From the IMG/VR virus record IMGVR_UViG_3300032216_000455, positions 1-34,357 of that record: DNA of 34,357 bases; one strand, written 5' to 3'. Shown here in pieces: positions 1 through 34,357 of this stretch (positions are counted from its first letter, which is position 1; each line of letters begins with the position of its first letter). Source of the DNA: a virus. Lineage: Duplodnaviria; Caudoviricetes. The translations under genes and the position numbers were made by a program. The notes below the pieces were generated by a model. It was not told where the DNA came from. It searched no databases and saw only the letters and a program-made list of their open reading frames with translations.

Positions 1-78
1 GCCCACGGCATCCACGACATGGGCGTCGAGATACAGGCCATCCAACTGGCCATCCGCGAACTGGAGAAATTGAAATGA
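1..78 (+). CDS. 3' end of a hypothetical protein (truncated by window edge)
   Basis: Frame 1 reads AHGIHDMGVEIQAIQLAIRELEKLK*; its TGA overlaps the next ATG (ATGA at 75-78). Confidence 0.65.
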   Translation, partial: AHGIHDMGVEIQAIQLAIRELEKLK

Positions 79-257
79 TACTTGAGATCAGCGTCGCCAT
101 GATGGACGGCTTTGTCCGCGAGTGGCTCAAGGACACGCTGGAGACGTTGGAGATCAACCTTGCCAGCGAGTACGTCCACCCAGAGGACAAAGCGACATAC
201 GAAAAGGACATCGAGGCCGTGAAACGGCTGCTGGATTACATTGGAGCAGACGTATGA
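75..257 (+). CDS. hypothetical phage protein (60 aa)
   Basis: GGAG upstream; ATGA overlaps at both ends, consistent with translational coupling to the polymerase. Confidence 0.8.
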   Translation: MILEISVAMMDGFVREWLKDTLETLEINLASEYVHPEDKATYEKDIEAVKRLLDYIGADV

Positions 258-2074
258 ACGTCATAGTCCTAGATTTTGAAACATTTTACAGCCAGCAGTT
301 CTCACTGTCGAAAATCACCACCGAAGAGTATATCCGTCACGAGCAGTTCGAGACCATTGGCGTTGCTGTGAAGGTCGATGGTGGCGAGACGCAGTGGTTC
401 ACCGGCCCCAAGGCCGCGACCAAGAAGTTCCTAGATCAGTTCCCTTGGGATGATGCGATTGCTGTTGCACATAACGCCATGTTCGATATGGCTATCCTGA
501 ACTGGCAGTTTGATATCCGACCCAAGCGGATCGCGGACACCCTGTCGATGGCACGGGCGCTGCATGGTACGGACGGGTTTAGCCTAAGCCTCAAGTCACT
601 GGTCGAGCATTACGGGATCGGCGTGAAGGGGACAGAGGTTATCAACGCGCTGGGTAAGCGCCGGCTGGACTTCACAGCGGAAGAGATGGAGCGTTACGGC
701 GACTACTGCATCAACGATGTGGAACTCACTTATGAGTTGTTCTGCCGTATCGCGCCAAGTTTTCCGCAGGTAGAATTTCGTTTGGTTGACCTGACACTGC
801 GGATGTTCACGGAGCCAAAGCTGGAACTGGATCGCTGGGCCTTGGTTGCCCACTTGGCTAAGGTGAAGAGCGCCAAGGAAGCCCTGATGTCGAAGCTGAA
901 CTATGACAAGGCCGACTTGATGTCGAACCCAAAGCTGGCCGAACTCCTGGAGTTTCATGGTGTCGATGTGCCGATGAAGGTCAGTCCTGCTACAGGCAAG
1001 CAGACCCATGCCTTTGCCAAGAATGATGAGGCTTTCAAGGAGTTGCTGGAGCATGAGAACCCGCAGGTTCAGGCGATTGTGGCGGCGCGTCTGGGTGTTA
1101 AGTCTACGCTGGAAGAGACGCGCACTGAGCGGTTCATCAATATTGCCAAGCGTGGGGCCTTGCCCATCCCCCTTCGTTACTACGCTGCCCACACGGGGCG
1201 CTGGGGCGGAGACGACAAAGTAAATATGCAGAACCTGCCGCGCAAGTCACCACTGAAACAGGCGATATGCGCACCAGACGGGTACTTGCTGGTGGACTGC
1301 GACAGCAGCCAGATCGAAGCGCGCACCTTGGCGTGGCTGGCTGGGCAGAATGACCTCGTTGAAGCCTTTGATAGGGGGGAAGATGTGTACAAGATCATGG
1401 CGTCCGCCATCTACGGCAAGGCGGTCGAAGAAATCACGGACAGCGAACGCTTCGTCGGCAAAACCACCATCCTCGGTGCCGGATACGGCATGGGTGCAGC
1501 CAAGTTCAAAGCCCAGCTAAAGACCTTCGGTGTCGATCTGGAACTGAGCGAGTGTGAGTACATCATCAACGTGTACCGCGAGACATACTCAAGGATACCG
1601 ATGCTGTGGCGTCAGGCGGGGGATGCTCTTGAGGCGATGATTAATAACAAGACTGCTCCTTTGGGTATACTTGGTGTTCTCTCGGTGCGCGGTGCAGACG
1701 GCATCAAGCTGCCGAACGGCCTGTACATTAAGTACCCCAACCTGCGGCGGGAAAATAACAATGGTAAGTCTGAGATGGTCTACGACACCAAGAAGGGTAA
1801 GGCGGTCATCCCGACCCGCATCTATGGCGGCAAGTGCGTCGAGAATGTGTGTCAGGCTCTGGCCAGGATCGTGATCGGTGAGCAGATGCTGATGATCGCA
1901 CGGCGACTACCCGTGGTGATGACTGTGCATGATGCTGTCGGTGCGCTGGTCAAGGTCGAGGAAGCGGATGAAGGTCGAGCCTTCGTCGAGCAGTGCATGA
2001 GGATCAGACCCAAGTGGGCAACAGCACTGCCACTAAACTGTGAAAGCAAGATGGGAGCAAGTTATGGCGGATGA
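254..2074 (+). CDS. polA: family A DNA polymerase with 3'-5' exonuclease domain
   Basis: ExoI VLDFET, ExoII AHNAMFD, ExoIII YCINDV; motif A DCDSSQIEAR, motif B RFVGKTTILGAGYG, motif C TVHDA. Likely start is ATG 254 (GGAG at 243-246), not 122. Confidence 0.96.
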   Translation: MNVIVLDFETFYSQQFSLSKITTEEYIRHEQFETIGVAVKVDGGETQWFTGPKAATKKFLDQFPWDDAIAVAHNAMFDMAILNWQFDIRPKRIADTLSMARALHGTDGFSLSLKSLVEHYGIGVKGTEVINALGKRRLDFTAEEMERYGDYCINDVELTYELFCRIAPSFPQVEFRLVDLTLRMFTEPKLELDRWALVAHLAKVKSAKEALMSKLNYDKADLMSNPKLAELLEFHGVDVPMKVSPATGKQTHAFAKNDEAFKELLEHENPQVQAIVAARLGVKSTLEETRTERFINIAKRGALPIPLRYYAAHTGRWGGDDKVNMQNLPRKSPLKQAICAPDGYLLVDCDSSQIEARTLAWLAGQNDLVEAFDRGEDVYKIMASAIYGKAVEEITDSERFVGKTTILGAGYGMGAAKFKAQLKTFGVDLELSECEYIINVYRETYSRIPMLWRQAGDALEAMINNKTAPLGILGVLSVRGADGIKLPNGLYIKYPNLRRENNNGKSEMVYDTKKGKAVIPTRIYGGKCVENVCQALARIVIGEQMLMIARRLPVVMTVHDAVGALVKVEEADEGRAFVEQCMRIRPKWATALPLNCESKMGASYGG

Positions 2075-2717
2075 GATTAAAGCCATTGAAACAAATTATA
2101 TGGGTTGTCGTTTCCGCAGTCGGCTCGAAGCGCGCTGGGCGGTGTTCTTCGACGCGCTCGGATGGAATTGGGAGCACGAGAAAGAGGGTTATGTGATTGG
2201 TTACGATAAGACCATTCCGTGGCTTCCCGATTTTGAGATTACCACACCAAAGGGCCAGCATTTCTATGTCGAAGTGAAGGGCGACCCTAACTTCTTTAAG
2301 GATGGTATTTGGCTTGAACGTTTGGATTGGCATGGAGGGCCACCTGGATTTCCGGATAGTAGTTGGGATTATTATTCTGATAAGGATAACGATCCATGTT
2401 TGACGACACGCAAACCGATTATACTTCTTGGAGATGTACCCCGTGTACGTGAAGGTGCAGAGATTTGGATGCCCGTTATATTCCATCATGAAGGAGTGCA
2501 TGGTCGTTACTGCCTAGTATGCCCAGACGGTCTGGAGTTAGTATACGATAGAAGGGTTAATTACACTTGGGATAATCTTGGCCCTTCTGGAGGGATCGAT
2601 AATTTCGGGGTAGCTGTTGGATGGGCGCAGTCACCAGAATCAGCTGCGGTAGTACCCGCTGTTCACGCTGCGCTGGGCGCTAGGTTTGAACATGGTGAGA
2701 AAGGAGCAAATAAATGA
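2064..2717 (+). CDS. PD-(D/E)XK family nuclease
   Basis: FRSRLEARWA...LPDF...YVEVKG signature; ATG 2064 with GGAG at 2054-2057; overlaps the polymerase 3' end. Confidence 0.8.
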   Translation: MADEIKAIETNYMGCRFRSRLEARWAVFFDALGWNWEHEKEGYVIGYDKTIPWLPDFEITTPKGQHFYVEVKGDPNFFKDGIWLERLDWHGGPPGFPDSSWDYYSDKDNDPCLTTRKPIILLGDVPRVREGAEIWMPVIFHHEGVHGRYCLVCPDGLELVYDRRVNYTWDNLGPSGGIDNFGVAVGWAQSPESAAVVPAVHAALGARFEHGEKGANK

Positions 2718-3400
2718 GCGAGTATCAATTCACCCAAGATTGGTTCAAGTGGGCACCTGCCGTGTGGGAGCAGATTATTCCGCTGTTGCCAGAGAAAAAG
2801 TCGTTCCTTGAAATCGGCTCTTTCGAGGGCCGCAGCACCGTCTGGATTATCGAGAACATGATGAACCCCGGCGACTGGATTGATTGCGTCGATACGTGGG
2901 AAGGTGGCGAAGAGCATAACAAAGAGGATATGCAGGATACGGAGTCACGGTTTGTTCACAACATCAACATCGCACTAAATGGTGCGGAGGTAACGGAACC
3001 CACCGAGTTTAGCTCCTCTCGTCATATCCGTTATGCGTCTCGTGCCCCCACCGAAGGGCAGCGGAAGCGTGTATACAAATACAAAACTACCTCGACGGAT
3101 ATGCTGGGCCAGAAGCTGCACTTCCAAATTGGCCACGTAAAGCCTGAGTATGTACCGATGTACGACTTCATTTATATCGACGGAAGCCACATCGCCAAGG
3201 ACGTTCTCACGGACGCTTGCATGGCTTGGCCGCTGCTCAAGCTTGAAGGATTTATGGTGTTTGACGATTACACATGGGGCAACCCGCGTGATGCACTGCA
3301 CCGGCCTAAGATCGCAATCGACGCCTTCACCAACATCTTCGGTGAGACGGCTGAGATCGTCCATGTTGGTTATCAACTCATAGTAAGGAAGAAGGGATAA
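2714..3400 (+). CDS. class I SAM-dependent methyltransferase (Methyltransf_24-like)
   Basis: FLEIGSFEGRS SAM-binding loop, CVDTW, YDFIYIDGSH, GFMVFDDY. Confidence 0.88.
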   Translation: MSEYQFTQDWFKWAPAVWEQIIPLLPEKKSFLEIGSFEGRSTVWIIENMMNPGDWIDCVDTWEGGEEHNKEDMQDTESRFVHNINIALNGAEVTEPTEFSSSRHIRYASRAPTEGQRKRVYKYKTTSTDMLGQKLHFQIGHVKPEYVPMYDFIYIDGSHIAKDVLTDACMAWPLLKLEGFMVFDDYTWGNPRDALHRPKIAIDAFTNIFGETAEIVHVGYQLIVRKKG

Positions 3401-3402
3401 AG

Positions 3403-3570
3403 ATGATGGAAATAGCATTTGGTGTCGGTGCCGCAGTCGGTTTCCTTTTGGGGTTGATTGCCGCCACAAGCCGTACAGGTCAGATCAAAGAAGAGAATGA
3501 TAGGCTGAACGCTGAACTGCACAAGCTAACAGACCGCGATTCCAAGGGTCGCTTTAGAGGAGGTAAGTAA
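3403..3570 (+). CDS. small membrane-anchored protein (55 aa), absent from ORF track
   Basis: Manual translation MMEIAFGVGAAVGFLLGLIAATSRTGQIKEENDRLNAELHKLTDRDSKGRFRGGK*: N-terminal hydrophobic helix, coiled coil, RDxxGRF motif; TAATG coupling to the next ORF. Confidence 0.75.
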   Translation: MMEIAFGVGAAVGFLLGLIAATSRTGQIKEENDRLNAELHKLTDRDSKGRFRGGK

Positions 3571-3731
3571 TGGGGAAGCCCAAGGGTAAAGCAAAGACCG
3601 CAGCAGGTCAGGTCAAGGTCATTCCGAAGCGGGCACCGTTCCGCAAGGTGTGCACCACCTGCCGCTCAAGCTGGCTGGGCGATTTGCTCTATAGCTGTGG
3701 ACACGATACTTTGATCGAGCAGAACATCTGA
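3570..3731 (+). CDS. small basic protein with possible Zn site (53 aa), absent from ORF track
   Basis: MGKPKGKAKTAAGQVKVIPKRAPFRKVCTTCRSSWLGDLLYSCGHDTLIEQNI*; CxxC...CxH; strong GGAGG SD; TGATG coupling. Confidence 0.72.
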   Translation: MGKPKGKAKTAAGQVKVIPKRAPFRKVCTTCRSSWLGDLLYSCGHDTLIEQNI

Positions 3732-3904
3732 TGCCGATGGTTAAGAAGGGTCGGTTCACATGGACACCCGAACTGGAAGCAAAGCTGATGGGCCTGTTTG
3801 GTTACGGGCTGAGAGCTGTTGATGTAGCCGAAGAGATGGGTATCTCCATCTGCGCTGCCGAAGCACGGTATCGCAAGCTAAAGAAAGAGCAGAAGGATGG
3901 CTAA
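3731..3904 (+). CDS. GcrA-N/Myb-like helix-turn-helix protein (57 aa), absent from ORF track
   Basis: MPMVKKGRFTWTPELEAKLMGLFGYGLRAVDVAEEMGISICAAEARYRKLKKEQKDG*; WT-x-E...L..L...G.....A..MG pattern typical of the GcrA N-terminal HTH. Confidence 0.7.
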   Translation: MPMVKKGRFTWTPELEAKLMGLFGYGLRAVDVAEEMGISICAAEARYRKLKKEQKDG

Positions 3905-4082
3905 GAAAAAGATCAGGGCCGAGGTTATAACCACGGTCATCCCTCATGTGGATGAGAAGCTGCAAGCTGCCTATGAGCGTCTCGCTATGCTCCACACCGA
4001 GACCATGGCTGAACTGGTCGAGGAAAAGAAATATAATCTCTGCCAAAGCTGGTGGTGCAGACTGAAGAGGAAATTTTCATGA
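3897..4082 (+). CDS. hypothetical protein (61 aa)
   Basis: Fills the gap between coupled ORFs; ATGA overlap with the next gene. Confidence 0.7.
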   Translation: MAKKKIRAEVITTVIPHVDEKLQAAYERLAMLHTETMAELVEEKKYNLCQSWWCRLKRKFS

Positions 4083-4840
4083 CTGAAGAAACTAAACGCC
4101 CCACGATCATGATCGCCACTCCCATGTACGGCGGTATGTGCACTGGGATGTACGTGATGGGCTTGCTCACCACCATGAACAAGATGCGTGAACTGGGTGT
4201 TGCGGTGCGTTGGTCGCACATGACCAATGAGAGCCTTATCACCCGCGCACGTAACGAACTGGCCCGCTCGTTCCTGGAAACAGACTGCGACTACCTGATG
4301 TTCGTTGATGCCGACATTGGCTTCGATGGAGAGGCTGTAGCCCAACTGCTGGCAGTGGATGATGATATCGTATGCGGTATCTACCCCAAGAAGGGTATCA
4401 ACTGGGATAGCGTGGGTCGCGCTGCAGTCGAGGGTAAACTAGACCTTGCGGATTACGCAGGTGACTTTGTGTTTAATATGGTAGGTGATCGACATGCCGA
4501 GACTGATGAGCGTGGTGTCGTTGAAGTACGTCATGGTGGTACTGGCTTTATGCTCATCAAGCGGGGTGTGTTCGACTACCTCAAGCCTCATGTGCCAACC
4601 TACCGCACATCATCAGAACAAGACCCCAAAACTGGGGAATATGTAAAGCCGCTGACCTATGAGTTCTTTGCTACCAGCATCGATCATACCGGCGCATTGC
4701 TCTCAGAAGATTACCACTTCTGCGAGTTGTTTCGTAAACATGGAGGGAAAATTTACGCGCATCCCTTCATCAAGCTGGAGCATGTGGGCACACATGTCTT
4801 TGGCGGTGACATCCTAAAGACGCGCAGCAGCCTAAAGTAA
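4079..4840 (+). CDS. GT-A fold glycosyltransferase-like protein
   Basis: IMIATPMYGG, ESLITRARN, LMFVDAD (DxD), GTGFMLIKR, LSEDYHFC; start at ATG 4079 via ATGA overlap. Confidence 0.8.
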   Translation: MTEETKRPTIMIATPMYGGMCTGMYVMGLLTTMNKMRELGVAVRWSHMTNESLITRARNELARSFLETDCDYLMFVDADIGFDGEAVAQLLAVDDDIVCGIYPKKGINWDSVGRAAVEGKLDLADYAGDFVFNMVGDRHAETDERGVVEVRHGGTGFMLIKRGVFDYLKPHVPTYRTSSEQDPKTGEYVKPLTYEFFATSIDHTGALLSEDYHFCELFRKHGGKIYAHPFIKLEHVGTHVFGGDILKTRSSLK

Positions 4841-4851
4841 GGAGCAAACAA

Positions 4852-5262
4852 ATGGCTAAGAAGAACTACGCATACGGCGAGAAGGCCGCACGGATCATGG
4901 ACTGGATCAACAAAGACCCTGGTGTATCCGACAAACATATCGCACGGCACATTGGATGCCACTACACTTACGTCTACTCACTGCGCAAAAAGATGGCGCA
5001 TCTAGATAGTCTGATGGAGCCAGGAGAAGATGAAACCGAAAGCGCCAACGATGTTCAGATGGGTGGCGACCACTACAAGCGCCTTGGCGTTGAGCCTTGG
5101 GATGTGTTTGATACATGGCCTATCGAGCAGCGGATCGGTGCATACCGTGCCAACTGCACCAAGTATGTGATGCGGTTGGATGCCAAAGATACCCCCTTGC
5201 TAAATGCCCAGAAACTGGCGCATTACGCGCAGAAGTTGGTCGAGGTGTTAGAGGAAAGATAG
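4852..5262 (+). CDS. HTH + DUF3310 (T7 gp1.7 nucleotide kinase-like) protein
   Basis: C-terminal QMGGDHYK...EPWD...NCTKYVMR...K resembles DUF3310; N-terminal PGVSDKHIARHIGCHYTYVY looks like an HTH. Confidence 0.7.
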   Translation: MAKKNYAYGEKAARIMDWINKDPGVSDKHIARHIGCHYTYVYSLRKKMAHLDSLMEPGEDETESANDVQMGGDHYKRLGVEPWDVFDTWPIEQRIGAYRANCTKYVMRLDAKDTPLLNAQKLAHYAQKLVEVLEER

Positions 5263-5263
5263 A

Positions 5264-5932
5264 ATGACAGCGTGGTCGTACAGCAGCATCAAGACTTTCG
5301 ACCAGTGCCCGAAGAAGTACTACCACCTCAAGGTGGCTCAGGATGTCAAGGACACGGGTAGTGAAGCGTCTGTATATGGGAACGATGCCCATGAAGCTGC
5401 TGAACACTACATCAAGCACGGGACGCCGATACCGGATAAGTTCAAGATCATGCGTCCCGTGGTTGAAACGCTAGCCAAGTTTCCTGGGGAGAAGCACACC
5501 GAGTTGAAGTTGGGGGTCCGCAAGACGGAGCATGGTTACGAGCCGTGTGGTTTCTTCAACAAGGATGTGTGGTGGCGCGGTATCGTCGATCTGCTTATTG
5601 TGGATGGCGATACCGCCCACATGGTGGACTACAAGACAGGCAAGAACGCCAAGTATGCGGACATGAAGCAGCTAGACCTAATGGCCGGCGCAATCTTCGT
5701 GCATCGTCCTGATGTAAAGCGGATCAAGTCTGGCTTGGCCTATGTGGTCAGCAACGAGTTCCCGAAGAAGACCCATTACCGCGAACATCTAGCCGACTAT
5801 TTGTCCGTGTTCGATACCCAGCTAGACCAGTTAGAAAACGCAATTGATAGCGGTGTATGGAATGCTAAGTCTGGGCCTTTGTGTGGCTGGTGTCCTGTGG
5901 TAAACTGTGAACATTATCGTCCTAGGAGATAA
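5264..5932 (+). CDS. Cas4/RecB-like PD-(D/E)XK exonuclease
   Basis: WSYSSIKTFDQCPKKY, GIVDLL, VDYKTGK, QL, C-terminal CGWCPVVNC (1+3 Cys Fe-S staple). Confidence 0.88.
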   Translation: MTAWSYSSIKTFDQCPKKYYHLKVAQDVKDTGSEASVYGNDAHEAAEHYIKHGTPIPDKFKIMRPVVETLAKFPGEKHTELKLGVRKTEHGYEPCGFFNKDVWWRGIVDLLIVDGDTAHMVDYKTGKNAKYADMKQLDLMAGAIFVHRPDVKRIKSGLAYVVSNEFPKKTHYREHLADYLSVFDTQLDQLENAIDSGVWNAKSGPLCGWCPVVNCEHYRPRR

Positions 5933-5934
5933 CC

Positions 5935-6231
5935 GTGCCATACAAGAACAAGGCTGATCGCAAGTATGCGAACGCCGCTAAATACGAAGCCCAGCCGCAG
6001 CAGGTGAAGAACCGCAGTGCGCGTGATGCCGCCCGCGACAAGCTGATGAAGGCCGGTAAAGTTAAGAAGGGTGACGGCAAGGATGTCGCCCACGTTGTCG
6101 CTCTGGACAAGGGTGGTAGCAACAAGCAGGGTGTGCGGGTGGAGAGTGCGTCAAAGAACCGCTCCTTCAAGCGCGATAGCAAGCACAACCTAGTGTCAGA
6201 AACTAGCAAGCGGGAACGCAAGAAGAAGTAA
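5935..6231 (+). CDS. HNH-like endonuclease / basic protein
   Basis: GDGKDVAHVVALDKGGSN...VESASKNRS resembles the phage HNH motif (DVDH...GG.N...NRS); GTG start with AGGAG. Confidence 0.7.
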   Translation: MPYKNKADRKYANAAKYEAQPQQVKNRSARDAARDKLMKAGKVKKGDGKDVAHVVALDKGGSNKQGVRVESASKNRSFKRDSKHNLVSETSKRERKKK

Positions 6232-6251
6232 CCCGCACAAGGAGCAAACTA

Positions 6252-7811
6252 ATGCGGACCGTTGATGATAAAGTCCTCCTCGTGGAGACACGAGACCCTG
6301 ATGCTATCACATCAGTTATCAAGAAAAGTACCGTGATGGAGACCCGTCGCGGGACAGCCAAGGTCGCTGTGCACTGGGGGCTGAAGGAAGCTCAGGCGCT
6401 GGCGACTCTCGGACATGATGCCCCTTCCCCACTATTGCGCGATTACCAGTGGACCGGGAAGTTTTCCCCATTCGAACATCAGAAGACCACATCGTCTTTC
6501 CTCTCGCTGCGTAAGCGGGCATTCTGTTTCAGCGAAGCGGGCACTGGCAAGACAGCCAGCGTGATCTGGTCTGTCGATTATCTCATGAAGCTGGGTAAGG
6601 TTAAGCGCGTCCTCGTGCTGTGCCCGCTGTCGATCATGAAGGCTGCATGGCAGCAAGACCTGTTTAAGTTCGCCATGCACCGTTCGTGCAGCGTGGCGCA
6701 TGGGTCTGCTGCCCAGCGCAAGAAGATCATCGCCGCTGGCTCCGAGTTCGTCATCATTAACTTCGACGGGCTGGCTGTGGTCAAGGACGAGATCGCCGCA
6801 GGTGGCTTCGACATGATCGTGGTGGATGAGGCGACAGCCTACAAGAACCCGCAAACGACTCGGTGGAAGATACTCAAAGACCTAGTCAAAGAAACAGACC
6901 CTTGGCTCTGGATGCTTACGGGTACACCGGCAGCGCAGTCGCCTATCGATGCTTATGGTCTGGCTAAGTTGGTAAACCCAGAGGGGTGCCCCAAGTACTT
7001 CGGTGCGTTCCGCGACTCGGTCATGTACAAGGTCACGCAGTTTAAGTGGGCGGTGAAGCCGCAGGCTCAGTCTATTGTGCATCGCATCCTGCAGCCGGCA
7101 ATCCGGTTCGAGAAAAGCCAGTGTCTCGATCTGCCAAAGGTCACCCATGTGGATCGTGATGCGCCTCTGACATCGCAACAGGCTAAGTACTATAAGACAC
7201 TCAAAAACCAGATGGTCATGGAAGCGGACGGCGAACAGATCAGCGCGGTCAATGCGGCGACTAACCTGAACAAGCTGCTGCAGATCAGCGGAGGCGCGGT
7301 CTATTCGGATACTGGCGAGGTCGTGCAGTTCGACGTCAGCAACCGCATCAACGCCGTGCTGGAAGTGATCAACGAAACCAACCGCAAGGTGCTGGTCTTT
7401 GTTCCCTTTACGCACACCATCGAGCTTCTGAAGGAGGCACTGGAGAAAGAGAAGATCAGCTGCGAGGTGATCAACGGCAAGGTCAACCTCAACAAGCGCA
7501 GCCAGATCGTCGCTGACTTCCAGTCGCTGCCCAACCCCCGTGTGCTCATCATCCAGCCACAGGCTGCATCGCACGGCCTGACCCTGACGGAAGCCGACAC
7601 CATCATCTGGTACGCACCTGTGACGAGCGTGGAGACATACCTACAGGCCAACGCCCGCATCGACAGACCAGGACAGAAGCATCCCATGACCATCGTGCAC
7701 ATCTCCGGCAGTGAGGTGGAACACAAGCTTTACACGATGCTGCGGGGCAACATTGAGAACCACCAGAAGATAATCGACCTGTACCGACAAGAAATTTTAC
7801 AAACCGCTTGA
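6252..7811 (+). CDS. SNF2-family (SF2) helicase
   Basis: Q motif PFEHQ, Walker A EAGTGKT, motif Ia VLCPLS, Walker B VVDEAT, motif III LTGTP, HGLTLT, motif VI QANARIDRPGQ. Confidence 0.93.
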   Translation: MRTVDDKVLLVETRDPDAITSVIKKSTVMETRRGTAKVAVHWGLKEAQALATLGHDAPSPLLRDYQWTGKFSPFEHQKTTSSFLSLRKRAFCFSEAGTGKTASVIWSVDYLMKLGKVKRVLVLCPLSIMKAAWQQDLFKFAMHRSCSVAHGSAAQRKKIIAAGSEFVIINFDGLAVVKDEIAAGGFDMIVVDEATAYKNPQTTRWKILKDLVKETDPWLWMLTGTPAAQSPIDAYGLAKLVNPEGCPKYFGAFRDSVMYKVTQFKWAVKPQAQSIVHRILQPAIRFEKSQCLDLPKVTHVDRDAPLTSQQAKYYKTLKNQMVMEADGEQISAVNAATNLNKLLQISGGAVYSDTGEVVQFDVSNRINAVLEVINETNRKVLVFVPFTHTIELLKEALEKEKISCEVINGKVNLNKRSQIVADFQSLPNPRVLIIQPQAASHGLTLTEADTIIWYAPVTSVETYLQANARIDRPGQKHPMTIVHISGSEVEHKLYTMLRGNIENHQKIIDLYRQEILQTA

Positions 7812-7835
7812 CATTGTATAATGTAAGAATAATGT
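7808..7835 (+). promoter_or_regulatory. sigma70-type promoter with overlapping inverted repeat
   Basis: Perfect TTGACA (7808-7813), 16-nt spacer, TAATGT (7830-7835); ACATT-gtat-AATGT dyad at 7811-7824; AT-rich intergenic gap. Confidence 0.65.
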
Positions 7836-7860
7836 GAGCGAACCAACGAAGGAGCCAACG

Positions 7861-8262
7861 ATGACAGATATGAAAGCGGACGAACTCGTCCTTGCCTACC
7901 GTAAGATACGCGATGTTATCAACGCAAAGGAAGAAGCGCACAAGGAAGAGATCACCGATCTCAAGGCGCAGCAGGATGTGTTGTCCGCTGCACTTCTCGA
8001 CTTGTGTAATGAGCAAAACCTCGATAGCATCCGCACCCCTGCTGGGACTGTAACGCGCACGGTTAGCACTCGCTACTGGACGAACGACTGGGAGTCTATG
8101 TACGATTTTATCCGTGAAAATGAGGCCATGCATCTGCTTGAACAGCGGATACACAACGGCAACATGAAGCAGTTCCTATCAGAAAATCCGGACGATCTGC
8201 CGGTCGGCCTTCAGGCCGATACCAAGTATGTCGTGCGTGTGCGTAAACCAACAGCCAAGTAA
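7861..8262 (+). CDS. conserved phage replication-module protein (coiled-coil N terminus)
   Basis: ATG 7861 follows AAGGAG; helical N terminus then SIRTPAGTV...DWESMYDFI; typical gene just before the SSB in this module type. Confidence 0.8.
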   Translation: MTDMKADELVLAYRKIRDVINAKEEAHKEEITDLKAQQDVLSAALLDLCNEQNLDSIRTPAGTVTRTVSTRYWTNDWESMYDFIRENEAMHLLEQRIHNGNMKQFLSENPDDLPVGLQADTKYVVRVRKPTAK

Positions 8263-8271
8263 GGAGCAAGT

Positions 8272-8418
8272 ATGGAGGACCAAGATACCTCGCTGCGTAA
8301 GGCAGCGTTGGAAAAAGCCATCATCGTAACGGCAAAGCAGCCGTACCACCTCATTCCGCAGGACGTTGTAAGCGTCGCAGAAGTTTTTTATCAGTTCCTC
8401 AAAGGAGAAACCAAATGA
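8272..8418 (+). CDS. hypothetical protein (48 aa), absent from ORF track
   Basis: MEDQDTSLRKAALEKAIIVTAKQPYHLIPQDVVSVAEVFYQFLKGETK*; AAGGAG SD; ATGA overlap with the next gene. Confidence 0.78.
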   Translation: MEDQDTSLRKAALEKAIIVTAKQPYHLIPQDVVSVAEVFYQFLKGETK

Positions 8419-9329
8419 GCAACCTAACCATCTTTAAGCAAGCAGGTGCCGTATCGACGGCAGCTAAGCGTGAACTGTCTGACCTCGGCAAGTCTCTTGC
8501 CTCCGTTAGCAACACCCGCCGTATCGCCACAAACACCAACGGTACGTTCAAGCGCATCGTCAATGGTGAGCAGATGGGCAAAGCCATCCGTGGTGAGTTC
8601 AACGCAATCATCGTTGACGCACTGCCTAAGGTCAGCCGTACCTTCTATGCCGGCAAGTACGATCCTGATGCCAAGCCGACCCTGCCTGACTGCTGGTCAA
8701 ACCTGGGGGATAAGCCTGAAACTGCTGCGGGTGATCCGCAAGCTACCAACTGCGCCTCATGCCCCAAGAACGTCGTGGGTTCAGGTGAGAACGGTAAGGG
8801 TCGCGCATGCCGCTTCCAGCGCCGCATCGCTCTGATGATCGAAGGTGACGACTCGGGCGACGTCTATCAGTTCAACGTGCCAGCCAAGTCGCTCTTCGGT
8901 AAGGGCAGCGGCAATGTGCATCCGTTCGAAAGCTATGTGAAGTTCCTGATCGCCAATGGCGAAAGCCCTGACACGGTCGTGACCAACATCGCCTACAACC
9001 TCGATGCCGAAACGATGGAACTGCAGTTCACCCCGATGCGCGGCACAACTGATGCAGAACACGAAATGGTTATTGAAGCCCGTAACGATCCGGCTACCCG
9101 CCAGATGATCGTGCTGACTGTGGCTGCACAGGATGGCGCTAAGGCTGCACCGAAGGAAGAACCCAAGCCTAAGATCACCTACTCTGACGAGCCGGATGAT
9201 GAGGAAGAGGAAGCAGTCGAAGCCCCGAAGAAGCGTACGGCTAAGAAGGCTGAGGATGTTGTTCCACCGAAGAAGGACCTTGCTAACGTCCTCGCCGCTT
9301 GGGGCGATGCTGACGAAGATGAGGACTGA
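8415..9329 (+). CDS. putative single-stranded DNA-binding protein with Cys cluster
   Basis: Beta-rich core, PDCWS...NCASCPKN...RACR (4 Cys), charged linker and acidic tail WGDADEDED; located in the replication module. Confidence 0.65.
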   Translation: MSNLTIFKQAGAVSTAAKRELSDLGKSLASVSNTRRIATNTNGTFKRIVNGEQMGKAIRGEFNAIIVDALPKVSRTFYAGKYDPDAKPTLPDCWSNLGDKPETAAGDPQATNCASCPKNVVGSGENGKGRACRFQRRIALMIEGDDSGDVYQFNVPAKSLFGKGSGNVHPFESYVKFLIANGESPDTVVTNIAYNLDAETMELQFTPMRGTTDAEHEMVIEARNDPATRQMIVLTVAAQDGAKAAPKEEPKPKITYSDEPDDEEEEAVEAPKKRTAKKAEDVVPPKKDLANVLAAWGDADEDED

Positions 9330-9331
9330 GA

Positions 9332-9562
9332 ATGTCGTACGGCTATAGCCTAAGACTTATTGAACGGAATAGCCAAGCGAGTGAGAACAAGCTGGGCGTA
9401 CGACTGGGGCGGGTGTGCATTAAGCAGAATGTGCCCGTCACAGTTGTCGCCGGCAGGTTTGGAGTGACCCGACAGACGGTATATAACTGGTTCAGTGGGA
9501 CAGGTAATCCTGCTGAACCCCTCCACGGTCTGGTTACCCAATATATCTCTACGCTCACATAG
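9332..9562 (+). CDS. Cro/CI-type helix-turn-helix protein
   Basis: VPVTVVAGRFGVTRQTVYNWFSG is a classic HTH recognition helix. Confidence 0.85.
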   Translation: MSYGYSLRLIERNSQASENKLGVRLGRVCIKQNVPVTVVAGRFGVTRQTVYNWFSGTGNPAEPLHGLVTQYISTLT

Positions 9563-9590
9563 GGCTAGCCCTATGTCGTTTCTTCTTTTC
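9557..9590 (+). terminator. perfect 20-bp palindrome plus T-rich tail; probable terminator or protein-binding site
   Basis: ACATAGGGCTAGCCCTATGT (9557-9576) is its own reverse complement and is followed by CGTTTCTTCTTTTC. Confidence 0.55.
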
Positions 9591-9628
9591 TAGGCGTTTT
9601 TGCGTCTGATGACTGGCGACTATTGCAT

Positions 9629-12505
9629 ATGACAAACTTCGATCTTCTCCAGGCTGTTCAACCCGACGATGGCTACTTCGCTATTGTCGGGATCAAAGAG
9701 GACAGCTGGACCAAACAGGAACTGGTCGCTACGCGGGAAGAGGTCGATGCCCTTGCTGAGGAGTATATGGCTGAGGGCCGTAACGTCTTCTTCGGCGTTG
9801 CTAAGTACACTACGGATGAGAACCGCAAAAAGGAAAACGTAGCCGGTCTGAAATCCTTCTGGCTCGACATCGACTGCGGTGAGGCCAAAGCAGAGATCAA
9901 TGCGAAGACTGGACGTCCTGATGGCTACATCGATCAGGCAACAGGGCTGGAGGCACTTAAAGCTTTCCTTGAAACCACTGGTCTGCCCCGCCCTATCCTC
10001 GTCAACTCGGGGCGCGGGATACACGCATACTGGGCGCTGACCGAGAGCATCACCCGCGAGGAGTGGGAGCCGGTAGCAGCACGGCTGCATGACCTGTGCA
10101 ACATCCACAAGTTCTACATCGACCCGCAGGTCTTCGAAGTGGCGCGCATCCTGCGTATACCAGGCACCCTTAACTTTAAGGACAATCCCCCACACCCAGT
10201 GACCGTGCTGGCTACGACCAAACCGGTGGACTTCACGGTGTTTTACAAAACGCTAGGGGTGAAAACGCAAGACTTAACCCCCCTTGAAACTCCGAAGCGG
10301 GAACTATCGGACCTCGCCAAATCCCTGCAAGAAAACATAACGTCGCGCTTCAGCAAAATCATGACGCGGAGCGCCAAAGGCACAGGATGCCAGCAGTTGC
10401 TGGACTGCTATGAGAACCGCGATACCCTGTCGGAAGGCCGGTGGTTCAACGCGCTATCGGTGGCTAAGTTCTGCATCGATCAGGACACTGCTATCCATAC
10501 CCTGTCTGAAGGGCACCCCGACTACGAACCGGGCAAGACCCTACAGAAGATCAAGCACATCTTGGGGCCGCACACCTGTGATGTGTTCGAGCGCAATAAC
10601 CCTGGTGGCTGCGAAGGCTGCCCACATATGGGCAAGATCAAGTCGCCGATCATGCTGGGCCGTGAGGTTCAGGCAGCGACGGATGCCGATAACGTCATCG
10701 TTGAAGAACCCAAGATCGAAGGCACCCTGCCGACGATCCACCTGATCCCCGAGTATCCCTTTCCATTCTTCAGGGGAAAGGCCGGCGGCATCTACCGCAA
10801 GCCGCCATTGGATAAGAACGGTGAGGAGTCCGAAGAGGGCGACATCTGTGTGTTGCCATACGACATGTACATCCTGAAGCGTATGCGTGATCCGGTCTTG
10901 AAAGACGTCGCGGTGATCAAAATCCACAAGCCCAAGGATGGTGTCGCCGAACTTACGGTGCCCCTTACACAAGCTGTGGAACCTACGGATTTACGTAAGT
11001 TGCTGGCGGGGGAGAGCATCCTTTGTAGCAAAAAGCAGTTTGAGTTCATATCTGAATATATGAGAGCATCAGTATCGATGCTGTCCGACAAAGAGAAGGC
11101 AGAAAAAATGAGATTACAATTTGGATGGGCTGATAACGACAGCAAGTTTATCGTTGGTGATTCGGAAATCACGGTGGAAGGTGCCTATTACAGCCCACCA
11201 TCGTCAACCACTTCGGAGATCGCACGGCGCATGGGGCCGGTAGGTTCACTGGAGAAGTGGCAAGAAGTCTTCAACCTATACGGCACCCCTGGGCTTGAGC
11301 CACATGCGTTCGCTGCGCTTACTGGCTTCGGTGCGCCGATCTTTAAGTTCCTTGGTCAGCGCGGCGCTATGCTCAACGTCATTCACCCTAACTCAGGCAC
11401 CGGCAAGACAACGATCCTGCACATGGCGAACAGCATCTGGGGATCACCCGATGGCCTGTGCTGCGTGAAGGAAGATACGCTGAACGCTAAAATCCTGCGG
11501 TTGGGCATGTACAACAACCTGCCATACACCGTCGATGAGATGACCAACATGAAATGGGAAGACTTCTCGGCTCTGGTCTACAACATCACGCAGGGGCGCG
11601 GTAAAGACCGCGTTAAGGCATCGGCAAATGAACTGCGCCACAACGCAACCTCATGGCAGACGATGGCCCTGTGCTCATCCAACGCATCCTTCTATGAGAA
11701 GATGGGTGTCGCCAAGGGTAGCCCAGATGGCGAACTGATGCGCTTGGTCGAATACAAAATTGACTACACGACTTCACTCGATCCGTTCGTGGCCAAGGAC
11801 ATGTTCGATCATCAGTTGATGGACAACCACGGGCATGCAGGTCGCATCTACGCAACATGGCTGGTGAAGAACTACGAAGAAGCCAAGCGCCTTGCGCTTA
11901 ACACCCAAGCTAAGCTGGATCGTGAACTGCAGTTGATGCCTCGTGAGCGTTTCTGGTCGTCGGTGCTGGCTGCTAATCTGACAGGTGGCGCTATCGCCAA
12001 GAACATTGGTCTGATCGACTGGGATATGCCTCGTATCTATGACTGGGCTTGCAACATGCTGCTTGGCCTTCGTGAAGATGTAGAGCCACCGCGTAACAAC
12101 GCCATCGAGGTGGTCGGTGACTTTATCCGTCGCAACACGCAGAACATCTTGGTGGTCAATGATGGGGTGGACTTGCGTTCCAACATGCATGCCGCCCCGA
12201 TACTAGAACCCCGTGGTGAACTGACGATCCGCTGGGAGCCTGACACCAAGAAGATGTACATCGCCGTGGCCCCGTTCAAAAAAGACTGCGCTGCCATTCA
12301 GGTCAACTACAAGGAGACCCTTCGCCAGCTTCGGGAGCAGGGCGTGATGAAAGAGAAAGGCAAAGTGCTTAAGCGGATCAACAAGGGCATGAAGCTGGAA
12401 GGGCCGCCGATCTACTGCCTTGAGTTTGATACATCAGTCCAGGAGTTCTTTAACGTCAGCACTACCTTGGGCATTGAGATCAACGATGCAGATCGAGGGA
12501 GTTAG
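9629..12505 (+). CDS. primase-helicase: RepB-like AEP primase + Cys cluster + DUF927/P-loop helicase
   Basis: FWLDID, NSGRGIHAYW, RILRIPGTLNFK (AEP); GPHTC...CEGCPH; QFGW; Walker A SGTGKTT; Walker B TVDEM; GRGKDR. Confidence 0.9.
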   Translation: MTNFDLLQAVQPDDGYFAIVGIKEDSWTKQELVATREEVDALAEEYMAEGRNVFFGVAKYTTDENRKKENVAGLKSFWLDIDCGEAKAEINAKTGRPDGYIDQATGLEALKAFLETTGLPRPILVNSGRGIHAYWALTESITREEWEPVAARLHDLCNIHKFYIDPQVFEVARILRIPGTLNFKDNPPHPVTVLATTKPVDFTVFYKTLGVKTQDLTPLETPKRELSDLAKSLQENITSRFSKIMTRSAKGTGCQQLLDCYENRDTLSEGRWFNALSVAKFCIDQDTAIHTLSEGHPDYEPGKTLQKIKHILGPHTCDVFERNNPGGCEGCPHMGKIKSPIMLGREVQAATDADNVIVEEPKIEGTLPTIHLIPEYPFPFFRGKAGGIYRKPPLDKNGEESEEGDICVLPYDMYILKRMRDPVLKDVAVIKIHKPKDGVAELTVPLTQAVEPTDLRKLLAGESILCSKKQFEFISEYMRASVSMLSDKEKAEKMRLQFGWADNDSKFIVGDSEITVEGAYYSPPSSTTSEIARRMGPVGSLEKWQEVFNLYGTPGLEPHAFAALTGFGAPIFKFLGQRGAMLNVIHPNSGTGKTTILHMANSIWGSPDGLCCVKEDTLNAKILRLGMYNNLPYTVDEMTNMKWEDFSALVYNITQGRGKDRVKASANELRHNATSWQTMALCSSNASFYEKMGVAKGSPDGELMRLVEYKIDYTTSLDPFVAKDMFDHQLMDNHGHAGRIYATWLVKNYEEAKRLALNTQAKLDRELQLMPRERFWSSVLAANLTGGAIAKNIGLIDWDMPRIYDWACNMLLGLREDVEPPRNNAIEVVGDFIRRNTQNILVVNDGVDLRSNMHAAPILEPRGELTIRWEPDTKKMYIAVAPFKKDCAAIQVNYKETLRQLREQGVMKEKGKVLKRINKGMKLEGPPIYCLEFDTSVQEFFNVSTTLGIEINDADRGS

Positions 12506-12680
12506 GTACGACATCAACTGGAAAGCGTTCAAGAAGGGCACGTCGATCTTCATCCCGTGCCTCGACCCCCCACGGGCTAAGGAAGAAGTCAGAGCCATAC
12601 TGCGCAGGCTGCGCATCAAGGTGATTATGAAGCTCGTGATCGAGGAAAATATTAGGGGTTTACGGATTTGGCGTACATGA
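12486..12680 (+). CDS. small basic conserved phage protein (64 aa)
   Basis: MQIEGVRYDINWKAFKKGTSIFIPC...GLRIWRT; overlaps the primase end; start placed at ATG 12486. Confidence 0.75.
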   Translation: MQIEGVRYDINWKAFKKGTSIFIPCLDPPRAKEEVRAILRRLRIKVIMKLVIEENIRGLRIWRT

Positions 12681-12686
12681 TATTAA
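12659..12686 (+). promoter_or_regulatory. candidate promoter for the intergenic small RNA
   Basis: TTTACG (12659-12664), 16-nt spacer, TATTAA (12681-12686) preceded by TGn (extended -10); predicts a start near 12691-12693, the base of hairpin 1. Confidence 0.4.
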
Positions 12687-12690
12687 GGGA

Positions 12691-12753
12691 GCGGAAGTTT
12701 GCTCCTTCCGTTGGTTATCCTAGCCCCCAGTGTTAACGCACTGGGGGTTTTTT
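12691..12753 (+). ncRNA. candidate trans-acting antisense small RNA (~63 nt) targeting RBSs of replication genes
   Basis: Hairpin CGGAAG-TTTGCTC-CTTCCG, linker TGGTTATCCTA, then terminator. AGTTTGCTCCTT is the exact reverse complement of the helicase RBS (6239-6250); 12697-12716 matches the 7841-7859 leader at 18 of 20 positions. Confidence 0.6.
12723..12753 (+). terminator. intrinsic terminator between the convergent arms
   Basis: CCCCCAGTG-ttaacg-CACTGGGGG 9-bp stem followed by TTTTTT on the + strand. Confidence 0.9.
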
Positions 12754-15700
12754 ATTCGCCCTTTTTCACGCCATTGTAGACGGAATTGAAGGCGCTGTAG
12801 AGTTTGTTTTTCTCAGCACGGTAATGATCCAGCACGGTCTTCTCCTCTTCATCGGAGTACCCGCCTGATGTGCGCATGTAGCTCATGACCTCGCGTTGTT
12901 CCTTGCTGATATTGTCAAGGTTTTTATCGACGATCTGGTAAGCCTCGATGATGCGCGGGTCCGTATCCATAGTGAACTCGGCACCTTGCGCTGCGCGCTG
13001 TTCAGGCGTTAGCTTGCTCAGCCGGTTCATAATCTGCCGGATGTTGCTGGAGTTTTCAAAGTACTTTGTCTGCGGTGCATACTCGCTTCCAGTGCCCACA
13101 AAGCTCTTGACGCCGGGAATATCAGCCGCACCTTCAGCAGCACCAAGACCCCCAAGCTGTTTAGCAAGCTGGTAGGGGCCACCGAGATAGCCTTCCATCA
13201 AATGGCGATAGACCTCAGGCTGAAAATCCACGGCACCTTTAACAGCTTCCGAACCGCCAGTAGCATCATTGATTGTCCGAGCCAGCCACTGCCAACCTTC
13301 ACCCGTAGTGGGGCTACCAAGCTCAGAACGCGGTGCGCTATCGAACTGCGATTCCTTGTAGATCGGACTACCGAAGAAGTTCTGGTTAAGGATGTTCTCC
13401 ATGATGGGCTTGCCCACTAGCGGGGTAAACGCCACAGCAACCGAAGGCGCATCGGCTTGCGGAATGCGGACAGGAGAAGCCACACTTGCTGCACCGAGGA
13501 CGAGATCACCTGTAACATCACCTGGTGTGGCATTCCCAAGCATGATATCACCGATGCGGTTCCCGACAAATTTAAAGTAGCCGAGCATGGGATCGATAGG
13601 CAGCTTGACGTAGTCGTCTGCCCCCTGTCCGTAGTACAAGATAGCGCGGCCCATACGCATGGTGTTGTTCTGGTCGAGGTAATTTTCCTGCCCATCATCG
13701 TCATCATCGCCACCAATAGCAGCGTTCATCATGGACTCGACAACACCGTAGGCCATCAGAGCACCCAGAATTTTAACTGCACCCCTGCCATTTGTCAGCA
13801 TGCGCTTCGTCTTGCGGGTAGCTTCGACACCCGTCGCAAAGAATGGGAAGATCAGATCAAGCCCACGTGCTTTCTCACCGCGACGTGTGAGGTTGAGTGA
13901 CGAGTCTAGGGCAAGGCGCGCTGCATCCGCCGGCTGGATACCAACTTCAATAGCCGCACGATAGGTCGCAAAACGGGCGCTCATGTCCATCATGTCGGCA
14001 AGATTATCGACCCAGTGGTTCAGCGCACTCAATACATTAGTACCGCCCTTACCCTGCAACTGCTTAATGGCTTGGTTTGCTGCGTCGGTCTTCTGTTGTA
14101 CATCCGTAAACCGCGCATGGAGCGGCGCTCCACCTTCACGAATAAACTCTTGGAACTGCTTACCAACCTCCGTGTCCATCGGTTTATTGGTGAACACATA
14201 ACGTGCAATTGTACCCCACGTGCCGGTGAAAGGCATCGTGTAACGGATCATGTGCGCTGCCAAGTTCTTCTTATATGCAGGAGAACCCTTGAGGTTCTGA
14301 TGGTGCATGGCCGTCGCAATGGCTGACGAGATGTCGCGGAACGGGGCCACAAACATGAGGTGCAGCGGGTTCTTGTAGGTCAGCATCCCCTTAAGGAAGT
14401 TGTTGACTGCTGCAACGTTCTTGGCCGCACCCTCCATATCTTTGGGGTTCATGTTCTCGAACATCCGGCGCAGAGCCTGCCCACTCTCAGTAGGGTCAAA
14501 CTCGACGTAATACGTAACGCCGTTGTCCTTAACGATCATGTAGTTTTCGCGGTTCCGGTAATATTCCTTTTCCATACCATCAGGTACAGGTGCATACCTG
14601 TTGCCGGCACGGTCATGCCCAACGACTACCTTCTTGGGGTTGGCATCTGTGTAGACGTTAAGGATACCATCGAATGCAGCGGGACTTTTTTTCCACTGGC
14701 GCAAAATAGGTAGCCGAGCCATGTTGAGGACGCGCCGACGCACACGCTGCTCAGAATCCTGCATGAGGTTAAAGAGCGGGGCAAGCGGCATCGAGCCACG
14801 ACCGATAGCGCGACGGAATTCTTGGATGCTTCCACCAGGGGATGCTGCGCGCATAGCACGCATAGCTTCATCGCGCCGTGCAGTGACAGCATTTGCGTCT
14901 TCGCCGATATCTGCCGTCATGATATCATTATCGGCAGCAAAACCCTTGAGTGGAACGTAGTTCTGGTAGACTTTAAGTAGAGCATCCATCTGCCCTTGGG
15001 AAAGTAGCTTTGCCTTCACGTCTTCTTGAAGGTTATACCGGACTAGCTCCTGCACCTTCTTCTTGAGGATGTTATATTTGGGCATCAACCCTTCGGCCTC
15101 AATCTGCTTAAGACCTTCTTGTGCCTGTGCGGATGTAATGCCGGCACCACCTTCAGGGAATTGTGGATTTATCTTGGCAACTTCGCGGTTGCGTTCCGCA
15201 GCATGATCCAACCACAGAAAATAGTTAAAGTCACCGATATCGACACCCATATTGGCAGCGGACTCGATGATCGGGTCAAACATATTCCGCTTAAGGTCGC
15301 GCTGCCGCCCCGCCTGCATGGTTTCCACACGCTCAAGGATAGGGGCTGTCTGAAGCTCAGTTGGGACTGCTTCTTCGCCAAAGATGCTTTTAGCCCAATT
15401 ATCTGCGAGTTCTGCCTGACCAAACTTATCCGCAATGTTAATAAGCCAATCGGGCGCAATCTTCATTTCAGGGGCAGGTCTTAGTGTACCCGGCTCCGCA
15501 TTTGGGCTGACTGTAGGAGAAACAGGAGGTACCCCACTGACTCCCACTGGCTCTGGCTCAAGTCCTCCAACTTCTCCGACAGTGTCTCCGGCAGGCGTGG
15601 GTTCGCTACTAAGCGGAACGCTTGTTCCAACTCCTTCACCGACAGGTGTTGTAGGTTTTCCAACTCCTCCATCCGGAGCCTCCTGTTGCTTCGCCCGACG

Positions 15701-17362
15701 TGCAAACTCAGCCTCAATGTCAGCGGCATTATTAGCAGCGTATTGCTGCATTTCTAAATCAGCCGCAGTATCCCCACGCCCTTCACCAGCCTGATAGCGG
15801 TCAGCGTAAGACTGAGGTGTAAGCGGACGGAGTGCCCCTTCATCAACCTGCTCTTCACCGTTGATGGTAGTTGATGTCCGGAACGTACCGGGGGCCTCAC
15901 CTGCGGGCGCACCCTCTTCTACTGGTGCAGCTTCTAGACGCTTACGCGCCTCAGCCACCATGCGTTTGGCTTCCGCCAAGGCACCTTCCTCGATGGGCTT
16001 TCCTGTTTCCTCATCGATATCGGGAGTGCCGTCATCCTTAAGCTTTGTACGCAGAAGAGGTTCTGCAACGTCCGGCTCATACTCCATGCCGGTATCAAGC
16101 GAGTCTTCCCAGCTTTTGATGTACTCTTCGCTACGGGCAAGGCTCTCGGGAGTTGGTGTTGCGATGTCATTGGAAATCTGACGCCCCAACGTATCGATGG
16201 CATTTTTAGCGCGTGTAGAAAGGTCTGGCCCAGCCGCTGCCGCTAGCTGCCCTGTGATATCCTGTTGGAACTTAAAGACATCTGCACGCTCACCAGCAGG
16301 TGCCGCTTCACCTTCTGCCCCAGCAACAGGTGCTTCTTCCGTTGGTGCAACCCGTTTGCCATGTACATCACCGATAGCACCACCAAGAATACCACCTGCA
16401 AGACCTTCGAATGCAGCTTGGCCAGCTACACCAGCCATAAGATCGGTGTCATATCCTGCACGCTGTTCAGCAAGGTTTTGCGAGAAGCGTTCTTGGCCAG
16501 CCTGTGCACCTTCAGGTATAGCTTCTTTACCAAATGCTGTAGCAGTGCGCCGTGCAAACCCACGCGCAACTTGCTGTTCAGCCGCACCTTCAACGACATC
16601 AGCCACTGCACGTTTAGCGATTGCGCGACCTAGCTGCCCTTCAAGACCCGTAGCACTAGCGACAGCACCAAGTACGGAACCCAATGCAATCTGATCAAGG
16701 TTTTTGCCGCCATAAGCCTGAGCTTCCTCAGCCATGGTTTTTGCTTGCGCATCGGATACACCAGCTTCTTTTGCGCGTGCGTACACGGCATCGCTAATGC
16801 TGCCCTTGATTGTACCGACACCCGAAGCAGCACCCAGTGCCAAGGGTGCAAGGCTAGCCCCACCAGTTTCAGGTGCTAGCGCTGCGGCGGCAGCAAACGG
16901 AAGTGCTGAACCTACAACATTGGCCGCAGTATCAAGCGGGTTTATCGCAAAGGATTTGGCTGCAGCCTTAACTTCTTCCCAGATGCCCTTACCTTCTGCC
17001 TCCTTACGGATAGCAGCGGCGGCTTTTTCATCCTTGCGGGACTGGGCAGACGTCAGACTTTCCGCATAGTTAGCAATGGATTGTAGCGCATTAGAAGCCG
17101 CATTATTGGCACCAAACACATCGGTGAAAGACTTTCCCGTGCCAGCCAATCCAGAGACGAGATTAAGCGGGACATCCGCTACGCTAGCCAGTGCGCCGCC
17201 TACGACAGGGATTTTTTCGAGAAAGCTCTCTTCTTCCAAAGGCTGAAGTAGTAACTTGGTGTCGTGACCGTTTGCACCCAGCCTCGAAAGAAGCTGATCT
17301 TGCGTAATGCCCTTTGGCACATTTTTAATAATGGTACCATTAGGCATCCGGACGTCTGGCAC
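12752..17362 (-). CDS. large internal virion/ejection protein with LPD38-like C terminus
   Basis: 1536 aa; Ala/Gly-rich hydrophobic N-terminal helices, acidic Pro-rich linker, DHAAERN, NYVPLKG, C-terminal YVKLP...ENILNQNFFGSPIY...HLMEGYLGG; last gene of the virion arm; GTG start with AGGA. Confidence 0.75.
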   Translation of the reverse strand: MPDVRMPNGTIIKNVPKGITQDQLLSRLGANGHDTKLLLQPLEEESFLEKIPVVGGALASVADVPLNLVSGLAGTGKSFTDVFGANNAASNALQSIANYAESLTSAQSRKDEKAAAAIRKEAEGKGIWEEVKAAAKSFAINPLDTAANVVGSALPFAAAAALAPETGGASLAPLALGAASGVGTIKGSISDAVYARAKEAGVSDAQAKTMAEEAQAYGGKNLDQIALGSVLGAVASATGLEGQLGRAIAKRAVADVVEGAAEQQVARGFARRTATAFGKEAIPEGAQAGQERFSQNLAEQRAGYDTDLMAGVAGQAAFEGLAGGILGGAIGDVHGKRVAPTEEAPVAGAEGEAAPAGERADVFKFQQDITGQLAAAAGPDLSTRAKNAIDTLGRQISNDIATPTPESLARSEEYIKSWEDSLDTGMEYEPDVAEPLLRTKLKDDGTPDIDEETGKPIEEGALAEAKRMVAEARKRLEAAPVEEGAPAGEAPGTFRTSTTINGEEQVDEGALRPLTPQSYADRYQAGEGRGDTAADLEMQQYAANNAADIEAEFARRAKQQEAPDGGVGKPTTPVGEGVGTSVPLSSEPTPAGDTVGEVGGLEPEPVGVSGVPPVSPTVSPNAEPGTLRPAPEMKIAPDWLINIADKFGQAELADNWAKSIFGEEAVPTELQTAPILERVETMQAGRQRDLKRNMFDPIIESAANMGVDIGDFNYFLWLDHAAERNREVAKINPQFPEGGAGITSAQAQEGLKQIEAEGLMPKYNILKKKVQELVRYNLQEDVKAKLLSQGQMDALLKVYQNYVPLKGFAADNDIMTADIGEDANAVTARRDEAMRAMRAASPGGSIQEFRRAIGRGSMPLAPLFNLMQDSEQRVRRRVLNMARLPILRQWKKSPAAFDGILNVYTDANPKKVVVGHDRAGNRYAPVPDGMEKEYYRNRENYMIVKDNGVTYYVEFDPTESGQALRRMFENMNPKDMEGAAKNVAAVNNFLKGMLTYKNPLHLMFVAPFRDISSAIATAMHHQNLKGSPAYKKNLAAHMIRYTMPFTGTWGTIARYVFTNKPMDTEVGKQFQEFIREGGAPLHARFTDVQQKTDAANQAIKQLQGKGGTNVLSALNHWVDNLADMMDMSARFATYRAAIEVGIQPADAARLALDSSLNLTRRGEKARGLDLIFPFFATGVEATRKTKRMLTNGRGAVKILGALMAYGVVESMMNAAIGGDDDDDGQENYLDQNNTMRMGRAILYYGQGADDYVKLPIDPMLGYFKFVGNRIGDIMLGNATPGDVTGDLVLGAASVASPVRIPQADAPSVAVAFTPLVGKPIMENILNQNFFGSPIYKESQFDSAPRSELGSPTTGEGWQWLARTINDATGGSEAVKGAVDFQPEVYRHLMEGYLGGPYQLAKQLGGLGAAEGAADIPGVKSFVGTGSEYAPQTKYFENSSNIRQIMNRLSKLTPEQRAAQGAEFTMDTDPRIIEAYQIVDKNLDNISKEQREVMSYMRTSGGYSDEEEKTVLDHYRAEKNKLYSAFNSVYNGVKKGE

Positions 17363-17372
17363 GGTATGTTCC

Positions 17373-18989
17373 TTACTTAGGCTGTTTCAGGCTGCTGAAA
17401 TCTATCACATTACTGCCTGCACCTGTACCCCCACGGCCTCCTAGCAACTCCCGCGTTCTTTCTGCGGCGTCAGTCCCAGTCCCACTTGCGGGGTGGTTAA
17501 GCTGTAGCCATTCACTGGCCGCTGCCTTAGCCTCAGGGTTGCCGCTCATAAACATACGGAATGCAATATCAGTGGGATCATATCCCTTAGCCTCAGCAGC
17601 CTTCGTCTGGATTTCAAGTTCCTGACGCTTAAGATCAAGCTGCTCTTTATCCAGTTCCAACTTCTGACCGAACTGCTGCTGAGCAAGCTGTTGCTGCTGG
17701 ACATCGACAGCCAACTTAAACTTATCCAAGGCTTCCCTACGATCCTTGGCACCCATTTCGACCATGAGGTTAAGTGCTTTGTCCTTAAGCTGCTTGCGTT
17801 CTTTCTTGTCCGCAATAGCCCCCGGAAGCGCAGCCGATGCGGCTTCACCCACTGCCTGAAGCAGGTTCGGGGTTTTAGAGCTTGCCATGTTGAACCCAAT
17901 AGCAGCCAACGTCTCCCACATGGAATCCTTGCGCTGCTTAGCCTCATATTCAGGTGAGGCCAGTTCCTTAGCCCGAGCGCGCATCGCATCATCAGTAGCT
18001 TGGTCTTCAGGGGACTTAGCAAAACGACGCTCAATAAGATCGGCAATATCACCAAGGCCGGCTGTAAAACCTTGAGCCGTAGCAGCATTGCGTTCCCGAA
18101 TAGGCGGTGCATCGCCCTTCATTACGTTTGAAATATACTTCTGCGTTTCAGTCGGAAGCTTCTTAGGATCGGCACCGGACTTCAGCCACTTGTCCACATT
18201 GCCCGGCCCCCAATTATACGCAGCAAGCGCAGTGGCTTGGTCGCCATAGCGACGATACATGGCATCAAGATATTGCTGACCAACACGGCGGTTTTCTTCT
18301 TCGCTATCGTTACGAGTCGGTTCAATGCCAAAGCCGGGATCACGACTTGTGCCGTTCATAAGCTGCATAACACCACGTGCACCCTTGGGGCTGGTTGCGC
18401 TCTGCTTACCGCCACTTTCCCAATACTCGACCGAATCGTAGAGGTTAGACATGCCACCGCCACGGGCAAAGGCAACGAGACCACCATTAGCGTAGCCACC
18501 ATTGTCGGGTTCATCGAACATACCTGCTGGAATGGGAACATCAGAAAGCCCACCACCCGAAGCGTAGGGAGGAACCATACCGCCTTCGGCCATACCCACT
18601 GGAGCTTCTTCGTCCGACATCTCAGGTTGAGGAGCTTCAGGCATAGGGGGTACAAGCTGCACCTGCGCAGCTTCTGGCGTAGCGCCAAGACCAGCCGAAG
18701 GAGCACCCATGGGGGCAGGAGGTCCCGAGGGCGCATTAGGACCAGCCGGAGCGCCACCCATAGGTGCAGGAGGAGCGGGGGGAGCAAAGACTTGCTGGGC
18801 TACCGTCTGTTGGGGAGCCTGTTCTTGCTGCGCAGCAGACCGCATCCGGTCAATAAACATACCCGCCAGCGTACCAGCCGTGGGGTCAACGACACCCATC
18901 TGCATGGCTTCAGCAATTTTCTGCTTGTTGCCGCCATAGTCCTTAGCAATCTGCTCTGGGGACTGGATGCTGTACGGTTTGCTTTCCAT
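17373..18989 (-). CDS. internal virion protein with SLT lytic transglycosylase domain
   Basis: ESGG (catalytic Glu), SPKGARGVMQLM, ALAAYNWGPGNV, ETQKY; disordered Pro-rich N terminus, coiled-coil C terminus. Confidence 0.9.
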   Translation of the reverse strand: MESKPYSIQSPEQIAKDYGGNKQKIAEAMQMGVVDPTAGTLAGMFIDRMRSAAQQEQAPQQTVAQQVFAPPAPPAPMGGAPAGPNAPSGPPAPMGAPSAGLGATPEAAQVQLVPPMPEAPQPEMSDEEAPVGMAEGGMVPPYASGGGLSDVPIPAGMFDEPDNGGYANGGLVAFARGGGMSNLYDSVEYWESGGKQSATSPKGARGVMQLMNGTSRDPGFGIEPTRNDSEEENRRVGQQYLDAMYRRYGDQATALAAYNWGPGNVDKWLKSGADPKKLPTETQKYISNVMKGDAPPIRERNAATAQGFTAGLGDIADLIERRFAKSPEDQATDDAMRARAKELASPEYEAKQRKDSMWETLAAIGFNMASSKTPNLLQAVGEAASAALPGAIADKKERKQLKDKALNLMVEMGAKDRREALDKFKLAVDVQQQQLAQQQFGQKLELDKEQLDLKRQELEIQTKAAEAKGYDPTDIAFRMFMSGNPEAKAAASEWLQLNHPASGTGTDAAERTRELLGGRGGTGAGSNVIDFSSLKQPK

Positions 18990-18995
18990 CTAATC

Positions 18996-20111
18996 TTACC
19001 CCGCGAACGTTTTGTACGTGCTATATGCACCCAACCCAGCACCAAGAAGCTGCTGACCAATCGACGGCGACGGCGCAGAAGTTGTTTGCGTGGTGCTCGT
19101 AGCCTGCGGTACACCGCTCAAGATGTTCATGTACTGCTGAAGCCGCTTATACGGATCGTTCTTCTGTTCCAAGAAGTCTTGGTAGTCGAGATCACGCTTC
19201 TGCTGCTCAAGTGCCTGCGTCTGCGCCGCTGTTTGCTGCTGCAATCCAAGGCGCTGTACATCCGCCTGCTGCTGGGTTTGCCCAATATTCGCAAGGGTCT
19301 GAGCCATATCGCCGGCAGTCTTGTACTTGTTGAGGTCCTGTGTGGCCCCAAACTGACGAGACTGTTCACCAAGGCGCTGACCTTCAAGATTATACTGCTG
19401 GTTAGCCTGCTGCGCTGCAAGGCTGTTCCTAGCCCCCAAGTCCTGCACGCCAAGCTTTGCCCTGAGGTTAGCTTCATTGACGCTAAAGCCTGCTGCACGA
19501 TCCGCATTAAACTGGGCCTGTGCATTCTCATACGCAGACTGAAGACCCTTAGCCTCGATGTCACTCAGGTTCTGCCCAAGAGCACGTTCACGACCAAGGC
19601 CAGCAAGAAGCTGGCGGCTACCACCATAAGTGCCCTGACGCGCTGCGCCTAGGTTCTGCATCAACTGCGTACGCTGTGCATCCTGCTGGGCTTCACGCTT
19701 CTGGATATCCAGCACATTCTGAACGTAGGGCGACATATACTGCTGAGCTTGCTGATTACCAAACTTCTCAGCTTCAGCCATCTGGTACTGCTGTAGCTCT
19801 GGGTTATTAACCTGATCTACTTGAAATTGGCCCGGTGTATAATTACCGGTGTTAAGCACCCCAAGGCCCGCCTGCTGCGCAAAGTTTGTGGCTTGACCAA
19901 ACTGGCCAGGTGTCTGCATCCCAGCAACTTCGCCCTGAAGCTTTAGCTGCTGAGGAGTAAATCCTTCAAGACGTTCGCGGTCATATAGGGGGGTCTGAGC
20001 GGTAAGTAGACCCTGTGCGGACTGCATTGCAGTATTATAAAACGGAAGCTGTGCCGCACCGATGTTCGATGTGGTTTGCTTTACCTCTTGTACAGTCGTC
20101 TTAGAAGCCAT
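18996..20111 (-). CDS. internal virion / DNA pilot (ejection) protein
   Basis: Gln/Ala/Gly-rich helical protein, YMSPY...GTYGGSR motifs, Gly-rich hydrophobic C terminus; lies between tail and SLT genes. Confidence 0.7.
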   Translation of the reverse strand: MASKTTVQEVKQTTSNIGAAQLPFYNTAMQSAQGLLTAQTPLYDRERLEGFTPQQLKLQGEVAGMQTPGQFGQATNFAQQAGLGVLNTGNYTPGQFQVDQVNNPELQQYQMAEAEKFGNQQAQQYMSPYVQNVLDIQKREAQQDAQRTQLMQNLGAARQGTYGGSRQLLAGLGRERALGQNLSDIEAKGLQSAYENAQAQFNADRAAGFSVNEANLRAKLGVQDLGARNSLAAQQANQQYNLEGQRLGEQSRQFGATQDLNKYKTAGDMAQTLANIGQTQQQADVQRLGLQQQTAAQTQALEQQKRDLDYQDFLEQKNDPYKRLQQYMNILSGVPQATSTTQTTSAPSPSIGQQLLGAGLGAYSTYKTFAG

Positions 20112-20154
20112 TACAAATCCCTACCATATGAGCGCTAACGCGTCACTTTATAAA

Positions 20155-21627
20155 TCAAGCTAACCCACGGACTAGCTTGGTGTCCTGCCCACGACCTGCT
20201 TTTTTACGTGCCTTATGTGCTTTGTCCATAAGAGCATAAAGTTTATCTGCACCGCGCTTAGCATCACCTTTACCGATGCGGCGTACAACATCTGCGGGCA
20301 TAATCACTTCATCCCGAGCGACACGAGCAGGCTGATGCTTACCAATACGAGCAGGTACGCTATCACTAACTCCATCACCAGGTCCTTGTACTGGGTGGCC
20401 ACCAATGCGACGGAGAGCTTCCATACCCGCATTGCTGCTACCATTTCCGATTTCAGATACCGTGCGGGCATCGAGTACAAAAGCTCCATCGGACAATTGA
20501 ACTTCGCCACCGTGGGCATATCCCGCGTAGCTGGCGCTATAAGGGTCATTGGGATCGTTAGAATCAACGCCGCCCATGTACGTAGTAGGTACAAAGTCGT
20601 ACATTGGCTGACCCTTTTTGGCTTTCGGGTTCAGCACAGGCTGCATGATCTGAGTACCACGGGTAGTATGTGACCCCGGCTGTACAACCTGACCCATGGT
20701 GTTGCGAATTTCCGGCATATCCACGGCAAAGAACCGACGTTGCTTCGATGTAACTGGGCCATTGGGGTCCATGATCTGCTGACGGTCCTGTGCATAGTAC
20801 GGACCTTGATAGGAGTTATCGATCTGACCTTCTGGGCCTGCTGCTCCACCAGATGGAGTAACTGCACGGCTAATACCACCTAGTGCACCTTGGGCAGCTA
20901 CCATGGGAGCAACTTTACCTACAATCCCTCCAGGAAGGCCGGCACCCGCTGCTTGGCCAAAACCACTCATAAACCCAGTAGGTTTAGCTGTCATGGCCGC
21001 TGCGCGCTGGAATGCCGCATTAGGTGCAGACGTCATAGTAGCATTCGATCCTAGCGCCGCTGCCTTGTCGATGGCATTCTGAGCAACTGCCGCTGTTGGG
21101 TGCATAACTGCAGCCCCAGAACCAGCGAGGTGCAAGCCTTCCCCAACATGGCCAAGCGCACCGCCAACACCAGCAGCACCAGCAAGTGAAGCGCCACCAT
21201 AAGCACCGAGGCCGGCCATAAGACCCTTCTTAAGACTACCCGTAGCCGCTGTGCCACCTACCGCACCAAGCGCACCCATCCAGATCGGGGGGATACCAAA
21301 GGCCATGCCAGCTGCGCCAAGGATCGTTGGGAGAAGCTTACCAAGCCAGCCAGCTTCGGGAAGACCAGTGTGTGGATTGATCGTCAGCGAACCACCATGC
21401 GCCATAGCCAGACCCTGAAGGCTGTTAACCTCGTTGGGTGTCATATGGACAAGCATGGAGTCTTCGCCGCGACCCTGCGACTGTAGCTGCTGCGCCAATG
21501 GGTTACCGAGCACAGACAAACCACCCTGCGCCGGAGATGTACCGGACGTAATGGGGTTATCCGCACCGAGCATCGGGGGATTGCCAGTCGGTCCAGACTG
21601 AGGCTGCGTCATCTGCTGAAGGTCCAT
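20155..21627 (-). CDS. internal virion protein with repeated GPG-D-SDS-type modules
   Basis: GRGEDSMLVHMTPNEV, TINPHTGLPEA, hydrophobic Gly/Ala segment, LSDGAFVL, GPGDGVSDSVPARI...DEVIMPADVV. Confidence 0.7.
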   Translation of the reverse strand: MDLQQMTQPQSGPTGNPPMLGADNPITSGTSPAQGGLSVLGNPLAQQLQSQGRGEDSMLVHMTPNEVNSLQGLAMAHGGSLTINPHTGLPEAGWLGKLLPTILGAAGMAFGIPPIWMGALGAVGGTAATGSLKKGLMAGLGAYGGASLAGAAGVGGALGHVGEGLHLAGSGAAVMHPTAAVAQNAIDKAAALGSNATMTSAPNAAFQRAAAMTAKPTGFMSGFGQAAGAGLPGGIVGKVAPMVAAQGALGGISRAVTPSGGAAGPEGQIDNSYQGPYYAQDRQQIMDPNGPVTSKQRRFFAVDMPEIRNTMGQVVQPGSHTTRGTQIMQPVLNPKAKKGQPMYDFVPTTYMGGVDSNDPNDPYSASYAGYAHGGEVQLSDGAFVLDARTVSEIGNGSSNAGMEALRRIGGHPVQGPGDGVSDSVPARIGKHQPARVARDEVIMPADVVRRIGKGDAKRGADKLYALMDKAHKARKKAGRGQDTKLVRGLA

Positions 21628-21639
21628 CGTGATCTTATC

Positions 21640-22587
21640 CTACCTTATGACTACGCTTATAGTACCAATTTGTCCAAAACCAAAGACCGGAAGTGGTGCA
21701 ACGTAAGTTGGGTTCGGGAATTTAGCTGAGATAAACTGCACAGCGACGATAGCTGATGGCGTTGCCGGAATAGCGGGGTTATTACCAGCGCTAAAAGTCT
21801 TGGCCGCAAGGGCAGAAAGGCTCGTCGTAGTAGCAGACGAGTTCCACATAATCTCGACATAGTCGTTGGCTGCTAGGCTAACCATATATGGCGTTACAGC
21901 AATAAGCGCTGACGGCACACCCGCACTTTTGCGTGGGGGCATAGAGAACTGGCTGTTTGAAGCAGCGATGTCCGTACCGTTCTTGCGGAACCAAACGTCA
22001 ACTAGTTCTGTACTATTGGCGGTGCTTTTGAACTGCAAGCTAAACGTAAACTGGTAAATCCCTTCATGCGAAACAACGATCCGCGAAGTGGGGCTTCCAA
22101 TAGTTATAACATTGGGGAAATCATTGGTAGTGTAGGTTACTCCTACGGCTACATCGACGGCAGAAAGCGTCTGGTTAGCGTCGCTTTGAAGCACCGTGTA
22201 CGGAGTAAATATATGCTCGCCATCTCCGTAAAAGTCGGTAGCGTAGACACTGCCCACCATCATATCTTGCGATACCTGCCGCCCGTTGCGGTGGCCGTAA
22301 GAGATAAGCGCATCGGTCCACACGCCGTTGGCGCGTTCGTAACCAGTTACCGAGCTATGGGATATAAGTAGGTTTGTATCGACGGTGCCGCTGGCAGTGA
22401 CGTTGGTTCCTGTGAAGCTACCCCCAACGAACCGATCTGCTGTGTACTGCTGCGCATGGTTGGGCGTGTTGCTGTCCAACTGGGAAAAGTAGTTTTCCAG
22501 CACGCGCATAACCTGCCGCATGTACTGCGGGTCCCACTTTGAAGGGGGGCCGGGTATCGGCGGAAAACGGAACTTGTCCATTGCCAT
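21640..22587 (-). CDS. tail-associated protein with C1q/TNF-like beta-sandwich C terminus
   Basis: Start ATG 22587 (TAATG coupling); GIYQFTFSLQF...VWFRKNG...VSLAANDYVEI pattern. Confidence 0.65.
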   Translation of the reverse strand: MAMDKFRFPPIPGPPSKWDPQYMRQVMRVLENYFSQLDSNTPNHAQQYTADRFVGGSFTGTNVTASGTVDTNLLISHSSVTGYERANGVWTDALISYGHRNGRQVSQDMMVGSVYATDFYGDGEHIFTPYTVLQSDANQTLSAVDVAVGVTYTTNDFPNVITIGSPTSRIVVSHEGIYQFTFSLQFKSTANSTELVDVWFRKNGTDIAASNSQFSMPPRKSAGVPSALIAVTPYMVSLAANDYVEIMWNSSATTTSLSALAAKTFSAGNNPAIPATPSAIVAVQFISAKFPNPTYVAPLPVFGFGQIGTISVVIR

Positions 22588-24512
22588 TAGCGTGAACCAT
22601 CCTGACGGGCATCCAGACGCGGCGCACCCAGTTGCCACTGTACCCCAAGGGTATCTGATTGAATTTTAAACGCCATCTGGCGCGCACGCGCACGCATGAA
22701 GACCTGATTGGTGTACTGGTTAGTCGTAGTTTGAATTACGCGCTGGCTATCCGCAGCATCAGATTGGGCCGAGCCGCCGGGAAAATTGCGTGGGATAACC
22801 GTAAGCGTAGCTTCCGCATTTGTTGCTGTCGAATCAGTAAAACTAACATCCGGTATAATACGACGGATCAGCATGAAGTTATCACCATCACCAATATCAA
22901 AGGGTGATGACTGGATGTAGCTGGTCATTGCGGCATTATCATCGTTGATGCCGTTCTCATGAGAGTAAAGATAACCACTACCGACTGTGACTGTGCCGTT
23001 AGGATTTACTGTAACGGGTGTATTGGTAGCCTGCGGCCAGTGGAGGATCGGCGTATCTAACCAAGCTGTGCGCTCAATAGACCCATAGTACCAAATGCGC
23101 TCAAGGTGGTTATAGACAACATAAGCATTGTTATAATTGCTTGTTGCCGTGGGGTAGAACCACCAGATTTCGTTCCACTGCTCATTGGTCCCGCATACAA
23201 TCTGGTCAGACTGATCGAGGTTAATGTTGTTGAACACGTGGTTACGTAGAGTGCATGGCAGCGTCTCAACGCGACCGGTATAGGCATAGAACTTGTCCTG
23301 CCCCATCCAGTAGATGACGTTGGCTGCGGATACCATGCACCGAGAAGAGGCGACGGAGATATTGTCCGCATACTCCTGAAGCCCAAACACATCTGTGGTG
23401 CCAAGGTATTGCAAGGTATAAAGGTGCGTATCAGTCCAGATCAGGATTTCCTGCCGAGTCGGCATACCACGAATGATGCGCGAACCGCGAGACACGCGAA
23501 TGTCACCGGCAGAACTAAACTCAGATGGCGTCCAGTCACCCGGAGAATCCTGAGATGCCCAGCGGATAAGAAGCGGATCAAAATCCGTAGTGCTTGTAGA
23601 CCCATAAGGCACAGCTCCCAAAGCAAGGAGATGCTTGTCCTGCTGGGATACCAGCAACTGCATGATCTGCACTGGAACCGCAGCGGGGTCTTTACTTTGA
23701 GATGTAGCATACGCTTGTAGCGTTATTGCGTGGGTGGCTAGCGCAGTTGCAGGGTCATCAGTCGTGCCGCGCTCCCACCAGTAGCCTGCACCGTTACGAA
23801 TATTCATCACAAGGTCGTTATCGAAGTTATCGAACCACCAGTCGCGCTGTGGAAGCAGAAGCTGAGTTACTACAGGCGAACCCCACGTGCTACGTCCCCA
23901 TGTACTGGTGCCCCAGCCATAGCCGCCAATGGCAATGGGATTGCCGGGTTCGATTTCGACCTGCACAGTGTAGCCCGCGCCGCTAATGGACGCATTGGAC
24001 GTAGCATTGGTTGGGCTAGGCGAGGTAAAGGTAAACGTGTTAGCCCCAGTAACAGTTACAGTCTGGACACCATTGATATAGGTTGCAAGGATACCCCCAA
24101 CATTGGTTGCACCTGCAATCTGCACGGGTTCGCCAGTATCAAGCCACGAAGGTAGCGCAGTCGTTGTGGTTACCGTAATCGTCTTAGTGCCATTCGATGT
24201 CGCAATCGTGTTCGACCCAGCGAGTGCCGTGTCAAAGGGTGTGATGTCGTAATAGACGCCGCCTACGTTGATATAGACACGCTCGTTGGTACCGAGTGCA
24301 AGGAAGATATCGGAATAGGAAGTGATCCAGTTCCACATCTGACGGCACACGCCGACGAAAGCCGTAGTTGGGGATTTAATCCAGCCGCCAATCTTCTCTG
24401 GGTAGCCAGAGCGAAACCGAATTTTATCGCACTCGTACCAGCCACCCTCGTTAGAGTAGTCGGTCTGATCGCGGTTCACACCGGGCTTAAACTGGAGCTT
24501 GATGAAAGGCAT
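22587..24512 (-). CDS. tail tubular protein B / head-stabilisation protein (P22 gp10-like)
   Basis: 641 aa beta-rich; FKPG, KIRFRSGYPEKIGGW, IRWASQD...W, EIWWFYP, RARARQ, RLDARQDGSR C terminus typical of podovirus tail hubs. Confidence 0.75.
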   Translation of the reverse strand: MPFIKLQFKPGVNRDQTDYSNEGGWYECDKIRFRSGYPEKIGGWIKSPTTAFVGVCRQMWNWITSYSDIFLALGTNERVYINVGGVYYDITPFDTALAGSNTIATSNGTKTITVTTTTALPSWLDTGEPVQIAGATNVGGILATYINGVQTVTVTGANTFTFTSPSPTNATSNASISGAGYTVQVEIEPGNPIAIGGYGWGTSTWGRSTWGSPVVTQLLLPQRDWWFDNFDNDLVMNIRNGAGYWWERGTTDDPATALATHAITLQAYATSQSKDPAAVPVQIMQLLVSQQDKHLLALGAVPYGSTSTTDFDPLLIRWASQDSPGDWTPSEFSSAGDIRVSRGSRIIRGMPTRQEILIWTDTHLYTLQYLGTTDVFGLQEYADNISVASSRCMVSAANVIYWMGQDKFYAYTGRVETLPCTLRNHVFNNINLDQSDQIVCGTNEQWNEIWWFYPTATSNYNNAYVVYNHLERIWYYGSIERTAWLDTPILHWPQATNTPVTVNPNGTVTVGSGYLYSHENGINDDNAAMTSYIQSSPFDIGDGDNFMLIRRIIPDVSFTDSTATNAEATLTVIPRNFPGGSAQSDAADSQRVIQTTTNQYTNQVFMRARARQMAFKIQSDTLGVQWQLGAPRLDARQDGSR

Positions 24513-24522
24513 CTATTACCCC

Positions 24523-25137
24523 TTAAGTATACGCAAATTTGGCTTGGCCCGCAGCACCACCGCCACCAGCACCTGATGTTTGGCTACCTGAACCACCGCC
24601 GCCCGGTGCTGTACCAGCAGTGCCTGCACCACCACCTGTACCACCAGCACCGCCTCCGGGAGAAGCACCTGCGCCACCCGCGCCACCACCAGCAACACTA
24701 GTACCAGCGGTGCCAGAAGTATTAACATCGCCACCAGACCCAGTACCAGCAGCGCCACCGGTACCGCCAAGATTACCACTCAATCCATTAACGCCACCGC
24801 CTGCATTCAACGAAAATGCAGTGCCAAAAGTTCCCTGTGATGAGGTGCTTGCATTGCCCGTAGTCCCGCCAGCAACACTTGCAGCAACGGCATAGTTAAA
24901 GGTTTGCCCCCAATTGCTTGAAGTAAGAGCAAAAGTTTTTTTGACGTATGCGCCACCGCCGCCACCGCCACCGCCACCAGTTGGGAAAGCACCACCGCCA
25001 CCGCCGCCACCCCAAATTTCGATGACGACTTGGGATGCACCGGACGGAATAGTGTCAGTGCCACTACCAGTAGTGTAGGTATTCGTAACAGGAGAAAATC
25101 CAGCTGCGCCAAGCAGCGCCATTTGAATACCGCTCAT
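24523..25137 (-). CDS. glycine-rich tail fibre tip/adhesin-like protein
   Basis: Start MSGIQMALLG at 25137 (TAATG coupling); IEIWGGGGGGG, GGGGGGAY, APGGGGSG, GGGGAAG polyglycine motifs. Confidence 0.75.
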   Translation of the reverse strand: MSGIQMALLGAAGFSPVTNTYTTGSGTDTIPSGASQVVIEIWGGGGGGGAFPTGGGGGGGGGAYVKKTFALTSSNWGQTFNYAVAASVAGGTTGNASTSSQGTFGTAFSLNAGGGVNGLSGNLGGTGGAAGTGSGGDVNTSGTAGTSVAGGGAGGAGASPGGGAGGTGGGAGTAGTAPGGGGSGSQTSGAGGGGAAGQAKFAYT

Positions 25138-26369
25138 TAGGAGAGACCTCCCCCCGAAATGACACAATCTGTTGCGCTATTAAACCAGATGGTAGCCATA
25201 CCACGTTGGGCAAGCGTGCGGTTGCCAGTAGTAGCAGTGCCGACTTGATACATGGTGAGGCCCGATCCCTGTGTGATCGTTATCGAAGAGCTGCTGTTAT
25301 TATAGATCGAAATAGCATCGCCCGCAGCAAAGGTGCTGTTCGGGATCGTGATACCCGCAGTTACTGCGATGCACTGGCCGACGTCGCTAACCGTAGCCGT
25401 GCCACTTGTGGTTGAGCGAGGGATGCTGCGATATCCGATGGCAACACCATTGACCGTAGCGTTATTGTTGACCGAGGTAACCGAACCGCCAAGCGTCAGA
25501 CTGCCAGACGAGGTCACAGTGCCCGTTAATGTAAGGCCGTTGATCGAACCAGTGCCGCCCACAGAGGTAACGGTGCCACTGCCAGTGCCCGCACCAATCG
25601 CAGTACGGAAAGTCGCGGCATCCAGGGCAGATACAGTGTTGTCCGCATTAAAGCGTGGGAATGTAATTGCTGATGGGTTAGTAAGCGTAAATACATTTCC
25701 GCCAACCGTCGTTGCGCCCAGCGATGTGCGTGCAGTAGCAGCAGTGTTAGCTCCCGTACCGCCTTGGGCAATGCTAAGCGCGGTGGTAAGACCGGCCAGA
25801 GATGTGATGTCGCTATTAGCCCCAGAGGCCGCAGTACCAAGTGCAGTGCGCGCAGCGGCAGCAGTGTTAGCCCCAGTACCACCGGAGGCAATCGGAAGGG
25901 CAGTTGAGAGAGTTAGTGTGCCAGCAACTGAAAGCGATGACAAAGCAGTAACTACGTCAACAACGTTAGTGCCATCTGCATAAACCCACATGGTTTTGCC
26001 GGCAGGGACGGTCACACCCGTACCCGTGGAAGTTTTTACGGTGATGCTATCTGCGCAGTCATTCTGGATGATGTATGGCTTTTCAAATGCAGCCGAAGCC
26101 GTACCCGTCGTTTTTGGGATGATAAGGTTCCGAGTAGAGCCACCAGTAGTGCCAGTGCAACGCAAGCGCATATTGCGCGTATTCTGTGATGTGTTGAGAT
26201 TGCTAAGCGTAAGCGTCACATCTGCGCTTGAAAACGACACGTCGGCAGACCCGACAATTGCCTCTTCGATAGCAGTACCCAAGTTGGTATTGGTAATGTC
26301 ACCCCACGTGGTATTGTTATCCCCCGTGCCCATCAATTGGATTGCGAGTGTGCTATACGTGCTTGCCAT
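25137..26369 (-). CDS. tail fibre protein
   Basis: Thr/Ser/Gly-rich; duplicated L.IA.GGTGANTAA.ART.LG fibre repeat; C-terminal domain shared with the 630-aa fibre. Confidence 0.8.
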   Translation of the reverse strand: MASTYSTLAIQLMGTGDNNTTWGDITNTNLGTAIEEAIVGSADVSFSSADVTLTLSNLNTSQNTRNMRLRCTGTTGGSTRNLIIPKTTGTASAAFEKPYIIQNDCADSITVKTSTGTGVTVPAGKTMWVYADGTNVVDVVTALSSLSVAGTLTLSTALPIASGGTGANTAAAARTALGTAASGANSDITSLAGLTTALSIAQGGTGANTAATARTSLGATTVGGNVFTLTNPSAITFPRFNADNTVSALDAATFRTAIGAGTGSGTVTSVGGTGSINGLTLTGTVTSSGSLTLGGSVTSVNNNATVNGVAIGYRSIPRSTTSGTATVSDVGQCIAVTAGITIPNSTFAAGDAISIYNNSSSSITITQGSGLTMYQVGTATTGNRTLAQRGMATIWFNSATDCVISGGGLS

Positions 26370-26378
26370 CTTTGTTCC

Positions 26379-27329
26379 TTACGTTGGGATTTGCACCCAA
26401 GTCACTGTATTGCCGTCTGCTACTTGAACCCATGTTACCGTTTGAGCATCGTTAACCGCTACCCAGTTAGGTGTTTGTGCGTCGGATATAGCAGACCAAC
26501 TTACGCTTTGCGAGTTATTTACATCTACCCAGTTGGGTGTCTGATTGTCGTTTATAACCCCCCAGACAAGCACGCTGGTGATCGACCCAGTGGCTGAAAC
26601 CCCAGTTACCGATACCTTAGCACCAGCAGAAATGGTCACACTGCCAAGGCTAACCGACGCTGAAACGCCTGTGACGTACACAGGTATGACGACTTTGCCT
26701 ATAGACCCAGTAGCCGAGACTCCTGTTAGGGTCGTGTTAGCCTTGGCAGTTACGGTAACTGTACCTACTGCACCTGATGCTTCAATGCCTGTGGGGGTGG
26801 CATTAGCCTTGGCAGCTACGGTTGCTGTACCGATAGAGCCACTAGCCGAGATACCTGTCAGGGTAGTGTACGCAAGACCCGTAACCGTTGGAGTACCAAG
26901 AGAGCCGGTAGCCGAGACGCCTGTCAGGGTAACAGCTACAGAGTTGCTGCCGACTACAGTAACAGTACCAAGAGAGCCACTAGCCGAGACACCTGTTAGA
27001 GTGGTGTACGCAAGGCCCGTAACCGTTGGAGTACCCAGCGTTCCTGAAGCGGAAACACCTGTCAGGGTGATGTTGGCTAGACTTGCAACAGATACAGTGC
27101 CCAGCGTCCCTGAAGCTGAAACACCAGTTAGAGTGGTGTTGGCTTTAGCTGCTACAGTAGCTGTGCCCAGCGTCCCTGAAGCGGAAACACCAGTGAGCGT
27201 AACATTAGCCAGACCTGTAACAGATACAGTGCCGAGCGTACCAGAAGCTGAAACATCCGTAAGCGTTACAGATGCAGTAGCTATATCACCCGCAAAAGGG
27301 GCGGTAGCGAAGGGGACAAAACCAAACAT
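26379..27329 (-). CDS. repeat-rich virion structural protein
   Basis: About 10 copies of a ~22-aa unit (TLTGVSASGTLGTxTVxxxAN) and six 11-aa W-spaced C-terminal repeats; MFGFVPFATAPFA N terminus. Confidence 0.75.
   Translation of the reverse strand: MFGFVPFATAPFAGDIATASVTLTDVSASGTLGTVSVTGLANVTLTGVSASGTLGTATVAAKANTTLTGVSASGTLGTVSVASLANITLTGVSASGTLGTPTVTGLAYTTLTGVSASGSLGTVTVVGSNSVAVTLTGVSATGSLGTPTVTGLAYTTLTGISASGSIGTATVAAKANATPTGIEASGAVGTVTVTAKANTTLTGVSATGSIGKVVIPVYVTGVSASVSLGSVTISAGAKVSVTGVSATGSITSVLVWGVINDNQTPNWVDVNNSQSVSWSAISDAQTPNWVAVNDAQTVTWVQVADGNTVTWVQIPT
26590..27270 (-). repeat. ~66-bp imperfect tandem coding repeats
   Basis: Recurring + strand blocks such as CCCGTAACCGTTGGAGTACC, GTGCCCAGCGTCCCTGAAGC and TAGCCGAGAC. 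Confidence 0.8.
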
Positions 27330-27350
27330 ATGTAAGCCCCCTTCCCTATG

Positions 27351-27695
27351 TTATTTTACAGCTACTGCGTCTTCCCATGCTTTAACCGTCAAGCGATGCT
27401 TTACACTACAATCCGTGTATTTTGCAATGATATCGGCTTCCCAGATAGAGCGCTCAGGGTCAATTAAAGATATTGGTGGGGCTGGAAGTGTTGGACACTT
27501 CGACGCTAGGTTTGCCGGTGGAAGCGGCATTGGCATCACGGACACTGCCTTCGAGCAGCCTGCGCACAGCGTCAGGAGCAGAGCAATCAACAGGAACGGC
27601 AGGAGCCGTTTTATATATTTCACGTATGGTGTTGATGCGCTCGGTTGCCATGACATTGGCTTGATCTCGTTGGGCTTCGTACGTTTGCGAAACAT
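27351..27695 (-). CDS. o-spanin (Rz1-like lipoprotein)
   Basis: LLPFLLIALLLTLCAGC lipobox followed by Pro-rich PMPLPPANLASKCPTLP; overlaps the i-spanin in another frame; exact start uncertain. Confidence 0.8.
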   Translation of the reverse strand: MFRKRTKPNEIKPMSWQPSASTPYVKYIKRLLPFLLIALLLTLCAGCSKAVSVMPMPLPPANLASKCPTLPAPPISLIDPERSIWEADIIAKYTDCSVKHRLTVKAWEDAVAVK

Positions 27696-27861
27696 TATCT
27701 ACTACCTCTTGCTTTTTGACCCGCGACTTCTCAGCCTTTTCCAGAGCCTTTGCATATGCCGCATCGCACTGCCAATCACGAACTTTATACCCTGCGGCTG
27801 CGCCAATAACCAGCGCACCTGCCGTTGCGTAGAGCATCAATGGGTTAGGAATTAGGCCCAT
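27460..27861 (-). CDS. i-spanin (Rz-like)
   Basis: N-terminal TM helix, coiled coil, C-terminal Cys; directly after the endolysin. Confidence 0.8.
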   Translation of the reverse strand: MGLIPNPLMLYATAGALVIGAAAGYKVRDWQCDAAYAKALEKAEKSRVKKQEVVDNVSQTYEAQRDQANVMATERINTIREIYKTAPAVPVDCSAPDAVRRLLEGSVRDANAASTGKPSVEVSNTSSPTNIFN

Positions 27862-28463
27862 GATGCAAACTTGTATGTCTTGGTGCGCCGGTCATCCAGA
27901 CCGTGCGTACCGCCATTGATGCGCTTTGTTAACGCGAGGATAGCAGCATCGTTGACGCCTTGGTCGCAGATAGACCATAGCTTATTTTTGTCGAAGAACC
28001 AAAGGGCACTTTCAAAGCAAAGTTCCCCAGACACGAGATCGGGGTTTGTCATTACATCTTGTCGTCCAATGTAGTTTGCGAAGGCTTGGTAATTCGACCG
28101 CCCGGTAAGTTGGAGGGCACCCCTGCCTCGAAAAAGCCACCCGTCGCCAGATGCTTCATCTCCATTACCCATGCGGTTCGCATATACGCGGTTGGCAATT
28201 TTCTGTGGCTTGCGTTCGTAGGCACGAGCCATTGCGTCGGTCGGGAAGTACTTGCCGAATATCTTGCGAAGTCCGGCAGTGCCGTAGTTCAGGTTTTCGC
28301 TGAACGCCTTGAAGCCGCCCGACTCATGCGCCGTTTGAGCAAAGAAATGCGCAGCACGAGCAGGTGAAAGCTTATAGTAAGCCGCAGCTTTCTTAAGAGT
28401 CCCCGGACCGAACGCACCATCTGCATCGCACCCACATTTCTTCTGGAGTTCAATCAAGCTCAT
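27852..28463 (-). CDS. glycoside hydrolase family 19 endolysin
   Basis: FFAQTAHESGGF, ENLNY, FRGRGALQLTGRSNY, INGGTHGL; short DGAFGPGT peptidoglycan-binding-like N terminus. Confidence 0.93.
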   Translation of the reverse strand: MSLIELQKKCGCDADGAFGPGTLKKAAAYYKLSPARAAHFFAQTAHESGGFKAFSENLNYGTAGLRKIFGKYFPTDAMARAYERKPQKIANRVYANRMGNGDEASGDGWLFRGRGALQLTGRSNYQAFANYIGRQDVMTNPDLVSGELCFESALWFFDKNKLWSICDQGVNDAAILALTKRINGGTHGLDDRRTKTYKFASWA

Positions 28464-28630
28464 TTATCGTCCTTCCGGCTATTCCACAATTCAAATAGCG
28501 TCTTGATCTTCTCTTCCGCCATACCCAGACGCACATCCATCTTAGCTAAGATGATGGTCAGCGAGATGAACGCCAGAACAATGGGCCAAAGCTGGCCGAT
28601 CAATTCAACGGTAGAGAGATTGCCGGCCAT
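28460..28630 (-). CDS. putative holin-like single-TM protein (56 aa), absent from ORF track
   Basis: MAGNLSTVELIGQLWPIVLAFISLTIILAKMDVRLGMAEEKIKTLFELWNSRKDDK*; coupled by TAATG and ATGA overlaps, immediately before the endolysin. Confidence 0.7.
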   Translation of the reverse strand: MAGNLSTVELIGQLWPIVLAFISLTIILAKMDVRLGMAEEKIKTLFELWNSRKDDK

Positions 28631-29097
28631 TATGCCCCCAGATTACGCCAGTCAGGGAAGTCGTTTTCATCAACCACGCCGTCGCCATTAGCATCCCAGC
28701 GCAGGTCATGGCGGTGCTTCTCCCACGGGGCCATGTCGTCATCATCGTCTTCTGTTCCCACCATGGGAACCAATGCAGGTGCTTCCGGCTCAGGTTCTGG
28801 TTCTGGCTCCGGTGCAACCCCTGTCACTTCCAGCGGTTCTTCAGGTTTGGCGTTGATGTTATTAAGGCTCAAACCACCAAGCAAGCCAACAAATGCACCG
28901 ACGATGGTGTTGAAGGCAGGGCCGACCAGTTCAAAGATTTTGTCGTTATCGACTCGGTCGTTAAATAGGCCAAACATCAATGCGCCAACAACGGCTATCA
29001 TGAGCAGAGACAGCGTCATCACCGTGACGCGCAAAATCCACTCGACTGTATCTAAAGGCGCGGGGCGCTTAGCGGTAAATCTGTCCCAAAAGCTCAT
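28630..29097 (-). CDS. two-TM membrane protein with acidic tail and EF-hand-like loop (holin/antiholin candidate)
   Basis: Start MSFWDRF at 29097; two hydrophobic helices; PEPEPEPE, DDDDD, DANGDGVVDEND. Confidence 0.7.
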   Translation of the reverse strand: MSFWDRFTAKRPAPLDTVEWILRVTVMTLSLLMIAVVGALMFGLFNDRVDNDKIFELVGPAFNTIVGAFVGLLGGLSLNNINAKPEEPLEVTGVAPEPEPEPEPEAPALVPMVGTEDDDDDMAPWEKHRHDLRWDANGDGVVDENDFPDWRNLGA

Positions 29098-29426
29098 TAT
29101 GCACTCCAAGGTAGGTCTGGGGTTACGACAGGCGGGTCGATCTGGTTTTGGATTTGCTCCGCCACATTTGCTTCGTAGCTTGCTACTTGTTCTGCACCCA
29201 TAGCAGATTGTACCCAACCAATCACCTGCGTTTCGGTGAGGTCGGCGTAAGGTGTGAAAGGTGCGGTTGGATCGACAGCTACAGCCTGCGTACCGTATAC
29301 GTTGCCGCTAAACCCAGCTTCAGTACCAGTAAGCGTCCAGTGGACGTTGAAGACCACATTGGTCTCACTGCCTTCCTGCGGGTAGCAGTCCATCTGAATG
29401 ACCGTCCATGTGTATGTTGTTGCCAT
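29097..29426 (-). CDS. conserved tail fibre-associated protein (109 aa)
   Basis: MATTYTWTV...VVFNVHW...FTPYADLTETQVIGWV...LPW; coupled to the fibre gene. Confidence 0.75.
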   Translation of the reverse strand: MATTYTWTVIQMDCYPQEGSETNVVFNVHWTLTGTEAGFSGNVYGTQAVAVDPTAPFTPYADLTETQVIGWVQSAMGAEQVASYEANVAEQIQNQIDPPVVTPDLPWSA

Positions 29427-31318
29427 TAGGTTACTCCGGCTCCTGAAATGACCCACACTGTTGCGGTGACTTTAAGGCATGTAGCAACACCATATTGGGC
29501 TAGCGTACGTGACCCAGTAGTAGCAGTACCAGCAAGGCGTAGTGTATCGGTCGTAATGCTGATCGTCTGGCTGCTGCCACTGTTATTAAAGATGGACACC
29601 GCTGAGCCGATTGGAAACGCTACAGAGCCGTTTGCTGGGATGACAACACCGCCAGTCGTAATGCTAATGTGCTTACCCATGTCGGTCAAAGCTAGCGTAT
29701 ATGAGGCAGTCTGGCTGTTCTGCGGAAGGCCTTTATAGCCAAAAGCAGCTGCTTGGTTAGCACTTGTGATCTGCCCGACATCATCAATGATAATCCCATT
29801 GGTCGAGAAGCCTACGCCTTGGTTGATGCGCCAACGGTTGCTAGTATCAACACCCCATGACCACCAGAGATCGACACTACTGCCGTTCTTTGCCGCCAAA
29901 ATGTTAAAGCCTTCTTTACTAGCAGCGTTGGGGGACATCTGGGTTAAACGATCATAACCACCGTAAGAAGATTGGATGTGCAGTGCGGCATCGGTTCCCG
30001 TACCACCAATAGCAACACCGCCCCCTGATCCGATACGCATACGTTCGGTACCAGTGGTTGAAAACCGCAAAGCGGCTGCACCAGCAGCGTTAAGGGTAAA
30101 ATCACCAGTTCCTGAATTAACGATGTCAAACGCACCATTAGCCCCGCCAGCACGAATTAAACGGGCCTCATAATCTGACCCTGCGGTGCTGTGTAAATCA
30201 ATATATGCGTTACCACTTGCGCTACGATTAGACCCAAGTTCAAAAGCGCAATCACCGGTGCTTACGCCGCTCCCGCTTGTCAAAGTTCCGCCAAAGTTTA
30301 TGCTACCGTTAACATCTAATTTATAGCCCGGCGAACTCGTCCCGATCCCGACGTTACCGCTGCTATTGATATAGCTGTCGCCTGTTGAGCCAATACGGAC
30401 AGTAAGCGTTCCGCTGCCATTACGGGCAGCTAGTTCTACGTTGTTGGAGGCGTCAATATAAACGCCGCTTTCGTTAGCGATACCCGCTGACTTACCCGCT
30501 AATGCCCACCCAGCAGAAGATGCAGCGCGCTCTGAGGTAAAGCGGCCAAGCGGAGAACTCGTCCCAATCCCAACGTTGCCGCTGCTGTCGATACGCATAC
30601 GTTCGGTGTTGTTCGTGCCAAGAATAAGCGGGATAGCTGTGATGCTGTAAATGTCCATGTCGCTGGATGATGCGTACATGTTGCCGTAAAGTGTCCCAGC
30701 AACAGAGAACCGCAAATCGGCTGCGCCAGAAGCCTTGTTAAGCTGAAGCACGGCACCGGGTGAGCTTGTTCCGATCCCGACAATGCCTCCAAAATAGCTG
30801 CTGCCCCCAGCCGTTTGGAATTGAAGTTGCTGCGCCCCTACCGCTGTTTGATACGCATTGAGTTGGACGGCACCGCCATTAGTGACGCCCGCCGCAAAGT
30901 AGGTTGTGCCATTGCGAACATGGAAAGTGTCTGTGGTCGAAGTCCCGTAAACATCAAGAACAGAACCCGGCGAAGTCGTCCCGATCCCAACGTTATTTGA
31001 CGCGTCATAGTTAACCGACTTCTCAGCCGGATAGGTTACGAAGACGTCCTTGGTGCCGGCCGAGAAAGATACCGCAGCACCTGAAGATGAAGAAGCAAGG
31101 ATCGTATCGCGGGACAATGTAGTGCCCGCAGACGTATAGGTACCGATGCCGACTTCCCACTGAGAGCCACCAGAGATGGTGTAGTAGGTTGTGTTGGCAT
31201 TGCCGATGGCTGCGCCAAATGTCTGGAACCCCGTAGGCGCAGTCCCGCTGAGCGTGACCGTGCCCGTACCAGTCGTAGTGGTGGTATCGCGGACGCGATC
31301 AGCGAGGACAAGGGCCAT
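29426..31318 (-). CDS. long tail fibre protein
   Basis: MALVLADRVRDTTTTTGTG N-terminal attachment domain; four (N/I)VGIGTxSP repeats and ERMRI motifs. Confidence 0.85.
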   Translation of the reverse strand: MALVLADRVRDTTTTTGTGTVTLSGTAPTGFQTFGAAIGNANTTYYTISGGSQWEVGIGTYTSAGTTLSRDTILASSSSGAAVSFSAGTKDVFVTYPAEKSVNYDASNNVGIGTTSPGSVLDVYGTSTTDTFHVRNGTTYFAAGVTNGGAVQLNAYQTAVGAQQLQFQTAGGSSYFGGIVGIGTSSPGAVLQLNKASGAADLRFSVAGTLYGNMYASSSDMDIYSITAIPLILGTNNTERMRIDSSGNVGIGTSSPLGRFTSERAASSAGWALAGKSAGIANESGVYIDASNNVELAARNGSGTLTVRIGSTGDSYINSSGNVGIGTSSPGYKLDVNGSINFGGTLTSGSGVSTGDCAFELGSNRSASGNAYIDLHSTAGSDYEARLIRAGGANGAFDIVNSGTGDFTLNAAGAAALRFSTTGTERMRIGSGGGVAIGGTGTDAALHIQSSYGGYDRLTQMSPNAASKEGFNILAAKNGSSVDLWWSWGVDTSNRWRINQGVGFSTNGIIIDDVGQITSANQAAAFGYKGLPQNSQTASYTLALTDMGKHISITTGGVVIPANGSVAFPIGSAVSIFNNSGSSQTISITTDTLRLAGTATTGSRTLAQYGVATCLKVTATVWVISGAGVT

Positions 31319-31680
31319 TACATAAGGTTCCGCAGCTTATAGATTGTGGTCAGGTACGTATCAGTAACGCTATCAAGCAGGTTGCCAACAGCCCGATTAC
31401 CCCGACAAATTTTCTCGTGGTTCTTCTCGATCCAGTCTGCATCTTCAATCAGGACCAAAAGGATTTCCGAAGCCTTTGTCGGGGTCTTGGGGACGGAGCC
31501 GATCAGTTCAAATGCACCCTGATACGCCTCAACCAGCTTATCTATCGCTTCGATAATGTTGTCGTAGAACTCGCCCAGCGCAATATGCCGCGCATAAGCA
31601 CCGACGCCATTGGCCATCCAGTGCTCAAAATGCGCAAGGTTACGGGCGTAAAATACCCGGCTGACGAGTTCTTCGATCAT
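31318..31680 (-). CDS. ferritin/Dps-like four-helix protein (DUF5856-like)
   Basis: AHFEHW...ARHIALGEFYD...DKLVEAYQG...TIYKL resembles the Dps ferroxidase pattern (HW...H...D...E). Confidence 0.7.
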   Translation of the reverse strand: MIEELVSRVFYARNLAHFEHWMANGVGAYARHIALGEFYDNIIEAIDKLVEAYQGAFELIGSVPKTPTKASEILLVLIEDADWIEKNHEKICRGNRAVGNLLDSVTDTYLTTIYKLRNLM

Positions 31681-32153
31681 TAGGCGATCCGGATAATTGC
31701 AGTGGTATTGGTGGCTGTCGGGAAGATGATGGTGAAGTCACCTGCCGTCGAGGTCTTGTCCGAGCCAAAGTCCAGCACAGCCACAGCAGCGTTGGTAAGC
31801 GTTGTGTTTGCCGTACCGTTAGCCGAAGGCGTGTTGTTATAGATCAGAGCGCCACGAGCCGTGATGGTGGCATTCGTCCAGGTCGTATTGCTGAAGGTCG
31901 TGTAGCCCGTACCAGCCGAAGACGAAGTGTTTGAAGCCGTCACGCCACCGTTGGTCAGCGAGTTACCGCCAGCCGTGTAATTTGTGCCGGTCACTTCATT
32001 GGTAGCCGAGTAAGACGTCGTGTTAGCATCTATTGAGGCTGAAGACGTATAGAGGGCAATCTTAAAGGTATCGCCGCCCGTGTTGCGGAAATCGTGTACA
32101 GCCAGCAGGATTTCGGCTTTGAAGCTGGTGCACATAGCTTGTGTAATAGCCAT
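31680..32153 (-). CDS. virion structural protein
   Basis: MAITQAMCTSFK...FKIALY...YTAGG...ITARGALIYN...VLDFGSDK, a widespread phage tail-region family. Confidence 0.75.
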   Translation of the reverse strand: MAITQAMCTSFKAEILLAVHDFRNTGGDTFKIALYTSSASIDANTTSYSATNEVTGTNYTAGGNSLTNGGVTASNTSSSAGTGYTTFSNTTWTNATITARGALIYNNTPSANGTANTTLTNAAVAVLDFGSDKTSTAGDFTIIFPTATNTTAIIRIA

Positions 32154-32164
32154 GGGTATTCTCC

Positions 32165-32449
32165 TTAGGAATCAATCAGTTTTACAAGCTCAGGAAAGCC
32201 AGCTTCAGTAAACTTAGCCGCCAGAGTTACGTTACGTGAGCGCATGGCTTCACGCATGAAGTAGATGAGCACTTCACGCAGGTTTTCACGGAAGGCACGC
32301 GCCTGCTCCGCAATTACCGGGGGTGCATTATCACCTACGTTAATAATCTGATTGAGCGCTCGTTCAGCAAGCTCTTCCGCAGAAAAGCCACGACCACTTG
32401 AGGTCATGATCTGGACGTTGCCAATGGCTGTTTCGAGTTCAGTAATCAT
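32165..32449 (-). CDS. hypothetical phage protein (94 aa)
   Basis: ATGA coupling; RGFSAEELAE...APPVIAEQARAF motif. Confidence 0.75.
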   Translation of the reverse strand: MITELETAIGNVQIMTSSGRGFSAEELAERALNQIINVGDNAPPVIAEQARAFRENLREVLIYFMREAMRSRNVTLAAKFTEAGFPELVKLIDS

Positions 32450-33126
32450 TTCACTGGGTACCTAACTTGTGGGGTGCGGTACATATCCTGACGGTTTTTA
32501 CCTTCACCCAGCTGTTTCAGCATGGCAAGCGCTTCGCCGTACCGCTGCTGGTAATTAGAGATAATCTCCGCCTCACCTTTCATGAAGGTATAGGCTTCCA
32601 GCAACGCGCCGTAAAGCAGCACGCTGTCAAAGTTATCTCCAAGCCATGATGTGCCGGCAGTGACGATGGACTGGGGGTAGTAGAAGTAATGGAGTTCGAC
32701 TGTATAGTTCGAATCCGGTGTAGGGCCAAGGATGTAAGAGTTTTCGTCAAAAAACGCATAGTGGGTCGGGAGACCTGTATCACTTGGATTAGGAAACGAC
32801 TCGCGGATAAAGTTCACATCCTTGTCGAGCAGATAGCTGTAATTGCCACTAGCATCGACCACAGCCAGCGAAAAGTTGGCAAGCCAATCAGATGGTACAG
32901 ACAGGTACTTATTTCCCGCCGTTACATTTCCAGTCACATTCTTACGCAGGTCCAGAAGCTGAACCATGTTGTAGATACGCTGCTCAGCCTCTTGAATAAA
33001 CGTGTTAATCTGTTCGGTAGACGTAAGCGTTACCGTGCTGGTACCGTCAGAGCCGGTCCATGAGGTATTAGGGAAGTCGTTTTCGACGTACCCTTTAATC
33101 GTCTCGAACAGAGTAGCGTAGTTCAT
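32446..33126 (-). CDS. head-tail adaptor / tail tubular protein A-like
   Basis: MNYATL, FIQEAEQRI, GLPTHYA, LGPTPD, LLYGALLEAY pattern typical of phage adaptor proteins. Confidence 0.72.
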   Translation of the reverse strand: MNYATLFETIKGYVENDFPNTSWTGSDGTSTVTLTSTEQINTFIQEAEQRIYNMVQLLDLRKNVTGNVTAGNKYLSVPSDWLANFSLAVVDASGNYSYLLDKDVNFIRESFPNPSDTGLPTHYAFFDENSYILGPTPDSNYTVELHYFYYPQSIVTAGTSWLGDNFDSVLLYGALLEAYTFMKGEAEIISNYQQRYGEALAMLKQLGEGKNRQDMYRTPQVRYPVK

Positions 33127-33323
33127 TAGCCCAACTTCTTGCTGCTATTCAGTCCTTTAGTAGCCGCGCCTGTTCCACGGGTCTTTACCGTATCCGTGCG
33201 CGCCACCTTATTTGGATAGCCGTTGTTGCCCATATCGACCGTGTAGTCCATCGGCTGCTTCGCACGCGAAGGGAGCGGGTTTTCACCAGCGCCGAGGAAC
33301 GGCCATCCTGTATTATCAGCCAT
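33126..33323 (-). CDS. small virion-region protein (65 aa)
   Basis: KTRGTGAATKG motif; TAATG coupling. Confidence 0.7.
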   Translation of the reverse strand: MADNTGWPFLGAGENPLPSRAKQPMDYTVDMGNNGYPNKVARTDTVKTRGTGAATKGLNSSKKLG

Positions 33324-33444
33324 TTTTTACCACCTTCACTTCGTTCGTGGGCACGTTGCGCACGGGCTTTTTCTGGTTGGCAACCTTAGCAAGATTGCGG
33401 CCCAGCTTCTTCATTTGTTCGTTAGTCTTACCACCCTTAGCCAT
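33316..33444 (-). CDS. small basic protein (42 aa), absent from ORF track
   Basis: MAKGGKTNEQMKKLGRNLAKVANQKKPVRNVPTNEVKVVKNG*; AGGAG SD upstream. Confidence 0.7.
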   Translation of the reverse strand: MAKGGKTNEQMKKLGRNLAKVANQKKPVRNVPTNEVKVVKNG

Positions 33445-33453
33445 AACTTACTC

Positions 33454-33885
33454 CTACGTTTGTACCGTTACAGTACCGACTTCACCTGCAGCTAATAGCG
33501 TATTTGGTAGATCAGGCAAAGCTAAAGCGTTATTCAGCCCTACAGGATTCCACCCCCACTGTATATCACGACTACCGACAGTAGGGCCACCAAAAGCTAA
33601 CACGTTACTATTTGGCACCGTGTACGTCTCTGTACGGATGCCGTTAAGCCCTGCCTGCCAGTAACTGACATCGGGACGAGGATTGCGCAGTGCCTGGGGA
33701 TCATCAACCGGATACATACCGATTTGAAGCTGTGGCTGGTCTGGTTCCCAGCAAGTCGGGCACACAAGGATATTGGTGCTCTTGGTCTTGATAGTGAGTT
33801 TCTTAAGCTGCTTGAGCTTATAGCGGAAGCCACAGCGGTCACATTCCGCAATGGCCTTTTTACCAGAGGCAAACGGATTAGGCAT
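33454..33885 (-). CDS. Zn-ribbon-containing phage protein
   Basis: CDRCGF...VCPTC, DPQALRNPRPD; AGGAGGT SD. Confidence 0.8.
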   Translation of the reverse strand: MPNPFASGKKAIAECDRCGFRYKLKQLKKLTIKTKSTNILVCPTCWEPDQPQLQIGMYPVDDPQALRNPRPDVSYWQAGLNGIRTETYTVPNSNVLAFGGPTVGSRDIQWGWNPVGLNNALALPDLPNTLLAAGEVGTVTVQT

Positions 33886-33893
33886 CGTACCTC

Positions 33894-34357
33894 CTAGATA
33901 AACATCTGGCGCGGAGCGATCCGCAGCGGAGCCTTCTCACGATCTTCATCAGCAGCTTGTTCCCAAGCTTCATCATACATCTGCTTCAACAGCGCTGTGC
34001 GATCCATAGCATTGGGGAGCTTAAGCGACAGGTAATATGCCAACCCAGCCACCATGCACGGCAAGAAGCGGAACGGGATATCTTGTGTCGTGATACCGTT
34101 ACCGGCATCCTGCATACGACGCAGGCGGTAGTAGAAAAAGGTGTAATAGTTGCTCTGGTCTGGGGCCGGCCACACATTAATCTGCGGCGGCTTTGCACCA
34201 GTGGTCGGGTAGGTTGCGCCTGACTGACGGTTGATCCACACCTGAATAGGACGCCCTTGGGCATTCTTGTTCGGGATCGTGATGTACGTGTCGGCGCTGA
34301 TGCGGTTGATGTTAATATCAAGCTGATTGGAAGTTGTGCCCGCGTTCGTGCGGATAA
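33894..34357 (-). CDS. head-tail adaptor-like virion protein (5' truncated by window edge)
   Basis: Frame open to the window end (IRTNAGTTSNQLD...IPNKNAQGRPIQVW); WPAPD, DIPFRFLPCMVAGLAYYL. Confidence 0.72.
   Translation of the reverse strand, partial: IRTNAGTTSNQLDININRISADTYITIPNKNAQGRPIQVWINRQSGATYPTTGAKPPQINVWPAPDQSNYYTFFYYRLRRMQDAGNGITTQDIPFRFLPCMVAGLAYYLSLKLPNAMDRTALLKQMYDEAWEQAADEDREKAPLRIAPRQMFI

Follow-up and report, generated by a model that had tools for sequence, protein, structure and literature searches.

A candidate antisense RNA that follows early ribosome-binding sites in a large family of uncultured phages

What is encoded in the short gap where the early and late genes of an uncultured phage converge, and why is this gap complementary to ribosome-binding sites (RBSs) of the early genes? 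The window analyzed here covers positions 1–34,357 of IMG/VR record IMGVR_UViG_3300032216_000455. It represents part (34 kb) of the genome of a tailed phage, in which the + strand carries the early/replication arm and the − strand the structural arm. The two arms meet at positions 12680–12752. A sequence-only reading of this DNA had proposed that the gap encodes one small RNA directed against many RBSs of the replication module. After refolding and checking of the coordinates, the hairpin, its anti-RBS loop and the + strand terminator are as that reading described them, as is the reverse complement of 12696–12716, and all nine RBS sites that it quoted lie where it placed them. It had missed a 64-residue open reading frame (12486–12680) and a predicted promoter overlapping its end.

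Architecture and conservation of the cassette

The 64-residue protein, of unassigned function, is encoded by the last early gene (12486–12680, +), for which 163 homologues were found and whose 3′ end holds the predicted promoter. Its model is a confident small α/β fold (pLDDT 91), with an invariant F-x-P-C motif and a basic C-terminal strand; a fold search gave no clear match (best Z 5.0). The predicted −35 hexamer TTTACG (12659–12664, +) is located inside the last codons of this gene. It is separated by a 16-nt spacer from a predicted −10 hexamer TATTAA (12681–12686, +), which has no T at position −7. The promoter of the window is too weak to be detected by a consensus scanner.

The small RNA predicted from these elements would be about 62 nt long (12692–12753, +). 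It starts with a seed hairpin (12692–12710, +), the stem of which is formed by 12692–12697 and 12705–12710. The loop (12698–12704) and the first stem bases constitute the anti-RBS seed. A single-stranded linker follows (12711–12721, +) that likely serves as a second pairing segment, directed to leader sequence preceding the Shine-Dalgarno (SD) element of the target. A one-directional intrinsic terminator (12722–12753, +, or 12722–12749 in a narrower delimitation), with its U tract on the + strand, would end the RNA and also closes the early arm. With 5′ ends set at 12690–12693, loop residues 12699–12704 have an unpaired probability of at least 0.98, and a region of 111 nt folds with a z-score of −3.81.

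Relatives were collected using homologues of the 64-residue gene as a handle. The sample of the locus comprises 312 entries from six scans, the window included and some contigs repeated, the viral-contig alignment scans contributing the best 80 of 520–583 confirmed stretches each. Usable loci, with the Gam-like gene presented below, the primase gene and downstream DNA, numbered 285, some of them redundant. Lineages were defined at 80% primase identity, yielding 78, and the covariation test was repeated at 70%. Gene starts were those of our own SD-weighted gene caller. The phage family is abundant, as about 700 stretches in IMG/VR match the marker gene. Complete relatives are about 62 kb long with direct terminal repeats. 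Four loci from metagenome-assembled genomes (MAGs) carry the locus, on phage-sized contigs with discordant labels. The cultured relatives Pseudomonas phage Rollin and Rhizobium phage RHph_TM3_14A have the primase and Gam-like genes in common with the family, but no such cassette or common tag at the arm end. In four Rhizobium phages, the primase/DUF927 homologue (L329:8731-11814 in the latter) is labelled "putative integrase", which is probably an error.

A locus was considered cassette-positive when a plus-strand terminator was present at most 125 nt past the last gene, which was the case in 249 of the 285 loci and 60 of the 78 lineages. This classifier is crude: L033 and L241 were filed as negative despite having the cassette, and L070 as positive despite its lost hairpin. 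The GCTCCT core is present in 97 of the first 111 entries. Across the family, the predicted RNA is 48–103 nt long, with a median of about 71. Among 59 distinct sequences, five of the six pairs of the seed stem show changes on both sides, and the stem covariation score was reached by none of 500 shuffles, a control that leaves relatedness in.

The promoter is conserved together with the seed. The −35 hexamer is identical in 52 of 64 distinct seed-bearing segments and is replaced in most loci without seed. TTTACG or xTTGCG predominates in 62 cassette-positive lineages, TATCCG or CATCCG in 17 negative ones, and a TA is found 16–18 nt past the hexamer in 59/62 positive versus 10/17 negative lineages. 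The register of the promoter is retained where the stop codon of the 64-residue gene shifts. The lineages without cassette (L028, L133, L138, L140, L152, L154, L166, L169, L305 and others), in which the promoter hexamer is changed and no common tag is found, are natural negative controls. The locus is considered to be a real, conserved and previously undescribed unit of predicted promoter, hairpin and terminator in a large family of uncultured phages.

Appositions in the terminator read on the + strand comprise 26 G-U versus 2 A-C, and an A-run that would serve the opposite strand occurs in 1 of 62 lineages. The assignment of the transcript to the + strand is based on the promoter register and this one-way terminator; the seed hairpin by itself folds better on the − strand in 43 of 59 cases. 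Hairpin energy was dropped as strand evidence, as it favours the − strand.

Covariation of the seed with early gene starts

The primary target predicted in the window is the leader and RBS (7841–7859, +) of a Gam-like or Pam3 gp33-like (DUF7307) gene (7861–8262, +). The match is bipartite, with one mismatch in the seed, and the predicted duplex energy is −26.6 kcal/mol. The family assignment of the gene comes from sub-threshold Pfam matches of its homologues (DUF7307 in 42/58, Mu Gam in 29/58), and a fold search against the PDB gave no match. It is the first gene past a TTGACA promoter (7808–7821, +) overlapping a near-palindrome, half of which is the −35 box. TTGAC is found upstream of the Gam-like gene in 72 of 79 lineages, and the palindrome is perfect in 16 of 79. 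G001, one of three complete or near-complete relatives (G001–G003), has related sites at two further early positions. The near-palindrome may be an operator, perhaps for the helix-turn-helix (HTH) protein encoded at 9332.

Some relatives carry additional elements in this leader. Six loci (L002, L006, L015, L090, L107 and L108) share an insert located between promoter and RBS, some 100 nt before the Gam-like start, that looks structured. It is absent from the window and gave no Rfam match in L002 or L015. A tRNA occupies the same spot in L024 and L104, and other inserts are found in L053 and L099/L110.

Covariation was evaluated by computing the duplex energy of each RNA with each orthologous start, and testing the diagonal after subtraction of the row and column means. 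With one locus per lineage (80% identity), the cognate duplex at the Gam-like leader was better in 56 of 60 lineages, with z = −11.7. The signal persisted at 70% identity (z = −7.1, 26/28) and among 65 distinct close loci (z = −8.2), a set that left out L046, L051, L082, L088 and L106, which are truncated or mis-started, and L028 and L033, which offer no usable RNA segment. The 18 cassette-negative lineages gave no signal (z = −0.8). Seed TTGCTCC faces a Gam-like RBS GGAGCAA in 25 of 27 lineages, TAGCTCC faces GGAGCTA in 8 of 8, and TCGCTCC faces GGAGCGA in 2 of 3. Even where distant clades have entirely different seeds, each seed fits the RBS of its own clade (L119, L124/L187, L105/L170, L200, L240, L275 and L287). 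The linker co-varies separately from the seed, cognate pairings exceeding non-cognate ones (z = −2.6, p = 0.006, n = 38 lineages), with lineage-specific matches of 10–14 nt in L009, L105 and L170. The sequence-only reading had proposed checking whether the seed follows the RBS motif in relatives, and it does.

There are exceptions. The loop of the L080 clade mismatches its RBS spacer, L015, L089, L112 and L115 are off by one, and L070 has no hairpin and retains the RBS. Changes on the stem side are mostly not followed by the targets, and a test of independent pairs on one loop variant gave p = 0.5 with only three pairs. The Gam-like gene at 7861 appears from these comparisons to be the sole universal, and the ancestral, target of the putative RNA.

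The mismatches do not bear out the G-U bias that had been read as a mark of RNA-RNA pairing (21:14 versus 35:39 in the control, p = 0.23; 39 of G-U type versus 46 of A-C type). As three tests gave no significance, G-U bias was rejected as evidence for either RNA pairing or strand. The mirror-strand duplex is as good as the plus-strand duplex. The pairing geometry taken alone is therefore also compatible with a tag bound by a protein.

Support differs among the other sites in the window. The RBS of the SNF2 helicase gene (6239–6250, +) matches at 12 of 12 positions and is a supported target in the lineage of the window. Covariation at this start reached z = −4.8 among close kin, and −2.1 and −1.2 at the lineage level (80% and 70%, respectively), and a compensatory change is found in the L010 clade. 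The RBS of the DUF3310 gene (4839–4849, +) is a likely target, as the motif recurs at the same gene in relatives, and so is that of the gene at 8272 (8261–8271, +), where the motif is kept in L034, the sole other orthologue found. The RBS of the gene at 2064 (2053–2063, +) is a possible target; similar sites follow polA in G001, L029 and L030. The match at the methyltransferase gene (2701–2711, +) is local and not conserved, being absent at six full-length orthologue starts and present in L085 and L093. That at polA (243–251, +) is also local only, being absent at the polA starts of G001–G003.

The putative SSB gene owes its name to the sequence-only reading, family scans having given only unnamed PHROGs. 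Its RBS (8402–8411, +) is probably not a target here, and is targeted only in some other clades. Its covariation was z = −0.1 among close kin, and −3.2 (80%) and −1.7 (70%) at the lineage level. The predicted energies at this site and at the site at 63 (−13.6 and −12.4 kcal/mol, respectively) are no better than those of many late starts; the late starts 27329 and 28463 reach about −20 kcal/mol through generic SD pairing. Primase, HTH, exonuclease and the gene at 5935 showed no significant cognate covariation in the close-kin and lineage tests, nor did the last early gene among 65 close loci. The polA, primase, HTH and exonuclease genes and the genes at 5935 and 75 were rejected as conserved targets.

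Between HTH and primase, a terminator-like hairpin at 9557–9576 of the window could be an attenuator, and is variable in relatives. At the same junction, one large clade (L188, L209, L214, L233, L236, L249, L250, L261, L266 and L125) has a conserved, structured-looking leader of about 60 nt with complementary ends.

The extended RBS tag distinguishes early from late starts. In the window, GGAGCA[AG] precedes 6 of the 19 early starts called and none of the 21 late ones. The counts are 11/49 versus 0/48 in G001, 13/36 versus 1/48 in G002, and 14/38 versus 0/52 in G003, with Fisher tests among GGAG starts giving p = 0.0007, 0.008 and 0.0006, respectively. In the first 54 loci and the window, 62 of 192 distinct early GGAG starts continue with CAA, versus 1 of 28 late ones. 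In four bacterial MAGs, which may not be hosts, AGGAG followed by CAA before ATG accounts for 41 of 2079 AGGAG..ATG sites (about 2%; a few on phage contigs). The motif is early-specific, with 0–1 late occurrences per complete genome, rather than equally common at late starts or MAG RBSs. A late gene located directly before the major capsid gene (L055:7971-8585 in G001, and its G003 orthologue) has the RBS GGAGCTA, one base off the tag.

The tag also depends on the seed. At early GGAG starts other than that of the Gam-like gene, GGAGCAA is found in 38 of 143 cases with the matching seed, in 5 of 106 with unrelated seeds and in 3 of 57 without cassette. Pairing over eight bases occurs at 51 of 300 early starts in lineages with the seed of the window, versus 13.5 with foreign seeds, and at 7 of 89 late starts. 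Counts of AAGGAGCA and GAGGAGCA sites are 8 and 0 in G001, 6 and 6 in G002, and 5 and 8 in G003. In the L010 clade, to which the G002 and G003 counts belong, an altered RNA stem is matched by a shift to GAGGAGCA at many starts.

The proposal that one RNA has several targets is supported for the lineage of the window, with 11–14 tagged early starts per complete genome. It does not extend beyond lineages with the GGAGCAA seed, as 34 lineages with other seeds show no multi-target excess within 10 kb (20/427 versus 15.7 expected), and a broad regulon is thus established only for the lineage of the window. The replication module does not describe the target set: the polA starts of the three near-complete relatives are devoid of the motif, the primase start does not co-vary, and the tagged genes are often small early hypotheticals. 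The tag-bearing set spans the early arm and includes many such genes beyond those of replication.

A putative trans-acting RNA and its alternatives

Since the loop is complementary to early RBSs and changes with them, the cassette probably yields a trans-acting antisense RNA of about 62 nt that would block ribosome loading on the early mRNAs of the phage itself and switch these genes off together. At the sequence level, the following features of a trans-acting small RNA are found: a predicted promoter of its own, an accessible seed, an intrinsic terminator and compensatory evolution of seed and targets. The RNA would be transcribed by the host σ70 RNA polymerase from the weak promoter that overlaps the 3′ end of the last early gene; processed read-through transcripts from the primase gene may add to the pool. 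The U/C-rich loop would nucleate on the SD sequence and spacer of the target, the stem would open, and the linker would pair upstream, so that 30S loading would be blocked by two-segment pairing as in c4. The ancestral target would be the Gam-like gene, which follows the strong promoter at 7808, and 5–14 further early genes would have been recruited in the lineage of the window by gaining the same tag. As this main target is the gene directly following a strong TTGACA promoter, the putative RNA would be a brake on the translation of a strongly transcribed operon, and of the recruited early genes as well. Because late genes avoid the tag, accumulation of the RNA during the lytic cycle would shut early translation and spare the late genes, as a timer or feedback.

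The same molecular mechanism could serve another purpose, superinfection immunity or a carrier state, the RNA of a resident genome silencing the early genes of its own and of incoming kin, with seed variants acting as immunity groups like those of P1/P7 c4. Besides that precedent, as given in the part of PMC5320573 consulted, the host-type promoter and the divergence of seeds between clades would fit. Such a role is nevertheless unlikely. A single seed is common to 27 lineages, and only the four MAG loci mentioned above, on phage-sized contigs with discordant labels, were found. The carrier or lysogenic state suggested by the sequence-only reading finds no support, as integrase, repressor and partition families were not matched among 41 proteins of the window and 50 of the 86 called proteins of G001.

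Hok-like systems provide the analogue for a regulator acting in cis, by fold-back of an mRNA 3′ end. Here, the hairpin would be the 3′ end of a polycistronic mRNA running from the Gam-like gene to the 64-residue gene, and would pair with its first RBS or act after cleavage, making a separate promoter unnecessary. This would account for the universal target being the leading gene of the operon ended by the terminator, and is consistent with the weak promoter of the window and with a crude scan in which just 8 of 79 lineages showed a terminator at the HTH–primase junction. We consider it quite unlikely, as the register of the promoter is maintained, and has decayed in lineages that lost the cassette. 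Also, the helicase gene and at least 10 other tagged genes precede the 7808 promoter and belong to other transcripts; the window itself has the terminator-like site at 9557–9576; and the distance to be bridged is 4.8 kb.

The tag could instead be bound by a protein, either a translational repressor on RNA or a stoperator-like factor on DNA. The inverted copy, read on the − strand where the late arm ends, would then be a decoy or an operator. Covariation between copy and sites would be expected in this case too, no G-U bias was observed, and the hairpin does fold well on the − strand. In the window, the late arm lacks its own terminator, so that late read-through could cross the cassette. Against this very unlikely reading, promoter and terminator both indicate a plus-strand transcript, and the specificity of a protein can hardly explain lineage-specific matches of 10–17 nt together with a second segment that co-varies separately. 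Fold searches with the 64-residue protein yielded no candidate binding protein.

Finally, it is highly improbable that pairing activates or stabilizes the targets, or that titration of host mRNAs by a generic anti-SD sequence is the main effect of the RNA. Pairing of the CUCCUU core is possible with every strong SD, those of two late starts among them, but the predicted duplex covers SD and spacer, the non-SD loop bases follow a phage RBS, and the tag is rare (about 2%) in the four bacterial MAGs, which may not be hosts.

Comparison with known systems

The antisense RNA proposed here would be aimed at genes of the phage that encodes it. The sar RNA overlaps its target, whereas the predicted RNA is 4.8–12 kb away from its targets (243–8411), on the same strand and without overlap. 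P22 sar and λ OOP, the latter classed as cis-acting, are 60–80-nt phage RNAs that repress a phage gene, according to the sections consulted of the review PMC12197685. The c4, sar, OOP and aQ RNAs are credited with one phage-gene target each in the consulted parts of reviews.

The closest precedent is c4 of P1/P7, which acts in trans on a phage RBS, covering it with one loop while another element pairs upstream, in variants that co-vary with their targets (consulted portions of PMC5320573, PMC12197685 and PMC2864571). The present locus has in common with c4 an RBS-covering loop and an upstream specificity segment, as judged from prediction and covariation. It differs in giving no Rfam covariance match (RF01695), in consisting of one seed hairpin and a terminator instead of three stem-loops with a′ and b′ loops, and in having its own predicted promoter, whereas c4 is released by RNase P. 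The target of c4 is an antirepressor mRNA; here, the targets would be the Gam-like gene, with weak DUF7307/Mu Gam matches and no antirepressor family match, and up to about 14 early genes, in phages that show no sign of lysogeny. The locus would work like P1 c4 but is not c4. Rfam searches gave nothing at the locus in the window and only two tRNAs in 10 relatives; a match to ar14 (E = 0.56) lies elsewhere in the window, in a coding region.

RsaE/RNAIII and the alphaproteobacterial AbcR/ar14 are trans-acting anti-SD small RNAs with C/U-rich loop seeds. The predicted RNA resembles them in its promoter, loop seed, intrinsic terminator and many targets, and differs in being encoded by a phage, aimed at its own genes, and matched by an extended tag that has co-evolved at the targets. 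Sponge RNAs of CsrA/RsmA have a number of loop-exposed GGA motifs on the transcribed strand. As the plus-strand loop is pyrimidine-rich and the predicted RNA has its sole GGA in the stem, this class was rejected. A literature search covering titles and abstract openings found no such system. Three 12-nt forms of the seed (four strings) were absent from the three supplements searched, out of six, of a catalogue of phage RNAs (Fremin 2023, PMC10690425), and the motif may be among the unnamed candidates in its alignment files.

A possible analogue in cultured phages is the start-associated sequence (SAS) of cluster K mycobacteriophages. According to the part of PMC3203893 consulted, this extended-RBS repeat is found only at non-structural gene starts and in one orientation, except for a single reverse copy per K1 genome; an RNA or protein partner was suggested and the function left open. 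Both systems combine an extended-RBS repeat at non-structural starts with a reverse copy, some genomes here having a few further reverse or late-strand copies. The sequence is different (outside AGGAGC, it departs from the 13-bp SAS consensus) and the phages are unrelated. No antisense RNA is proposed in that part of PMC3203893, whereas the reverse copy here is a co-varying cassette. In Anaya (JF704106), the lone reverse SAS (about 59870–59882; L327:7871-7883) occupies the loop of a hairpin predicted on the transcribed strand, within an intergenic gap that follows a terminator; the fold of the whole region has a z of only −1.08. Matches to this gap are found in 128 mycobacteriophage records. 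Of five others aligned, four retain the loop exactly or nearly so, and it is changed in SirPhilip. The parallel is a lead.

The natural compensatory changes over dozens of lineages, which map the putative RNA, its main target and its recruited regulon, are unusually strong evidence for an uncultured system. If the proposal is true, it explains how early genes could be shut off in an abundant family of phages, and the seed/RBS variants are natural orthogonal pairs. It is quite possible that a general, unrecognized control layer exists in phages, in which one RNA addresses a whole temporal class of genes through a co-evolved RBS tag, much as a repressor does through its operators, and that SAS is the same device, independently evolved; the function of SAS would then become approachable in cultured mycobacteriophages.
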